DNA from: an uncultured Clostridia bacterium
Lineage (GTDB): Bacteria > Bacillota > Clostridia > Christensenellales > UBA1242
NCBI GenBank assembly: GCA_944362965.1
Contig: CALVTR010000002.1
Location: 80,145 to 144,144 of the forward strand
DNA: 64,000 nucleotides
Direction: 5' to 3'
Part shown: positions 1 through 64,000 of the stretch, one piece after another
Layout of the letters: the number at the start of each line of letters is the position of its first letter
Position numbering within the stretch: position 1 is the stretch's first letter
The notes under the pieces: generated by a model
Seen by the model: the letters and a program-made list of their open reading frames with translations, nothing else
The model's database searches: none
Told to the model about the DNA's origin: nothing
Position numbers and translations under genes: made by a program

Positions 1-394
1 ATCACTCCGCTATAGCTTGCTGAGACACCTTGACTTGTTAAAGTTGTAGGCAGTTCTACGTCAACTATTGTCCACTGAATATCTGTGGTGTTGATTATGT
101 CAAAATATAATGCAAAGGAACCGTGAGCGTTCTCTTCTGTTTCTAAAGAAGTCAAGTCCATATTGAAGCTTCCGTTTATGTAGCCCGGAGTGAAACTTTC
201 AATATCCACCGCTTCACCACCCGCTTCTTGATATCTTACATTTTTCACATACAAGCTTTTATCAGGAACTACAAAGTTTAAGTTCCCTTAATGCTTATTT
301 GCTGTTGCGTTGCCGCAAATACGCCTATGATTAGAACACCTAGCATAAGCATAAATAGTGAAATACATGATATTAGTTTTACTTTTAATGACAT
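1..394 (-). pseudogene. Frameshifted 5' part of a secreted-protein gene, paralog of 61591..62499 (continues past window start)
   Basis: ATG at 394 behind a GGAGA RBS gives signal peptide MSLKVKLISCISLFMLMLGVLIIGVFAATQQQISIKGT, then a stop at 280..278. The adjacent frame continues GNLNFVVPDKSLYVKNVRYQEAGGEAVDIESFTPGY.., colinear with INLKGNVQFNIDDSTLYIKDIRLSDG of the paralog. AAGGGAAAC in the paralog reads AAGGGAAC here (one A missing near 283). Confidence 0.6.
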
Positions 395-647
395 AATTCT
401 TCTCCATTTATATTTCTATTTTGTTAAAACCTGTTGTTTTTATGCAAATTTCGACCTTTTTTGCATATCTTAGCCACATTTTAGCACTCTTGTAATCCCT
501 ATGTCACAAGTGTGACGGCACAATGGCGTCAAATCACGACCAGAATTTTTTAAGCCATTTGATTTGGAGAGCGGAAACAATGTTTATATATCCAACTCAC
601 CCTATCGGACATTCGCTAAGCGTTAGGCTTGAGAGCAGGCGTTAGCC

Positions 648-740
648 CAAGAGCGAATGTCCAAACTCCATAGGAGTTTGTGAAAGGCAAAAGCCTTTCG
701 TAAATTTTTGCCTTTGCAAAAATTTACACATTCGCTCTTG
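648..740. repeat. Three-hairpin junction element E1
   Basis: Closing stem caagagcgaatgt/acattcgctcttg. It encloses hairpins aaactcc-ata-ggagttt, gaaaggc-aaaa-gcctttc and gtaaatttttgc-cttt-gcaaaaatttac. Confidence 0.65.
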
Positions 741-790
741 CGGCGAAGCCGCTCGCGATAGCCGCTTGACGCGTCTATCTTTATGCTATT

Positions 791-818
791 AGTATACCCC
801 CCCCGCAACCCACGTCAA
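791..818 (-). promoter_or_regulatory. Putative sigma-A type promoter with a G8 tract in the spacer (copy 1)
   Basis: Minus strand reads TTGACG-tgggttgc-GGGGGGGG-TATACT with an AT-rich upstream block. The same roughly 55-nt block recurs at 62962..63020, upstream of the paralogous gene, with G7 and TATAAT. Confidence 0.5.
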
Positions 819-943
819 GCAAATTTAACAAATTTTTTAAATTTTTTTGAAAAATTTTTGTTTTCTCGGATTTTTGGTTCAAGAGCGGAAATATAGTTTG
901 TCTCTTATTCTCGCCCTGCCGGACAATCGTCGAACATTTGGTT

Positions 944-1039
944 CGCAAGCGAATGGGTGATTTTTTAACAAAAAATCACAATAGGCAAAACTTGTTTTGC
1001 CTATCGAAAAACTCGAAGAGTTTTTTCCATTCGCTTGCG
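944..1039. repeat. Three-hairpin junction element E2
   Basis: Closing stem cgcaagcgaatgg/ccattcgcttgcg. Hairpins are gtgatttttt-aac-aaaaaatcac, ataggcaaaa-cttg-ttttgcctat and gaaaaactc-gaa-gagttttttc. Confidence 0.65.
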
Positions 1040-1184
1040 TGTGGCAAAGAAACCATATTTTAATCACTAGACATATTAAACAAAAAAAGACACAGAATTG
1101 CGGATTATCCGCTTTCTATGTCTATAATGCAAGTTTTATCAGTTCCATGAGTTCTTCGTCTTTAAACAACATTTTTATAATATA

Positions 1185-2690
1185 TTATTGAACAACAACG
1201 TCACCTTCAAGCCAAGACATGATAAAACCTTCAAGGTCGTAGCCTGTGGAATGATTGAAAGAAGCAATCATATCGGCAGGTGTGGCGTTTTTGAATGAAA
1301 AGTCTTGATAATAATCTTCTAGTGCCTTAAAAAATTTTCTATCTCCCACTGTTTCTCTTATAGCATCAAAAAGAAGTAAACCTTTTGTATAGGTGCATTG
1401 AACATACTCAGGCTCTGTGTTAAAAGCTGAGAGAGCTCTGTCCATGCTGGTGTCAACACTGCCTGTCACATTGGTATAAACACGGACAAAGGTTTTATAG
1501 CTTTGAAGAGCATTGTCAATCATAGTTTCGCTATCCTGCCCATAACTTGAATTATTTTCAAAGAATAGAAGTGTGCTATATTCTGCAAGCCCTTCATCCA
1601 TCCATGCATGGTTATTCTCATCGTTGCCAACAACACCATACCACCATTGGTGAGCAATCTCATGCACAATAACATAGGCAAGATCGTCGCTTGCAACTTC
1701 GTCACTTATTAGCACAAGGTTTGGATATTCCATGCCACCATGAACAAAATTTGATTTAACTATGCTAAGCTGGCTGTATGGATACTCGCCGAATAGTTCG
1801 TTGAAAGTTGCAAGAGCATCTTCGCAGACTTGAAGGCAGGTATCTAAGTTAGTGTCGCCATTATAGCCATAGTAGTTTATTATAGTGTTTCCAACCTTAC
1901 TGCTGGTATGAGAAAAATTTTCACTTAGCACCATGCAAAAGTCCCTTATTTTTTCTCCTGTCATTGTGCTTGTTGTGATATTGTTTTCAGTTGACGCTTC
2001 CATAAGTTGCCCTGAGCTTGCAAGCATATAGTTTGAAGGATAACTTATTGTGACATCATAATCTGCACATTCGCTATAGAATGGGTCGCCATTTGAATGA
2101 TAAAGGTCTGTTTTGAAGCCTACACCGCTTTCATACATGCATATTATTGGGTAAAAGTTGCCTAAGTTTATGGTATTTTCACCATAGCCTAAGCGGTGAT
2201 TGATATTTGCAAGAGTTGTGATAAAATTTATTGTAAAGGTGATGCTTTCATCTGGGTAGACTTCACTAGGAAGCTCCACTCTCAAAATATTTTGGTCTTC
2301 CCCTTCCACATTAAAGTCAATGCTCTCACCGTCACTTGTCACGCTTTGCACTTCAATACTGCCATAGCTTATACCATTTGGATAGGCGTTCTCTTCTTCT
2401 GCTGATGACACAACAGATGCAGATGCACCTTCCCTAAAAGCATTTGGATATAGATGCAAATATAGATATGTGAACATATTATCATAATTATTGACAAAGG
2501 TTATCTCTTCGCTGCCTGAGATAGTATGAGTGGTGTTATCATAAGAAAGCTCCATCTTATAACTAGAAAGTGGCGTTTCTTCTTTCTTTAGCCCTGTTAA
2601 GCACAGAAAAACCACTATTGCAATTATTACCACAAATAAAATTATTGTTGATATAATTTTTGTTTTTTTGTTTAATGTTATCTTTTTCAT
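1185..2690 (-). CDS. Membrane-anchored M1-family zinc aminopeptidase
   Basis: 501-aa ORF with an N-terminal TM helix. It carries a GxMEN-like GGMEYPNL motif and HEIAHQWWYG followed by WMDEGLAEY (HExxH-x18-E). Confidence 0.85.
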   Translation of the reverse strand: MKKITLNKKTKIISTIILFVVIIAIVVFLCLTGLKKEETPLSSYKMELSYDNTTHTISGSEEITFVNNYDNMFTYLYLHLYPNAFREGASASVVSSAEEENAYPNGISYGSIEVQSVTSDGESIDFNVEGEDQNILRVELPSEVYPDESITFTINFITTLANINHRLGYGENTINLGNFYPIICMYESGVGFKTDLYHSNGDPFYSECADYDVTISYPSNYMLASSGQLMEASTENNITTSTMTGEKIRDFCMVLSENFSHTSSKVGNTIINYYGYNGDTNLDTCLQVCEDALATFNELFGEYPYSQLSIVKSNFVHGGMEYPNLVLISDEVASDDLAYVIVHEIAHQWWYGVVGNDENNHAWMDEGLAEYSTLLFFENNSSYGQDSETMIDNALQSYKTFVRVYTNVTGSVDTSMDRALSAFNTEPEYVQCTYTKGLLLFDAIRETVGDRKFFKALEDYYQDFSFKNATPADMIASFNHSTGYDLEGFIMSWLEGDVVVQ

Positions 2691-2790
2691 GCTATAATAT
2701 ACTTGCTTGAATTTTGATTTATAACATTATAAATAAACTTTTACGGGAAAAATATGGCGGAATTTGTGGTAAACTCGGAGCGAGAACAAG

Positions 2791-2886
2791 GGGCGGAAAG
2801 CTTGAAATTTTAAACGAATGTTTAAAATTTGTTTTGCTTGCAAAAGCAAAACAGCAAAGCTTTTAAGCTTTGCAAGCTTTCCGCCC
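2791..2886. repeat. Three-hairpin junction element E3
   Basis: Closing stem gggcggaaagcttg/caagctttccgccc. Hairpins are aaattttaaac-gaat-gtttaaaattt, gttttgctt-gcaa-aagcaaaac and gcaaagctt-tt-aagctttgc. Confidence 0.7.
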
Positions 2887-2969
2887 TGTCAACCGGACAC
2901 ACAAAATTAACTAACAAAAAATGTTTGTAAATTCACAACAACTATGATAAACTATTAACGGAGATAAAA

Positions 2970-4415
2970 ATGGCTTTTTGTAAATATTCAACTGAATTTA
3001 TAGCAAATTCAAAAACTGAAATAGATAATATTTTTTTAAATGACTATCTGCCTTTTTCACAGCCCGAATTTGTGGTTGTGTATATTTATGGTCTATATCT
3101 ATGCAAAAGTAGTTCCTTTGACAATAGTCTTGAAAACTTTGCAAAGACGCTTAACATGAGTGAAGAAGATGTTATTGGTGCTTTTGAATATTGGGAAGAA
3201 CAAGGTCTTGTAAGACTGCTTAGAACTGACCCTATTCAAGTTACATATATTCCACTAAATAATGTTCTAACGGCAAACAAACTATATAAGCCAGACAAAT
3301 ATGAAGTGTTCAATCAACAGGCACAAAACATATTTCAAGGCAAGCGTGCAATATCTAAGCATGAGTATGAAGAATATTATGACTTTTTAGAGAGATATCA
3401 TGTTGAGCAGGAAGCGTTGCTTATGATTATGCAATACTGCGTGGAGACAAAAAAATCTGCCATTGGATACAACTATATTTTAACTGTGGCTAAAAACTGG
3501 GCAAACGAAGGCATAACCACAACAAAACAAGTTGAAGAAAAACTTAAGTCCTTTGAAGATAAAGACCCTGCCCTTGCAGAAATTTTCAATGCTATGGGTA
3601 TAAAGCGTGCCCCTTATGTTGAAGAACGTTCACTTCTAAACAAGTGGCTTAGTGATTATGGTTTCACCCTTGATGTTGTGCTTTATGTGTGCAAAAACTT
3701 TAAGAAAAAAGCAAGATTTTCTTTTGAAAAAGTTGATAGTCTTCTCACTAAATACTATGAAATGCGTCTTTTATCTGTTATGGAAATTGACAATTTCGAG
3801 AAAGAAAAACAAGAGCTTTACACTCTTGCAAAAGAAATCAACAAGACCATTGGCGTATACTATGAAAACCTTGAAGGCGTGGTTGAAAACTATATTCTTA
3901 AATGGATCAACTTGGGCTTTGAAAAAGAGCTTCTTTTAGAAATAGCCAACTATTGCTTTAAAAACTCAATTAGAACGCTTGAAGGTATGGACAGAACGGT
4001 TACTAAATTCTATAAGCTTGGAGTGTTGTCGCTTGACGCATTCAATGAATATATGGGGCATGTGCTTGCAGACGACAACAAGATCAAAGAATTATTGTCT
4101 AAAATGGGGTTGTCAAGAAATGTAAGTTCTTATGATCGCAACAACTATAAAGTATGGACGCAGGATTGGGCACTTAGTGACGACGTTATAGATTATGCAG
4201 CGTCTCTTGCAAATGGCAAGGACAATCCTATCAAATATATATCTAGAGTGCTTGCTGACTATCATGAAAAGGGAATAAAAAATATTGAAGAAGCCAAGAA
4301 TAACACCCCTATCACAGAGAAAGAACCACAAAGAAAATCTAATTTCACTGGGCGTAGTTATTCTAAAGGCGAACTTAATGCACTATTCCAATCTATTGAT
4401 GAAATTGATGTTTAG
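2970..4415 (+). CDS. Replication initiation / membrane attachment protein (Firmicutes DnaB-type, DnaD-domain protein)
   Basis: 481-aa ORF ending 9 nt before dnaI, matching the Bacillus dnaB-dnaI order. It has repeated DnaD-like C-terminal modules (..ILTVAKNWANEGITT.., ..IKYISRVLADYHEKGIKN..). Confidence 0.75.
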   Translation: MAFCKYSTEFIANSKTEIDNIFLNDYLPFSQPEFVVVYIYGLYLCKSSSFDNSLENFAKTLNMSEEDVIGAFEYWEEQGLVRLLRTDPIQVTYIPLNNVLTANKLYKPDKYEVFNQQAQNIFQGKRAISKHEYEEYYDFLERYHVEQEALLMIMQYCVETKKSAIGYNYILTVAKNWANEGITTTKQVEEKLKSFEDKDPALAEIFNAMGIKRAPYVEERSLLNKWLSDYGFTLDVVLYVCKNFKKKARFSFEKVDSLLTKYYEMRLLSVMEIDNFEKEKQELYTLAKEINKTIGVYYENLEGVVENYILKWINLGFEKELLLEIANYCFKNSIRTLEGMDRTVTKFYKLGVLSLDAFNEYMGHVLADDNKIKELLSKMGLSRNVSSYDRNNYKVWTQDWALSDDVIDYAASLANGKDNPIKYISRVLADYHEKGIKNIEEAKNNTPITEKEPQRKSNFTGRSYSKGELNALFQSIDEIDV

Positions 4416-4424
4416 GAGTTTAAT

Positions 4425-5339
4425 ATGAAAACAACCATAATTGAACAAGCAAAAAGAATCATTGACCTGCGAAGATACAAGGCTGAAAATGATGCAATAA
4501 ACAACAAGGTAGAAGCACTGAAAGATGAAAAATTTAAAACGCTTTATCAAACTTATGTGGCTAAAATGATTGAATGTGCAAAAGAAAATAGAGAGTTATC
4601 GGCAGCTGACAATAAACTTAAAACGCAATACCTTGCAAGGCTTAAAGAGCTTGGACTATCTTCTATTGAACCTGACTATACTTGCAAAGAATGTGGTGAC
4701 ACGGGCTATGTTGATGGCAAATACTGCGTTTGTCTTAAAAAAGAGATAAATAAGATTTTAAAAAGAGATAGCGGATTTGACTTCCTTGAAAGCTTTGATG
4801 ATGCCAATTTTGATATATTTGAAAATAAAGAATATATGCAAAAACTTTATGCAAAAATGAAAAAATGGTGTCACTCTGATTTTAAGAAAACTTTGATCTA
4901 TATTGCTGGTGACACAGGTGTTGGCAAAACTCACCTTATAAAATGTATGGCAAATGAGCTTATAAATTTAAACCATATAGTTAGGTTTACAACATCTTTT
5001 TCAATGCATCAAGACTTTGTTAAAAGTTATTCAACAAGAGACCTTGACGAGAAAAACAACCTACTTGAAAAATATCTCGGGGTTGAAGTATTATTTATAG
5101 ATGATTTAGGCACAGAAATTGGCAAGTATCGTGATATAACGCTCAACTATTTATACCAAGTTTTAAATGAAAGAAAGTTAAATAAATTGCCTACCATTAT
5201 AACCTCTAATCTAACTCTTGATGATTTAAAAGACTATTATGACGAACGAATTTCAAGCCGCATAATAGACAAAGACACGGCTGTAACTGTATTTATTTCA
5301 GGTAAAGATTTGAGGCTAAAAGATATAAAAAACAAGTAA
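4425..5339 (+). CDS. dnaI: Primosomal helicase loader DnaI (AAA+)
   Basis: Zinc motif CKECGDTGYVDGKYCVC, Walker A GDTGVGKTH and Walker B LFIDDLG. Confidence 0.85.
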   Translation: MKTTIIEQAKRIIDLRRYKAENDAINNKVEALKDEKFKTLYQTYVAKMIECAKENRELSAADNKLKTQYLARLKELGLSSIEPDYTCKECGDTGYVDGKYCVCLKKEINKILKRDSGFDFLESFDDANFDIFENKEYMQKLYAKMKKWCHSDFKKTLIYIAGDTGVGKTHLIKCMANELINLNHIVRFTTSFSMHQDFVKSYSTRDLDEKNNLLEKYLGVEVLFIDDLGTEIGKYRDITLNYLYQVLNERKLNKLPTIITSNLTLDDLKDYYDERISSRIIDKDTAVTVFISGKDLRLKDIKNK

Positions 5340-5351
5340 AAACACAAAAAA

Positions 5352-5386
5352 ATGCAGAAAAAACATGATTTTTCTGCATTTTTTAT
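5352..5386. terminator. Rho-independent terminator (bidirectional position)
   Basis: atgcagaaaaa-acatga-tttttctgcat followed by a T run. It lies between convergent dnaI and the MBL hydrolase gene. Confidence 0.7.
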
Positions 5387-5410
5387 TAAATTATTGACAA
5401 ATGTTTGAAT

Positions 5411-6037
5411 TTATTGTTTAAATTCTCTTGATAAAAATCTTTTGAAAACGCCTATATTTTTCATTTGAAAAGCATAGTCACTTGTTCCACCATGACCGCT
5501 ATAGACCTTATCAAATTTTACATTTTCGAGCTTGCACAAACTTTCAAACATTTGTTTTTTGTCTGAATTTTTAAGGTCGGTTCTTCCTATTCCATTTTCA
5601 AAAAGCACGTCGCCTGAAAACATTATATTATCTATAACATAGCACTCGCAGCATACAGAATGACCCGGACAATAGTAACAAGAAATATCAAAGCCCCCTA
5701 TTTTTATTTTTCCGTCGCCTTTTATAAATTCAAAGTGTGAAAAGTCGTCTATAGTGGAATAATCTTCGCTATAAATGGCAACAGGGTCTGTCATTGTTGT
5801 TTTAATATTCTCATTTGCGTAAACTTTGGCATTAAACTCTTTCGCGTAGTCATTACAATAGCAAGAGTGGTCAAAGTGTCCATGTGTGAGCAGTATCCCA
5901 ACAACTTTATCTGTTCCAACCGCAACTTTAACTTTGTCAAGTTTAGCTCCGCTATCTATGATTAGACACTCACCGCCTTTCTTTATGACATACACATGTG
6001 CTTCTAAATAGTCACCTAATAATGTTTTTACTTCCAA
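5411..6037 (-). CDS. MBL-fold metallo-hydrolase
   Basis: HGHFDH metal motif and a later CPGHS motif. A TTG at 6037, 4 nt after AAGGAGAG, is a more plausible start than the track start at 6100. Confidence 0.8.
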   Translation of the reverse strand: MEVKTLLGDYLEAHVYVIKKGGECLIIDSGAKLDKVKVAVGTDKVVGILLTHGHFDHSCYCNDYAKEFNAKVYANENIKTTMTDPVAIYSEDYSTIDDFSHFEFIKGDGKIKIGGFDISCYYCPGHSVCCECYVIDNIMFSGDVLFENGIGRTDLKNSDKKQMFESLCKLENVKFDKVYSGHGGTSDYAFQMKNIGVFKRFLSREFKQ

Positions 6038-6154
6038 CGTTCTCTCCTTAAGACACCAATAATTATACCACTTTTTATAAAATAATAAAACTTTTTGCAA
6101 TTATTTTTGACTTTATTATCATTTTTGTTATAATAGATAAAAAGGAAGATAAAG

Positions 6155-7423
6155 ATGCTTAAGTCGCTTTCAAAAAACTATGTTAATGAGTTATTAAATT
6201 ATTTCAGTGTTGAGCACGAAAATTCTTATGAATTTGAAGAAGGTGATATCACTGATATCATCTTTAGTGCACCACACTCTGTTAGTCAAACTAGAAATGG
6301 AAAGATTAAGTGTGCAGAGCCTTACACTGGTGTGATTGCAAAGATTTTACATAAAAATTATGGTTATAGTGTTCTCTACAAAACGAAAAATTGTGGAGAC
6401 GATGCAAATTATGACGAAAAGTCTCCATATAAAAACAAATTGTATGCAATTTGCAGAAAATATAAACCTATTCTAGTGATTGATTTGCATGGACTTTCTA
6501 AAAAACGTGATTGCATTATTAATCTCGGCACTAACTTTGGCAACACCCTTCAAGATGACACTGAAACTTTGAACGAGCTTATACATTGCTTAAGAAATGC
6601 CGGTATAAACAAAATTACAACTGACCACCCTTTCTTTGCAAGTGAAAATACTATAGCAAGTTCTGTTTCAAGAAAACTAAAACAAAAGGCAATACAAATT
6701 GAAATCAATTTTGGGTATTTAGACAAATCACCTGAACATATTTTGAATGTGATAAACGCCCTGCATAGTTTTTGCCAAAAAATTCGAAAACGTAATGTTG
6801 TTCGTTCAAGAGTTATTGATATCGCAAGACTTCGAGACATTGATGAAAAATTCTATCAAAGTCAAAGCCTCAACGATTTTGAATATGTTTCAAGCATGCC
6901 GGAAATTGTGCTTTCTGCCCCACACGCAAAGCAAAGTATGCTCTATGGGAAGGTTAAAGCGAGCGAGAGCATGACAGGAAGTATTTGCAAACTCTTCTAT
7001 AAAGAATTTGGATTTTCAATAATCTACAAAAGCAGAGACAACGAAATTGACTATTTTAACACAAAATATAATGACTATAAAAATACCCTTTTTAAAAACG
7101 TTATCAAAAATCAAACAAAGCTTTTTCTTGAGCTGCATATTCTTAACAAAGAACGCGTGCAAGACGTGACAATGTTCTTGCCTGAAGATTATGATAAAGA
7201 AAAATTTTATCAAATCATAAACATTTTAAATAAGCACGGGCTTGAATATTTCTCAATCAACTCAATATTTGACTCATATAAAAAATCTAGAACAATCAAT
7301 CAAATCAGAAACGATTGTTTCAAACTTCAACTTTGTTTTAATCAGCGTCTTATTGACAATGATGAAACCTTGCTTAATTGCGTAAATGCACTTAAAGACA
7401 TCATATCACTTTTCTTAGATTGA
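6155..7423 (+). CDS. Internally duplicated protein, N-formylglutamate amidohydrolase-like fold (function unknown)
   Basis: Two roughly 200-aa repeats. The first reads SAPHSVSQTRNGKIKCAEPYTG...VIDLHGL and the second SAPHAKQSMLYGKVKASESMTG...LELHIL. The family assignment is tentative. Confidence 0.5.
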   Translation: MLKSLSKNYVNELLNYFSVEHENSYEFEEGDITDIIFSAPHSVSQTRNGKIKCAEPYTGVIAKILHKNYGYSVLYKTKNCGDDANYDEKSPYKNKLYAICRKYKPILVIDLHGLSKKRDCIINLGTNFGNTLQDDTETLNELIHCLRNAGINKITTDHPFFASENTIASSVSRKLKQKAIQIEINFGYLDKSPEHILNVINALHSFCQKIRKRNVVRSRVIDIARLRDIDEKFYQSQSLNDFEYVSSMPEIVLSAPHAKQSMLYGKVKASESMTGSICKLFYKEFGFSIIYKSRDNEIDYFNTKYNDYKNTLFKNVIKNQTKLFLELHILNKERVQDVTMFLPEDYDKEKFYQIINILNKHGLEYFSINSIFDSYKKSRTINQIRNDCFKLQLCFNQRLIDNDETLLNCVNALKDIISLFLD

Positions 7424-7427
7424 TACT

Positions 7428-7457
7428 AAGCCAAGACCAAGTTCTTGGCTTTTTTGT
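7428..7457 (+). terminator. Rho-independent terminator
   Basis: aagccaaga-ccaa-gttcttggctt plus a T run directly after the stop at 7423. Confidence 0.7.
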
Positions 7458-7606
7458 TTTATGTTTTATTTCTAATAATACATTTTTTATTATGCACATA
7501 TATTTAAATCTTTTAAAACCAACTTTTACAAATAAAATCACTAAATTTTGCTATTTTTATTGACTATTTTCCCCTTTTATTGTATCATTATATAGTAAAA
7601 ATTTTT

Positions 7607-7680
7607 AGGGGTGTAGTTCATCGGTAGAATAAGAGTCTCCAAAACTCCTGAGGTGGGTTCGATTCCTACCACCCCTGCCA
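7607..7680 (+). tRNA. trnW: tRNA-Trp (anticodon CCA)
   Basis: Acceptor AGGGGTG/CACCCCT, T-arm GGTTCGATTCC, anticodon loop CTCCAAA and an encoded CCA end. Confidence 0.9.
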
Positions 7681-7690
7681 GAGTTTATCT

Positions 7691-7716
7691 AAAGCACCAT
7701 TTAAGGTGCTTTTTTG
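7691..7716 (+). terminator. Rho-independent terminator after tRNA-Trp
   Basis: aaagcacc-attta-aggtgcttt plus TTTTG. Confidence 0.7.
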
Positions 7717-7816
7717 TTGATGTTTTGTAGAAATTTAGTCACATTTTAGGCACAAAATTTTTTAATTTTTGTTATATTATTAGTTGCAAAAATTTTTGTA
7801 TTTCTTTGTAGGTGTT

Positions 7817-7905
7817 TTCGGGCAAGGAAGCGCGAGCGTGAGCGAGCAAATTGCGAAGCAATTTATAAAATTTTAAGAATTAAAATTTTGGCTTCCTTGC
7901 CCGAA
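7817..7905. repeat. Three-hairpin junction element E4 (first arm degenerate)
   Basis: Closing stem ttcgggcaaggaagc/gcttccttgcccgaa. Hairpins are aaattgc-gaa-gcaattt and aaaattttaa-gaa-ttaaaatttt. The first arm is replaced by non-palindromic gcgagcgtgagcgagc, which resembles the GC-rich repeat family. Confidence 0.55.
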
Positions 7906-7954
7906 CCGCTTGCTTTTGTCGAATTTTATGCTATAATCATTAAGTGAGGTTTTT

Positions 7955-8575
7955 ATGATTATTGGAATTGATATAGACGGCGTGCTATGCAACCTTAATG
8001 GTTATGTGCATAAATACTTTAAAAAATATCTTGAAGAGAATAACATTCCATATAAATTTGATAAAACAAAAGAATACTTTAATGACCAATTTCATGTTGA
8101 AAAGGACTATGAAATTGACTTTTGGCGAGCAGTATCTTTGCACTATGCGAAAAAAGTTGTTATGAAAAATCAAGCAAATTTAGTAACTCATAAATTACAT
8201 AAAGAAGGTCATAAGCTTATTATTGTTACGTCTAGGCTTTATTCAACAGAAGATAGTGATTTTGGAAGAAAAATTCAGGAGCTTGTTTTACAGTGGCTTG
8301 AAAAACATAAAATCTATTATGACAAAATATTCTTTTGTGACGAAAAAATTGGAAAACTTGACGTTATTAAAGAACAAAAAATTGACGTTATGATTGATGA
8401 TTCTCTGCGAAATATAAATGAAATATCTGAAATTATCCCCGTTTTTGTTTTTAGGAACTCAGCAAATAGAAAAGCAAAGGGTAAAAACAAAATAATTGTA
8501 AATGGTTGGAAAGATATTTATAAAAATATTTCAAAAATGAGCAAAGCTCAAAACAAAGAAAAAACACTTAAATAA
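7955..8575 (+). CDS. HAD-superfamily 5'(3')-deoxyribonucleotidase-like phosphatase
   Basis: N-terminal IGIDIDGVL (DxDxV) motif, a later VTSR motif and a MIDD acidic motif. Confidence 0.65.
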   Translation: MIIGIDIDGVLCNLNGYVHKYFKKYLEENNIPYKFDKTKEYFNDQFHVEKDYEIDFWRAVSLHYAKKVVMKNQANLVTHKLHKEGHKLIIVTSRLYSTEDSDFGRKIQELVLQWLEKHKIYYDKIFFCDEKIGKLDVIKEQKIDVMIDDSLRNINEISEIIPVFVFRNSANRKAKGKNKIIVNGWKDIYKNISKMSKAQNKEKTLK

Positions 8576-8586
8576 TTTTAAGTGTT

Positions 8587-8877
8587 TTATTTTTTCAAAA
8601 ATTCTATCAAACTATTCTTTTTGTCGCTTGGAATTGTTTTTATGATTTTTAATAATTCTATATCTGCATCATACCCTTCAAAATCTTCACTAAAAAATTT
8701 TTCTAAAGAACAATCGCATACTTCTAGTATATCTAAGAGCTTTTCCACAGATAAAGTTATTCTCCCGTTTTCTATTTGACTTATACTCATACCTATTCTT
8801 AAACTAAGTTCTCTAGCAGATAGATTAGCTTTATTTCTCACTATGCCTAATCTATTGATGATATCTTTTATTTCCAT
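8587..8877 (-). CDS. XRE-family helix-turn-helix transcriptional regulator
   Basis: 96 aa. The HTH segment reads LSARELSLRIGMSISQIENGRITLSVEKL. Confidence 0.8.
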   Translation of the reverse strand: MEIKDIINRLGIVRNKANLSARELSLRIGMSISQIENGRITLSVEKLLDILEVCDCSLEKFFSEDFEGYDADIELLKIIKTIPSDKKNSLIEFLKK

Positions 8878-8941
8878 AGTATTATTATATCAAAGAAAAA
8901 GAATATTGAAAATATTTTTTATGTATAATTCAATATTTTTT

Positions 8942-9289
8942 TTAAAATCCTAATGAAATTAAAAGTGCCTTGTTGACTTCTCTCATCTTTTCAGGTGAAA
9001 GCGTTGTCACCTTTTCTTGCAAACGGCGTTTATCGAGTGTGCGTATCTGTTCAAGCAGAGCCACAGAGTTTTTAGGCAGGTTATATTTTTCGGCGGGCAA
9101 TTCAATATGGGTCGGCAACTTTGCCTTGCCTAGCTGGCTTGTTATTGCTGATACTATAACAGTTGGTGAATATTTGTTTCCAACATCGTTTTGAATTATA
9201 AGCACAGGACGAACACCACCCTGTTCACTTCCAACAACAGGGCTAAGGTCAGCGTAATAAATTTCTCCGCGTCTTATTTGTCCGTCCAT
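8942..9289 (-). CDS. mazF: Type II toxin MazF/EndoA (PemK family mRNA interferase)
   Basis: [47 protein letters not shown] is near-identical in pattern to Bacillus EndoA. Confidence 0.9.
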
Positions 9290-9509
9290 TCTCTTCCTTT
9301 TTTAAGTAGTCTATCAAATCGGCTTTTTCAAGTGGTGCAAGTTCTTTTAAAGTTTCTCTATAAACTTCTTCAAAAACTTTTTCGTCCTTTACTTCCATTC
9401 TATGCGAGCCGTCACCAAAGTTTGCATGCAAAACTTGACTAATATAGTCGTCTCCGGCTCTCTTTGCATACCTTTTAAGCTTTCTTTTTAACTTTGATTT
9501 TTCAAACAT
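9249..9509 (-). CDS. Putative cognate antitoxin (non-canonical sequence)
   Basis: 86-aa ORF immediately upstream of mazF, overlapping it by 41 nt. The call rests on position only; no obvious RHH/AbrB motif was seen. Confidence 0.5.
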
Positions 9510-9626
9510 GATTATCTCCTAAATAGATTATTTTTAAACTTATTTTCTTTAGTTTGCAAAAAAATCATTTAAATATACAAAAAATGTCAAGGTAAGCTGC
9601 CTTGACATATATATTTAATTATTTTT

Positions 9627-9989
9627 TTATTGAAGGATTGCGATAGCTATTGCCATAACAGGTGTGTGAGAAAGTGAAATCTCTATCTTTTTATCGGCAA
9701 AGTTTTGTTGATATTTTTCAAGTGCCTTTCCGTGCAAAATAACAATAGGCTTGCCACTCTCTTCATGAGAGAGTTCTATATCCTTAAATACAACGCCGCT
9801 ATTTTTGCCCATTTCAAGAGCTTTCATAACAGCTTCCTTTACGCAAAATAATGCACCCGTTCGTTGATGACGCAAACTTTCACAAAAAGATTTTTGAACA
9901 TACTCAATTTCCTTTTCGTTTGCGATTTTTTTTAAAAATTCTTCGCTTTTATCAACTCTTTCAATATCGATTATGTCAATTCCTACCAT
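9627..9989 (-). CDS. acpS: Holo-[acyl-carrier-protein] synthase
   Basis: MVGIDIIDIERV N-terminus and ISLSHT near the C-terminus. The internal Met at 9989 is the likely start. Synteny with mazEF matches Bacillus. Confidence 0.85.
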   Translation of the reverse strand: MVGIDIIDIERVDKSEEFLKKIANEKEIEYVQKSFCESLRHQRTGALFCVKEAVMKALEMGKNSGVVFKDIELSHEESGKPIVILHGKALEKYQQNFADKKIEISLSHTPVMAIAIAILQ

Positions 9990-10611
9990 TTTGAATTTCC
10001 TCCCATGCATTTGCAATTATTCCATAATCATAGCCCTTGCCTGCAAAGTGATTATAAAATTTTTGTTTGTTTTTTATATCAAATTCCTTATTTTTCATGT
10101 ATTTTAAAGCTAAATTTATTAAATTATCTTTTTCTTGCTCGTCACAAAGCAGCTGCTCAAGCTTTTCGTCTATCACGTTTTCTTTGATTCCTTTAGCAAG
10201 CAAATCATACTTCAGTTTACGCTTGCTTTTTGAATTTAAATAGGAATTTATATAATTTTCACAAAACGCAGTGTCATCAATATAGCCATATTCCTTAAGT
10301 TTTTCGCTTGCTTTTTCAATGCAACTTTTAGGATAACCCTTTTCACGCAGATAGTCTTTTAGCATCTTCTCACTTTTCATACTTTTTTCAAGAAGAGTAA
10401 GCCCCCTATTGAAACAAGCATAGTCGCCATTTTCAATCTTCAAATCTTCAAAAAAATCATCATCAAAAGACTGTCCCGTTTTTAGACAGTGTCTAGCAAG
10501 AATTTCCGCTTCATAAACACCAAAAAACTCATCATCAAGATAGAGATTATATCTAAGCCCCTTGCCTATCTTTTTTATTTCAGTTATTGTTTTCATATAT
10601 TTATTATACAA
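9976..10611 (-). CDS. recX: Recombination regulator RecX
   Basis: 211 aa with repeated three-helix modules (..LKDYLREKGYPKSCIEKASEKLKEYGYIDDTAFCENYINS..). Confidence 0.8.
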   Translation of the reverse strand: MYNKYMKTITEIKKIGKGLRYNLYLDDEFFGVYEAEILARHCLKTGQSFDDDFFEDLKIENGDYACFNRGLTLLEKSMKSEKMLKDYLREKGYPKSCIEKASEKLKEYGYIDDTAFCENYINSYLNSKSKRKLKYDLLAKGIKENVIDEKLEQLLCDEQEKDNLINLALKYMKNKEFDIKNKQKFYNHFAGKGYDYGIIANAWEEIQNGRN

Positions 10612-10668
10612 AAAAGCATAAAAATTTAAAAATTTTTTGCCGAATTTATTTAATTTTCAATTTTTATT

Positions 10669-11022
10669 CTACTTAAAAAGCTCCGACGTAACCCTAGCAT
10701 ATATGCGAACAAGTCCGCCAGCACCAAGTTTAACTCCACCAAAATAGCGAACAACAAACACGCATACATTTTGTGCGTCCTTCTTTTGCAGCACTGATAA
10801 AATTGGTCGACCTGCAGTGCCACCTGGCTCGCCATCATCAACCGCCTTTTCGTAGAATGGTGACTTAAGTCTGCAAGCCCAGCATATATGGGTCGCCTTT
10901 TTGTGTTCGCTCTTCAAAAAAGATAGCGCAGCCGTTATCTCATCAAGGCTACAACAAGAAAGCAGATATCCATAAAATTTTGACTTTTTTTCTATTATTT
11001 CTATTGTCTTTGTAAAGTTCAT
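10669..11022 (-). CDS. IMPACT/YigZ-family N-terminal domain protein (short form)
   Basis: The sequence HICWACRL...DDGEPGGTAGRPIL...VVRYFGGVKLGAGGL matches UPF0029. At 117 aa it lacks the usual C-terminal domain. Confidence 0.7.
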   Translation of the reverse strand: MNFTKTIEIIEKKSKFYGYLLSCCSLDEITAALSFLKSEHKKATHICWACRLKSPFYEKAVDDGEPGGTAGRPILSVLQKKDAQNVCVFVVRYFGGVKLGAGGLVRIYARVTSELFK

Positions 11023-11023
11023 G

Positions 11024-11206
11024 TTAATCTTCTAGTCCACACAAATAGTCAGTTGACACATTGAAAAATTTTGCGATAATGACAACCATTTCTAAATTCG
11101 GTATTTGTAGCCCACGCTCCCAGCGGCTAATTGCAATAACACTACAATGTAATTTATCCGCAAGTTCGGTCATCGTCATGTTTTTCTCTATGCGTAATTC
11201 TTTCAA
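11024..11206 (-). CDS. Small XRE-family HTH regulator
   Basis: 60 aa, MTELADKLHCSVIAISRWERGLQIPNLEMVVIIAKFFNVSTDYL. Confidence 0.75.
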   Translation of the reverse strand: MKELRIEKNMTMTELADKLHCSVIAISRWERGLQIPNLEMVVIIAKFFNVSTDYLCGLED

Positions 11207-11557
11207 TCTTTTTGCAAATTTTTCATAATCATTTCAAAATAATTATAAAACAAAAAGATTTAAAATTTTTCACTTTTGCCAATCGGCATAATAAAAGTTT
11301 GACTTTTAGTGTTTTTCTCCTTATTTAAAATTTTTTATAACTGTTTGGTTAAATTGAATTTTTTTATTTATTTTTATTTTATAATTTCACCATGCTCACC
11401 TTATTATACAATATCAGTCGTGCTTAATCAAAGGTTTTTGACAATTTCTAAAAACATAAAAATATTTGTTTAATAAATTTCATGTCCATTTGGACAATTA
11501 AACAAATTTTAAAAATTAATTTGTTATAGTAAGGTGAAATTTTAAAAGGAGAAATAT

Positions 11558-11806
11558 ATGAAAAACAAAAGTAAAAAAAGAAATCTTGAAGGACTTATTA
11601 ATATTGAATTAATACTTGATTTTATACAAAAAAATAAGCTTTCAAAATCCGCCTTTGCTAAGACTTGTGGAATATCAACTGCCCTGCTTACAAAAATTCT
11701 AAACGGCTATTGCGATATGGGCACATCAAAAGTCGTTAAAATTGCAAAAGCTATGGGTGTTAAATTTACACAATTAATTAATGATGACAAGGCTAATAAC
11801 TTTTAA
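11558..11806 (+). CDS. Small XRE-family HTH regulator
   Basis: 82 aa, LSKSAFAKTCGISTALLTKILNG. It is divergent from 11024..11206 across a 350-nt AT-rich spacer. Confidence 0.7.
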   Translation: MKNKSKKRNLEGLINIELILDFIQKNKLSKSAFAKTCGISTALLTKILNGYCDMGTSKVVKIAKAMGVKFTQLINDDKANNF

Positions 11807-12021
11807 CATTTATGTCCGCATGTAAATTAGTCCGTCTTTTTACTAAAAATTGCGAAAAATAAATGTTTATTACACTTAATAAATTTTATCAATGATCTTT
11901 TGATAGTTATAAGTTTTGTCCAAAAAAACTTCACATTTAAACTAGCAAAACATTTTTTAAAATCTTTTGCAACAGACTTACACAAAAGTTATTAATAAAA
12001 CTCGGTAAATAGATAAATAAG

Positions 12022-12395
12022 CAAAGCTGCCGCAAGGTAGAATGTCTTGCGGCGTCGGAGCGTATATAATCGGAGCAGAGCGACACCGCATATTGCCCGT
12101 GTGAGCCTCAGCGAACGTGGGCAGCGGAGCGTGCGAACGGAGTGAGCGTGCGAAGCCAAAAGCGGAGCGGAACGAAGTGAAAGCGGAGCGGAAAGCGGAA
12201 TTGCAGCTGCGTCGTAAGTGCAGCTGCGATGGAGCGCGAAAGCGAGCATAAGCGGTGCGTCAAGGGGTGCACCGCTTGTGCGAGCGGAGCAAGTTGCGAG
12301 CGTGGCGAAGCCGTGCGAGCAAAAAGCGAACGCAGTGAGCAAGCGATGCGAGCGTATGAGCCTTGCGAATGAGCGAGCGGAGCGGAGCGAGTTGA
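12022..12395. repeat. GC-rich structured repeat, copy A (longest)
   Basis: A GC-rich island (clearly above 60% by eye) in an AT-rich genome. Positions 12081..12320 align with 17074..17279. It contains the 13-bp hairpin gcataagcggtgc-N9-gcaccgcttgtgc and many GAGCG/GCGAGC words. Confidence 0.7.
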
Positions 12396-12664
12396 ACAAA
12401 CGAAAAAATAAAAAATACTTTTTTTGTATTCAAGTAAAACGGATTGTTTACGTGAATTAACCCTGCAAAATAAAACATTTACAAAATTATCAAAAAAGTT
12501 TAAATATATTTTTACAAGAATAATAATTAAAAAATATGTTTATTTAAAATCCATATTTTTTAAAAAAATTATAAATAAAAATGACAAAATAATACAAAAT
12601 ATATATATTGATTGCTTTATTATTTTTATTATGTTATAATAAAGCGAAAATACGGAGAATAATT

Positions 12665-13513
12665 ATGTTTTTTGAATACTTAAAAAATTTTGACGATTAT
12701 AGTCTTTTTTCTACAACACATATTTTGCATATTGTTTTTTGCATTGCGATAGCCATTATTCTTGCAATAGTTTTACGAAAGCTAAATAGCAAGCATCAGC
12801 GAATTGTTGGCATTGTTATTGCAAGTGTTGTTATTACGCTGCATATTGCAACTCAAGTTTGGCGTGCTGCTTCTTTTGCAGACGGAAGGTCAAAAGGGAT
12901 AATTGAAAGTGTGGCTTATCTTGTGATGCCTAACGAAATTCTACCTTTTCAACTTTGCAGTATGTTATGTTTCTTAATTCCTATCTGTGTTATGTTAAAT
13001 AAACAATGGATGTATAATGCTCTCGCGCCAATTTGCGTTATCGCAGGCTTTTTATATTTCTTCTTCCCAGATGGAATTATAAATCGCTATCCACCTTTCA
13101 GTTTTAGAGTTCTTGAGAGTATGCTTGTTCATACAGCAATTCTTTTCTATGGCATCTATCTATTCACAAGCAAAAAAGTTGTATTTAAACTTAAAAATAT
13201 GCGTGAAGTTTTCGCGTCCGCTGCTGTTCTCTTTGGCATCGCCATAATTATGAATGTTATAATAACAAACTTTGACCCTAACGTTGACTTCTTCTATATG
13301 ATGAAAGGTTTTGGGCTTGGACTTCACCCTGCAGTTAACGCAATTATAATTGCTCTTGTTGGGACTGCCCTATTCTTTGCGGTATATGGTATATGTCAGC
13401 TATGTTATAAATTGTCCGCAATTTATCAAGAAAAGAAACAACAAAGACTTGCAGTTGCTATTGAAGGAAATATAACACAAGAAGAAAATAACGAAAAAGA
13501 TAACAAAAAATAA
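12665..13513 (+). CDS. Polytopic integral membrane protein (YwaF/TIGR02206-like, tentative)
   Basis: About 7 predicted TM helices. The ATG at 12665, preceded by GGAGA, is preferred over the track start. Confidence 0.55.
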   Translation: MFFEYLKNFDDYSLFSTTHILHIVFCIAIAIILAIVLRKLNSKHQRIVGIVIASVVITLHIATQVWRAASFADGRSKGIIESVAYLVMPNEILPFQLCSMLCFLIPICVMLNKQWMYNALAPICVIAGFLYFFFPDGIINRYPPFSFRVLESMLVHTAILFYGIYLFTSKKVVFKLKNMREVFASAAVLFGIAIIMNVIITNFDPNVDFFYMMKGFGLGLHPAVNAIIIALVGTALFFAVYGICQLCYKLSAIYQEKKQQRLAVAIEGNITQEENNEKDNKK

Positions 13514-13540
13514 AAAGCGTAATTTTTTTACGCTTTTTAT
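13513..13540 (+). terminator. Rho-independent terminator
   Basis: aaaagcgtaa-ttttt-ttacgctttt plus a T run right after the stop. Confidence 0.7.
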
Positions 13541-13605
13541 TTTTCATCCACTTTCTTAGCTTATACATTCAACAAATTTTGCTTTTTAGATAAACTCGGG
13601 GCTTT

Positions 13606-13700
13606 ATAGGCAGCGGAAATTATTTGCTTTAAGCAAACAAAATTGCGATAGCAATTTTAAAATTTTAACTTAGTTAAAATTTTATTTTCGCTGCCCCTAT
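13606..13700. repeat. Three-hairpin junction element E5
   Basis: Bulged closing stem ataggcagcggaaat/attttcgctgcccctat. Hairpins are tttgctt-t-aagcaaa, aaaattgc-gata-gcaatttt and aaaattttaact-t-agttaaaatttt. Confidence 0.55.
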
Positions 13701-13736
13701 GTTATTATAAACATATAACTTATAATCAAAATCAAA

Positions 13737-15521
13737 TTACTTTAAAACAACCTTTATAAAGCTCTTTTTGCCTTTTTTAAGCAAAATTGAGCCATTTTCA
13801 AAGTCTTTTTCAAATATTTTCAATGAGAAGTCACTTATCTTTTCACCTTTAACAGAGATAGCCCCACCTTGGATAAGGCGTCTTGCCTCGCTCTTAGAAG
13901 GTGCAAGCTTAGTTGCAAACAAAAGGTCACAAATAGGCATCCCATCTTTGAAATCTTCTTTTGAAACTTCAAAAGTTGGAGCATCATCACCACCTTGTGT
14001 GAATAAGTTTTCGCTCATTTCTCTAGCCTTAACGGCATCTTCTTCGCCGCGAACAAATTTTGTTATTTCAAAGCATAGAAGTTTTTTTGCTTTGACTATA
14101 TCTTCTTTGATGAGTGCTCGAACCTTTTCCATTGGCTCATCAGTGAAGAGTGCAAACATCATTTCAACACATGCGTCTGGAGTTTGGTAAATACCTTGAT
14201 AAAAATCATAAGCAGAAATCTTATCTTTATCAATCCATATTGCACCCTTTTCAGTTTTGCCCATCTTTTTACCTTCTGGAGTTAAAAGTAGCGGATTTGT
14301 TGCACCAACCATGTTTCTTTCCTTGCCGTCAGCAAAGCTAAGTTTGCGTGCAAGTTTAACACCTGCTGCGATATTTCCCCATTGGTCTGCGCCGCCCCAT
14401 TCAAGAGAACAACCATACTGCTCATTCAAATGAACAAAGTCATAAGCCTGCATTGGCATGTAACCCATTTCAAAGAAAGTTAGTCCGCCTTCTTTCAAAC
14501 GGTTGTCATAGATTTCGCTTGACATCATTTCATTTACGTTGAAGTATTGACCTATATCACGCATAAAATCAATGTATGTGAGATTTTTAAACCAATCATA
14601 GTTATTGACAATTTCCGCTTTATTTTCGCCTTCAAAATCAAGAAAAACCTTTAAAGTGTCTTTGATTTTATCAATATTTGATTGTATTTGTTCTTTTGAC
14701 ATAAGCTTTCGCATATCACTTTTGCCTGACGGGTCACCGATGCAAGCAGTTGCCCCGCCCATCAAAAGATATACCTTATGCCCTGCCTTTTGGAAGCGTC
14801 TCATAATTACGTATGGCACGCAATGACCTATATGAAGGCTATCTGCGGTTGGGTCAGTTCCTTCATAAACGGCAATAGGTTTTCCGCTCTCAAGCATTTT
14901 TTTGAGAGCATCTTCATCAGTGCATTGGTATAAAAGTCCCCTTTCTTTTAATTCTTTAAACAAATTTGTATCTACTTTCATATTTTTCTCCTTTTCTAAA
15001 TCAAAATCGTATCTATTAAAATCTTCACCGCGAAACTCAATTTTATCTCTTAATTTCCCGTCATTTCGCTCAATACACTTTCTGCTTGCAATATTGCTTG
15101 ATTTGCAAGTTAAAAGCACCTTTTGTATCCCTAGTTTTTTGCATTCTTCTAATGCTAATTTTAATCCTATTGTGGCATAGCCTTTCCCCCTTTCGCTTAG
15201 ACGTATGCCATAACCAATATGCCCGCCAACAGTAGAAAGAAAGTCTGTTGCTATGCTATGTCTTATAGAAATATGTCCTAAAATTCTGTCTTCACCTTTA
15301 CGCTTTAAAAAGAAAACTGACGAAGGCACTCTTCCTTCTTCTAGATTGCGCCCTTCTCTTTCATCCTGCTTTATGTTTAGCCAGCTTTCATAGTCATCAC
15401 CTATTTTAAAATCAAGTGGTTTTGATTCTGGATTTGACTTATGAAATTCGTCTATATATGCAAGCCAATCTTTTTTATCACTTAATGCTGGAAAAGCTAA
15501 AATAAATTTATTTTCTTCCAT
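13737..15521 (-). CDS. tyrS: Tyrosine--tRNA ligase with in-frame N-terminal GNAT acetyltransferase domain
   Basis: Residues 181-594 are a complete TyrRS (LHIGH, KMGKT, C-terminal S4 domain). Residues 1-180 are GNAT-like (GYGIRLSERGKGYATIGLKLALEE). No stop separates them. The internal ATG at 14981 has its own AAGGAG SD 7 nt upstream. Confidence 0.9.
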   Translation of the reverse strand: MEENKFILAFPALSDKKDWLAYIDEFHKSNPESKPLDFKIGDDYESWLNIKQDEREGRNLEEGRVPSSVFFLKRKGEDRILGHISIRHSIATDFLSTVGGHIGYGIRLSERGKGYATIGLKLALEECKKLGIQKVLLTCKSSNIASRKCIERNDGKLRDKIEFRGEDFNRYDFDLEKEKNMKVDTNLFKELKERGLLYQCTDEDALKKMLESGKPIAVYEGTDPTADSLHIGHCVPYVIMRRFQKAGHKVYLLMGGATACIGDPSGKSDMRKLMSKEQIQSNIDKIKDTLKVFLDFEGENKAEIVNNYDWFKNLTYIDFMRDIGQYFNVNEMMSSEIYDNRLKEGGLTFFEMGYMPMQAYDFVHLNEQYGCSLEWGGADQWGNIAAGVKLARKLSFADGKERNMVGATNPLLLTPEGKKMGKTEKGAIWIDKDKISAYDFYQGIYQTPDACVEMMFALFTDEPMEKVRALIKEDIVKAKKLLCFEITKFVRGEEDAVKAREMSENLFTQGGDDAPTFEVSKEDFKDGMPICDLLFATKLAPSKSEARRLIQGGAISVKGEKISDFSLKIFEKDFENGSILLKKGKKSFIKVVLK

Positions 15522-15556
15522 AATTTTTCTCCTTTATCTAATTTTTATATAAATTT

Positions 15557-16669
15557 TTAATTTTCTATAATAATAAGTGGCAACAGCATTTCTCGTTTTG
15601 ACAAGCCTGTATGATGCCCCTTATATCTATGGCTATTTTCTTTAAACAAAACTATTTTATTATAATTTTTCACAACACCTATATAGTCGCCTAAATAGCT
15701 AAGCTTATCTGTTTTTGTGCCAAAATAATTTTTATTGATAAGTTCTTGCGACCTATAAAGTTTTATATCCTTCTTATATTTTTTCATTTCATGCAAAAAA
15801 TTTTGTTCTTGACCTTCTTTTACTTGAAAAGCAAAGGCGCGTGGTTCTAGATATATTGGCACTTTAAGCGTGTCAAGAAGCGGCTTATCTTTATAAATTT
15901 CAATATACTCGTCTATGTCAGTTTGACCGTGGTCTGGAGTTATGATTACAAGTGTATTTTTATTATTTTTGACAAAATTTTCAATTTTTTCATTCAAATA
16001 ATTGATAATTTCTTTCGCTTTGTTGCTATTTACGCCATACTCATGCATTGTGCAATCTGGGTTTTCATTATAGCAATAGATAAATTGTTTGCCATCTTTC
16101 TTGCATATTTCATCAAGTTGTGAAAACATTTCATCATTTGTTTTATAATGATAATTTTTGCCCTTTTCCATTGTGATATATGGCGGTGAAATGATATTTA
16201 TTTGATAATCTGTGTTTGTTCTGTCAGTATATGGCGAAATTTTTATAATATCTTCAATTTTTGACATATCAATAGGTTCGCCGCTATATTCGTCTTTGCC
16301 TGTATAAACAGCAACAACGCGGTCTAGTTCTTTAAAATACATGCTCCAGCCGAACATAACATTTTTTGATGGATAATTTGCACATCGAAGCACTGTTGTT
16401 GCATTGGTTGTTGTTGATGGAAAAACTGAAGTTATCGTTTTCTTTATATTCTTATACAAAAATTGGTCCTTTGTTAAATTTGATTTTAAAGGAAAAAGCC
16501 CAAGTCCGTCAAGATTTATATAAACCACATTTTTATATTGTTTTGACAAGCTTTTTTGCAAAATTTTAACTCTTTTTACGTCTTCTAAATCATTGCAGCC
16601 TAAAAATTCAGCAATAGTTGTGCTGACATTTAATATTGAATTTTTAAAATTTGGCTTTATAAATCTCAT
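15557..16669 (-). CDS. Alkaline-phosphatase-superfamily enzyme (nucleotide pyrophosphatase/phosphodiesterase-like)
   Basis: YINLDGLG, a VFPSTTTNATT nucleophile-type motif and ITPDHGQTD. It is the first gene behind the Tyr T-box. Confidence 0.65.
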   Translation of the reverse strand: MRFIKPNFKNSILNVSTTIAEFLGCNDLEDVKRVKILQKSLSKQYKNVVYINLDGLGLFPLKSNLTKDQFLYKNIKKTITSVFPSTTTNATTVLRCANYPSKNVMFGWSMYFKELDRVVAVYTGKDEYSGEPIDMSKIEDIIKISPYTDRTNTDYQINIISPPYITMEKGKNYHYKTNDEMFSQLDEICKKDGKQFIYCYNENPDCTMHEYGVNSNKAKEIINYLNEKIENFVKNNKNTLVIITPDHGQTDIDEYIEIYKDKPLLDTLKVPIYLEPRAFAFQVKEGQEQNFLHEMKKYKKDIKLYRSQELINKNYFGTKTDKLSYLGDYIGVVKNYNKIVLFKENSHRYKGHHTGLSKREMLLPLIIIEN

Positions 16670-16683
16670 AATTTTCTCCTTAC

Positions 16684-16925
16684 AAAAAAAACACGCCGGC
16701 CTAAAGTTTTAGGACGAGCGTGCTCGTGGTACCACCTAAATTTATGCGAGGACAACCAAAAACATAGATTTTTTTCTGTCTTTGCACCTTATTTTCTCGT
16801 TCGTGAGAATAACGCAAAACTTGAAATAAATGTAATTCGCTTTATAGTGTCATTCAGGCTTTCACCAACCGCCCTATCTCTTTATGCCCATTTATAAAAC
16901 TACTGATTTTACTCCGCCATTTTGT
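16684..16925 (-). promoter_or_regulatory. T-box riboswitch leader (probable Tyr specifier)
   Basis: The minus strand shows AAAGAGATAGG, GGTGAAAG, the T-box AAATTTAGGTGGTACCACGAGC and a terminator ending in a T run. A UAC triplet (GAAUUACAUU) lies in the specifier region, and tyrS is downstream. Confidence 0.8.
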
Positions 16926-17064
16926 TTTTGCTAAAAAATTACTGCAATAAGCATATAATTTATTTTATTATAAAAGTTGAAAATCAAATTGTCAACACTT
17001 ATTTGAAATTTTATAAAAATATTTAAAAAAGGTCAATGTATTGCAATTTAATTTTATAAATTGG

Positions 17065-17330
17065 AACGAAAGTGACACCGCATGTTGCCCGTGTGAGCTA
17101 TAGCGAACGTGGGCACGCGGAGCGTGCGAGCAAAGCGAGCGTGCGGAGCGAAGAGCGGAATTGCAGCGTCACGTGAAGTGGTGCTGCGATGGAGCATAAA
17201 AGCGAGCATAAGCGGTGCGTCAGGGGTGCACCGCTTATGCGAGCGGAGCAAGTTGCGAGCGTGGCGAAGCCGTGCGAGCGGAGCGGAAAGTAAGAGAATG
17301 AACCTAGCGAGTGTGTGAGCGGATAAGAAG
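17065..17330. repeat. GC-rich structured repeat, copy B
   Basis: Aligns with copy A. It shares gacaccgcatgttgcccgtgtgagc and the perfect 13-bp hairpin gcataagcggtgc-gtcaggggt-gcaccgcttatgc, followed by gagcggagcaagttgcgagcgtggcgaagccgtgcgagc. Confidence 0.7.
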
Positions 17331-17486
17331 AGATAATTCTATAATCAGTAGAATATAAGAAATAACAAGTCCATTTTGAGAACGAAACAAAAGAGGCGGA
17401 AAAATAAAGTTAATTTAATAAATCTAAATGAAAAAAACAAAATAAAAGTAGAACGAAGAAAAAAACTAAATTACAGGTAAATTTGG

Positions 17487-17663
17487 ACGAAGAGATGAGC
17501 GAGCATAAGCGGTGCGTCAGGGGTGCACCGCTTATGCGAGCGGAGCAAGCTGCGAGCGTGATCGTAGGTCGTGCGAGCGGAGCGAAGCAGGAAAACAAAA
17601 TTAAAAAACAAAATAAAAAATGTGTAAATAAAGCTTTTACGCCGTGCGAGAAGGAAAGCACGT
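17487..17663. repeat. GC-rich structured repeat, copy C (partial)
   Basis: Repeats the hairpin core gagcgagcataagcggtgcgtcaggggtgcaccgcttatgcgagcggagcaag. A further fragment, acgccgtgcgag, lies at about 17640. Confidence 0.6.
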
Positions 17664-17765
17664 AATATGGCAAAGTAAAATTTTTTTAAAATTAAAAATA
17701 CAAAAAAAATAATGAAAAATATTCTTACAATAAAATACCAGTTCACTGGTGATTTTAATTTTAGT

Positions 17766-17860
17766 TACTTATTCTCTTTATTATAATTTGTTTCAATGTT
17801 TGTTGTGTCGATATCTTCCACATTTATTATTGTTCCATTAACTGACTCTTCTGTCTCTTT
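17766..17860 (-). pseudogene. Remnant of a duplicated 3' end of the neighbouring membrane-protein gene
   Basis: The minus-strand translation ..EESVNGTIINVEDIDTTNIETNYNKENK* parallels the C-terminus ..TNETIINVEDNSTQTNDTTNTETYNNEENK* of 17941..18639. No start codon is present. Confidence 0.5.
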
Positions 17861-17940
17861 TATCTGTTTGATAAAAAAACTTTTAAGATTGTTATCAAAA
17901 AAAGCCATCAATTTCTTGATGGCTTTGCTTATTACATTTG

Positions 17941-18639
17941 TTATTTATTCTCTTCGTTATTATATGTTTCGGTGTTTGTTGTGTCGTTTGTTTGCGTGCT
18001 ATTATCTTCTACGTTTATTATTGTTTCATTAGTTGTTGTTCCTGTTGTTGCATTGTCCTTAGGTTCTGTATCAATAACTACAGGTTGGGCATTTTTTGTT
18101 TTTAAATATAATTTATATGAATATTCAGCAACCCAAATTAAGCCTATTGTTACAACACCCATGACAATTACAAAGGCAATCATACCACCACAAACAAAGG
18201 TTTCTCCAGTATCGGCATCTCTTATGCCAAACATACCCATTGTTATAACTTGATCGCTTGCCCAATACTGATCTTTTTCAGTTTGAGAGAGTGCATTGTA
18301 TTCGTCAACTGCCTGTCTATAGTCTTCTTCTGTGTAAGTTCCATTTGAGCCATCTCCTTTAGCACCAATCATGCCAACTTGGCTGCCGTTTGTGATTATG
18401 TAAATATCAGTAGAAACATTTGTGTTTCCGTCAGAGACTTTTAGAGTCATGGTCTTACTGCTATTAATTGTCATTGACATTTTTACGCCTTCAATGTTAG
18501 CTGTATATGCCATGTTATAGTTGATAGGTCTTACAAGAACGTATATGTAGATTATTGCAAGTATTGCTGCAACTACCACAAGTGCTATCATGACACCCTT
18601 TTTCTTTAAAAATTCATTTGCTTTTTCTTTAAACTTCAT
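17941..18639 (-). CDS. Membrane protein with T/N-rich C-terminal tail (unknown function)
   Basis: 232 aa with an N-terminal TM, a second TM near residue 150, and a low-complexity Thr/Asn tail. Confidence 0.6.
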   Translation of the reverse strand: MKFKEKANEFLKKKGVMIALVVVAAILAIIYIYVLVRPINYNMAYTANIEGVKMSMTINSSKTMTLKVSDGNTNVSTDIYIITNGSQVGMIGAKGDGSNGTYTEEDYRQAVDEYNALSQTEKDQYWASDQVITMGMFGIRDADTGETFVCGGMIAFVIVMGVVTIGLIWVAEYSYKLYLKTKNAQPVVIDTEPKDNATTGTTTNETIINVEDNSTQTNDTTNTETYNNEENK

Positions 18640-18803
18640 ATTTCTCTCCTTAAAGTTATTATAACATAATAATATATAATTTACAAGTAAAATGTTGTTT
18701 TTCGCCTTTTAAATTATTAATTTATTTAATTAATTATATTTTATCATTTTATTTTGAAATTTGAGTTAGTTTCCCTATAATAAATATTGGAGGAAATAAA
18801 TTT

Positions 18804-19472
18804 ATGAGTTGTCCTATGAATATGACAGGCTTTGGACCTTCCCCTATTCCAGAAGAGGCGAATTGGGTTCAATTAAAAGACATAAAACAAGTTTCTGGAT
18901 TTTCGCATGGTTGTGGAAAATGTGCTCCACAACAAGGCACTTGCAAGCTTACTCTTAATGTTAAAGACGGCATTATCAAAGAAGCTCTTGTGGAGACAAT
19001 CGGTTGCAGTGGTATGACACACTCTGCCGCTATGGCAGCTGAGATACTGCCAGGCAAGACTCTTCTTGAAGCACTCAACACCGACCTTGTTTGTGATGCT
19101 ATCAATGACGCAATGAAAAATATATTCTTGCAACTTGTATACGGAAGAAGTCAATCTGCTTTTTCTGAAAACGGACTTGCAGTAGGCTCTGCACTTGAGG
19201 ATCTTGGAAAAACACTATCTTCAAATGTTGGAACTATCTATTCTCAAGATGGAAAAGGCACGCGTTATCTCAACCTTGCTGAAGGTTACATTACTAAGGA
19301 AGGGCTTGATGAAAATGGTGAAATCATTGGATATGAATATGTTGCTATTGGCAGTCTTATGAAATCTCTTCGCGAAGGTGTGGATGCACAAGAAGCTATC
19401 AAAAAAGCCACAAAAACTTATGGCAGATTTAGTGAAGCGGTCAGCGTGATTGACCCAAGGAGGGACGCCTAA
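18804..19472 (+). CDS. NifU/IscU-like Fe-S scaffold-type protein, partner of the GGGtGRT protein
   Basis: Cys-containing segments GCGKCAPQQGTCKL and ETIGCSGMTHSAAMAAE, then LPGKTLLEAL. The stop overlaps the start of the next gene. Confidence 0.6.
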   Translation: MSCPMNMTGFGPSPIPEEANWVQLKDIKQVSGFSHGCGKCAPQQGTCKLTLNVKDGIIKEALVETIGCSGMTHSAAMAAEILPGKTLLEALNTDLVCDAINDAMKNIFLQLVYGRSQSAFSENGLAVGSALEDLGKTLSSNVGTIYSQDGKGTRYLNLAEGYITKEGLDENGEIIGYEYVAIGSLMKSLREGVDAQEAIKKATKTYGRFSEAVSVIDPRRDA

Positions 19473-20458
19473 TGGATTTAACGGTAAAACAAACAACCAT
19501 TGATGAAACTTTGAAAAAATATGGCATCAAAAGCCTAGATGAAGCAAAACAAATTTGTTTAGATGCTGGAATCAATGTGGAAGAAGTTGTTAAAGGCGTG
19601 CAGCCTATTTGTTTTGACAACGCTGTGAAAGCTTATGAGCTGGGGGTTGCCATTGCACTCAAAACAGGTGCTAAAAAGGCTAGTGACGCTGCCCTTAAGA
19701 TTGGCGAAGGGTTGCAGGCTTACTGTGTGAAAGGTTCTGTTGCTGATGAGCGTAAGATTGGACTTGGGCACGGCAGACTTGGAAGCATGCTTTTAAAAGA
19801 AGAGACCAAGAGTTTCTGTTTCCTTGCAGGTCATGAAAGTTTTGCTGCGGCAGAAGGTGCTATTGGAATTGTTACATCTGCAAACAAAGTTAGAAAAACA
19901 CCGCTTAACGTTATTCTCAATGGTCTTGGCAAAGATGCAGCCTACATTATATCAAGAATAAATGGCTTCACTTTTGTCAACACTTCTTATGACCATAAAA
20001 CCGGTGAGCTTAAAATAGTTGGTAAAAAGGCCTTCTCAAATGGCGAGCGAGCTAAAGTTAAAGTTTATGGTGCTTACGACGTGCCTGAAGGCGTTGCCAT
20101 TATGCAACATGAAAAAGTTGACGTTTCTATTACAGGCAACTCAACAAACCCTATGCGTTTCCAACACCCTGTTGCTGGAATCTACAAAAAATGGTGCTAT
20201 GAAAATGGACATGACTACTTCTCAGTGGCATCAGGTGGCGGCACAGGACGAACACTTCACCCTGACAACATGAGATGCGGTCCTGCAAGTTATGGACTTA
20301 CTGACACTATGGGAAGAATGCATTGCGATGCACAGTTTGCTGGCTCTTCATCTGTTCCTGCTCACGTTGAAATGATGGGCTTTATTGGAATGGGCAACAA
20401 CCCTATTGTTGGTGCTACTGTGGCTCTTTCCGTTGCAGTTGAAACAAGTAGTAAATAA
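19472..20458 (+). CDS. GGGtGRT-family protein (uncharacterised conserved family)
   Basis: 328 aa carrying the signature SGGGTGRTLHPDNM. It is translationally coupled (ATG overlaps the upstream TAA). Confidence 0.75.
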   Translation: MDLTVKQTTIDETLKKYGIKSLDEAKQICLDAGINVEEVVKGVQPICFDNAVKAYELGVAIALKTGAKKASDAALKIGEGLQAYCVKGSVADERKIGLGHGRLGSMLLKEETKSFCFLAGHESFAAAEGAIGIVTSANKVRKTPLNVILNGLGKDAAYIISRINGFTFVNTSYDHKTGELKIVGKKAFSNGERAKVKVYGAYDVPEGVAIMQHEKVDVSITGNSTNPMRFQHPVAGIYKKWCYENGHDYFSVASGGGTGRTLHPDNMRCGPASYGLTDTMGRMHCDAQFAGSSSVPAHVEMMGFIGMGNNPIVGATVALSVAVETSSK

Positions 20459-20484
20459 ATTGTAAAATAAATTATTGATTATAA

Positions 20485-20520
20485 AAAACAAGCTAAAATT
20501 CTTTAATTAGCTTGTTTTTT
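20485..20520 (+). terminator. Rho-independent terminator
   Basis: aaaacaagctaa-N8-ttagcttgtttttt after the stop at 20458. Confidence 0.7.
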
Positions 20521-20630
20521 ACTGTTTTGATAATTTCTTGTGTTTTAATAATTTTTTTAAAACAATATAAGAAAAACTTGAACACTTAAATAAAGTTTAT
20601 TCAGGGAGACGCGGTTTGCGTGAGACAATT

Positions 20631-20722
20631 ACGGCAAGAAAAAGCGGCACATTTTTTGTGCCGCCGCAAAAACTCTTGTTTTTGCCTGCTTTTAACAAGT
20701 TGAAAGCAGATTTTCTTGCCGT
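20631..20722. repeat. Three-hairpin junction element E6
   Basis: Closing stem acggcaagaaaa/ttttcttgccgt. Hairpins are gcggcac-atttttt-gtgccgc, gcaaaaac-tctt-gtttttgc and ctgcttt-taacaagttg-aaagcag. Confidence 0.7.
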
Positions 20723-20764
20723 ATTTAGATTAATAACCTATAAAAATTAGTTTTTCATCATCAA

Positions 20765-22261
20765 TTATTCTATTTCATCGTCTCTATCAAAATAGCTAGC
20801 ACCTTCCACTGGTTTAAGCTTATTGATATCAAAGGCAGCAAAACCTTTTGTTACAAGTTTTTCAAAGTCGCCTTCATAGAAAATGCAAACATCTTCAAAC
20901 TGAGTTTTAAGTTCATTTATCGCATTATCAATGAAGGCTTGTCTGTCTTCTTCTGTTGAGAATTTATTATTGTCTATTGAATAATCATAGCCATTTTTAA
21001 AATATGAACACAAAAATCTTATCAAATGCAAGAAATAGTAGTCACTTTGTTCAATCATATACCTTCTATAACGTGCACTAAGTTCTGCGTCATAGAAATA
21101 TTTTTCTGACTTCATAGGGTCATTACGTTTTACTGAGAACAATGAAAAAGCGTAATTTCTTGGATAAAAGCCTCCCCTGATGTTATGTGAATTAGGATTT
21201 AACATGATGGTTGCATCACCATTAACTCTGTAAACTACCCTATGCTTCAGTTGTTTCTCACCGTTTTTTGTTTCTCTTTCAAATCTTATTTTTCCATTGC
21301 TTTCTACACTTGCAATATGTTGAGATAAGATATCAAGCATTTCCTTTTCGCTAATTTTTTCTACTGGGAACATATCAAGCATATTTGACAAAGTGTTTTT
21401 GAACTTCTGTAGTTTATCATAAGAAATACTGCTTTCAAATTCAGTTGCTTCAGTATGTTCTTCATCTTCATAAACTATTTCATCTTGCAATCTGCGGCGA
21501 ATCTCGCCAAGAGTATCATTGTCAACTTCACCAATATAATTTTTTATTCTTTGTGGAGAAATCACTTTCAAAACTGGAACGAGATAGCTTGTGAGATCGG
21601 TAAATTTGCCAACTTCGTAGCTGTCTTTTTTAAGTTTGTCAGTAAGCGGAACACAATAATATACGCATTTATTTTTACTTCTACCAATTATCACGACCGG
21701 TCTTTCGCCGCCAAACTCTTCTCCAACAACAGGATTTAGATCTGCAAAGTATACGCCCTTTATCTTAATCTCTCTATCTTTTCTGTAATAGCGATTTTCA
21801 ATCATTTTGAACTCAACATGGTTGCCTATTTGCACATGTCCCATTTTAGCTAGCAGTCTGCACCTTGCGTCAGCTTTTACCATATTTTCCCATTCTTCAA
21901 TACGAGTGCTATATAGCGACTTTATTAAGGCTTCCTGTATTTGTTTCCCTGCTTCTTCGGCAAGCTTTTCAAATTCTTCCTTTAAAGTGCCAATTTCGGT
22001 ATACTTGCTTGCTATATAGTCAACAAGCGTCCTTTTAAGTTTTGTCTCTAGGGTTTTATTTCCGCATTGAATGTAAATCTCATTATTATATAACTTTAAA
22101 AGCACATTCTCTTTGCTGTGCGTGTCTTGAACTGTAAGTATAATTTGGCTGCTATCTGGCTTTAATTTTTCAAAAGACAACACGTCATACCCTTTCTTAA
22201 ATACCTTAAGAAAAGGAACCTTTAGTTCTTCTAAATCTAGACATATTTTAAAATCACTCAT
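20765..22261 (-). CDS. Large multidomain protein with an embedded MazF/PemK-like domain
   Basis: 498 aa. Residues about 165-275 read KGVYFADLNPVVGEEFGGERPVVIIGRSKN...VISPQRIKNYIGEVDNDTLGEIRRRL, parallel to the canonical MazF at 8942..9289. The flanking domains of roughly 165 aa (N-terminal) and 220 aa (C-terminal) are unassigned. Confidence 0.7.
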   Translation of the reverse strand: MSDFKICLDLEELKVPFLKVFKKGYDVLSFEKLKPDSSQIILTVQDTHSKENVLLKLYNNEIYIQCGNKTLETKLKRTLVDYIASKYTEIGTLKEEFEKLAEEAGKQIQEALIKSLYSTRIEEWENMVKADARCRLLAKMGHVQIGNHVEFKMIENRYYRKDREIKIKGVYFADLNPVVGEEFGGERPVVIIGRSKNKCVYYCVPLTDKLKKDSYEVGKFTDLTSYLVPVLKVISPQRIKNYIGEVDNDTLGEIRRRLQDEIVYEDEEHTEATEFESSISYDKLQKFKNTLSNMLDMFPVEKISEKEMLDILSQHIASVESNGKIRFERETKNGEKQLKHRVVYRVNGDATIMLNPNSHNIRGGFYPRNYAFSLFSVKRNDPMKSEKYFYDAELSARYRRYMIEQSDYYFLHLIRFLCSYFKNGYDYSIDNNKFSTEEDRQAFIDNAINELKTQFEDVCIFYEGDFEKLVTKGFAAFDINKLKPVEGASYFDRDDEIE

Positions 22262-22371
22262 CTTTATCTCCTATGTTTATTATACAACAATAAAATGTCA
22301 ACGTCAATACTTATTAATACTTGTTTGACATTTTATTTGACCTAAAATTACTTTTTTTATATAATAAAAAT

Positions 22372-23031
22372 ATGATACAAATAAGAAAAAGTTGGTATGA
22401 ACTGCTAAAAGACGAATTTAATAAAGATTATTTCAAAAAATTGCAAGAATTTTTAAAAGAAGAATATTCTACTCGAGAGATTTATCCAAGTGAGCAAAAT
22501 ATCTTTAATGCTTTAAATCATGTTCCACTTGATAAAATAAAGGTTGTTATAATCGGGCAAGACCCTTATCATGAGCCAAATCAAGCTCAAGGGTTATCCT
22601 TCTCTGTGCCAGAGAATGTTGACATTCCCCCTTCGCTTGTCAATATAATGAAAGAGATTGAAGACGACCTACATATAACCTGCTATAAAAATGGCAATCT
22701 TGAACGTTGGGCAAATCAAGGCGTGCTGCTTTTGAACACTGTTTTAACTGTTCGACGTGGAATGGCTAATTCACATAAGGACAAAGGTTGGGAGATTTTG
22801 ACGAGAAGGATTATTGAAATTGTCGGGCAGAGAGAGAAACCTGCTGTGTTTATGCTTTGGGGCTCTTATGCACAAAGTTTTGCACCGCTTATCGCCAAAC
22901 AACACCTTGTTTTAAAAGCTCCACACCCTAGTCCGCTTTCGGCATATCGTGGTTTCTTTGGATGCAAACATTTTTCTAAGTGCAATGAATTTTTGATAAA
23001 AAACGGAGAAAGCCCGATAGATTGGAGATAG
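22372..23031 (+). CDS. ung: Uracil-DNA glycosylase
   Basis: GQDPYH, a LLLNTVLTV-type motif and HPSPLSAYRGFFG. The ATG at 22372 is the likely start. Confidence 0.9.
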   Translation: MIQIRKSWYELLKDEFNKDYFKKLQEFLKEEYSTREIYPSEQNIFNALNHVPLDKIKVVIIGQDPYHEPNQAQGLSFSVPENVDIPPSLVNIMKEIEDDLHITCYKNGNLERWANQGVLLLNTVLTVRRGMANSHKDKGWEILTRRIIEIVGQREKPAVFMLWGSYAQSFAPLIAKQHLVLKAPHPSPLSAYRGFFGCKHFSKCNEFLIKNGESPIDWR

Positions 23032-23117
23032 CTTGCAATCATATCAAAAAAAATGTTTAGCCAAATTGTTTATAAAAGGCAAGCTTTCATTTTAAAAAAT
23101 AAATAATTTTTATGTGC

Positions 23118-23148
23118 AAAAAACGCAGACTTAATTGTCTGCGTTTTT
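23118..23148. terminator. Bidirectional rho-independent terminator
   Basis: aaaaacgcagac-ttaatt-gtctgcgttttt between convergent genes. Confidence 0.7.
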
Positions 23149-23201
23149 ATATCTATAGTGAAAATTTATTTTATAATCCTTAGAATTATCTTGTTTCTCT
23201 T

Positions 23202-24362
23202 TTACTCAGCATCAGCTGTATCGTCAGCGTCGTCATCAGACTTTAGACTATCAATAGCTTCTTGAAGGTTTTTGATATCTTCTTTGATTTGTGCGTTTTG
23301 AGATGTGAGTAAATTGAAGATTTGTTCAAGAAGTGGGTATCTTTCTGCATTCTTTTCCATTACTTCTTCGCAATGTTGAACTGAAAGCTTAAGACCATCA
23401 TAAAGGTCAAGGTCTTCTGCAAGCTTCTTTGCCTTTTCTTCATCAAGGTCTGCATAGTTGTTTACGCCATAAAGAACAGTCTTTTGTTTTGCAACAAGAG
23501 CTTCTTTTCTTTGAAGTTTCTTCTTATCGCTGTCAAGAGTTTTCTTTATTCTTCTTAGTGGAATAAACTCTTTCTTGCACTTGCGAAGTTCTTTCTCGTT
23601 TGCCTTCAATCTTTCTTGTTCTTCAGCAAGTTTTGCTTCAAGTTCTTCAAGTGACATTGCAGAAGCAAGAGCATTTGAATCATCCTTAACTTCTTCATAT
23701 GTATTTTCTATAGTTGCATCTTTTACTTCAGCCTTCTTTGGCTCTTCTGCTGGCTTCTCTTCAACAGGCTCTTCGCTCTCTTCAGTTGTTTCTTCTGTTT
23801 CTTCGGTTTCGTCTGTTAAATCAACTGTATTGTCGTCTTCTTCGCTTTCTTCGGTCTCTTCAGCTTCTTCCTGTGCACTTTGCATTCTTGCAAGTCTTTC
23901 CATAAGCTCACGACGACGTTGTTTGATGAAGTCAGTTGTGTCGTCTTCTTCCTCTTCGGTCTCTTCAGTTGTTTCTGTCTCTTCTGCAGGTGTTTCTTCT
24001 TCAGTTTCTTCTGTTTCGTTTGTCTCTTCGGTCTCTTCAGGCTCTTCTTCTACAGTTTGTGTTGCAGACTCAGCCTCTGGGTTGTAATCTTCAACAATAA
24101 CGCCGCCATTATTTGCGCCATTATAAAGAATTGTTGCAATTTCTGGGTCTTTTTTAACTTGGTCAGCTTTTTCAAGAGCGTCAACTCTCTTTCTTAAATC
24201 AGCTGTTTCTTCTTGTTGTTTCTTTGATATTGCATCTGTATCCTTGTTTTTATGTGAAAGACTCATAAAAAGGTCGCCCATAAAATATAGGAGAAATCCA
24301 CCTGCTACAATAATTCCAAGAACAACAACTACGGTAATAATTACAGAACTCATAATTTTCAC
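23202..24362 (-). CDS. Membrane-anchored, highly acidic Glu/Thr-repeat coiled-coil protein (unknown function)
   Basis: 386 aa with an N-terminal TM, EETEETxE repeats, then a K/E-rich coiled coil. The antisense Ser-rich ORFs are artefacts of the repeat. Confidence 0.6.
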   Translation of the reverse strand: MKIMSSVIITVVVVLGIIVAGGFLLYFMGDLFMSLSHKNKDTDAISKKQQEETADLRKRVDALEKADQVKKDPEIATILYNGANNGGVIVEDYNPEAESATQTVEEEPEETEETNETEETEEETPAEETETTEETEEEEDDTTDFIKQRRRELMERLARMQSAQEEAEETEESEEDDNTVDLTDETEETEETTEESEEPVEEKPAEEPKKAEVKDATIENTYEEVKDDSNALASAMSLEELEAKLAEEQERLKANEKELRKCKKEFIPLRRIKKTLDSDKKKLQRKEALVAKQKTVLYGVNNYADLDEEKAKKLAEDLDLYDGLKLSVQHCEEVMEKNAERYPLLEQIFNLLTSQNAQIKEDIKNLQEAIDSLKSDDDADDTADAE

Positions 24363-24411
24363 TTCCTTTTCTTATTTTTGTTTTGGCATTTTTTTTGGGC
24401 CCATGCTTTTT

Positions 24412-24808
24412 TGGTGGAGACGGCGGGAATTGAACCCGCTTCCGAAAAACTTGTTTAAAACTTTTCTACATGTTTAGTTTATGTTATTTTTTAATTATTA
24501 ACCCGAACATAAACAAAATTAAGTTAATAACTAGCCTTTGTTTTTATAAATAGAGTCAAGGCTTTTTCTATTTACAGAGCACCGCTTAAACCCTTAGAGC
24601 AACTTGGTGAAATTGCAATGGGTTGATTGAAAATTGTTCAATCGTGATTTTTTTGTGTTCGATTAGGCAGCGTAAGCTAAGCTTGCATTGTCCATACGAA
24701 CAACTTTGTTTTCGTTTGCGTTTATTTGCGCGTGTCCTTTTTAGGTGTAGACTCACCACATGCTTTACATTTTAACCAATGCTCCCCGTCGAAACCAATA
24801 ACGCCCCC
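24412..24808 (-). ncRNA. ssrA: tmRNA (SsrA)
   Basis: The minus strand starts GGGGGCGTTATTGGTTTCGACGGGGA and ends GGGAATTGAACCCGCCGTCTCCACCA. A candidate tag frame reads ..ANENKVVRMDNASLAYAA-stop. It lies directly downstream of smpB. Confidence 0.9.
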
Positions 24809-24823
24809 AAGCGTTAGCGGTTG

Positions 24824-25264
24824 TTACCTTTTAAGCACTCGGTCAAGGTCCCTCTGGACTGCCCTTTCCTTTAGAACCTGTCTCTTATCATAAAGTTTTT
24901 TACCTTTCGCAAGTCCTATTTCAACCTTAGCTTTTCCGCCGCTCATATATACCTTTGTTGGCACTATTGAGTAGCCTTTTTCTAAGGTCTTACGTTCAAG
25001 TGAAAGGATTTCAGCCTTATGTAAGAGTAACTTCCTTGTTCGCTTTGTCTCACTGTCAAGGTGACTTGAATTTTCAGTAGGTGCAATATAGCAATTTCTT
25101 AAATACGCTTGCCCGTCTTTTATGACAACATAGCTGTCACTGAGACTAATCTTGCCCTTACTTACTGATTTAATCTCACCGCCTTTCAGCTCGATGCCGG
25201 CTTCAAGTAAGTCTGAAACGAAGAAATTATGGTAGGCTTTTTTATTATTAGTCAGTATCCTCAT
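24824..25264 (-). CDS. smpB: SsrA-binding protein SmpB
   Basis: NKKAYHNFFVSDLLEAGIELKGGEIKS... and a KRQVLKERAVQRD tail. The start at the internal Met (25264) is preferred. Confidence 0.9.
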   Translation of the reverse strand: MRILTNNKKAYHNFFVSDLLEAGIELKGGEIKSVSKGKISLSDSYVVIKDGQAYLRNCYIAPTENSSHLDSETKRTRKLLLHKAEILSLERKTLEKGYSIVPTKVYMSGGKAKVEIGLAKGKKLYDKRQVLKERAVQRDLDRVLKR

Positions 25265-25552
25265 CTCGTCTCCTATTATAACACTGATTGCAATGATTTT
25301 CAATACCCTATTTAAAAAAAATTGATAAAATGTTAAATTTTTTGCAATTTTCTTTAAAAAAACGAGTAAAAATCACTTTTTTTCGACTTTTTAGCATAAA
25401 AAACATAAATTTTGGAAATTTTTATCTTTGCCATTATGTATTTATACGTTCACTTATATTTTACACTATTTTTAAAATAAAATATACTTTTTTCAAAAGA
25501 AAAATATAAAAAACTTGAATTAAATGTCGGAAGTGGGTTCTGTGGATTAATA

Positions 25553-25692
25553 GGGGTTTGCGTGAGAGAAGAGCCACGCGGAAACGCACGCCTGACAAGG
25601 CGTGCAAGGGCTTTTTGAGAGAAAAGCCCTAAATTTTGAAAACTCGTTTTTCAAAATTTGTTTCCGCGTGCCCTTTTTCTCACGCACACCCC
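25553..25692. repeat. Three-hairpin junction element E7 (double closing stem)
   Basis: Nested stems ggggtttgcgtgaga/tctcacgcacacccc and ccacgcggaaac/gtttccgcgtg. Hairpins are gcacgcc-tgacaa-ggcgtgc, agggctttt-tgagag-aaaagccct and aaattttgaaaa-ctcg-tttttcaaaattt. Confidence 0.7.
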
Positions 25693-25790
25693 TTTTCTTA
25701 TATATAAAAGCCACTGTTAAACAAATCAAAAATTTGCCAAACGCTCTCGTCAACTAATTTAATAAAAAAGAGCAAGTTTACCCCTGCCCT

Positions 25791-27887
25791 TTATTTTATA
25801 AATCTTACAAATTCAAAGTCTATCTTTCGAGTGTAGATATTTGATGCTGTCAATTTGACAACTATCTTGTCGCCAACTGAGAAAGAAAGCTTTTGTCCTT
25901 TAAGTTTAAGTTGTTTTTCAAATAGCAAGAAACCGCTATCTGGCAAATCTTCCACCTTTATCATACCTTCAACGGTGTTAGGGAGTTCAACAAAGATACC
26001 AAAATTGGTGACAGAAGAAACAACTCCTTCAAACTCTTGACCAACTTTATCTCGCATAAGATATGCTTTCCATAGGTCGTCAACTTCACGTTCACACTTG
26101 TCGGCATTCTTTTCAGTTAGGCTTGATTGCTCGCCTGCTTCAAAAGTAAAGCTTTCAAGTTCTGCCTTTCTTTGCTCGCCTAATGTCTTTTTATGCAACA
26201 CTTCTTTGATGATTCTATGAATTGTAAGGTCTGGATAACGGCGAATTGGCGAAGTGAAATGGCAGTAATACTTGAGTGCCAAGCCAAAGTGACCTAGACA
26301 CTGATTGGTATATCTTGCCTTTTGCATAGAGCGAAGAATGACTTTGTTGACAGTTTCGGTGTAAGACTGACCGCTACAACGTTTGATTAACTCTTGATAA
26401 TACTCTGGCGTGATATTGTCAGGCAATGCTGGAACTTTTATTCCCAGTCCCTTTAAATATTCAATAACATTTTCAGCTTTTTCCTTTCTTGGACTTTCAT
26501 GCACGCGGTATAGGAAAGGTATCTTGTTATCACAATATTCTTTTGCCACCGTTTGATTTGCAAGCACCATAAAGTCTTCAATAAGGCGGTGTGCATCATT
26601 GCGCTCGCGTTTTGTGAAGTCAACAGCCATGCCATTTTCGTCAAATACAAATTGCACTTCTGGGATTTCAAAATCAAGAGAGCCTGCTGCTGCCTTCTTT
26701 GCCTGGATTTTCTTAGATATTTCATGCATAAGTTTAAGCTCTTCTTTGACGCTTTCTGTTTTTTCGTCGGCTAGCTGGTCACAGAGAACTTTATAGACAT
26801 TTGTATAGTTAAGTCTTGCCTTGCTTTTTATAACGCTCTCACAAATTTGATGAGAGATGACATTTGCATTTTCATCAAGCGTCATAATGCAAGATAACGT
26901 CAATCTTTCAACGCCTTCATTGAGTGAGCATATGCCATTTGAGAGCTCTTTAGGAAGCATTGGAAGCACAGATGTTGGAAAGTAAACACTTGTGCCACGA
27001 TTGTAGGCTTCTTCGTCTAGCAAGCTGTCATACTTAACATACTCGCCAACATCGGCAATGTGGACACCTAAGATATAGCCATTTTCTGTTTTTTCTATTG
27101 ACACGGCGTCATCTAAGTCTTTTGCGTCTTCGCCGTCTATTGTGAAAGTCACCTTATCAGTAAGGTCAAGTCTGCCCTTCTTCTGCTCTTCGGTCACCTT
27201 TTGTGGCAACGCATTTGCTTCTTCTAGCACTTCAGAAGAAAAGGTTTCATATAGCTGATGGTCGCGAATTATTGCAAGTTCACAAGCCTTAACGTCATCA
27301 CTTTTGCCAAGAACTTCTGTTACCACGCCTAAAAATTTGCCGTTATGACGGGTTAAGTTTATAACAACCCTGTCATCTTCCCTTGCACGAAGTCCACCCT
27401 TAATTAGCAAGATTTTAAAAGGTATACGAGTGTTGTCTGGTTCAACAAAAAGATTGCCGCCAACCTTTTCCACAACTCCCGCAACACTTTTGACAGGCTT
27501 AAAGATGCTGACAACTTGCCCGTCACTTTCGTTGCCATTTTTTGATAAAATCTTAACAATTACGCGGTCTCCATCGACGGCACCATTTTGCATATTTGCT
27601 GGAATAAAGACATCTTCTTCACTAGAATTGTCTATTTGACAAAAGCCAAAACCTTTTGCATTGCCAACGAAAGTTCCGCGCATATAGTCGCCTGATGGCA
27701 CAACCACATACTTATCTTTTTGCTCTTTATATATAAGCCCATCTTTTTCAAGTTTTTTAAAATCACTCTTTACTTCTTCATAGGCAATACCATATGTATT
27801 TTCTATAAAATAAAAAAGATTGTCTAGCCTTTTGAAAGCCAAACCATCTTTTTTTAACAGCTCTAGTATTATATTTTTAGCCTGCAC
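25791..27887 (-). CDS. rnr: Ribonuclease R
   Basis: 698 aa with cold-shock-like N-terminal domains, an RNB core (..DGEDAKDLDDAVS.., HFGLALKYYCHFTSPIRRYPD) and a C-terminal S1 domain (GVVSSVTNFGIFVEL). Confidence 0.9.
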   Translation of the reverse strand: MQAKNIILELLKKDGLAFKRLDNLFYFIENTYGIAYEEVKSDFKKLEKDGLIYKEQKDKYVVVPSGDYMRGTFVGNAKGFGFCQIDNSSEEDVFIPANMQNGAVDGDRVIVKILSKNGNESDGQVVSIFKPVKSVAGVVEKVGGNLFVEPDNTRIPFKILLIKGGLRAREDDRVVINLTRHNGKFLGVVTEVLGKSDDVKACELAIIRDHQLYETFSSEVLEEANALPQKVTEEQKKGRLDLTDKVTFTIDGEDAKDLDDAVSIEKTENGYILGVHIADVGEYVKYDSLLDEEAYNRGTSVYFPTSVLPMLPKELSNGICSLNEGVERLTLSCIMTLDENANVISHQICESVIKSKARLNYTNVYKVLCDQLADEKTESVKEELKLMHEISKKIQAKKAAAGSLDFEIPEVQFVFDENGMAVDFTKRERNDAHRLIEDFMVLANQTVAKEYCDNKIPFLYRVHESPRKEKAENVIEYLKGLGIKVPALPDNITPEYYQELIKRCSGQSYTETVNKVILRSMQKARYTNQCLGHFGLALKYYCHFTSPIRRYPDLTIHRIIKEVLHKKTLGEQRKAELESFTFEAGEQSSLTEKNADKCEREVDDLWKAYLMRDKVGQEFEGVVSSVTNFGIFVELPNTVEGMIKVEDLPDSGFLLFEKQLKLKGQKLSFSVGDKIVVKLTASNIYTRKIDFEFVRFIK

Positions 27888-27889
27888 TG

Positions 27890-28189
27890 TTATACACCTA
27901 TGAACAATTCAGTTACAAAGAATAATATTATACATATAAAGATTATTATTCCCATAGAAATAGTTATTCTCTTTAAAATACTGTCACGTGACGCGCCCTT
28001 ATTTTGCGAATAGTAGCTCTCTTGGCTTGCACCTGTGAAAGCGTCTAGGCTTTTTGACGAATCATTTGATTGCATAAGTGTTGTAATTATCATAACTATT
28101 GCAGCGGCTATTATTATTCCAAATAACACATATCTAAATATTGGAAGAAAGTCAGCCCAAAAGTCACTTACAAGTTGATCATTATTCAT
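27890..28189 (-). CDS. secG: Probable preprotein translocase subunit SecG
   Basis: 99-aa two-TM protein with a central LMQSNDSS...FTGAS loop. Its position immediately upstream of rnr-smpB-ssrA matches Firmicutes synteny. Confidence 0.6.
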   Translation of the reverse strand: MNNDQLVSDFWADFLPIFRYVLFGIIIAAAIVMIITTLMQSNDSSKSLDAFTGASQESYYSQNKGASRDSILKRITISMGIIIFICIILFFVTELFIGV

Positions 28190-28202
28190 TGTTTATTCTC
28201 CT

Positions 28203-28442
28203 TTATAATCTAGTTAAGGTGCAGAACCATATTGTGAGAAGCACAAATATTATCAAAAATATAATTTGCACCCATTTTATTTTCATTTTTGTTTTGTTTA
28301 TTGATGCACTTAATATATTTTTTAGTAGCCATAGTGAACATACTGCGAACACACATATAAGCACTATAAGCCAAGTGTTACCTAAGCCATCATGTATAGC
28401 TCTTCCCCAATCATCAAACCAATTCAAAAGTAGACTATTCAT
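28203..28442 (-). CDS. Small membrane protein (unknown)
   Basis: 79-aa ORF with two hydrophobic helices, tandem with secG. Confidence 0.4.
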   Translation of the reverse strand: MNSLLLNWFDDWGRAIHDGLGNTWLIVLICVFAVCSLWLLKNILSASINKTKMKIKWVQIIFLIIFVLLTIWFCTLTRL

Positions 28443-28626
28443 TTTTACCCCTTTTGCCTTATTTTAGCACAACTTAATCGCAATTTCAATACATTGATGA
28501 AATTTTAAAGAGCATATTACCTTTTTATTATAAACATTTTAGAAATTAAGTCAAATAAATATCAAGGTTTTCAAGTTTTTTATTAAAATCTTTTGTCTAA
28601 TTTTAGTAAAAAGTGCTTGGCTAAAT

Positions 28627-28659
28627 AAAAAACACCTTTCTTTTAAAAAGGTGTCTTTT
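28627..28659 (-). terminator. Rho-independent terminator
   Basis: The minus strand reads aaaagacaccttt-ttaaaag-aaaggtgtttttt, downstream of 28674..28898. Confidence 0.65.
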
Positions 28660-28673
28660 AGCTTGGCTTTTTA

Positions 28674-28898
28674 TTAAATGTTGATAAGACGCATAATTCT
28701 GCCATTGACAATCATAAGAATTAAGTCGATAATCCAAATAATGTTCCAGCCTAGAATAATTCTTAAAAGTGCTGCAACAATCTTTCCTTCAGTTAATCTT
28801 GTTACAAAACCAAGAATAAGTGCTGTGATAGGAATGATTGCAAGAATTATACTTAATACTCTATTCCAGCCAAAATAATCTTTACCTGTTTTTGCCAT
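28674..28898 (-). CDS. Small two-TM membrane protein (unknown)
   Basis: 74 aa with two clear hydrophobic segments, its own RBS and a terminator. Confidence 0.5.
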   Translation of the reverse strand: MAKTGKDYFGWNRVLSIILAIIPITALILGFVTRLTEGKIVAALLRIILGWNIIWIIDLILMIVNGRIMRLINI

Positions 28899-28966
28899 AT
28901 TGCCCCCCTAAAATTATTATACAATATTTTTTTTGTAATAACAATCATTTTTTGTAATTTTTTGAT

Positions 28967-29632
28967 TTAATTTATTGACCACTCCATTGTGACATTTGCT
29001 TCAATCTTGATGTCGTCAACATTGATTGATTCCATGCTTCCTGCAACTGATGCCTGTTTTGCCATTATAGCTCCATCATATTCTGCTGAAAACTGTCTTG
29101 GCTGATATACATTCACCTGTCTAAAACTATGGTCTATAAGCACGATTTGACCAAGTTTGACTCCTGCACTTTCAGCTAGAAGCGAAGCTTTTTCTTTTGC
29201 ATCAGCCACTGCCTGTTTTAAGGCTTGGTTTTTAAGAGTCGATGTATCTTCTACTGAAAAGTTGATTCTAAGTGTTGGGTTTGCAAGTGCTGACGAAAGT
29301 GTGTCTATGCACTTTGAAAGTTTCTTTCTATCATAATCGAATTTTATTTCAAGGCTATGAGTGATTACGTATTTATCAAATACACGCTTACTTGTTTTGA
29401 AGCTTTCAACGTATTTTGTTGCGGTATTAACCCTGAAATCAGTGGTTTTTATGCTGTCTTCTTTAAATCCATTTTTTGCTAGCTTTGCCTTTAGGTTGAC
29501 AACAAGTTTGTCGCACTCTTCCATTGCCTTTTGATACTCTTTGTTTTCTCCAGTTACTGAAAGTGAAACTGTGATTGTGTCTGGTGCTTGCATGGCAGTG
29601 CCAAGACCTGTTAATCTTATAATTCTATCCAT
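28967..29632 (-). CDS. SIMPL (DUF541) domain protein
   Basis: ITVSLSVTGENKEYQKAMEE and LKQAVADAKEKASLLAESAGVKLGQIVLIDH are typical of the SIMPL / 26-kDa periplasmic immunogenic protein family. Confidence 0.7.
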   Translation of the reverse strand: MDRIIRLTGLGTAMQAPDTITVSLSVTGENKEYQKAMEECDKLVVNLKAKLAKNGFKEDSIKTTDFRVNTATKYVESFKTSKRVFDKYVITHSLEIKFDYDRKKLSKCIDTLSSALANPTLRINFSVEDTSTLKNQALKQAVADAKEKASLLAESAGVKLGQIVLIDHSFRQVNVYQPRQFSAEYDGAIMAKQASVAGSMESINVDDIKIEANVTMEWSIN

Positions 29633-29684
29633 ATTTTTCTCCCCTTTTTATGTATTTTTTGTTTCAATTTTGGTTATTTTAGTA

Positions 29685-29779
29685 GGCGGGCGAAAGTTGC
29701 TCGCTCGCAGAGCGAGCCCAAGAAAGCAAAAGCTTTCTTGAAAAATTTTTAGGCTTAAAAATTTTTACTTTCGCCTGCC
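29685..29779. repeat. Three-hairpin junction element E8
   Basis: Closing stem ggcgggcgaaag/ctttcgcctgcc. Hairpins are gctcgctc-gca-gagcgagc, agaaagc-aaaa-gctttct and aaaaattttta-ggc-ttaaaaattttt. Confidence 0.7.
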
Positions 29780-29827
29780 GCCCCTGAATCCAGATAAAGT
29801 TTAAAAAAACTATCAATCTTTAAAATT

Positions 29828-30226
29828 TTATAGTTTGTCATACTCTTCATCTGAGACAGGTTCAAGCCACTCATTGCTTCCACCTTCTGCAGGAATTTCT
29901 ATAGCAACATGAGTAAACCAACTGTCTCTTGCTGCACCATGCCAGTGCTTAACTTCTGGTGCAATGTATACAACATCGCCCGGTTTTAGTTCTTGTGCTT
30001 TTTTGCCATATTCTTGATACCAACCTTTTCCATCGGTGCATAGCAAAATTTGTCCGCCCTTATGGTGAATATGCCAGTTATTTCTGCATCCCGGTTCAAA
30101 GGTTACATTTGCAATGCTAACTCCCTTGCTATTCAATGGCTTTAAATAGCTGTTGCCAATAAAATACTTTGCAAACGCGGTGTTAGGTTGTCCTAGCCCA
30201 AATAATGAATCACTTTCTTTTTTCAT
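29828..30226 (-). CDS. Cupin-domain protein
   Basis: The sequence NVTFEPGCRNNWHIHHKGGQILLCTDGKGW...HWHGA carries cupin motifs. The ATG at 30226 is the likely start. Confidence 0.75.
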   Translation of the reverse strand: MKKESDSLFGLGQPNTAFAKYFIGNSYLKPLNSKGVSIANVTFEPGCRNNWHIHHKGGQILLCTDGKGWYQEYGKKAQELKPGDVVYIAPEVKHWHGAARDSWFTHVAIEIPAEGGSNEWLEPVSDEEYDKL

Positions 30227-30281
30227 ATTTATCTCCTTTTCTTTGTTAATTTTAACATAAATCAAGACAATATCAAAACAA

Positions 30282-30614
30282 TTAGTTTAATTTTTTTAGG
30301 TCATAGATATCATCAAAATAAATCTTTTTATAGTCTATTTCAAGATAATGTTCTTCTATATGTAAAGATGGTTTGCCATGAAGTTCTACATAATGCTCAT
30401 TTTCATAAAATTTTACAGAAATTGTATCATTTTTGCTTAAATTTAATAGTATTTTTGTTATTTCCGCTGCTTTTTCTTCGCTAAGCTGTCCTTTTACAAC
30501 TCTTTCATGCTCATACTCTTTCATTCTTAAGGCATCATGCAAGCCCTTTAAAGTGTCAAAAGGCATAAACTGTTTTGCTCGCTCTCTCTGCGGCATTTTA
30601 ACTCTCTCCGCCAT
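30282..30614 (-). CDS. YolD-like protein (partner of Y-family polymerase)
   Basis: The 110-aa protein has RAKQFMPFDTLKGL.. It overlaps the end of the polymerase gene, as in Bacillus uvrX/yolD-type pairs. Confidence 0.65.
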   Translation of the reverse strand: MAERVKMPQRERAKQFMPFDTLKGLHDALRMKEYEHERVVKGQLSEEKAAEITKILLNLSKNDTISVKFYENEHYVELHGKPSLHIEEHYLEIDYKKIYFDDIYDLKKLN

Positions 30615-31872
30615 TGTGTCCCCCTATAAGTTTATTGCGTTCTATCATAGTGGCATTTTCTTGCAAATCCATACCCTTCAAGACCGCATTCTTGCCATAC
30701 TTATCTTGCAGTTTCAAAAGGCTTTCAACAAGTTTCTTTTCCTTTCTGACCTTTTCAATATCCGTAAATAGGTCATAACTTTCCTGCCCCATATCCTTTA
30801 AATCACCATAGTCATAGCCTAGTTGCCTGATAGCCCTGTGTTTGTCAACAATTTTATCAAAGAGTGACAGAGCGTAGCCTTCTATAAAGGAATAGAGATT
30901 TGTGGTCTCTTTCATACGCACACTCCCCTTTACAAACTCTTTATTTTTGTCGCCATATCGGATATATAAGTGAAGCAGTTGCGTGACGTAGCCATCTTTA
31001 TAAAGTCTATAACAACCTGATTGTAACATTTCTTTCATTACAAGCTTTGCATCTTCAAAATTATAGTTTTTCGGCAAAATTTGCATATTTGATATTGATT
31101 TTTTCTTAGTTTTATAAGCCTTTATATCTTTAATTGTGCAACTTTCTCTTCCCCATGCGTGGTCTATCATAAGTTCTGCATTGATACCAAATTCCTTATA
31201 AAGCATATCTTCATAAGCATGAGCAAGGTCGAACATGTCATAGATATTTAGTCTTTCAAGATGCTTTTCTGTTCCCTTTGATATACCCCAAAAGTCTGTG
31301 ATGGGTTTGTGGTGCCATAGCTTTTCACGATATTTCTCTTCGGTTAGCCAACCTATAAAATCTTTCGAATGTTTCGCCGTTATATCCAGTGCAATCTTTG
31401 CAAGATACATATTGCTTCCAATGCCTGCCGTTGACGGAATATGAAGTGTATCTTTGATTTCTCCCATCAGTTTTTCAGCAAACTGCTTTGCTTTTAAGTT
31501 ATACATTTTTAAATAGTCAGTTGCATCTATAAAGCATTCGTCAATGGAGTAGACATGAATATCATTTTTATCTATATATTTTAAATAAATGCCATATATT
31601 TCAGCTGCATATTCAATATATTTTTTCATTCGCGGCTTGGCAATAATATATTTGATATCTTTTGGTATTTCAAAGAGCCTGCATCTATTTCGAACGCCCT
31701 GAGCTTTCATTTTAGGAGTGACTGCAAGACAAATGCCGCCTTCTCCGCGCGACTCGTCTGCAACAACTAGGTTGGTCTCAAATGGATTTAGACCACGCTC
31801 AGCACATTCGACGGACGCAAAAAAGGTTTTCATATCAATCACAAAATATACTCTTTGCTTTTTATCAGTCAT
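30598..31872 (-). CDS. Y-family translesion DNA polymerase (UmuC/UvrX-like)
   Basis: YFVIDMKTFFASVECAERGLNP..VVADESRGEGGICLAVTPKMK..YSIDECFID. The ATG at 31872 is preceded by GGAGA. Confidence 0.85.
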   Translation of the reverse strand: MTDKKQRVYFVIDMKTFFASVECAERGLNPFETNLVVADESRGEGGICLAVTPKMKAQGVRNRCRLFEIPKDIKYIIAKPRMKKYIEYAAEIYGIYLKYIDKNDIHVYSIDECFIDATDYLKMYNLKAKQFAEKLMGEIKDTLHIPSTAGIGSNMYLAKIALDITAKHSKDFIGWLTEEKYREKLWHHKPITDFWGISKGTEKHLERLNIYDMFDLAHAYEDMLYKEFGINAELMIDHAWGRESCTIKDIKAYKTKKKSISNMQILPKNYNFEDAKLVMKEMLQSGCYRLYKDGYVTQLLHLYIRYGDKNKEFVKGSVRMKETTNLYSFIEGYALSLFDKIVDKHRAIRQLGYDYGDLKDMGQESYDLFTDIEKVRKEKKLVESLLKLQDKYGKNAVLKGMDLQENATMIERNKLIGGHNGGES

Positions 31873-31961
31873 ACATTCTCCAATTTTATTATACCACAAA
31901 ATCACATAATAACAATAAAAAAACAAGGATAACCCTTGTTTGATATTTTAAATTTTAGCTT

Positions 31962-32540
31962 TTATTTTATCTTACCTTTGTTATGCTCTCTTTCTCGTTG
32001 TCCCCTATAATTTAAAAATCTATTGTTCCACAAAGTTAAGGGCTCGTTTGTAAGTGCTTTTGAATAAATGACAATGTTTCCGATATCAGTTGTAACATCA
32101 TCGTTATTTTTATAAAGCTCCTTTGTCATGCCCATCTTTTCATACAATTTGCAAGCACAAGCATTGTCTATATCATCTGTGTATAGTCTTATAACCTTAA
32201 AGCCGTTTTCTTTTGCCCAATTTTCAAACATCCTAAAGATTTCGGTGCCATAACCGTGATTACGCTTATCTTCTCTAACGCCATACCAGCCAAGCCAACA
32301 TTCGTCAAGGTCGCCTTCAATATAATGTCCCCATAGACCTATGATTTCACCTTCACCATCTTTTACTATAAAATATTCATATTGATATTTTCTTGGCAAG
32401 TCACTATTCAAATTTTGCTCTATAGCTTCAAAATAATTTTGCTCCGCATCTTCTCGTGGAAAAATTGCATGCTGAAGATGGAGAGCCTGCTTGATGTTAT
32501 CTTGTGTTATAAGCTCGCTAATCAAATTTAATTTTTTCAT
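31962..32540 (-). CDS. GNAT-family N-acetyltransferase
   Basis: GVREDKRNHGYGTEIFRMFENWAKENGFKVIRLYT matches acetyl-CoA binding motif A. Confidence 0.75.
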   Translation of the reverse strand: MKKLNLISELITQDNIKQALHLQHAIFPREDAEQNYFEAIEQNLNSDLPRKYQYEYFIVKDGEGEIIGLWGHYIEGDLDECWLGWYGVREDKRNHGYGTEIFRMFENWAKENGFKVIRLYTDDIDNACACKLYEKMGMTKELYKNNDDVTTDIGNIVIYSKALTNEPLTLWNNRFLNYRGQREREHNKGKIK

Positions 32541-33058
32541 TCATTCCCTTTTATTTTTCCATCAAACGTTACATTATTCGCCCTTGCCATATTGATAAAT
32601 TCTTGAATGTTCTTATTCATATTTGAAAGCGAAAAAATCTTTTTATCACCTATGTATACCGCATAGTTTATTATTCCATAATTGAGCTCTCTAACTTTTA
32701 TATAGCTTATATCTTTAACATTAAATCGCATTGTCTTTTTAAATGACGGTGTGTAGATTATCATTGTGTCAAAAACAACGACCTTAAACCTTAATATAAC
32801 AATAAAAAGTATACAAAACAAGGCAAGACAGCCTAGAATAATATAATAATAAAATTCAACATTTGCAAAAATACCGATTATAGCGAGTATACAAGTAAGT
32901 GCAAGAAAAACTATAAAAGTGATTCTAAAGCCCTTATATTCTATAACAAAATGCAGTTTGTATTCGTCTTTTAGCTCAATCTTTTTCTGTAGTAAATTAT
33001 ATATTAAAGGCACAACAAATGCAACAATAATACATGTTATAATAGTCGCAATATTCAT
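32537..33058 (-). CDS. Membrane protein (unknown)
   Basis: 173 aa with three N-terminal TM helices plus a soluble C-terminal domain. Its start overlaps the stop of the upstream ORF. Confidence 0.5.
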   Translation of the reverse strand: MNIATIITCIIVAFVVPLIYNLLQKKIELKDEYKLHFVIEYKGFRITFIVFLALTCILAIIGIFANVEFYYYIILGCLALFCILFIVILRFKVVVFDTMIIYTPSFKKTMRFNVKDISYIKVRELNYGIINYAVYIGDKKIFSLSNMNKNIQEFINMARANNVTFDGKIKGNE

Positions 33059-33059
33059 A

Positions 33060-33524
33060 TCATTCCTTTTTATTTAATATTTCCATTATCTTACCACTAA
33101 AAAGTGAAACACGCTTTGCACTTGTTGTGCCATAATTTATATGCTTGTCATCTTTTGTAAATTCTCCAACGTAGTATGTTTCATTTCCGTCAAAGCTTTC
33201 ACCTTTTTCGTATAAAAAAAGCCTAAATTCACTATCCTTGCTTATTGCGATAGCTATTGCATAACAATCTGTTACGTTTTTTACAAATGTATCTTCAAAT
33301 TCAACGAACAATACTATACTTTGTGAATGTTCAAAGTCCGCAGTTATGTTTTTTACAGGAACTTTTTCATATTCTTCACTAAATCTTTCACATATCATTC
33401 TAGGAGCATCTTCACTAATGAAATATTCAAGATTTTTTGGGTTTGGAGCTATTGTATTTATAAAAAAATCTTTATTAGCATAAATTACGTTTAATAAATT
33501 TGAAAAATATATGTATTTATTCAT
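33060..33524 (-). CDS. Hypothetical cytoplasmic protein
   Basis: 154-aa ORF tightly packed with the downstream ORFs. No motif was recognised. Confidence 0.45.
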   Translation of the reverse strand: MNKYIYFSNLLNVIYANKDFFINTIAPNPKNLEYFISEDAPRMICERFSEEYEKVPVKNITADFEHSQSIVLFVEFEDTFVKNVTDCYAIAIAISKDSEFRLFLYEKGESFDGNETYYVGEFTKDDKHINYGTTSAKRVSLFSGKIMEILNKKE

Positions 33525-33625
33525 AAATTATCCCTTTTATATAAAATTATTATATCATAAATTTCCCACTTTTAAAAATATATTTTGCGAATACATATAA
33601 ATACACTAAATATAATTGGTGCGAA

Positions 33626-33704
33626 AGCGGCGAAAACAAATGTTAAGGCGCAGATTTTCGCTTTTAAAAAAGCGAAAACAAGCAACAATGCAGTTTTCGC
33701 CGCT
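33626..33704. repeat. Reduced junction-type element abutting the tRNA-Pro 3' end
   Basis: 12-bp stem agcggcgaaaac/gttttcgccgct, whose right arm ends at the tRNA CCA end. The inner hairpin is ttttcgctttt-aa-aaaagcgaaaa. Confidence 0.5.
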
Positions 33705-33779
33705 GGTCGAGATGGCGGGATTCGAACCCACGACCTCACGGTCCCGAACCGTGCGCGCTACCAACTGCGCTACATCTCG
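33704..33779 (-). tRNA. trnP: tRNA-Pro (anticodon CGG)
   Basis: The minus strand reads CGAGATGTAGCGCAGTTGGTAGCGCGCACGGTTCGGGACCGTGAGGTCGTGGGTTCGAATCCCGCCATCTCGACCA, with anticodon loop TTCGGGA. Confidence 0.88.
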
Positions 33780-33991
33780 CTATTTTTAGCAAAAATAAAT
33801 AATAATTAAATAAATTAAAGATTGTTGAATTGTTTTTTGTTTTTAATAATTACCGCAAGTCAGCAAAGCTTAATCCTTTGTTGCATTAACAAAGTTTGAT
33901 GCTTACCCAAATATATGATATTTCAATTTAGTGTGTTTTAAAACAAAACTAAAAATGTTTAATTTTTAACATCAGATAGTTTATTTTTCAT

Positions 33992-34426
33992 TTAAATATT
34001 TGAAATAAGCATAATCTTCACCATAATTTTGTTTCTTATAAAATTTTCTTGACTGTTATTTTCATAATCACATGTAAGCATGATAAGATCAGCATTTATC
34101 TTTTTTGCAAAGTCTTCAACAAAAGTCATTATTTTTGAGCCTATTCCCCTGTTGCGATACTCTGGGTGAACCCTTAAATTCCATATCATCAAGATTGGCT
34201 TTTGCTTTTCAACAATATCATGATTTACAACAAGAGAGCAAAAGCCGAGTAATTTTTCACCCTCAACTGCTGATACAAATTTATAATCTTCATTTTTTAT
34301 AAGTTCTTCATATTTACGATACATTCCATCGACATCAGTTTCAAGCCCATTATCACCATTATAGTATTGCCTATAAAGCCATGGAAGTTGCGATAAATCT
34401 TTCTTTATTGTAAAACGTATTTCCAT
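33992..34426 (-). CDS. GNAT-family N-acetyltransferase
   Basis: LRVHPEYRNRGIGSKIMTFVEDFAKKINADLIMLTC matches motif A. Confidence 0.75.
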   Translation of the reverse strand: MEIRFTIKKDLSQLPWLYRQYYNGDNGLETDVDGMYRKYEELIKNEDYKFVSAVEGEKLLGFCSLVVNHDIVEKQKPILMIWNLRVHPEYRNRGIGSKIMTFVEDFAKKINADLIMLTCDYENNSQENFIRNKIMVKIMLISNI

Positions 34427-34452
34427 ATTTCTCCTAAAAAAATAACTTTGAT

Positions 34453-34824
34453 TTAGTTTTCTCTTTCAAACACATAATATGTTGCAGGTTTTCCGCCATA
34501 AATTACTAAAATAAAATTTTCATCATCCTTTACTTCAATAAACATATATTCGCAATCATCTATATTTTTTATTGTGTATCTGTAAGTTAAAATAGGGTCG
34601 TCACCGCCATAATGTATTGCAAGATAACCCTTTGTCCACCCTTCAAAAATCCAATAACCCTTGCCATCCGGCAAAAAATATATTTCATCAAATCCGTCTT
34701 CATTGATTGTTTTCTTTATTTGATAAGGATTAAACTCTGCAATACTATCTATTGTGTCAGCATATACCCACTTTCCAATAGCCTTTTCATCATTAACAAA
34801 TTCCATCCCATTTGCAATTTTCAT
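34453..34824 (-). CDS. Hypothetical protein
   Basis: The ORF has a GGAGA RBS before the internal ATG at 34824 (MKIANGMEFVNDEK..). No motif was recognised. Confidence 0.45.
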   Translation of the reverse strand: MKIANGMEFVNDEKAIGKWVYADTIDSIAEFNPYQIKKTINEDGFDEIYFLPDGKGYWIFEGWTKGYLAIHYGGDDPILTYRYTIKNIDDCEYMFIEVKDDENFILVIYGGKPATYYVFEREN

Positions 34825-35029
34825 AAAAGTTCTCCGAATTAAGCTATGTGATATCAAAACATTAGCGTTTGATGCGAAAAGACGAAAACAAACAACAATC
34901 TTCATCTTTTCCTTATGAAAGCCGCACTAAATTCACACCGTGAATTTACGCTTGGTGCGAAATTGAAAATTTTGAGTGATATCGCGAGATGTGCCAATGG
35001 CACAATCCGCCTGAACGTAAAAATTTTCA

Positions 35030-35103
35030 TGGAGCAGGTGACGGGAATCGGACCCGCGAATTACGCTTGGGAAGCGCACATTTTACCACTAAATTACACC
35101 TGC
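35030..35103 (-). tRNA. trnG: tRNA-Gly (anticodon CCC)
   Basis: The minus strand reads GCAGGTGTAATTTAGTGGTAAAATGTGCGCTTCCCAAGCGTAATTCGCGGGTCCGATTCCCGTCACCTGCTCCA, with anticodon loop TTCCCAA. Confidence 0.85.
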
Positions 35104-35198
35104 ATAGTGCCCTTTTGGGCTTTTATTTAAGTTATATTATATTACTTTTTTTATTTTATTGCAACTTTTTTATTTTATTTTTTTACCGCATGAGAAAA

Positions 35199-35293
35199 GT
35201 GGCGGAAGAGCCGCAAGCATTTAGCTTGCAATAAAAAGCGAATGCTTTTTATTTAATTTTCAAAAAGAATTTGAAAATTTGCTCTTCCGCCAC
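35199..35293. repeat. Three-hairpin junction element E9 (cleanest example)
   Basis: Perfect 13-bp closing stem gtggcggaagagc/gctcttccgccac. Hairpins are gcaagc-attta-gcttgc, aaaaagc-gaat-gcttttt and ttttcaaa-aagaa-tttgaaaa. Confidence 0.75.
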
Positions 35294-35418
35294 TCCTATT
35301 TCACACTCGTTTCACTTTTCTAACGCGTCACACTCTTACGTTATCAACAATTTTTGTTCACCATTTACAATATACTCCCGCCCGCTCAAATTTTATAGTA
35401 AACATAATTTTTCAACGA

Positions 35419-37179
35419 CTATTCAACTGTTACACTTTTTGCAAGATTTCTTGGCTTATCTGGATCATAGCCCTTAGTGACGGCAGTAAAATAGGCAAGT
35501 TTTTGTAAACTTAAAATAATTTGAAGTGGCATAAAATCTTTTTCTGGCTTTTTAACCTTTATAATATAATCAAACGCTTTTTCTGTTTCGCTGTCAGTGT
35601 TTAAAGTTGTGAAAAGAACAAGTTTTCCGCCGCGTGCTTTAATCTCATAAGCATTATTGAGCGTTTTGTTAAATAAATTTTCATCGGTGGCAATTACAAT
35701 GACAGGAACGGATTTATCAATCAGAGCTATCACGCCATGTTTAAGCTCTCCACTTGGCTGCGCGGTAGAGAAAATGTATGTTATCTCCTTTAATTTTAGT
35801 GAAGCTTCCTGCGCTGTTATATAATCTCTGCCTCGACCTATAAAAAACACCTTATCGTAACCTGCAAGTTTTTCAGCAAGAGTTTTGAGAATGTTATCAT
35901 CACCAAAATCTATCTGCCGTTTAAAGTTGTAAAGTGGCAAGATATAATCGTTGCCTTTAAGATAACTTGTTAAGATATACAAAACAATACATTGGGCAAA
36001 ATACGCTTTTGTTGAAGCAACCGCTTTTTCCTGCCCTGCACAAATAGGAAAGTTTATGCTTGCTTTTCTAGCGATGCTGCTATACTCGGTGTTGGTTACG
36101 GCAACAATAATTCCGCCCCTACTTTTGCAATATTCAAGTGCGGCTAGTGTGTCCGCTGTTTCTCCGCTTTGAGATATAAAAATGCAAAGACTTTTTTCAT
36201 CAATATTAAGATTTTTATACATTATTTCGCTGGCAATTTCACAAAAGACATCTATATTAAAGGCTTCACGCATATAGCTTCCACCAATAAGTCCTGCATG
36301 ATACGCCGTGCCACAACCGATAAGGTAAATCCTGTCAAATTCATAGTTTTTAAGTTCTTTTAGTTTTTCTTTTATGTCGTAACTACGATAGACTTCCATA
36401 ATCTTTTCAAGGGCAAGTCTTGATTGATAAATTTCTTTTAGCATAAAATGTTGATAACCTGATTTTTCTTCATTTATAAAGCTGAAATCAAGTTTTTGTG
36501 GCTGTTTTTTCACAATTTTATCATTTTTATCATAAATTATCACTTCTTTTTGAGAAAATTTGCCATATTCGCCGTCTTCTAATGTTATATAGCCATCAGC
36601 AAAACCAACAAAACACGAAGGGTCGCTTGCAATAAGAGCACACTCGCTGCCAAGAGCTATATAAAGCGGACTTTTATTTTTTGCAAAATAAATATAATCG
36701 CTGTTCTTTGAAATTATGGCAAGAGCGTAGGAGCCAACAAGTTTTTTCTTAACCCTTCTTAAATTGTTTATATCAAGTTTGCAATCAAAAAGTTTTGCAA
36801 TCACTTCGCTGTCGGTTTGCCCATAAAAATACTTACCTTTTTTGATTAAATCATCTTTCAGTTCTTCATAATTTTCAATAATTCCATTATGAACAAGAGC
36901 CGTGCTTCCATTTGATGAAAAATGTGGATGACAATTCTCTATTGAAATTTGCCCATGCGTTGCCCACCTTGTGTGAGCAATGCCTATGCCAAATTCTTCA
37001 TTTTCTTTTATCGTTGACTTTAATTTTTCAACAACGCCTGTTGCCTTATATGTTGTGAAATCATTATTTCTTTTTATAGTCATGCCTGAAGAATCATAGC
37101 CGCGATATTCAAGCCGCTCAAGCCCTAGATACAAATTACTTTCAACATTACTTCCAATGTAGCCAATTATTCCGCACAT
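35419..37179 (-). CDS. glmS: Glutamine--fructose-6-phosphate aminotransferase
   Basis: MCGIIGY N-terminal nucleophile, two SIS domains and a C-terminal ..LAKSVTVE. Confidence 0.95.
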   Translation of the reverse strand: MCGIIGYIGSNVESNLYLGLERLEYRGYDSSGMTIKRNNDFTTYKATGVVEKLKSTIKENEEFGIGIAHTRWATHGQISIENCHPHFSSNGSTALVHNGIIENYEELKDDLIKKGKYFYGQTDSEVIAKLFDCKLDINNLRRVKKKLVGSYALAIISKNSDYIYFAKNKSPLYIALGSECALIASDPSCFVGFADGYITLEDGEYGKFSQKEVIIYDKNDKIVKKQPQKLDFSFINEEKSGYQHFMLKEIYQSRLALEKIMEVYRSYDIKEKLKELKNYEFDRIYLIGCGTAYHAGLIGGSYMREAFNIDVFCEIASEIMYKNLNIDEKSLCIFISQSGETADTLAALEYCKSRGGIIVAVTNTEYSSIARKASINFPICAGQEKAVASTKAYFAQCIVLYILTSYLKGNDYILPLYNFKRQIDFGDDNILKTLAEKLAGYDKVFFIGRGRDYITAQEASLKLKEITYIFSTAQPSGELKHGVIALIDKSVPVIVIATDENLFNKTLNNAYEIKARGGKLVLFTTLNTDSETEKAFDYIIKVKKPEKDFMPLQIILSLQKLAYFTAVTKGYDPDKPRNLAKSVTVE

Positions 37180-37337
37180 ATCTCGCTCCTTAAATGTAAA
37201 CTAAAGCCAAGTTAAATCTTACAGTAATTTTTATGAATAGAAGCAATTTTTGTTGATTAAAAATAAATTATTTTTCTTTTTTAAATATCGCAACAATTAA
37301 ATGAATATTTCATAAAAAATAGTATTTAGGAGCTTTT

Positions 37338-37952
37338 ATGACAAAATTTTTAAATAAAAATAGTTGTTTTATTGGTAAAAATGTGAAATTCGGCAAACAT
37401 GTGACCATTTATGAAAACAATCATATAGATGGTGATTGTTATATTGATGATGATACAGTGCTGCTTCCTAATAATTTTATAACAAATAGCAGTATCGGTA
37501 AAAACTGCAAAGTGCACGCTAGCGTGATTGAAGACAGCAAACTAAATGACAATGTTTCAATCGGACCTTTTGCAAGATTGCGTCCAGGTAGCGAGATAAA
37601 AGATGGTTGCAAAATAGGCAATTTTGTGGAAATAAAAAATTCTTGTGTTGGGGAAGGCTGCAAAATAAGCCATTTAGCCTATGTTGGAGACAGCGATATT
37701 GGGCAGAATTGCAATATCGGCTGCGGCGTTATCTTTGCAAACTATAATGGAAAAGAGAAAAATAAATGCAAAGTTGGCAGTCACGTGTTTATTGGCTCTA
37801 ACTGCAATATTATTGCACCCGTCACTATTGATGACGATAGCTTCATTTGTGCGGGAACGACTGTGACTGAAAATGTGGCAAAAGAAGATTTTGTGATTGG
37901 CAGAGCAAAGCAAGAAAATAAACCGCATAGAGCAAAAAGATATTGGAATTAA
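37338..37952 (+). CDS. Stand-alone left-handed beta-helix acetyltransferase equivalent to the GlmU C-terminal domain
   Basis: IGPFARLRPGSEIKDGCKIGNFVEIKNSCVGEGCKISHLAYVGDSDIGQNCNIGCGVIFANYNGKEKNK matches the GlmU acetyltransferase domain. No uridyltransferase domain is encoded. Confidence 0.8.
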   Translation: MTKFLNKNSCFIGKNVKFGKHVTIYENNHIDGDCYIDDDTVLLPNNFITNSSIGKNCKVHASVIEDSKLNDNVSIGPFARLRPGSEIKDGCKIGNFVEIKNSCVGEGCKISHLAYVGDSDIGQNCNIGCGVIFANYNGKEKNKCKVGSHVFIGSNCNIIAPVTIDDDSFICAGTTVTENVAKEDFVIGRAKQENKPHRAKRYWN

Positions 37953-38099
37953 AAATTAAAAAAAATTTTTAAATAATATTTTTAATAATTAAATAAAAAT
38001 ATAATTTATTTTTTATTTTTCAATTATTTTTTATTATTTTCACGATTTTTTTGATGATTTTTGTCAAATTTTTATAATTTTATTTTAAAGGAGAAAATT

Positions 38100-39401
38100 A
38101 TGGGTATTTATTTTGGAACTGATGGCTTGCGGGGCGTGTATGGCGAAGAACTTACGCCCAGCGTTGCCTTTAAATGCGGAAATAGTTTAAGCAGATTTTG
38201 CAAAAAGAAAAAGGTTATTATTGGAAAAGACCCAAGAGTGACTGGTGACATCATATCACTTTCAGTGGCAAACGGGCTTATGCAAAATGGAGTCAATGTG
38301 ATAGATGTTGGCTTGATCACCACCCCTGCTGTTGCCTTTCTTACAAAAGTGCTTGATTGCGACTATGGTGTGGTGATATCAGCGTCACACAACCCGCCAA
38401 TGCACAACGGAATTAAAATCTTTGATAGTGACGGCTACAAAATTTCAGAAACGCTTGAGAACAGCATTGAACGCAGGTTTATGTTGCAAGCAAGCCAGCC
38501 TTATTATAATGTTGGAAGATACAGCTATCAGCCTGAGCATATCAAAAAATACATAGAAAAAATAACAGCAAATATTGGCGACCTTAGTGGCTTAAAAATT
38601 GTTATTGATTGTGGAAATGGTGCTTCAAGCAAAATTGCTAAGGGTATCTTTAAAAATTTGGGTGCAAATGTTTTTATAATCAACAATAAAACTGATGGGT
38701 TAAGCATAAATGAAGAGTCAGGCGCGCTATATCCGCAAGGCATGGCGGCAAAGGTTATAAAAGAAAAAGCCAATCTTGGGCTTGCCTTTGATGGTGACGC
38801 GGACAGAATTATTGCGTGTGACGAAAATGGCAATTTAGTTGATGGTGACGATATTTTATATATTCTTGCAACCTTCTTTAAGGACAAAACAAGTGCTGTG
38901 GTTGGAACGACCATGTCTAACAAGGGTTTTGAAAATGCGTTAAATAAAAAAGGCATCAGTCTGCTGCGAGCTGATGTTGGTGATAAATATGTTATTGAAA
39001 AAATGAAAAGTAATAATATCCTGCTTGGCGGAGAGCCTTCTGGTCACATCATTGTTAAGTCTTATAGCACAACCGGTGATGGAATTTTGACAGGATTACT
39101 TCTTGCCGACATTATCAAAAAAACTGCAAAGCCGCTATCTAAGCTTATAAACTATAAAAAATACCCGCAGATAAATATCAATGTTGAAGTGATTGATAAA
39201 TTCCGTATTTTAAATAGTGAAAAGCTTACAAATGAAACATTGCGTTTGCAGCAGCAATTTGCTAGCTTTGGGCGTGTGCTTGTGAGAGCAAGTGGAACAG
39301 AAAACAAAATCCGCATAATGTGTGAGCATAAGTCAAGATTAGTCGCTTTAAGGTCGGCACAGGGTTTAGAAAAAATTGTTAAGGAAATTAGTCAAAGATA
39401 A
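38100..39401 (+). CDS. glmM: Phosphoglucosamine mutase
   Basis: MGIYFGTDGLRG, the phosphoserine loop ISASHNPPMHNGIK, FDGDADR and GGEPSGH. The ATG at 38100 follows AAAGGAG. Confidence 0.95.
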   Translation: MGIYFGTDGLRGVYGEELTPSVAFKCGNSLSRFCKKKKVIIGKDPRVTGDIISLSVANGLMQNGVNVIDVGLITTPAVAFLTKVLDCDYGVVISASHNPPMHNGIKIFDSDGYKISETLENSIERRFMLQASQPYYNVGRYSYQPEHIKKYIEKITANIGDLSGLKIVIDCGNGASSKIAKGIFKNLGANVFIINNKTDGLSINEESGALYPQGMAAKVIKEKANLGLAFDGDADRIIACDENGNLVDGDDILYILATFFKDKTSAVVGTTMSNKGFENALNKKGISLLRADVGDKYVIEKMKSNNILLGGEPSGHIIVKSYSTTGDGILTGLLLADIIKKTAKPLSKLINYKKYPQININVEVIDKFRILNSEKLTNETLRLQQQFASFGRVLVRASGTENKIRIMCEHKSRLVALRSAQGLEKIVKEISQR

Positions 39402-39475
39402 AAAGTCAAAATTCATTGTTATTATAAAAATTTATTTATTAAAAACTTCTTATAAAAAATTTTGCATGATTGAAA

Positions 39476-39504
39476 AAAGTGGGCTTTTAAATAAAACCCA
39501 CTTT
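39476..39504. terminator. Bidirectional rho-independent terminator
   Basis: aaagtgggctttt-aaat-aaaacccacttt between convergent glmM and the lipoprotein gene. Confidence 0.7.
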
Positions 39505-39524
39505 GTTTTCTTAAAATTTATAGA

Positions 39525-40244
39525 TTATTCTGCAGCTACTACCTCATAGATATCTTGGCTGTTTTCAACAAGTTGTGCAGTATAGCCTTCTGCAACGAAG
39601 CTTGTGTTTTCACCTTCTGCTAGGTTGTCTGCAGGGTTGAAATTATGGAATGTTCCACCTGTTACTGTGATTGATGCTTTTTGTGCTGCATAATTTATAT
39701 CTTCGCAGTTTAAAGTAAACCTGCAATCATCAGATGGGCTGAGTTGTTGAATAGAGTATTCCCCGCCTTTAATTTCAACAGTGCCTTCATAGCTATAAAT
39801 AGCAGTAACGTTTCCGATAAATGTGCCATTTTCAATTACAAGTCTGCCCGTATCCATAACGTCAAGAGCATAGCAGTCATTTTCAAGTGCATGGACAGTG
39901 CCGTTTCCAGTGATAGTTAAATTTCCATTCTCGCGAACAGAAATAACAGACCATTTGTTTGCTCCAGGTGTTACATCCCATAATGGCATTTCGTTTGAAA
40001 GTGTTTTGCCGTTTAGGTCAAGTTTAACTTCGCGTGTCACCACAACAACATCTTCTACAACTATATTGTCTGTGAGTTTGATTATATCATCATCTCCTTC
40101 AAGAGCATTGACAAGTTCTTGATATGATGATACTTCAGCTGTTGTCTCATCATCGCCACAAGCTGTAAGCATGAAGAGTGTTGAAACCATCATGATTAGA
40201 GCAACGATTGATATGATAATTTTTTTAGATTTTGTTAATTGCAT
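39525..40244 (-). CDS. Lipoprotein (unknown function, possible beta-helix repeats)
   Basis: Signal peptide with lipobox LTAC-G. It is the last gene of the ABC cluster. Confidence 0.65.
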   Translation of the reverse strand: MQLTKSKKIIISIVALIMMVSTLFMLTACGDDETTAEVSSYQELVNALEGDDDIIKLTDNIVVEDVVVVTREVKLDLNGKTLSNEMPLWDVTPGANKWSVISVRENGNLTITGNGTVHALENDCYALDVMDTGRLVIENGTFIGNVTAIYSYEGTVEIKGGEYSIQQLSPSDDCRFTLNCEDINYAAQKASITVTGGTFHNFNPADNLAEGENTSFVAEGYTAQLVENSQDIYEVVAAE

Positions 40245-40343
40245 ATTCCCTCCTCCTTTCTTATTAGCAATTTATCTATTTTCATTATAACACTTTTCTT
40301 TTTTTTAAGCAAACAATTTTGCATCTTTTTTGCATCTTTTTAT

Positions 40344-42002
40344 TTATAATGGCAAATCTTTCTTGTCAAAGCGGAAGATGCCGATTATAAAGGTTACTAT
40401 TCCTATGGCTAGAAGGATTCCAAATTTCCATAGATAGCTCAGCGAGCCTGTCATTATTGCTGTGATATCGTAGAGTGTGATTATTGACAGATAGTTAAAG
40501 AAGTTCATAGCTGAAATTCTCATGGCTGATGGAATTACGTTTGAACCAAATAGTCCCAAGATTGTGCAGACAAGAGAGAAGATGGTTATGCCGCCACCCA
40601 CGCCCATTGAGTATTTTGTTCTATTAAATATAGCAGAGCACATATAGCAGAAACCAGCAAAGGCAAACATTGTTAAGAATGCACCTAAGTTATAAAGCAG
40701 AATTTGACCATAGTTGATTGCAAATGCGTTTCCGCCTGAAATCCATACTGCTATAACGCTTGTAACAGTGAGAAGTGCAAACATTGCAAAAAGTGCAACA
40801 ACTAGATATACCATTTGTGTTACTGCAACTGTTCTACGCTTGGTTGGAGTTGAAAGAACATACGCCATTGAGCCTGAGTCCACCTGCCCTGCAAGCAAGC
40901 CGTTTGCTGTCATGATGACGAATACCATTGGAAGCAAGAGACCTGCAATGCGGTAGAAGATTGAGCCTATGATAAGGCTATAGATATCCATGTTGCCAAG
41001 TTCGCTAAGTGCTTCTGATACCTTCTCTGGTATTTGGTCTGTTATACTTGCAGTAGCTTCGGTATAAGCCTGCTCCTGCGCACCTTCTACGTCTCCAAGC
41101 TCGGCAAGCCACAGCTCATAGGTGCTGATTGCTGTGTTTGAAAGCACTTTAACAGTGACTGCATAGAGCTCGGCATTCTCTCCGGCTTCTTCATCAGTCA
41201 TGCCACCTACGACTGATTGGTCATAGTAGGTTTTATATGTCACGTCGTGCATCATTTGATTGACTGCTGTGGTGGCGGCTTCTTTATATGGCTCTGCGTC
41301 AAATTCACCTTCTGGAGCTGTGTATGATGCCATTGCCTGTTCAATCATTGTGCGAGTAAGAGTTGCAGAGTAGGCAGCAAGCTCCTGCGTTGTTGTTTCT
41401 TGTTCTAGAGCTTGAGCATAGGCACCTTGATAGATAACGCCAAGATAAGCCTCCTTTAAAAGAGCCTTTGATTTGTCCGCAAAACTTTCATCTTCGCTTG
41501 TAAATCTATCTTGGTCATATGTGGTATAAAGAGCTGTAAGGAAGGCTATCTGTTGGTCACTTGTTAAAAATGAAAGCTGTGGGGCTAAGCTTAAGAGAAT
41601 TTTAACTTGGTCTATAGTTTGATTTCTTATAGTCTCTAAAGTTTCACCTGTTGGTTCTTGCCCGTCATTCGCGTTTTTATACTCATCTATTGCTTGATTA
41701 TAAGGAGTCAAAATATAGTCATAGACAAGGGTTAGCGTGCTTTCATCCATATTTTGAAACGTCCCTTCAAGCTCGACTGATGTTAAATATAGATTGTAGC
41801 TATCTATCGAGTTCTCTTTTAAATAGGATTCTTGGTCTGCCTGCGTGAACACATCACTTAGCGAGTCGCGGATGTCATTTATTCCTAAATTGCCAAGCAC
41901 AATTATGACTATAGCAAGCATGATGACTGTTGGCAAGGTTACGCATAGCCATTTCACCCAGTTGGCTTTCATGGATTGTTTGAAAAGTGCTTTACTAAAC
42001 AT
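40344..42002 (-). CDS. ABC transporter permease with large extracytoplasmic domain
   Basis: 552 aa with one N-terminal TM, a soluble loop of about 300 aa and five C-terminal TMs. It overlaps the upstream ATPase gene. Confidence 0.7.
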   Translation of the reverse strand: MFSKALFKQSMKANWVKWLCVTLPTVIMLAIVIIVLGNLGINDIRDSLSDVFTQADQESYLKENSIDSYNLYLTSVELEGTFQNMDESTLTLVYDYILTPYNQAIDEYKNANDGQEPTGETLETIRNQTIDQVKILLSLAPQLSFLTSDQQIAFLTALYTTYDQDRFTSEDESFADKSKALLKEAYLGVIYQGAYAQALEQETTTQELAAYSATLTRTMIEQAMASYTAPEGEFDAEPYKEAATTAVNQMMHDVTYKTYYDQSVVGGMTDEEAGENAELYAVTVKVLSNTAISTYELWLAELGDVEGAQEQAYTEATASITDQIPEKVSEALSELGNMDIYSLIIGSIFYRIAGLLLPMVFVIMTANGLLAGQVDSGSMAYVLSTPTKRRTVAVTQMVYLVVALFAMFALLTVTSVIAVWISGGNAFAINYGQILLYNLGAFLTMFAFAGFCYMCSAIFNRTKYSMGVGGGITIFSLVCTILGLFGSNVIPSAMRISAMNFFNYLSIITLYDITAIMTGSLSYLWKFGILLAIGIVTFIIGIFRFDKKDLPL

Positions 42003-43209
42003 CTTCTTCCTCCTTCTCTAGTTTTAATTTTGACTTTTCTTCTCTTTTTTGCTGTTTTAAGCGAAGTTTTCTGTCTCTCCTACCTGTTTTAAGAAATTCT
42101 TTCTTGACATGTGAAAATTCTTTATTCTGCGCTTTGTCAGTCTTTTTTCTATCTTTTTCTTTCTTCTTATTGAAGAATTTTTCATTCTTTTCGGCAAGAT
42201 TTTCTTGTTTTTTTGCCTTTTTATGCTCTAATTTTTCTCGTTTTAGTTCTTTCTCAGATAATTTTTGTCCTTTCGCCTTTTCTTCATTGCGTTTTTTCTC
42301 TTCTTCCAGTCTCTGATATTCCTTTGCAAGTATCTCTTTAAAGTGCTTTTCAAGATTATATTTGACTTCTGCGATAAACTTTAAATGATAGTTTTTTAGA
42401 GTGTTAAACAACCTATTTAAATCCTTATCGTAGACCTTGATTGTGACTTGATTATATTTTTCTTGGTCACGGACTATCTCATACTTAAGCCTTTTGAATT
42501 TTAAATAATCTTCTCTTGATAAAAACTCAACCTTATATGTTTTATATGGAAGGTTTGTAAGTTCTTTCATATCGGCAACGTCAATTATTCTTCCGTTGAA
42601 GATAAGTGCCACTCTGTCACAAACGCCTTCAAGCTCGTCAAACATTTGACTGCTCATCAAAATTGTTTTGCCCTTTTTCTTCTCGGCAAGCAAAAGCTCA
42701 ACAAAGGTTTCTCGCATTAGTGGGTCAAGTCCGGTGCTTGGCTCATCTAAAATCAAGATATCCTTGTCTGCCATAAAAGCTGCGACTATTGCGGTTTTTT
42801 GCTTCATACCCTTGCTCATACGCTTAAGGTTGGCTGAAGGGTCAAGTTGTAGCCGCTCTACAAGATAATTTGCAAAGCTCATATCTTTGATCCCTAAAAG
42901 CTCGGCTTGAGCTTTTAAGAAAGTTGTGCCGTCTCTAAGGTCTGGAAAAGCTATTTCGCCTGGCACATATTCCACAAACTTTTTAATCTCGCAGGCATTC
43001 TTCCATGCGTCAAGCCCTAAAACGTGGGCGCTGCCTTGCTCTGGTTTTAAAAAGCCCATGATATGTCTTATCGTTGTGGTCTTGCCACTGCCATTTGTGC
43101 CGACAAAACCGAAGGTCTCACCCTTTTTGACAGTGAAACTTAGGTCAAATATACCCTTACCATCACCATAGTCTTTTGTAAGGTGTTCTACTTTAATTAC
43201 TTCGTCCAT
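41995..43209 (-). CDS. ABC transporter ATP-binding protein with Lys/Glu-rich C-terminal extension
   Basis: Walker A GTNGSGKTT, signature MSKGMKQK and Walker B ILILDEP. The tail of roughly 110 aa is K/E-rich low complexity. Confidence 0.9.
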   Translation of the reverse strand: MDEVIKVEHLTKDYGDGKGIFDLSFTVKKGETFGFVGTNGSGKTTTIRHIMGFLKPEQGSAHVLGLDAWKNACEIKKFVEYVPGEIAFPDLRDGTTFLKAQAELLGIKDMSFANYLVERLQLDPSANLKRMSKGMKQKTAIVAAFMADKDILILDEPSTGLDPLMRETFVELLLAEKKKGKTILMSSQMFDELEGVCDRVALIFNGRIIDVADMKELTNLPYKTYKVEFLSREDYLKFKRLKYEIVRDQEKYNQVTIKVYDKDLNRLFNTLKNYHLKFIAEVKYNLEKHFKEILAKEYQRLEEEKKRNEEKAKGQKLSEKELKREKLEHKKAKKQENLAEKNEKFFNKKKEKDRKKTDKAQNKEFSHVKKEFLKTGRRDRKLRLKQQKREEKSKLKLEKEEEDV

Positions 43210-44159
43210 TAGAATGCACCTCCAAAATTTTTGTCTTCCTTATAGAATTGCATGAAATAATCTTCAAGTGTAAACTTGACTTGCGTGAAAGATTTGACGC
43301 TATACTGACTTAAAATATCAACCAAGCTGTTTATATCTTTGTCGTTTGCTGCAACTATAGCTGTTAAATTATCTTTATCACTATCTCTGACCGATATTTT
43401 TTTGATATTTACTGCATTTTTGCGAAGTTTAGGCATATTTGCAATAAATTTTTCAAAATCCTTGACATCTTTAAATTCAACGCGGAAATTTTTATTTTCA
43501 TTGTGTGTTATGTAGCTAGTGTCAAATTCTGAAACAATACGCCCGTCTTTGATTATGGCTATGCGGTCGCAGGTTGCTTCAACTTCATTGAAGATATGAG
43601 AAGAGAGCAAGATTGTTTTGCCGCGTTTTTTCTCATCCTTTACAAAATCTATGAAGGTTTGTTGCATAACAGGATCTAGTCCACTTGTTGGCTCGTCTAG
43701 AATAAGCACTTCAGGGTCATGCATGAACGCTGTGATTATTGCAAGTTTACGCTTGTCGCCAAGACTCATTTTCTTAGTTTCAATGGACGGGTCAAGCTTA
43801 AACATATCAAGAAGATAGTCAAGACGCTCTCTATTTTCAACCTTTCTTAGACTCCACATCATCTTTATAAACTCCCAGCCCGTCAAACCTTCTGGAAGAG
43901 CTATTTCACCTGGCAAGTAGCCTATTTTATCAAGTATTTTATAGTAATTTTTGAAAGTCTCTAGCCCAAAAACCTTGATTTCACCCTTCTGTGGACGAGA
44001 AAAGCCCATGATGTGTCTGATAGTTGTTGATTTGCCTGCACCATTAGGTCCTAAAAAGCCAAAAACTTCCCCTCGTTTTACCGAAAAAGAAACATCAAAA
44101 ACCCCTCTGCCATGACCATAGTCTTGCGTTAAAGAATCAACTACGATAACATTTTCCAT
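43209..44159 (-). CDS. ABC transporter ATP-binding protein
   Basis: Walker A GPNGAGKST, signature LSLGDKRK and Walker B VLILDEP. Confidence 0.9.
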   Translation of the reverse strand: MENVIVVDSLTQDYGHGRGVFDVSFSVKRGEVFGFLGPNGAGKSTTIRHIMGFSRPQKGEIKVFGLETFKNYYKILDKIGYLPGEIALPEGLTGWEFIKMMWSLRKVENRERLDYLLDMFKLDPSIETKKMSLGDKRKLAIITAFMHDPEVLILDEPTSGLDPVMQQTFIDFVKDEKKRGKTILLSSHIFNEVEATCDRIAIIKDGRIVSEFDTSYITHNENKNFRVEFKDVKDFEKFIANMPKLRKNAVNIKKISVRDSDKDNLTAIVAANDKDINSLVDILSQYSVKSFTQVKFTLEDYFMQFYKEDKNFGGAF

Positions 44160-44316
44160 CTTCCGCCTCCGCTTTAATGATGCTTCCTTTTATTTTTATT
44201 CATTTATAAATTTTTATGTTTATTGTGTAAAAAATTTATAAATATATTTTTGTAAATTTATTATAACAAAAAATAAAGCAAAAGCAAACCTTTTATAGAT
44301 TTTTTTATTTTTAATT

Positions 44317-44431
44317 TTTGCGGAAGAGAAAGCCGCGAGATTGCATGAGCGGCTTTGAAACGCAAGGGCTTTCTGCGAAAGAACTTGCGTTTGCTTCACA
44401 AACTTTGTTTTGTGAAGCGCTCTTCCGCAAA
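44317..44431. repeat. Three-hairpin junction element E10
   Basis: Closing stem tttgcggaagag/ctcttccgcaaa. Hairpins are aaagccgc-N12-gcggcttt, aaacgcaag-N17-cttgcgttt and cttcacaaaac-ttt-gttttgtgaag. Confidence 0.7.
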
Positions 44432-44570
44432 ATCGAATAAAAACAAAAATCACCTTTGAATTATAAAAAAATACTATATTTTTCTTAAATTTTCTAAAAA
44501 AACAAGAAAACACCTTATTTTTACTAAAAAAATGCAAATATTTTGTCAAAATACTTGCATTTTTATTAAA

Positions 44571-44939
44571 TTATTTTTCATTCAATTTACAAAACATTTG
44601 AACATATGATATCGCCATAACAAAGATGTTGTAGTTTAGATAAATTAGGTCCTTGCTTGTTTTCATTGATAGCGAGTCATCTTCAAGAGAAATATTAAAC
44701 TTGCTAAGATGTTTTGTTAAAATTGCAATATCGCTTTCATTAAGGTTTATATTCTCAAGAGTATAGCCAAAGTCAACAAAATATACGTTCTCTCCAACTT
44801 CTGTTAAGAAAACTGGAAGCTGGTCAAAGGAGTCGATGAGAACTAGGTCTGATTTGACAAAATATCTACCCACGCCTTGTTTTTCAAGTTTTTCTTTTCC
44901 AAGCTGTTTTGCAAGGTTTTCTACATATTCTTCTATCAT
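44571..44939 (-). CDS. Hypothetical small acidic protein, second gene of an unknown two-gene operon
   Basis: 122-aa ORF whose ATG overlaps the stop of the upstream 491-aa ORF (ATGA). Confidence 0.55.
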   Translation of the reverse strand: MIEEYVENLAKQLGKEKLEKQGVGRYFVKSDLVLIDSFDQLPVFLTEVGENVYFVDFGYTLENINLNESDIAILTKHLSKFNISLEDDSLSMKTSKDLIYLNYNIFVMAISYVQMFCKLNEK

Positions 44940-46411
44940 TCTCCCCCCCCGATGACTATTTCGTCCGCATCTAACTTTTCATCTTTTTCTTGTGGCGGTT
45001 TCGTTTTGTCTGAAGATTTTTTGACTAAATAATCACCTTTCATCACATATTTAGGTTGACAGTTCTTTTGCATTGCCTGTTCTCTGCTGTTTGTGATAGA
45101 GTTCATAACGTCATTGGCGCACACTATTTCAAGCTGTGAAAGTGCTTCAAGCTCGCCTAAATCACTGGTGTTTATACGCTCATCATAGATAAATTGCAAA
45201 AATTTTAGAGAAGAGATAAGCCTTGCAAAACATTTGCCTGCTGCAGTTTGCTCTGGATTTAAAAGCTTGAATTTCTGGACAAGTCCTTGCAAATATTCAT
45301 GGTTATCCTTACCATTTTTATAGTCATCAACTATTGCGTTTATAGACTTTGTATAGAAAACCTTTTTATTGAACTTTGCTTCTAAAAATGGCATATTATA
45401 ATGAGCACCTTCAAAAAACTGCTGGGCAACTTTTTTCTCAGATATATTATCAAGTTCTGTAAGATAGCTTACAAGGTGTTTTACGTCAATAGCGTTGCAT
45501 CTGCCCGTCTTCCATTTGATTTGTCTATGCTCATCCCTAAACTTTTTCATACATAATAGGTTGTCATCTTCGTTTTGAAAGTGGAAGTGTGGATTGCCCG
45601 TTTCATAGCCAAAGACCCGCTCACGCTTGTCAGGACCAATATACACATTGCGGTGCGACTTATTTGAACTGTCATATCGCATATACATGTGCGTCTTTTT
45701 AGGGTCGCCTTCAAGCATAACATACATTGAAATAGAAAAGGACCTATCATAGACGCTTGGCATATAGATAAGTTTCTCTTGTTCCTGCTTTGATGGATGA
45801 AGTTTTTTATATTCCCTTAGAACTGCTGGACTAGTTGGGACGAAAATCAAGTTTGTAACTTTAGAAAAGAGCATCTTTTCATCGCTTGAGATAAAAAACT
45901 GCACATCATTTGAATTATGTATATTTCTCTTTCTAAATTTTTCTTCAGTTTGAAAGTTTATATTGTTTTTGAAGGTGTATAGTGGCATAGAATAATCATA
46001 TTGTTCAATAAAAATTGGGTATTTCTTCTTTCTTTGAATATCAAGATAATCACGCGTTTTCAATATAAAAGGTATGTATTGCCATTTTCTGTCTATAAAA
46101 CCATCTGAATCAAAACCTGTTAGCGCATCAGAGTAACCATATTTTAAAGTTGCTCCGCTATCGTCTGCTTCATCATTGTATCTTTTGATATTATCTTTTA
46201 TAGCATCTTTGACCACCCCTTTAATTATATGCGGCGGTATATGTAAATTTTCAAGTGCTGCTGTCAGCTTATACACAGCACCTAATCCACTCGTAGTCAA
46301 AAACGCTTCCACATCTCTTCTGATTTCGCCGCTATTTATCTTTCTTGTGCCGGAACGCTTTTTATGATAATATTTAATTGACCCTTTATTACGCATTTTA
46401 CTTTTATTCAT
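44936..46411 (-). CDS. Hypothetical 491-aa protein (no recognised family)
   Basis: Long uninterrupted ORF with a basic N-terminus, a central segment THMYMRYDSSNKSHRNVYIGPDKRERVFGYETGNPHFHFQNEDD and an acidic tail. Confidence 0.6.
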   Translation of the reverse strand: MNKSKMRNKGSIKYYHKKRSGTRKINSGEIRRDVEAFLTTSGLGAVYKLTAALENLHIPPHIIKGVVKDAIKDNIKRYNDEADDSGATLKYGYSDALTGFDSDGFIDRKWQYIPFILKTRDYLDIQRKKKYPIFIEQYDYSMPLYTFKNNINFQTEEKFRKRNIHNSNDVQFFISSDEKMLFSKVTNLIFVPTSPAVLREYKKLHPSKQEQEKLIYMPSVYDRSFSISMYVMLEGDPKKTHMYMRYDSSNKSHRNVYIGPDKRERVFGYETGNPHFHFQNEDDNLLCMKKFRDEHRQIKWKTGRCNAIDVKHLVSYLTELDNISEKKVAQQFFEGAHYNMPFLEAKFNKKVFYTKSINAIVDDYKNGKDNHEYLQGLVQKFKLLNPEQTAAGKCFARLISSLKFLQFIYDERINTSDLGELEALSQLEIVCANDVMNSITNSREQAMQKNCQPKYVMKGDYLVKKSSDKTKPPQEKDEKLDADEIVIGGGE

Positions 46412-46601
46412 ACGCCCTCGTCTTATGAATAGTTTAACATACTTTTACACATAATTGCAATATAGTAATTAAATTTTTTCTATTTTTAGATAAATATAGA
46501 CAAATTATTTTAAAAATTATATAATTTTTGATATAATAGGTTTACGTATACACAAATTTAACGCTAAAATGCGTTTTTAATAATCATTTTTAGGAGAAAT
46601 T

Positions 46602-47744
46602 ATGAAAATTGTTATTGTTTGTGATATTCTAGGAAAGAAAAACAATGGCACGACCATTGCTTCATATAATCTTATAAATTTCTTAAAATCTAAAGGTCAT
46701 GACATTAAAGTTATCTGTTGCGACAACGACAAAGACGAAAGTCAAGAGGGTTTTGTGTTTTTAAATCAAGTCAATCTTGGACCACTGAACAAAATTGTGG
46801 AAAGAAATGGGGTTAGTCTTCCACATAAAGACAAAAAACTTATTGTTGAAACCATTAAAGGCTGCGACATCGTGCATATAATGATGCCATTTCCTGTTGG
46901 CATTGCTGCTTGCAAAATAGCAAAGAAACTTGGAAAACCTGTCACTGCTGGATTTCACTGCCAAGCAGAGCTTGTTTCAAGTCATCTTGGACTTATGAAT
47001 TGCGAGCCTGTCAACAGACTTATCTATAAAGGCTTTTATGATAAACTCTATCAGTTCTGCGATGCAATACACTATCCAACGCAGTTTATCTGTGATGTGT
47101 TTGAAAATATTGTGGGACCAACAAACCACTACATAATCAGCAATGGCGTAAACAAATATATGGAGCATAAGAAATGTGAAAAACCTGAGAACCTTAAAGA
47201 CAAATTTGTCATTTTAAGCACTGGCAGGCTTTGCAAAGAAAAAGCACATATCATTTTGTTTAAGGCTGTGGCTTTGTCAAAATATAATAAAGATATACAG
47301 CTTGTGATTGCAGGACAAGGACCACTTCAGGGAAGGCTTGAAAAGTTTGCAGAAGAAAACATTGCAAACAAACCTATCATCAAATATTTTTCAAGAGATG
47401 AAATGGTTGACCTTGTCAACTTTTCTGACCTTTATGTTCACCCTGCAGAGGCTGAGCTTGAAGGGATTGCATGTCTTGAAGCGATAGTTTGCGGGCTGGT
47501 GCCTGTGGTTTCTAATTCTAGAAAAAGTGCGACTAAGGACTTTGCTATAACTGATAAAAACCTATTTCAATATGATGACCCGCAGGACCTTGCAAATAAA
47601 ATTGACTATTGGATTGAACACCCACAGGAGAAAGAAGAATACAAAACAAAATATCTTCAGTTTGGCGAAAAGTTCAATCAAGAAGATTGCATGAACAAAA
47701 TGGAAGAGATGTTTATGGAAACCTTAAACAAAAGAATAAAATAA
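46602..47744 (+). CDS. GT4-family glycosyltransferase
   Basis: GT-B architecture with C-terminal YVHPAEAELEGIACLEAIVCGLVPVV (EX7E-type motif). Confidence 0.8.
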   Translation: MKIVIVCDILGKKNNGTTIASYNLINFLKSKGHDIKVICCDNDKDESQEGFVFLNQVNLGPLNKIVERNGVSLPHKDKKLIVETIKGCDIVHIMMPFPVGIAACKIAKKLGKPVTAGFHCQAELVSSHLGLMNCEPVNRLIYKGFYDKLYQFCDAIHYPTQFICDVFENIVGPTNHYIISNGVNKYMEHKKCEKPENLKDKFVILSTGRLCKEKAHIILFKAVALSKYNKDIQLVIAGQGPLQGRLEKFAEENIANKPIIKYFSRDEMVDLVNFSDLYVHPAEAELEGIACLEAIVCGLVPVVSNSRKSATKDFAITDKNLFQYDDPQDLANKIDYWIEHPQEKEEYKTKYLQFGEKFNQEDCMNKMEEMFMETLNKRIK

Positions 47745-47766
47745 ACTTATACATTAAGGAGAAAAA

Positions 47767-48471
47767 ATGAAAATTACGATAGTGGGCAACCATTGCACCT
47801 GGACAAAAGAGTTGTCAACAAGCTATATTCTTAATGACGACACCCTTATCGACGTTCCGCAAGGCTCTTTTAAAACACTTTATAACGATTATGATTTAAG
47901 CAAAATTGAAAATATATTTATCACTCATTTCCATAGCGACCATTTTTCTGATATCCACTATGTTATTGATATATTTGATAAAAAACAAGATAAAAAGTTG
48001 AATATTTTGGCACCTAAGGGTTGCAAAGAGAGAATGGTTCAGCTGTTTAAAATATTGGAAGTTTCTTATCTTGAAAAATATTTAGATGACAATGTGACAT
48101 TCTATGATTGTGAAAATGGAAAGACTTGCAAGATAGGCAAATATAAAATAAAAATATATAAAGTCACACACAAAAATCTTGATGCGTATGGTTTTGTGAT
48201 TGACGATGGAAAAGTAAAAATAGGTTTTTCTGGAGACAGCTGCATGTGCAATAGTTTGCATAAGATATTAAAACATTCAAAGGCAGCTTTTATTGATTGT
48301 GCATCTACGCATATAAATAACAGCCATTTGACTGTAGATGAAGTAGTTTCACTTCAAAATGAATATAAAGACGTTCTTTTATATCCTGTTCATTTTTCTG
48401 CAAACTCTGAAAGTGCGGCACAAAAAACAAACCTTGCAAGAACTTTTCCAGGACAAATTATAGAAATATAA
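47767..48471 (+). CDS. MBL-fold hydrolase (RNase Z-like)
   Basis: HFHSDH motif. It lies 22 nt downstream of the glycosyltransferase gene. Confidence 0.7.
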   Translation: MKITIVGNHCTWTKELSTSYILNDDTLIDVPQGSFKTLYNDYDLSKIENIFITHFHSDHFSDIHYVIDIFDKKQDKKLNILAPKGCKERMVQLFKILEVSYLEKYLDDNVTFYDCENGKTCKIGKYKIKIYKVTHKNLDAYGFVIDDGKVKIGFSGDSCMCNSLHKILKHSKAAFIDCASTHINNSHLTVDEVVSLQNEYKDVLLYPVHFSANSESAAQKTNLARTFPGQIIEI

Positions 48472-48658
48472 AAAAAATCAAAATTTATTTTTAATTAAAA
48501 AAATTAAAAGATATAAAAATATTTAATAAAAATTTAAAAAAATAAATTTAAAAAATAAATAAAATAAAAATATCCGCGTTAATTTTTTGCGGATATTTTC
48601 TATTTTTTTATCATTTTTAATGATTTTTCGTTATATTTTTTATAATTTTTAAAAATTT

Positions 48659-50437
48659 TTATTCGTTTATTAAATCTTCCCAATCTTTAAGCATCTTTTG
48701 CAGATATTCAAAGCAGCTTGAGAATGTTTTTTCTTGCATTAGGTCACACCCTGACTTTTGCAAGGTCTTTATAGGGTTATCGCTGCAGCCAGCTGATAAA
48801 AATTTGATATAATCGCTAACCGCATTTTCCTGTTTTGCCAAGATTTTATTTGCAAAACAAATTGCCGAAATCATGCCTGTTGCGTATTTGAACACATAGA
48901 AAGCGTTGAAGAAATGTGGTATTCTTGCCCATTCATACCTAATTTCGTCTATGAGTTTTGTCTCGCCAAAATATTTTTTATTTAAAACATAATATATGCC
49001 GCAAAGTCTATCCTTAGTGAGTGGCTCGCCCGCTTCGTGAAGAGAATGTATTTTCTCTTCAAACTCTGAAAACATGGTTTGTCTATAGATTGTGCCCTTG
49101 ACTTCGTCAAAAAGTTTGTTATAAAGTGCAATTTTTTCTTCCTTGCTATTTGACGTAGACAAAAGATAATTTATAAGCAGCATCTCATTTGTTGTGCTTG
49201 CAATTTCGGCTAGGAAAATTGGATAGTATGCTTTAGCATAGGGTTGATTTTTGCAAGAAAAATATGTGTGCATGGCATGACCGAGCTCATGCGCCAAAGT
49301 GAATACTGAATCAAGGTCGCCCTCAAAATTTGTCATAACATAAGGGTGCAAGCCATAAACACCCGTTTCATAAGCACCAGACGCCTTATCTTTACTTGGA
49401 TAGACGTCAATCCAACGTTCGTTTTTTGTCCTATCTATAAGTTTGACATATTCATCCCCAAGTGGAGAAAGCGCTTTCTTGATAATCTCAATCGCTTCGT
49501 CATAGGTGTATTTTTTAGTCATCTCTTTACCCACTTCTGCCATATGGTCATAGATATAGAAAGTTTTAATACCTAAAAGCTGTTTTTTGATGTCAAAATA
49601 TTTGAATAGTATTTTAAGGTTTTTGCTCACCTGCTTTATTAGCATATCATAAACTCTTTTGTCAACTTCTTCTGACTTTAGCTCTCGGTCAAGTGCCGAC
49701 TTATATTTCCTTACTTTTGCAAAATAGCAGTCTGCTTTGACGTCGTTTATATAGTTGTTTGCAAGTGTGTTGATATACTGTCCAAAAGTGCCATTGAGTT
49801 TTGTCATAACTGCCTTTCTAAGTTTTCGGTCGCTGCTTCGAATTAAACTTGAATAGTTTGACTGAGTAAGCTCATATGCCTTTCCATTTGAATCTTTAAC
49901 CTTGCCAAATTTTATATCAACGTCTGCAAGCATATCCATATTGCTTGAAAAACCAGATAAAAAGCCCATGCCTGAAAGCAATTTTTCTTCACCTTTAGAA
50001 AGCTTGTGCTTTTTGTTTCTCTTGATATAGTCAAAATTTCTGTCGTAATCTTTAAAATTTGGGTCAGAAATTATGTCATCAAGCATGCTGTCAGAAAGTT
50101 TGTTGAGCTCTGATGACACAAAAGATGTTTCAACTGAGATGTTATCAAGAATGTTTGAAAGTTTCTCTGACATTTCCTGTCTTGTGCTATCCGACAATAC
50201 TTCATCTGACCTTAAGTGTGCATATAATGCTAGCGGCTCAACAAAGCGAGAAAACTCATCATCAAGTTTTAAATATTCTAAAATGGTCTTCTTGTTGTTG
50301 AGTTTGCCTTCAAACGCCTTGATTTTAGGTAAATAATCATTGATTTTATCAATTTTTTGATAAAACTCTTTATCATCTTTACATAATGGAGTTAAATCCC
50401 AAGTAAACTTACTTTCTATCTCTTCTCTTTTTTTCAT
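48659..50437 (-). CDS. pepF: Oligoendopeptidase F (M3B)
   Basis: The HELGHAMH zinc motif and a length of about 590 aa. The ATG at 50437 (MKKREEIESKFTWDL) is preferred, because the track start lies inside a non-coding repeat. Confidence 0.9.
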   Translation of the reverse strand: MKKREEIESKFTWDLTPLCKDDKEFYQKIDKINDYLPKIKAFEGKLNNKKTILEYLKLDDEFSRFVEPLALYAHLRSDEVLSDSTRQEMSEKLSNILDNISVETSFVSSELNKLSDSMLDDIISDPNFKDYDRNFDYIKRNKKHKLSKGEEKLLSGMGFLSGFSSNMDMLADVDIKFGKVKDSNGKAYELTQSNYSSLIRSSDRKLRKAVMTKLNGTFGQYINTLANNYINDVKADCYFAKVRKYKSALDRELKSEEVDKRVYDMLIKQVSKNLKILFKYFDIKKQLLGIKTFYIYDHMAEVGKEMTKKYTYDEAIEIIKKALSPLGDEYVKLIDRTKNERWIDVYPSKDKASGAYETGVYGLHPYVMTNFEGDLDSVFTLAHELGHAMHTYFSCKNQPYAKAYYPIFLAEIASTTNEMLLINYLLSTSNSKEEKIALYNKLFDEVKGTIYRQTMFSEFEEKIHSLHEAGEPLTKDRLCGIYYVLNKKYFGETKLIDEIRYEWARIPHFFNAFYVFKYATGMISAICFANKILAKQENAVSDYIKFLSAGCSDNPIKTLQKSGCDLMQEKTFSSCFEYLQKMLKDWEDLINE

Positions 50438-50484
50438 ATTAAATTTCCTTTTAAAAATAATCGTTATAAATTTACCCTTATAAT

Positions 50485-50727
50485 CCACCCCTTGCGGGTC
50501 CAAACATTAGCTCACAAAAAATCTATTAAATTTTAAAAACTAAAATAAGTTCACCCCTTGCGGGTCCTTATTGAGGTAAAAAATCTAGAAGATTTTTTGT
50601 CGAGAGTGAAGGGGGAGTTGGGAGGAGAAACAAAAGCATACAAGGTATTATATACCGAAGTATGCGGTTCATAGCTGTTAGCCTTGCGTAGCAAGGCGTG
50701 TCAGCGTCATGAATTTGTTGCCACCCC
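50485..50727 (-). ncRNA. Candidate structured RNA, copy 1 (homolog of 63083..63275)
   Basis: Shares with copy 2 the core GYKGTTAGSCTTGCRTWGCAAGRCGTGTCMGCGTMATGA (50674..50712), a GGGAGRAGAAAC arm with compensated pairing, an AT hairpin, and CCC-TTGC-GGG hairpins (GCAA loops on the minus strand) at 50485..50501 and 50551..50567. Confidence 0.4.
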
Positions 50728-50732
50728 AAATT

Positions 50733-51569
50733 TCATCTTATAAAATACTTCTCCATGTAGAAATATGACCACGGCTTTGCGTCTAAGTCTGGCGGACAAG
50801 CAAAGGTCATCTTCTGTTTTGTAACCGGGTGGACAAACTCAAGCCGCCCTGCCCACAAGCCAAGATTGTTTGACTGTCTGCTTTTTTCTTTGCCATATTT
50901 ATTGTCGCCATAAAGTGGGCAGTTGATACCTGCAAGTTGCACTCTTATTTGGTGCGACCTTCCTGTGACGAGCTTTACTTCAAGAAGTGCAAAGTCATCT
51001 TTTGTTTGTAAAACCTTATAACTAAGCTCGGCTCGCTTTGTGCCCTGTTCGCTCTGCGGTGCAATCTTGACAATATTGTTTTTCTCGTCCTTCTTTAAAT
51101 AATTTATAAGGGTGTCGCTTTTTAGCTGTGGAACTTTGCTCGTGACTGCATAATAGGTTTTATGCATCTGACCACTTTTTATTTGATTTGAAAGACGCTC
51201 AGCCGCCTTTGATGTTCTTGCAAAAACCATAATACCACCTGTTGGACGGTCTAGGCGATGAACAAGCCCAATGTAAGCATCCCCTTCCTTATTATATTTT
51301 TCTTTGACATATTTTTTAACCTTTGAAAGCATATCTTCATCACCGCTGATATCTGATTGTGACGGAATGTTTTGCGGTTTGATTGCAACTATTATGTGGT
51401 TATCTTCATATAGCACAAATAGGTCTGTTGAATTTTTGCTAGCTGCCGCAGGTTTTTCTTCAGCTGTTAAATTTTCATTATTTGATTGATTTTCTTGAGT
51501 TTTTTGCGTTTTTTCGCCATTTTTTTGCATTTTTTCTACATTTTCCGTTAAATTTTCTTTTATTTCCAT
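50733..51569 (-). CDS. RluA-family pseudouridine synthase (no S4 domain, low-complexity N-terminus)
   Basis: HRLDRPTGG catalytic motif and LVTGRSHQIRVQL. The ATG at 51569 behind AAGGGGA is the likely start. Confidence 0.85.
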   Translation of the reverse strand: MEIKENLTENVEKMQKNGEKTQKTQENQSNNENLTAEEKPAAASKNSTDLFVLYEDNHIIVAIKPQNIPSQSDISGDEDMLSKVKKYVKEKYNKEGDAYIGLVHRLDRPTGGIMVFARTSKAAERLSNQIKSGQMHKTYYAVTSKVPQLKSDTLINYLKKDEKNNIVKIAPQSEQGTKRAELSYKVLQTKDDFALLEVKLVTGRSHQIRVQLAGINCPLYGDNKYGKEKSRQSNNLGLWAGRLEFVHPVTKQKMTFACPPDLDAKPWSYFYMEKYFIR

Positions 51570-52408
51570 AATTTTAATCCCCTTGCCCCACATGGCAATA
51601 CAATTTTTTCATCAGTTGGAAGCCCTATTTCGTCAGCGTCAATATTGCCTTCGTCGAAGATAAGCGTCAATATATTTTTAAGCACGCTTGCCTGCAAGCC
51701 TGTTGTGTAAGATGAGATAAGCACAAAGAGTGGTTTATCTGAAAGAACCTTTTTTGTCAGTTCTACAAAATCATATAAGTTGTCTTCGAGCTTCCACATC
51801 TCGCCATTTGTTCCACGCCCATAACTTGGCGGGTCCATGATGATTGCGTCATAGAAGTTGCCGCGTCTTATCTCCCGCTCTACAAACTTTTGGCAGTCGT
51901 CAATGATATAGCGTATATTTGTGATGCCGTTGAGAGTGGCATTCTCTTTCGCACGCTCCACCATGCCCTTACTTGCGTCAACATGAGTAACTGACGCCCC
52001 AGCCTTAGCACAAACAACACTTGCCGCACCTGTGTAGGCAAATAAATTTAGCACCTTAATTGGTCTGTTAGCTTCTTTTATAGCCTTCATTATATCATTC
52101 CAATTTACCGCTTGTTCTGGGAAGAGCCCTGTATGTTTGAAGCCCATTGGTTTTATTATAAACTTTATTCCCTTCCAACTTATTTGCCAAGTCTCTGGAA
52201 CGTGGTGCAAAAACTGCCAACTTCCACCACCTGAAGATGAACGTTTATAATGTCCATCAAGATTTTTATATTTTGCTAGGTCCTGTTTTGCATGCCATAT
52301 AACCTGCGGGTCTGGGCGAAGCAAGGTAAACTCTCCCCACTTCTCAAGCTTTTCGCCATCACCTGTTGCAATCACTTTATAATCTTTCCAATCGTTTGCT
52401 ATTTTCAT
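51560..52408 (-). CDS. Class I SAM-dependent RNA methyltransferase (RlmI/RlmK-like)
   Basis: VLNLFAYTGAASV SAM motif I and IIMDPPSYGRG motif IV. Confidence 0.75.
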   Translation of the reverse strand: MKIANDWKDYKVIATGDGEKLEKWGEFTLLRPDPQVIWHAKQDLAKYKNLDGHYKRSSSGGGSWQFLHHVPETWQISWKGIKFIIKPMGFKHTGLFPEQAVNWNDIMKAIKEANRPIKVLNLFAYTGAASVVCAKAGASVTHVDASKGMVERAKENATLNGITNIRYIIDDCQKFVEREIRRGNFYDAIIMDPPSYGRGTNGEMWKLEDNLYDFVELTKKVLSDKPLFVLISSYTTGLQASVLKNILTLIFDEGNIDADEIGLPTDEKIVLPCGARGLKLWK

Positions 52409-52540
52409 AAAAAATCCCTTACGTTAAGTATAACAAAATAATATCTTTTTATCAATTATTTTTAACTACTTTTTAACTTTTGATATTGACACGGGATGAT
52501 ATTTATGTTATAACAAATATGGATAAAAAAAGGAGAAATT

Positions 52541-53215
52541 ATGACAAACGACAATATTACAATGACTATGTTTGAGCTTTATTCAAAGTATCGTGATGGA
52601 GAATTAAGTTTGGAAAGAGCTTCATATTTTATTAAAAAACTTGATGACATTCGTCATGACAAGAAGATTTCAGATTTATTTGATAATAAACAAGATTTAT
52701 TTGATATTGTCAATATTCATTGCAATGAAATTGACATACTTTTTGATGCAAGTGACAATTATAAAACTACAGCTCTTGAAGAAGAAAACAAAGGAAAAGT
52801 TATATGTGACATCTTCTTTAAAAAAGAAGGAAAGAATCATCTTTTCTTAGGCAGATTTGTAAACGTTGACGCAGACACTGCCCGTGCGATTAAAAACTTT
52901 TTGAGAAATGGTATATATGCACCACATATTTTTAGCTATGATTATGACAATCAAAGATTTGATAGAGAGCGCTTCTCTAAGTTATCAAATAAAGGGCTTA
53001 TGCAATACAAAGATTACATTGATTCAAATATCGACTGCCTTACTGAAGTGACATGCATATCTGAAAGTAGTGACGCCCTACGTGATGACATCAAAAAAGG
53101 TATAGTTGAGGCTTGGAGAAGAAATATGATACAAAGTCATCTTGATTATCGACTTACCGCCTATGAAAGGGCTTGTGAAATTGAAAATGGTGATGGTGAA
53201 GACGAGAGAGAATAA
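52541..53215 (+). CDS. Paralog 1 of an uncharacterised tandem family
   Basis: 224 aa. It shares the N-terminal pattern (..ELYSKYRDGELS..YFIKKLD), a central FFKKEGKN..LG block and an acidic tail (ENGDGEDERE) with the next three ORFs. Confidence 0.65.
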   Translation: MTNDNITMTMFELYSKYRDGELSLERASYFIKKLDDIRHDKKISDLFDNKQDLFDIVNIHCNEIDILFDASDNYKTTALEEENKGKVICDIFFKKEGKNHLFLGRFVNVDADTARAIKNFLRNGIYAPHIFSYDYDNQRFDRERFSKLSNKGLMQYKDYIDSNIDCLTEVTCISESSDALRDDIKKGIVEAWRRNMIQSHLDYRLTAYERACEIENGDGEDERE

Positions 53216-54466
53216 CAAAGGAGAAATTTATGGAAATAGACAATATCAAATTTGCAATGCTTGGAATTTATGATAAGTATAAGCAAGGAAAAATCAGTCA
53301 AGAAGTGGCAGAATATTTTGTATCTCATCTTGATAGCGTGCAAAGAAAAAATGGCGTGCAAAATTTATCACAAGTCATCTATGATTATGAACATGCTGAA
53401 ATTGGTATAAGTTTTGCAACAGTCGGCAAGCCATACATCTTTGAAGAAGAAAATAGCAAACTTGTTCGTGAGCTATTCTTTATGGATCAAGGCGAAAAAT
53501 ACCCTATCTATCTTGGTGATATAATTAAGCTTAATAAAAATGTTGAAAATAGACTTGAATACTTTTTAGAGCAAGGTGTTTATTACCCAAGTGTTCAAGC
53601 TTTTCATTGGGGTGAAACCGACTTGGAAAATGACAAGCGAAGATTTAGACTATTGCCAATGGAAGAGCTAAAGAAATATAGAAAATATATAAACGACCTT
53701 ATTAATAGTCGTAGCGTTATGAAATTTGGTAAAGACTGCCCTTACCATATTGAGCAAAAGAGATTTGAAGCTGAAATGTTTACAAAATGGCAAGTATATA
53801 TGTTAAACAGACCAATGCTTTATAGAATTGATGCTTACAATCTTATTGATAGAAGCGAGGCTGAAAGAAATAAAATTGACGAAAACGGAGATGGCGAGAG
53901 AGAATAACAAAGGAGAAATTTATGGAAATAGACAATATCAAATTTGCAATGCTTGGAATTTATGATAAGTATAAGCAAGGAAAAATCAGTCAAGAAGTGG
54001 CAGAATATTTTGTATCTCATCTTGATAGCGTGCAAAGAAAAAATGGCGTGCAAAATTTATCACAAGTCATCTATGATTATGAACATGCTGAAATTGGTAT
54101 AAGTTTTGCAACAGTCGGCAAGCCATACATCTTTGAAGAAGAAAATAGCAAACTTGTTCGTGAGCTATTCTTTATGGATCAAGGCGAAAAATACCCTATC
54201 TATCTTGGTGATATAATTAAGCTTAATAAAAATGTTGAAAATAGACTTGAATACTTTTTAGAGCAAGGTGTTTATTACCCAAGTGTTCAAGCTTTTCATT
54301 GGGGTGAAACCGACTTGGAAAATGACAAGCGAAGATTTAGACTATTGCCAATGGAAGAGCTAAAGAAATATAGAAAATATATAAACGACCTTATTAATAG
54401 TCGTAGCGTTATGAAATTTGGTAAAGACTGCCCTTACCATATTGAGCAAAAGAGATTTGAAGCTGA
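53203..54466 (+). repeat. Direct tandem duplication, 692-bp period
   Basis: Positions 53203..53774 appear identical by eye to 53895..54466 (572 bp, including RBS AAAGGAGAAATTT and 181 codons). The copies diverge from 53775/54467 onward, with a short re-matching patch. Confidence 0.8.
53230..53907 (+). CDS. Paralog 2 of the tandem family
   Basis: 225 aa. The first 185 aa are identical to paralog 3. The tail reads ..FTKWQVYMLNRPMLYRIDAYNLIDRSEAERNKIDENGDGERE. Confidence 0.65.
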   Translation: MEIDNIKFAMLGIYDKYKQGKISQEVAEYFVSHLDSVQRKNGVQNLSQVIYDYEHAEIGISFATVGKPYIFEEENSKLVRELFFMDQGEKYPIYLGDIIKLNKNVENRLEYFLEQGVYYPSVQAFHWGETDLENDKRRFRLLPMEELKKYRKYINDLINSRSVMKFGKDCPYHIEQKRFEAEMFTKWQVYMLNRPMLYRIDAYNLIDRSEAERNKIDENGDGERE

Positions 54467-54599
54467 GATGGTTGAAGAATGGCAAAAATATATGATAAAA
54501 AATCAAATGGCTTATAGAATTGATGCTTACAATCTTATTGGCAGAAACGAGGCTGAAAGCGAAGAAACGAGCGAAATTGGTGATGACGAGCGAGAATAA
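53922..54599 (+). CDS. Paralog 3 of the tandem family
   Basis: 225 aa. The tail reads ..VEEWQKYMIKNQMAYRIDAYNLIGRNEAESEETSEIGDDERE. Confidence 0.65.
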   Translation: MEIDNIKFAMLGIYDKYKQGKISQEVAEYFVSHLDSVQRKNGVQNLSQVIYDYEHAEIGISFATVGKPYIFEEENSKLVRELFFMDQGEKYPIYLGDIIKLNKNVENRLEYFLEQGVYYPSVQAFHWGETDLENDKRRFRLLPMEELKKYRKYINDLINSRSVMKFGKDCPYHIEQKRFEAEMVEEWQKYMIKNQMAYRIDAYNLIGRNEAESEETSEIGDDERE

Positions 54600-54830
54600 A
54601 TTTGACTTCTAAATATCAGCAGTGATTTTGACAAATTACATAATTAAATAAAAATGACATAAAATAACAAAAAAATCAGCAAAAAAATAGAAAAATTGCT
54701 GATTTTTTATTTTAATTATTTTTTGATTAAGACTGATTTTTTATTATTTCCTGAATTATTTTTATTGTTAAGTATAAGTATTTGACTTTTAATAAATTAT
54801 TTTATAAAATATTATTATACAAGGGGGAAA

Positions 54831-55475
54831 ATGAAAAATATTAACAACATTAAAATAGCAATTATGGAGCTTTTTGACAAAGCACAAAAAGGTGAAATAA
54901 AGGAACGCGTTGCCGTTTATTTTATAGAGCATCTCGACGCCATCACAACTGAGCCGAATGAACTTTTGAAATCTTATTCTCGCACACGAGTGCTTACAAA
55001 TAAAAATATTTCTGATATCGTTGAATATTTAGTGCCTGAACTTGTTTTTGAAGATGACAGAAAGGGAAAGTTTTATCTTAATGAAAATAAGCAAGCTGAA
55101 AATGCTAGAGAAATTTTGTTTATGAAGGACGGAAAAAACTATATCTATCTTGGCTCACTTATTGATATCGACGAGGACATAACAAAAGAAATATATTTAA
55201 ATATTGCAAAAGCAAATGAGTCCCCTTCTCTTTATAGGCAAGTGCATGATGACAAGGCTTTATTTGATACGCTCGATAAAAAATATATTGATAAATATCA
55301 AAAATTCATAGAAAAAAATTTGCGTTGCTTAAGTGCGATTGTAAATAAAGATAAAGAAAAAACATATCAAAACCTTTTAAATGAGCTTACCAAAAAACTT
55401 GAAAAACGTGACTTGACACACCGAATTGAAATCATTGAAAATTTGAGAAACAATGATGATAAGGAAACAAAATAA
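54831..55475 (+). CDS. Paralog 4 of the tandem family (most divergent)
   Basis: 214 aa. It begins NNIKIAIMELFDKAQKGEIKERVAVYFIEHLDA and has a LFMKDGKNYIYLGS core. Confidence 0.6.
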   Translation: MKNINNIKIAIMELFDKAQKGEIKERVAVYFIEHLDAITTEPNELLKSYSRTRVLTNKNISDIVEYLVPELVFEDDRKGKFYLNENKQAENAREILFMKDGKNYIYLGSLIDIDEDITKEIYLNIAKANESPSLYRQVHDDKALFDTLDKKYIDKYQKFIEKNLRCLSAIVNKDKEKTYQNLLNELTKKLEKRDLTHRIEIIENLRNNDDKETK

Positions 55476-55536
55476 ATTTATTTAAAAATAAATATTTGGC
55501 TTAAAAAATATATACTAAAATATTAACTAAAAATAT

Positions 55537-55568
55537 AAAAAATCAGCTTTAATTTAAGCTGATTTTTT
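55537..55568. terminator. Bidirectional rho-independent terminator
   Basis: aaaaaatcagctt-taattt-aagctgatttttt between convergent genes. Confidence 0.7.
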
Positions 55569-55577
55569 CGTTAATAA

Positions 55578-56480
55578 TTATAAAACAAAGAATAATATTA
55601 TAACAACAACCGAGATTGCAAGTTCTATATAGACCATTTTCTTTGATTTTGCAAAATTTTTTGCTATTTGCTTTCTCACTTCAGGCATTTTTGCATTATC
55701 ACCTATACATATTTCACATTCATTTTTGAACTGATTATAGTCATTTTTATAAATGCTTCTATATTTTTCTGAGTCATAACCTGAATAAACTTGTTCAAAC
55801 TTAAAATTTTTATATAAAGAATGATTTTTTGTTGGAATGAGCAGCGAGCCTATAAATGAAACTAACACTAAAATAGCAGTTGAAATTAGTGGGATTATAT
55901 AGTCATTTGAAAAGTCAAAAGGTAAAATATCTAATTTGCTTAGCACAAAAAACACAGCTGACAAGATTATACCTATTATTAAACTTATGCTTAATGATGG
56001 CACTATTTTTCTTATATTATCTTTTTGAACAAGCGTATCATATCGTGCTGGAAGGTTGCCAAGAAAATTCTCTATTTCCCTGAAAAGCTGATTTTTGCCA
56101 ATATCAAGGGATGAAGAATTTATATCTATCCTTTTCTGAGTGGCATATATGGACAATGATTCAAATTTATTATCATTGCTTGCACTAACATAGATATCAA
56201 ACTCCTTTATTGATTTAGCTGAAGTTTTTATGTTGTCTTTAAACCATTCCGGGTCGTTCTTTTCTTTTATTGTTTCATTGTTGTTTAGGGTTAGAGAATA
56301 TGTTATGTCGGCATATACATTCTTGGCAAAATAATATTCACCTTTTGCCTTTGCAGTTTTTTCTTTACTACGCTCTTCTTCTTGAAGAGCTTTCACATCT
56401 TTATAATAGGATTCAATGATATTAACAAGTTCAATAATATTTTCCTGCGTCAATATCTTGTTTGTAAACTTTTTCTCCAT
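55578..56480 (-). CDS. Membrane protein (soluble N-domain, 2 central TM, C-terminal TM; unknown)
   Basis: 300-aa ORF with hydrophobic segments at about 165-185, 200-220 and 280-300. It is convergent with the paralog array. Confidence 0.55.
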   Translation of the reverse strand: MEKKFTNKILTQENIIELVNIIESYYKDVKALQEEERSKEKTAKAKGEYYFAKNVYADITYSLTLNNNETIKEKNDPEWFKDNIKTSAKSIKEFDIYVSASNDNKFESLSIYATQKRIDINSSSLDIGKNQLFREIENFLGNLPARYDTLVQKDNIRKIVPSLSISLIIGIILSAVFFVLSKLDILPFDFSNDYIIPLISTAILVLVSFIGSLLIPTKNHSLYKNFKFEQVYSGYDSEKYRSIYKNDYNQFKNECEICIGDNAKMPEVRKQIAKNFAKSKKMVYIELAISVVVIILFFVL

Positions 56481-56557
56481 TATATCCCCCTAAAACATAA
56501 ACTTTATTGATTATTATAACAAATTATTGTTTATTATCAAACATTTTGCTTAACTAA

Positions 56558-59500
56558 TTATATTTTTGCTATAAACACTTGAACTTGTTTTGAGTTAAAA
56601 TCAAATTCCATTGAATTTGTTCCGTTTGTGCCTAGTTTAACTTCATCGCAGAGCGTTCCTTTCTTGATTGTATCAGAATATTTAAGTAGCATATTTGCAA
56701 GCTCTTCGTCACCGCTAAGCTCTATCTTTATATGGTTTACAACTTCAAAACCGCTTTCTTTGCGAAGATTTTGCACCTTTGATACAAATTCTTTAACCAT
56801 ACCCTTTTCAATTAGGTCTTGTGTCAAGTTAGTGTCAAGCACAACTGTCATCTCGCCATTTGTTTCGCTTGAATAACCTTCTTTATTTTTAAGACCAATG
56901 AGAAGGTCTTCTTCGCCAAGTGATACTTCTTGTCCGTTTACTGTGAACTCAAGTTTGCCGCCCTGACGAACCTTATTGACATTTTCCGCACTTCCTGCAT
57001 TTGCAAGATACGCTTTTATTCCGCCTAAAAGTTTGCCATACTTTGGTCCAACTGTGCGAAGTTGTGGTTTAAGCTCGTAAGAGACAAATTCATCCGCATT
57101 GTGCAAAATTTCAATTTCTTCAACATTGAGCTCGTCTTTGATAAGTGCTTGAAGCTCGCCGTCAAGAGAAAGTTCCTTGCTTGTGCAAACGATAACCTTT
57201 GAAAGTGGTTGACGGTTTTTGACATTGCTTGCTGAGCGGCATGATCTACCCAAGTTTACAATTTCAAGAACTTTATCCATGCCTTCGTTAAGACGCGCAT
57301 CAATCATGCTTTCATCTGCTGTTGGGTAGCTGCAGAAATGCACGCTTTCTGGCGAATTTTTATCAAGGCTTCTTACAAGGTTTTGATATATTTCTTCTGC
57401 CATAAATGGAACAAAAGGTGCGATAAGTTTGCTGAGCGACACAAGAACTTCATAAAGAGTTTTATATGCAGCCTTCTTGTCGTCGTTTTCTTCACTTCCC
57501 CAGAACCTTTCACGGGAACGGCGAATATACCAGTTTGAAAGTCTATCAACAAACTCACTGATTGCAGCTGCTGGCGTTTTCATATCATATTTTTCAAGCC
57601 CTTCTTCTACCACCTTTATTAGTGCGTTATAGTCTGAAAGTAACCACTTATCAAGGAAAGTCAGTTTGCAATCTTTCAGGCTATACTTGCTTGGGTCGAT
57701 TTTATCAATCTCTGCATAAAGGACATAGAAATAGTAGACATTCCACAATGTTCCCATAAACTTACGTTGAAGGTCAACAAGATTTTCTTCTATAAATGGC
57801 AGTCCTTGTGCCGGGTTGCAACTTGAGAAGAAATACCAGCGGACACCGTCAGCACCATATTTGCCAAGCACTTCCCATGGGTCTACACCATTTTTAAGGC
57901 TCTTTGACATCTTAAGTCCATTTTTATCAAGCACAAGTCCTAGCACATTGCAGGCTTTAAATGGTGCTTTATCAAAGACCGCCGTGTTGACCGTGAGAAG
58001 TGTGTAGAACCAGCCACGTGTCTGGTCAATAGCTTCGCTGATATAATCTGCCGAGAACGCCTTTTTGAAGGTCTCTTGATTTTCAAATGGATAGTGATAT
58101 TGTGCAAATGGCATAGAGCCGCTATCAAACCAACAGTCCATGACTTCTGGTGTTCTATGCATAGTCTTGCCACAAACTGGGCATGGGAAAGTTATCTTAT
58201 CAAGCGTTGGCTTGTGCAGATCAAGCTCACCTGTGGCGCCTGAAAGCTGACGCAGCTCTTCAACTGAGCCTATAACATGAACGTGACCATTTTCGCATTT
58301 CCAGAAAGGAAGTGGCGTTCCCCAATAACGATTACGTGAAATATTCCAATCTATATTATTTGCAAGGAAGTTGCCCATACGCCCATTTTTAATGTGGTCT
58401 GGTATCCAATTTATACCCTGATTGTTTTTTACAAGTTGGTCACGGATTGCGGTGGTCTTAACAAACCACGCGTCTTGTGCGTAGTAAAGAAGTGGGCTTT
58501 TGCATCTCCAGCAATGTGGATATGAGTGCTCTATTGGTTGAACCTTGAACATCTTATCTTCATTTTTCAATTTTTCTATGATAAGCTTGTCGGCATCTTT
58601 GACAAAAAGTCCACCAAAGTCGGTTTTATCGCTCATGTGCCCGCTTTCATCAACGAGCTGAACGAAGGTTAAACCATACTTTACACCTGCTTTATAGTCA
58701 TCTTCGCCAAAAGCTGGAGCAATATGAACGATACCTGTTCCGTCTTCGGTTGTAACATAGTCGTCAACTATAACAAAATAGCCTTTTTTAACTTCATCTT
58801 TAACATAATCAAAGAGTGGTTCATACTTATGATACTCAAATTCCTTACCCTTCTTTGTGTAAACCTTTGTGAAAGTGCCTTCTTCAAAAAGTGTTGGTAT
58901 AAGTTTGTCAAGCATGATATAATTTTTGCCTTCAAAGCAAAGTTTTGTATAGTCTTCATTTGGATTCATACAAAGTGCAACGTTTGATGGAAGAGTCCAT
59001 GGTGTTGTTGTCCATACAAGGAAATATGTGTTGTCTTCTTCAAGACTTTTCATCTTAACATAAACAGAATTTTCTTTTAATATCTTATAATTGTCGCCAT
59101 TTTCAAGTTCTGCTTTTGACAGGCTTGTTCCACATCTTGGGCAATATGGCACAACTTTATGACCTTGATAGATAAGCCCTTTCTTGTCCATCTCCTTAAG
59201 AGCCCAAAACACACTTTCAATATAATTATTGTCGTAGGTTATATAAGGATTGTCCATATCAACCCAATAGCCAATCTTTTTAGTCAAATCTTCCCACATT
59301 GACTTATATTCCCAGACTGACTTCTTGCAAAGGTCAATAAACTTATCAATCCCATAATTTTCTATGTCTTTTTTGCCGTTAAAGCCAAGTTTTTTCTCAA
59401 CTTCAACTTCTACAGGAAGTCCATGTGTGTCCCACCCTGCTTTGCGGTAGATATAATAGCCCTTCATTGCCTTGAAACGTGGAATGACGTCCTTCATAGC

Positions 59501-59689
59501 TCTTGTGAGAACGTGTCCAATATGTGGCTTACCATTTGCAGTTGGTGGACCATCATGCAAAACAAAGCTCTTATCGCTATTTTTGTTTAAATCAAGTCCT
59601 TTTTTGATTATATTGTTCTCTTCCCAAAATTTTAGGATTTTTGCTTCATTTGCAACGAAATCTAGTTTAGAATCAACCTTTTTATACAT
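56558..59689 (-). CDS. ileS: Isoleucine--tRNA ligase (type 2, about 1040 aa)
   Basis: PPTANGKPHIGH (HIGH), LKMSKSLKN (KMSKS), a CP1 editing domain and a long C-terminal extension. Confidence 0.95.
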   Translation of the reverse strand: MYKKVDSKLDFVANEAKILKFWEENNIIKKGLDLNKNSDKSFVLHDGPPTANGKPHIGHVLTRAMKDVIPRFKAMKGYYIYRKAGWDTHGLPVEVEVEKKLGFNGKKDIENYGIDKFIDLCKKSVWEYKSMWEDLTKKIGYWVDMDNPYITYDNNYIESVFWALKEMDKKGLIYQGHKVVPYCPRCGTSLSKAELENGDNYKILKENSVYVKMKSLEEDNTYFLVWTTTPWTLPSNVALCMNPNEDYTKLCFEGKNYIMLDKLIPTLFEEGTFTKVYTKKGKEFEYHKYEPLFDYVKDEVKKGYFVIVDDYVTTEDGTGIVHIAPAFGEDDYKAGVKYGLTFVQLVDESGHMSDKTDFGGLFVKDADKLIIEKLKNEDKMFKVQPIEHSYPHCWRCKSPLLYYAQDAWFVKTTAIRDQLVKNNQGINWIPDHIKNGRMGNFLANNIDWNISRNRYWGTPLPFWKCENGHVHVIGSVEELRQLSGATGELDLHKPTLDKITFPCPVCGKTMHRTPEVMDCWFDSGSMPFAQYHYPFENQETFKKAFSADYISEAIDQTRGWFYTLLTVNTAVFDKAPFKACNVLGLVLDKNGLKMSKSLKNGVDPWEVLGKYGADGVRWYFFSSCNPAQGLPFIEENLVDLQRKFMGTLWNVYYFYVLYAEIDKIDPSKYSLKDCKLTFLDKWLLSDYNALIKVVEEGLEKYDMKTPAAAISEFVDRLSNWYIRRSRERFWGSEENDDKKAAYKTLYEVLVSLSKLIAPFVPFMAEEIYQNLVRSLDKNSPESVHFCSYPTADESMIDARLNEGMDKVLEIVNLGRSCRSASNVKNRQPLSKVIVCTSKELSLDGELQALIKDELNVEEIEILHNADEFVSYELKPQLRTVGPKYGKLLGGIKAYLANAGSAENVNKVRQGGKLEFTVNGQEVSLGEEDLLIGLKNKEGYSSETNGEMTVVLDTNLTQDLIEKGMVKEFVSKVQNLRKESGFEVVNHIKIELSGDEELANMLLKYSDTIKKGTLCDEVKLGTNGTNSMEFDFNSKQVQVFIAKI

Positions 59690-59774
59690 AATTTTCTCCT
59701 TTTTTTGTTTTTCCTACCACATTTTTGTAACTTTGTGTTTGCATTGCACTCGGGCTTATGAGATAAAGCTGGGG

Positions 59775-59850
59775 TTTAGACAAAGCGAGCCGTGCGGGCG
59801 CGTCAGCGGTGCGACCGCGTGGCGAGCGGAGCGAAGCTTCTTTGCGTTTT
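59775..59850. repeat. GC-rich repeat fragment (copy D) inside the ileS leader
   Basis: gcgagccgtgcgggcgcgtcagcggtgcgaccgcgtggcgagcggagcgaagc shares GCGAGCGGAGC words and a gcggt-gcg-accgc hairpin with copies A-C. Confidence 0.45.
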
Positions 59851-60021
59851 AAAGTGCAGCGAATCTCTTTACTCTTTATAGGCAAACCGCTTTTTAATAA
59901 AAATGTTCTATTGCCATATATGCTTTTAATCTTTTTTGCCTATTATATTTTCTTTCGCAAACATTATTCGCCCTGCTTAGCCAAAAAACAATATGCATTA
60001 CAAAGTGTTTCAATATGTTAA

Positions 60022-60275
60022 ATCTAACAAAAAGCCCATTAAGTTACAAGAACCTAATGGGCCAAACCACTTGTAATCTTATAGCCGAGCAAACACTCGC
60101 CCCTTCTATAACGGGAAGTCCCGACAATTTTTACACAAGAATTTATAAAAAATATCCTTTTTCAAAATTGCAACTCCGAAAGTGATAATTTTTAAGCCTT
60201 TCTATTGCCTTCCACCACAAACGGCAACTCTCTGGATGAACCTAACTTAAAAACCTTGTCTTTCATCAACGCTTT
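60022..60275 (-). promoter_or_regulatory. T-box riboswitch leader (probable Ile specifier AUC)
   Basis: The minus strand shows GTTGATGAAAGACAAG, CCAGAGAGTTGCC..GGTGGAAGGCAA, the specifier-region triplet AUC (AAAUUAUCACUU), a degenerate T-box AAGTGGTTTGGCCC and the terminator gcccattaggtt-N6-aacttaatgggc plus TTTTTG. Confidence 0.65.
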
Positions 60276-60374
60276 TATTATTACTAAACATTATTTATTT
60301 TAGTCACTTAAAACACATTTGTCAATAAATTTTATCTATTTTTAGGGAAAAGAGATGGTATCATCTCTAATTAT

Positions 60375-61115
60375 CTAATACTGCTCAAGTATCTTTTGAG
60401 CCTCTGAAACATTTGCACCCGTCATAATTCCTAGCGGCATTTCATTGTTAAGCCCATTTTTTGTAAAAAGTATAGCAAGGAGTTTATGGTTGTTATAGAA
60501 CTCATTTAACGCTTCTTCTATAGTGCAGTCAGCTTTCTTTACAACATAATAATTGCTATTTTGAAGCGACGAAAGCATATCTTCTATTTGAACATTGTCA
60601 AGAAATGCACCACATTTCCCGCCGGCGATTAAAAACTGTCCCATAGAATTTAGTATCTTTTGACCATTTGCAACACCAATCAAATGATTATCTTTGTATA
60701 CAGGAATATTGCTGAAATTGGAACTTGCCATAAGAGTTATAACTTCTCTCATGCTCTTTCCTGCATAGGTTATAACAACATCTTTTCTTCCAACTGTGTC
60801 GAGTGCCTTTGGCGGTGTTGTAAGCAGTTTTTCAATGTGTTCTATATCTTCAACAACGCTATCATGTGGCTCGGCAATGACAAAATCCTCATTATTATTG
60901 TGAATTATTGCATTGCGAAGCCTGCCATAGTCAATAAGTTCATCTTCATATTTGCGGACAACATAATTCATAACAACGCTCTTTCTTATTAAATCTGAAA
61001 AGCCCATTGCCCTATTTAAGCCATAACGTGTCTTTAGCGCATAATCTATATTGTTGTAGGCATCTAAGAACCTTTTTGCATTGCTCTTTCTAAAATCTTT
61101 TTTGTCTTCTTCCAT
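60375..61115 (-). CDS. CBS-pair protein with N-terminal HEPN-like (Swt1-type) domain
   Basis: The C-terminal half has two CBS repeats. The N-terminal 100 aa end in YGRLRNAIIHN, which fits the HEPN Rx4-6H motif. Confidence 0.65.
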   Translation of the reverse strand: MEEDKKDFRKSNAKRFLDAYNNIDYALKTRYGLNRAMGFSDLIRKSVVMNYVVRKYEDELIDYGRLRNAIIHNNNEDFVIAEPHDSVVEDIEHIEKLLTTPPKALDTVGRKDVVITYAGKSMREVITLMASSNFSNIPVYKDNHLIGVANGQKILNSMGQFLIAGGKCGAFLDNVQIEDMLSSLQNSNYYVVKKADCTIEEALNEFYNNHKLLAILFTKNGLNNEMPLGIMTGANVSEAQKILEQY

Positions 61116-61278
61116 AATATCTCCAAGCAGTATTTAAATACCTTATTATCATAACATATTTTAAAAAAATTACATACAAAATTTGACGATTATTTCAAAA
61201 TTCTTGTGTTTGCACTAAAATATCTTTCAAATTTGCTGAAAAATATTGCAAAAATCATTGTTTTATGCTAAAATATAG

Positions 61279-61550
61279 AAACCGAGATAGATGGAGAGTT
61301 AGCGGTGCTCTGTAACCCACAATCCGCTATAGTGGGATTGAACGCTTGTGTGCGGTTTGATTTTGTCAAATATGTGTATGGGCTTTAGGTGAGGAAATCA
61401 AGGTCTTATGCAATCAAAATCTTTGAACCATGTCAGAGCCTGACGGCAGCATCATTAAGGAGACACTTTGGTGTGCCATAAGGTAGCTTTGGTGGAGCTT
61501 AAAGTTTGTGAGGCAGTTGGTGAAATCTTATCAAGCCAAGTTCTCGGTCC
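61279..61550 (+). ncRNA. ffs: Signal recognition particle RNA, large Bacillus type with Alu domain
   Basis: AGCGGTGCTCTGTAACCCACAATCCGCTATAGTGGGATTGAAC resembles the B. subtilis scRNA Alu domain. The GAACCATGTCAG...GGCAGCATCATTAAGG segment resembles domain IV. The 5' ACCGAGA pairs with the 3' TCTCGGT. Confidence 0.85.
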
Positions 61551-61562
61551 TTTAAAAAATAC

Positions 61563-61588
61563 AAGGTAGGCAAAAGCCTACCTTTTTT
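61563..61588. terminator. Bidirectional rho-independent terminator
   Basis: aaggtaggc-aaaa-gcctacctt plus TTTT. It serves SRP RNA (+) and the convergent gene ending at 61591. Confidence 0.75.
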
Positions 61589-61590
61589 GG

Positions 61591-62499
61591 TTAAATATTA
61601 CCATTTTGTAATTCAATAGTGCAATCATTTATAAGATTTCTTGTTAAGATATCACCATTTAGTTCCCAGTTTTCATCATACGACGGCACCTCAACATCAA
61701 TAACAGTTGCTCTCCAAGCACCATTACTATAACACACACCAGAACCCACGCCGTTTAACACTATAAGATAGTCATATGTAGTTGGCGTTGGTGCATAAAG
61801 CTCAATTTTATTTAAACTATTATAAGATATTGCTTGTGTTGTATTTAAGCTATTTTCTTCTAGTGCCAAGTAGAATTTTGAGCCGTTAAGGTATACTACT
61901 TCTCCATTCCCAACTGCTTGCACTTCACCATTATCCATTTTAACATAAGCAGTAGCAGAACTGCTGTTAGTAAATGTCACATTAAAGTCTTGCAATTCAG
62001 CAATATCTATTATTATATTATCAAGGTTTATACTAGTTGAGCTTGTGACCTGAACACTAATGTATATTGTGCCGGAGATACCATCGTAGGTTGCAACTTG
62101 GTCTAGTGGAACGCTATCTCCTGCTATCGTTCCGCTTACTGACAAGGTCGCATTTGACAAGCTTGACTGACTGCTTGCGTTATATGTGGTTGCGGTTGTG
62201 TTGATAACGTCAATTTCAATGGATATTGTTCCGCTATCTGAGCTTACAGTGCCAAAATCAAGCTCAAAACTTTCCCATACAAAGCCCGGTAAAAAATTAT
62301 CAATAGTTTCGCCTTCTGTTTGCCCATCAGACAGCCTTATATCTTTGATATAGAGTGTTGAATCGTCTATATTAAATTGAACGTTTCCCTTTAAATTTAT
62401 TGTAAAACTGCCCGTTGCGGCTAGCACACCAACGAGTAGCATACTTAGCACCAAGATAAATACTGAAACAACTGAAATCAATTTTACTTTAAGTGACAT
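61591..62499 (-). CDS. Secreted/cell-surface protein of unknown function (intact paralog of 1..394)
   Basis: 302 aa with signal peptide MSLKVKLISVVSVFILVLSMLLVGVLAATG. The mature part is Ser/Thr/Asn-rich and beta-rich. Confidence 0.65.
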   Translation of the reverse strand: MSLKVKLISVVSVFILVLSMLLVGVLAATGSFTINLKGNVQFNIDDSTLYIKDIRLSDGQTEGETIDNFLPGFVWESFELDFGTVSSDSGTISIEIDVINTTATTYNASSQSSLSNATLSVSGTIAGDSVPLDQVATYDGISGTIYISVQVTSSTSINLDNIIIDIAELQDFNVTFTNSSSATAYVKMDNGEVQAVGNGEVVYLNGSKFYLALEENSLNTTQAISYNSLNKIELYAPTPTTYDYLIVLNGVGSGVCYSNGAWRATVIDVEVPSYDENWELNGDILTRNLINDCTIELQNGNI

Positions 62500-62665
62500 A
62501 ATAAAAAACTCCTTTTTTATTTTTCTTTTTAGTTTGTTGAAAGATGCCTGTTTTATGCAAAATGTGACTTATTTTGCATTTTTCAGCCCTAGTTTAGCAC
62601 TTTTAATCTCTTTGTCTTAAGTGTGACGGCACTATGGCGTCACAAAATTTAAAATTTTTTATAAC

Positions 62666-62681
62666 TGTGACATTTGTCACA
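62666..62681. promoter_or_regulatory. Perfect CRP/FNR-type palindrome TGTGA-N6-TCACA in the leader
   Basis: TGTGACATTTGTCACA, read directly. It lies between the putative promoter (62962..62988) and the start codon at 62499. Confidence 0.35.
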
Positions 62682-62790
62682 CTTTAAGTATAAGAGCAAC
62701 AACTTCCCCTTTGATAAAATTTGATTAGTTTGAAAGAAATTTAGTGCGGGTTTGATATCGCTTGCCCTTAAATAAAAACTGTGCGGGTTT

Positions 62791-62921
62791 GGCTGTGAGC
62801 TTTAGCTCTGCCCAAGAAAACATGCGAATTTTTCAAATTCGCATTATGACGCAAAGGCTTTTGCGTCATCAGAAACTCTTTCGAGTTTCTGTTTTCTTGG
62901 GCAGTTGCTAAAGCCACAGCC
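62791..62921. repeat. Three-hairpin junction element E11 (31-bp closing stem)
   Basis: Closing stem ggctgtgagctttagctctgcccaagaaaac/gttttcttgggcagttgctaaagccacagcc (3 mismatches). Hairpins are atgcgaattt-ttc-aaattcgcat, atgacgcaaa-ggct-tttgcgtcat and cagaaactc-tttc-gagtttctg. Confidence 0.75.
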
Positions 62922-62961
62922 TCTGCTTTTAAGATAATATTATTATATCTTAATTTATCTT

Positions 62962-62988
62962 TATTATACCCCCCCGCAACCCACGTCA
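62962..62988 (-). promoter_or_regulatory. Putative sigma-A type promoter with a G7 tract in the spacer (copy 2)
   Basis: The minus strand reads TTGACG-tgggttgc-GGGGGGG-TATAAT. The block is shared with 791..850. Confidence 0.5.
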
Positions 62989-63082
62989 AGCAAATTTAAC
63001 AAATTTTTTAAATTTTTTTATTTTTTTTTGAAAAATATTAAAATTATATTTTTGTCCATTTATTTACATTATATAATCCTTT

Positions 63083-63275
63083 TTAGCCCTTGCGGCTCAA
63101 TATTACGACGAAATTTACAAAGTAAATTTCTAGGGGCGGAAGAGGCTTGGGAGAGAAACCAAAACCTTAGCGGTTAGGCTTGCATTGCAAGACGTGTCCG
63201 CGTATGATTACAAAAAATTTATAAAGTCTTAACATTAAAATTTTTTGTAAAAGGTTTTGGTGTCTCACCAACTTG
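63083..63275 (-). ncRNA. Candidate structured RNA, copy 2 (homolog of 50485..50727)
   Basis: Core gcggttaggcttgcattgcaagacgtgtccgcgtatga (63170..63207). The arm gggagagaaaccaaaacc pairs with ggttttggtgtctcacc. There is also the hairpin agcc-cttgc-ggct (GCAA loop on the minus strand). Confidence 0.4.
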
Positions 63276-63324
63276 CACTACTTGCATTTATAAAATAAGC
63301 AGCTTTTTATTTGCTGCTTATTTT

Positions 63325-63564
63325 TTAATTTTGTTTATTTTCAGTTTTATTCATTTTATTTTCCATAGCTTTTACGCCATCTTTGACTTTCTTTTCAATC
63401 TCGTCCATGCCCTGTTCGGCTTTCTTTTCCATTTGCTTTGCGGTTTTTACTACTTTCTTCTCACCTTTATCTATCATTTCCTTTGTTCCTTGAGAATATT
63501 TGTAAAGAAGTGCACCTGTTAAAAGTCCCATACTGAAGCCTACTAGCATCATTATATCTTTCAT
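63325..63564 (-). CDS. YtxH-domain protein
   Basis: 79 aa with an N-terminal hydrophobic helix, then K/E-rich helices (..KTAKQMEKKAEQGMDEIEKKVKDGVKAMENK). A terminator hairpin lies at 63293..63322. Confidence 0.7.
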   Translation of the reverse strand: MKDIMMLVGFSMGLLTGALLYKYSQGTKEMIDKGEKKVVKTAKQMEKKAEQGMDEIEKKVKDGVKAMENKMNKTENKQN

Positions 63565-63695
63565 ATTGTCCCCCTTTCAGCATTAGTATGGGCAAAAGAT
63601 AAAATATTATTCAATTAAACCCTATGAATTTATCTATGTATATTTGTGCGGGAGATAATGAAAGAACATAGATAAAGTATGTGCGGGTGAAATAG

Positions 63696-63781
63696 GCTTG
63701 CGGAAGTGCTGGCTCTTGGAGCCAGCGGAAAAGCAAAAGCTTTTCCAAAATTTTGAAGTTTCAAAATTTACTTCCGCAAGC
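63696..63781. repeat. Three-hairpin junction element E12
   Basis: Closing stem gcttgcggaagt/acttccgcaagc. Hairpins are gctggctc-ttg-gagccagc, ggaaaagc-aaaa-gcttttcc and aaattttgaa-gt-ttcaaaattt. Confidence 0.75.
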
Positions 63782-63867
63782 TTCGCAAAACAGCCTTAAA
63801 ACATTTAATCTATCGTATTTCTTAATTAAAAAAATACTACATATGAAAATGCAGTATTTTTATCTCA

Positions 63868-64000
63868 TTACATCTCTTTAAGAGCTTTTTTCTCTTCTCT
63901 TTCCTTTCTTTTATAATAATCTTCAACAGCGTTGTTGATTGCTTCTTCAACGATAACAGCTGAATAATATCTATTTTGTGGAATATCGTTTTCAATATGC
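63868..64000 (-). CDS. 3' end of an unidentified gene (partial, continues past window end)
   Basis: The minus-strand frame is open to the edge: ..HIENDIPQNRYYSAVIVEEAINNAVEDYYKRKEREEKKALKEM-stop. A hairpin terminator follows. Confidence 0.4.
   Translation of the reverse strand, partial: HIENDIPQNRYYSAVIVEEAINNAVEDYYKRKEREEKKALKEM

What the first reader, a model, noticed from the sequence alone, without database searches (positions are those of the whole stretch)
52541..55475. Four-gene tandem array of an uncharacterised paralog family with a perfect 572-bp duplication and mosaic C-termini
Four consecutive same-strand ORFs of 214-225 aa share an N-terminal motif (NIK-AM-ELYDKY--G-IS-E-A-YF---LD), a central (F)F-K/D-G-K-Y-LG block and acidic tails (ENGDGEDERE, ENGDGERE, IGDDERE). 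Paralogs 2 and 3 are identical at DNA level for 572 bp including the RBS (period 692 bp). They then diverge, re-match for about 28 nt (TATAGAATTGATGCTTACAATCTTATTG) and diverge again. This mosaic indicates recombination or gene conversion that preserves the body and diversifies the last 40 residues. None has a signal peptide or TM segment. Tandem arrays of small diversifying cytoplasmic proteins are typical of immunity-protein or anti-defence cassettes, but no toxin gene is adjacent. The convergent 300-aa membrane protein (55578-56480) is the only uncharacterised neighbour.
Basis: partly seen in the sequence, partly recalled or inferred. Interest (0 to 1): 0.7.

Follow-up and report, generated by a model that had tools for sequence, protein, structure and literature searches.

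The report
Recombining orphan paralog array in Clostridia
Four neighbouring genes encode an unnamed protein family, found only at one fixed chromosomal spot in a small group of uncultured gut-type Clostridia, whose middle two copies swap DNA blocks between each other and between strains; what the proteins do is still unknown.

Summary
Four same-strand ORFs lie at the stated coordinates. A perfect 572-bp repeat (53203-53774 = 53895-54466, period 692) joins paralogs 2 and 3, with a 29-nt re-match in the tails.

The family is a true orphan. Pfam, NCBIfam, PADLOC, PHROGs and the PDB give no match. There are about 40 clusters in 5.8 billion proteins. Two confident AlphaFold models have no fold neighbour.

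Nearly every member sits in one slot, methyltransferase | array | IleRS, in a narrow clade of uncultured Clostridia. Arrays hold one to four copies of three old subtypes.

An independent assembly of the same strain lineage shows that the tandem pair is real. The tails are stable and position-specific. The gene bodies are what gets exchanged and homogenised, and at least four modules reassort (Rmin 5).

Paralogs 2 and 3 are 50-100 times more variable than their flanks. They vary in copy number and are broken by two independent null mutations in other strains.

No toxin, secretion, phage or plasmid link was found, and the neighbouring membrane protein is unrelated cargo. An immunity-like binding role is my favoured reading (about 0.35) but is unproven.

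The parts
52486..52514 (+). Promoter of the par1-par2-par3 unit: -35 TTGACA (52486-52491), 17-nt spacer with TG at 52506-52507, -10 TATAAC (52509-52514). The RBS AAGGAG lies at 52530-52535.
   Evidence: Sequence read. The TTGACA and extended -10 are conserved at the same place in six other species (alignment A3). Function is inferred from the consensus, not shown.
52541..53215 (+). par1, 224 aa, alpha subtype (deep, diverse grade). Acidic (pI 5.0). Ends ...ENGDGEDERE.
   Evidence: AlphaFold pLDDT 87.6, pTM 0.84. Only 1 nt differs from L005.
53230..53907 (+). par2, 225 aa, beta subtype, tail type 2 (helix WQVYMLNRPMLY, linker ...ENGDGERE).
   Evidence: AlphaFold pLDDT 85.4, pTM 0.80. 4.9% nt divergence from L005 against about 0.1% in the flanks.
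53922..54599 (+). par3, 225 aa, beta subtype, tail type 3 (helix WQKYMIKNQMAY, linker ...EIGDDERE).
   Evidence: 10.3% nt divergence from L005, mostly an alternative middle cassette in L005.
53203..53774 (+). First copy of the perfect 572-bp repeat: ERE-stop of par1, RBS, and codons 1-181 of par2.
53895..54466 (+). Second copy of the perfect 572-bp repeat: ERE-stop of par2, RBS, and codons 1-181 of par3.
   Evidence: Read as a gene-conversion tract because the tails are 22% diverged and are shared with L005.
53820..53848 (+). 29-nt identity island inside the diverged tails. It encodes YRIDAYNLI, which includes the family-invariant Arg. Its partner lies at 54512-54540. It is a candidate 3' homology block.
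   Evidence: R204 is invariant in A4/A5.
54659..54719 (+). Terminator-like hairpin after par3 (arms 54659-54682 and 54696-54719, followed by a T-run).
   Evidence: Inverted repeat I9; sequence read. Function is inferred.
54782..54810 (+). par4's own promoter-like site: TTGACT, 17 nt, TAAAAT.
   Evidence: Function is inferred.
54831..55475 (+). par4, 214 aa, gamma subtype. It is the conserved member (0 nt differences from L005; 86-90% aa identity to sister species) and has no terminal ERE.
55537..55568 (.). Hairpin between the convergent par4 and the 300-aa gene. It looks like a bidirectional terminator.
   Evidence: 13-pair stem.
55578..56480 (-). Neighbour, not part of the system. It is an orphan 300-aa protein with three TM-like stretches, inserted between the array and IleRS in this species only.

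Best explanation
The array is a vertically inherited, lineage-restricted set of an orphan protein family. It occupies one fixed chromosomal slot, divergent from a SAM-methyltransferase/RluA/PepF block and convergent with IleRS. The hosts are a narrow clade of uncultured Clostridia.

The family has three old subtypes: alpha (par1), beta (par2 and par3) and gamma (par4). Different lineages keep one to four copies.

Shown at the DNA level:
- The two beta genes are a 692-bp tandem pair.
- The pair undergoes unequal crossing-over, giving one or two copies.
- Gene conversion within a genome homogenises the bodies. The window's 572-bp identity is such a tract.
- Old, diverged allele blocks are imported from other strains or species, so at least four protein modules reassort.
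- The two tails stay as stable, position-specific alleles.
- The shared ERE-stop/RBS/5' block and the 29-nt YRIDAYNLI island are the likely homology blocks for these exchanges.

Inferred at the protein level:
- The proteins are soluble, acidic and non-enzymatic. They form a compact alpha+beta domain with no known fold relative.
- In the alpha and beta subtypes a disordered acidic tail ends in a conserved (D/E)ERE peptide, which would dock a partner.
- The variable modules lie in loops, a hairpin and the C-terminal helices, where they could set binding specificity.

My favoured functional reading is an immunity-like neutralising or recognition protein in some between-organism conflict. Gamma would be the conserved member and beta the dispensable, exchangeable specificity member.

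Confidence is about 0.9 for the locus description and recombination mechanism, and about 0.35 for the immunity-like function. The figure reported for this explanation is the functional one.
For: Orphan status:
- No Pfam, NCBIfam, PADLOC or PHROGs match.
- No PDB sequence hit at E<=10.
- 29 clusters in 5.8 billion proteins and 13 in 1.84 billion representatives.
- No source gives a name.

Fold:
- pLDDT 85.4 with pTM 0.80, and pLDDT 87.6 with pTM 0.84.
- The best Foldseek E-values are 0.5-1 and TM is at most 0.25 against the PDB and BFVD.

Fixed slot.

Subtypes.

Recombination:
- Divergence from L005 is 4.9% and 10.3% in par2 and par3. It is 0-0.3% in the flanks, apart from 0.86% in the adjacent methyltransferase, and 0 in par4.
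- The block pattern is and module reassortment.
- 1388 of 4095 site pairs show all four gametes, and Rmin is 5.
- A one-unit deletion or hybrid copy occurs in L021.

Old alleles under purifying selection: dS is 0.13-0.86 and dN/dS 0.09-0.36 in the body blocks.

Dispensability of beta: a shared 2-bp frameshift in L020 and L024, and a nonsense codon in L023.

Fast evolution: the family is 32-45% identical where the flanks are 63-88% identical.

Non-enzymatic look: the invariant residues are L, D, F, L, (L), I and R only.

The terminal ERE is a protein-level constraint. It is kept where no downstream gene follows: par3, L001 and P0033.

Analogy: the esaG and tipC immunity arrays evolve by recombination between tandem paralogues through homology blocks (PMC9484751).
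Against: - No toxin, T7SS, LXG, Rhs or CdiA gene, phage gene or mobile-element gene lies in the 64-kb window or in any syntenic locus.
- The family is not on phages, plasmids or viral contigs.
- Every lineage keeps at least one copy at the same housekeeping-flanked slot behind a near-consensus sigma-A promoter. That looks more like a clade-specific core gene than an accessory conflict gene.
- The sister species has an invariant two-gene array in 23 contigs.
- dN/dS is below 1 everywhere except the par2/par3 tail pair (0.9, from only 30 differences).
- Hypervariability could be a mechanical by-product of having two tandem copies.
- Function has not been tested in any way.
Confidence: 0.35

Rival explanations
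1. The family is a clade-specific, non-conflict cytoplasmic protein, such as an adaptor, chaperone or regulator that docks through its acidic ERE tail. It has been duplicated in some lineages. The beta pair is redundant, so it drifts, recombines and decays. The mosaic is then a neutral consequence of tandem duplication plus ordinary homologous recombination.
For: - At least one intact copy sits at the same housekeeping-flanked slot in every lineage.
- A near-consensus sigma-A promoter is conserved.
- Purifying selection: dN/dS 0.09-0.36.
- par1 and par4 are invariant between strains.
- The array is stable in the sister species.
- No conflict-type neighbours.
- Beta pseudogenes fit redundancy.
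Against: - The family diverges far faster than all its flanks: 32-45% against 63-88% identity.
- Allele blocks with dS up to 0.86 sit in strains whose flanks differ by about 0.1%, so imports are retained specifically in these two genes.
- Dimorphic middle and helix cassettes are shared across species. That is more than drift of a redundant copy would predict.
- Which subtype is retained differs between lineages.
Confidence: 0.3
2. The family is a stand-alone phage-sensing or abortive-infection type defence protein, or a decoy. Its variable surface modules recognise phage proteins. It is chromosomally fixed rather than carried in a defence island.
For: - Modular hypervariability, copy-number change and loss of beta.
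- Low GC3, like accessory genes.
- Constitutive-looking promoter.
Against: - No PADLOC match.
- No effector domain or conserved catalytic-type residues.
- No neighbouring defence genes.
- A 25-kDa binder alone has no obvious way to kill or protect.
Confidence: 0.1
3. The perfect 572-bp identity, or the whole duplication, is an assembly artefact. Possible causes are a collapsed bubble or consensus of two different bodies, or two co-occurring strains stitched in tandem.
For: - The source looks like a metagenome-type assembly.
- A 572-bp exact repeat is longer than short-read k-mers.
- Related strains do differ between the two bodies.
Against: - The tandem order par2(tail 2)-par3(tail 3) was assembled independently in L005 and L020 from other samples.
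- The repeat graph has a single path that uses both tails.
- L005 also has a 240-nt stretch identical between its two copies with a different allele, so homogenisation is a recurrent real feature.
- The window's allele is not a mix of the L005 alleles.
Confidence: 0.1
4. The ORFs are decaying or non-functional remnants with no cellular role.
For: - Orphan status.
- Low GC3.
- Null alleles of beta in three assemblies.
Against: - Full-length intact ORFs are kept in all lineages over divergence that brings identity down to about 30%, with dN/dS well below 1.
- The predicted fold is confident and consistent for two subtypes.
- The promoter, RBS and terminal motif are conserved.
Confidence: 0.03

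Closest known systems
esaG (DUF600) and tipC tandem immunity-gene strings of the type VII secretion system in Staphylococcus and Streptococcus (Garrett et al. 2022, Microb Genom, PMC9484751)
   Same: - Strings of non-identical, same-strand paralogs encode small cytoplasmic proteins at a fixed chromosomal place.
- Conserved sequence blocks at the 5' and 3' ends of the genes mediate recombination between paralogs.
- That recombination gives hybrid genes and gain or loss of whole units between closely related strains (here; abstract read).
   Different: - No sequence or fold relation to DUF600 or TipC.
- No T7SS genes or toxin next to the array or anywhere in the 64 kb.
- Only one to four copies.
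- The family is confined to one small clade, and three deeply diverged subtypes co-exist.
- Immunity function has not been shown.
Orphan immunity-gene islands of polymorphic toxin systems (SUKH/SMI1-KNR4 and other Imm families; acquired interbacterial defence clusters of Bacteroidales). These are recalled from my own knowledge and were not read here.
   Same: - Arrays of small, fast-evolving, non-enzymatic cytoplasmic proteins can be kept without the cognate toxin.
- Variability between strains.
   Different: - Those families are broadly distributed, often lie on mobile elements, and are recognisable by Pfam.
- This family has no Pfam match, no mobile-element context, and a strictly syntenic, vertically inherited position.
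Concerted evolution of tandem or duplicated bacterial genes by gene conversion (textbook cases such as tufA/tufB and rRNA operons; from my own knowledge)
   Same: Copies are identical within a genome but differ between genomes: cols 61-300 in both strains, and the 572-bp tract in the window.
   Different: - Here conversion stops short of the tails, which stay distinct.
- Conversion co-exists with import of diverged cassettes and with pseudogenisation, so the outcome is diversification as well as homogenisation.

Membership tests
T7SS-associated tandem immunity arrays (EsaG/DUF600, TipC) | Sequence or structural homology to DUF600/EsaG or TipC | tested here: not met
   No Pfam hit for any of 22 members. 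No PDB sequence hit. No Foldseek hit for two models.
T7SS-associated tandem immunity arrays (EsaG/DUF600, TipC) | Array lies beside T7SS core genes or an LXG/EsaD/TelC-type toxin | tested here: not met
   The flanks are a methyltransferase, RluA, PepF and IleRS in every locus. No such gene occurs among ORFs of 150 aa or more in the 64-kb window. The rest of the genome could not be searched.
T7SS-associated tandem immunity arrays (EsaG/DUF600, TipC) | Strings of non-identical tandem paralogs whose number varies between strains | tested here: met
   One to four copies across lineages. One or two beta copies within the species.
T7SS-associated tandem immunity arrays (EsaG/DUF600, TipC) | Recombination between paralogs through conserved homology blocks | tested here: met
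   Block pattern, hybrid L021 copy, module reassortment, Rmin 5. The shared 5' block and the 29-nt island are.
T7SS-associated tandem immunity arrays (EsaG/DUF600, TipC) | Protein binds and neutralises a cognate toxin | not testable with these tools
   Needs co-expression or binding assays. No candidate toxin was identified.
Polymorphic-toxin immunity superfamilies (SUKH/SMI1-KNR4, Pfam Imm families) | Profile match to a described immunity family | tested here: not met
   Pfam and NCBIfam scans were negative at E<=1 to 10.
Polymorphic-toxin immunity superfamilies (SUKH/SMI1-KNR4, Pfam Imm families) | Genomic linkage to a toxin gene with a polymorphic C-terminal domain | tested here: not met
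   None in any of the roughly 20 loci with flanks.
Known anti-phage defence systems (PADLOC-DB v2) | HMM match to a component of a known or candidate system | tested here: not met
   Zero hits for all four paralogs and for the membrane neighbour.
Phage anti-defence proteins | Encoded by phages, prophages or other mobile elements | tested here: not met
   No tblastn hit in 50,697 phage or 72,556 plasmid records. None on IMG/VR contigs. No BFVD fold match. PHROGs gave only chance-level hits.
   The family stays unassigned.

The most novel reading that the evidence does not exclude
The family is the specificity component of a conflict system that has not yet been described. It would be a new-fold cytoplasmic protein whose exchangeable surface cassettes (hairpin, middle loop, C-terminal helix) recognise a polymorphic foreign protein, either an inter-bacterial toxin of an unknown class or a phage factor. 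Its conserved C-terminal (D/E)ERE peptide would couple it to a host partner. The array would diversify by cassette exchange between tandem copies and between species.
Probability: 0.15. Interest if true: 0.75.

Novelty: new variant of a known kind. Interest (0 to 1): 0.42.

Why it matters
If the immunity-like reading is right, this would be a new protein fold used for recognition in bacterial conflict. It would be carried by poorly known, uncultured Clostridia, and it would point to an unidentified toxin or phage factor circulating in their habitat.

Whatever the function, the locus is a clean, small natural example of several processes at once: concerted evolution, cassette import and gene loss acting on a tandem pair while the neighbouring paralogs stay frozen. 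That makes it useful for studying how tandem paralogs diversify.

It is also a caution for annotation. In this sample the 'variable tail' was the stable part.

The practical impact is limited for now by the narrow taxonomic range and the lack of any functional handle.

Tried and rejected
1. Curated family assignment. Pfam, NCBIfam, PADLOC and PHROGs were run on the four paralogs, and Pfam on 22 diverse members. Only scattered chance-level hits appeared and none recurred.

2. PDB by sequence profile: nothing at E<=10.

3. Fold search with two independent confident models against the PDB, and with one against BFVD: nothing below E=0.5, TM at most 0.25. AlphaFold DB was not available.

4. N-terminal HTH idea. 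It was prompted by 'ISQEVAEYF' and by the chimeric ORF P0037 with an XRE-like start. I rejected it because both models make residues 24-41 one continuous helix.

5. Terminal ERE as a DNA-level constraint from the downstream RBS. I rejected it because the motif is kept where no gene follows.

6. The 300-aa membrane protein as toxin or partner. I rejected it because it is absent from the slot in other species, and its few homologs sit in unrelated contexts without the family.

7. Hidden extra family members in the window or near the membrane-protein homologs: none by HMM on six-frame ORFs.

8. RNA elements in the array: none. Only the IleRS T-box was found.

9. Tandem Repeats Finder: no call, because the 692-bp period exceeds its 500-bp limit.

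10. A wider profile re-search and the JGI metagenome scan found no new relatives or contexts.

11. Habitat or taxon from sample accessions in the literature: no paper found.
Full report
**1. Observation.**
The four ORFs are at the stated coordinates on the + strand: 52541-53215 (224 aa, 'par1'), 53230-53907 (225 aa, 'par2'), 53922-54599 (225 aa, 'par3') and 54831-55475 (214 aa, 'par4'). A base-by-base comparison at offset 692 gives one perfect run of exactly 572 bp, 53203-53774 = 53895-54466. It begins in the last 13 nt of the preceding gene (the ERE-stop codons), runs through the RBS and covers codons 1-181.

The quoted 28-mer is present at 53821 and 54513, inside an exact 29-nt run. All 30 differences between par2 and par3 lie in the last 133 of 678 nt, with a chance of about 10^-21 under a uniform spread.

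The proteins are homologous, at 25-30% identity between par1, par2/3 and par4. They are acidic (pI 5.0-6.0) and hydrophilic, with no TM or signal-like segment.

**2. An orphan family with a confident but unmatched fold.**
- Pfam, NCBIfam, PADLOC and PHROGs give nothing beyond chance for the four proteins. A Pfam scan of 22 diverse members shows no recurrent weak hit.
- A profile search of PDB sequences finds nothing at E<=10.
- The word-indexed search of 5.8 billion proteins finds 29 clusters.
- The exhaustive HMMER search of 1.84 billion representatives finds 13.
- A re-search with the most diverse profile adds none.
- No source names any member.
- AlphaFold2 gives confident, mutually consistent alpha+beta models for par2 (pLDDT 85.4, pTM 0.80) and par1 (87.6, 0.84). 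The last 4-16 residues are disordered.
- Foldseek finds no neighbour in the PDB or BFVD; the best E is 0.5-1 and TM is at most 0.25. AlphaFold DB could not be searched.
- Family-wide invariant residues are L34, D35, F93, L103, I160 and R204, plus L148 in A5. This is a structural rather than a catalytic set.
- The alpha and beta subtypes, including the most distant members, end in a variable-length acidic linker and a conserved terminal (D/E)ERE. Par4-type proteins do not. The motif persists where no gene follows, so it is a protein-level constraint.

**3. One fixed chromosomal slot in a narrow clade.**
Only 4 of 185,579 species-representative genomes hold the family, and all four are uncultured Clostridia MAGs. 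In every locus with enough flank the order is PepF - RluA-type pseudouridine synthase - class I SAM methyltransferase | array | IleRS. The array is divergent from the methyltransferase and convergent with IleRS.

The single exception is P0035, which lies among NifS-like, SLT, SIMPL, GNAT, MBL and two Spo0A_C-only genes.

Array content differs by lineage:
- alpha only (L016/L017);
- beta only (L001);
- beta + gamma (L002, L003 and 23 contigs of that species);
- alpha + alpha' + gamma (L010-L013);
- alpha + beta (+ beta) + gamma (the window's species).

A neighbour-joining tree makes gamma and beta monophyletic and alpha a deep grade.

A TTGACA, 17-nt spacer and TGnTATAAT-type promoter is conserved upstream of the first array gene in all species. 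A hairpin follows par3. Par4 has its own promoter-like site and ends at a hairpin shared with the convergent gene.

The family is not on phages, plasmids or viral contigs. The rest of the 64-kb window is ordinary chromosome: DnaD/DnaI-like genes, TyrRS, RNase R, SmpB and tmRNA, DinB, GlmS, GlmM, ABC transporters. There are no T7SS, LXG, Rhs, CdiA or phage genes among ORFs of 150 aa or more.

**4. What the mosaic really is.**
L005, from a different sample, is the same strain-level lineage, 99.0% identical over 11.4 kb. It carries the same par1, par4, 300-aa gene and IleRS.

Differences per gene between the window and L005:

| gene | differences |
|---|---|
| PepF | 1 of 1845 nt |
| methyltransferase | 7 of 815 nt |
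| IleRS | 3 of 3132 nt |
| par1 | 1 |
| par4 | 0 |
| all intergenic regions | 0 |
| par2 | 34 (4.9%) |
| par3 | 71 (10.3%) |

The site pattern of the four beta copies resolves into blocks:
- Cols 1-60: window par2 = window par3 = L005 par3, and L005 par2 differs.
- Cols 61-300: the two copies are identical within each genome but differ between genomes. This is concerted evolution.
- Cols 301-420: L005 par3 carries a 42%-identical alternative cassette with a 6-nt insertion (…YEPLSLSNTPVERKFELE…).
- Cols 541-684 (the tails): window par2 = L005 par2 and window par3 = L005 par3, both at 100%.

So the duplication predates the split of these strains and the tails are stable positional alleles. The window's 572-bp identity is best read as a later conversion tract.

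Among 23 beta proteins and alleles, the N-terminal, hairpin (52-78), middle (104-137), helix (180-200) and linker (205-225) modules reassort. The middle and helix modules are each dimorphic across species. Eight beta copies from five assemblies give 91 informative sites, 1388 of 4095 four-gamete-incompatible pairs, and Rmin = 5.

Body blocks have dS 0.13-0.86 with dN/dS 0.09-0.36. These are old alleles under purifying selection, imported rather than newly mutated. The par2/par3 tail pair has dN/dS 0.9 on few sites.

**5. Copy-number change and loss.**
Assemblies that share an identical par4 protein carry different arrays:
- 224/225/225/214 aa (the window);
- 224/225/227/214 aa (L005);
- 224/225/214 aa (L021). 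This is exactly one 692-bp unit fewer, with a hybrid body and tail 3.

Some arrays have a broken beta gene. A 2-bp deletion is shared by L020 copy 2 and L024, which come from two independent samples. A GAA-to-TAA nonsense codon occurs in L023, where the broken gene is the only beta copy.

Beta is therefore dispensable in this species, while par1 and par4 are invariant. These are low-coverage metagenome assemblies, but the frameshift recurs across samples, which argues against random error.

**6. Rates.**
In L010 the flanking proteins are 63-88% identical to the window's. The family members are 32-35% (alpha) and 44% (gamma) identical. In L002/L003 the flanks are 79-95%, beta 65-76% and gamma 86-90%. 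GC3 of the array (0.25-0.28) is below that of the flanks (0.35-0.40).

**7. The membrane neighbour.**
The 300-aa ORF (55578-56480, - strand) has three TM-like stretches and is itself an orphan with 5 clusters. It occupies the array-IleRS gap only in the window's species. L002, L003 and L010-13 have nothing there, and L001 has a 1069-aa secreted repeat protein instead. Its distant homologs lie in unrelated contexts with no family member nearby. It is cargo at an insertion-prone gap, not a partner.

**8. Interpretation.**
Shown:
- the family is real, coding and conserved in fold;
- it is restricted to one slot in one clade;
- the beta pair evolves by unequal crossing-over, gene conversion within a genome and import of diverged cassettes;
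- beta is dispensable.

Inferred:
- the proteins are non-enzymatic binders;
- the loop, hairpin and helix cassettes could set specificity;
- the ERE tail docks a partner.

The evolutionary behaviour matches the esaG/tipC T7SS immunity arrays, which recombine through homology blocks (PMC9484751). Membership fails on homology and on toxin or T7SS linkage.

My weights are:
- an immunity-like or conflict-recognition role, about 0.35;
- a clade-specific non-conflict adaptor with a redundant, drifting beta pair, about 0.30;
- a stand-alone phage sensor, about 0.10;
- an assembly artefact for the perfect identity only, about 0.10;
- junk, about 0.03.

The anti-defence (phage-derived) reading is disfavoured.

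**9. Verdict.**
The feature is real and was accurately observed. It is a new protein family behaving like a known kind of locus, a recombining tandem paralog array, with function unresolved. It is interesting mainly as a clean case of mosaic and concerted evolution and as an unmatched predicted fold. Its narrow taxonomic range and the lack of any functional anchor keep the score moderate (0.42).

Noticed in passing
window 55578-56480 (-); L041 5656-6555: The 300-aa protein with three TM-like stretches is itself an orphan (5 clusters in 5.8 billion). One distant homolog (P0051) sits in a same-strand cluster with MerR, DUF7675/DUF6508 and an ADP-ribosylglycohydrolase gene, which could be a defence or mobile island.
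   Followed up: partly
L001 10781-13990 (-): In a related species the gap between the array and IleRS holds a 1069-aa secreted repeat-rich protein instead of the 300-aa gene. The gap looks like an insertion hotspot for accessory genes.
   Followed up: partly
window 20765-22261 (-): A 498-aa ORF has a PemK/MazF-like toxin domain only at residues 170-259 (E=4.5e-10). This is far longer than a normal MazF of about 110 aa, so it is either a fusion or an over-extended ORF call.
   Followed up: no
window 13737-15521 (-): The tyrosyl-tRNA synthetase carries an N-terminal GNAT acetyltransferase domain (residues 51-153), which is an unusual fusion.
   Followed up: no
window 60044-60278 (-): A T-box leader lies upstream of IleRS. 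It scores 67.8 bits (E=1.9e-13), below Rfam's gathering score of 93, so the default scan missed it.
   Followed up: yes
window 47767-48471 (+); L010 4961-5665; L016 1636-2340: The conserved 234-aa MBL-fold gene upstream of PepF has orthologs that carry precomputed hits to PF23023 (Anti-Pycsar_Apyc1, a cyclic-nucleotide phosphodiesterase family). My own Pfam scan at E<=1e-5 listed only Lactamase_B_2 and Lactamase_B for the window copy.
   Followed up: partly
L020 1399-2080; L024 2535-3149; L023 3586-4269: All three inactivated beta copies carry the alternative middle cassette plus tail 3. The identical 2-bp deletion (AATAAAAA[TG]TTG) appears in two independent samples.
   Followed up: yes
P0037 (79 aa); P0027 (186 aa): Two short chimeric ORFs appear in public assemblies. 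One has an XRE-HTH-like N-terminus joined to family residues 23-62 at the shared 'QEVAEYF'. The other has family residues 1-125 joined to an unrelated tail. They are probably chimeric contigs or rearrangements.
   Followed up: no
L038 3365-7570: The only family member outside the conserved slot (P0035) lies between two genes that encode just the Spo0A C-terminal DNA-binding domain (139 and 130 aa).
   Followed up: no
window 51594-52408: The methyltransferase next to the array shows 7 of 815 nt differences from L005, several times the 0.05-0.35% seen in the other flanking genes. This may be the edge of a recombination tract.
   Followed up: no
window 24412-24808 (-), 24824-25303 (-), 61282-61547 (+): tmRNA lies directly beside smpB, and a large-type SRP RNA is also present. 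These are ordinary housekeeping RNAs, and no prophage is visible at the tmRNA.
   Followed up: partly
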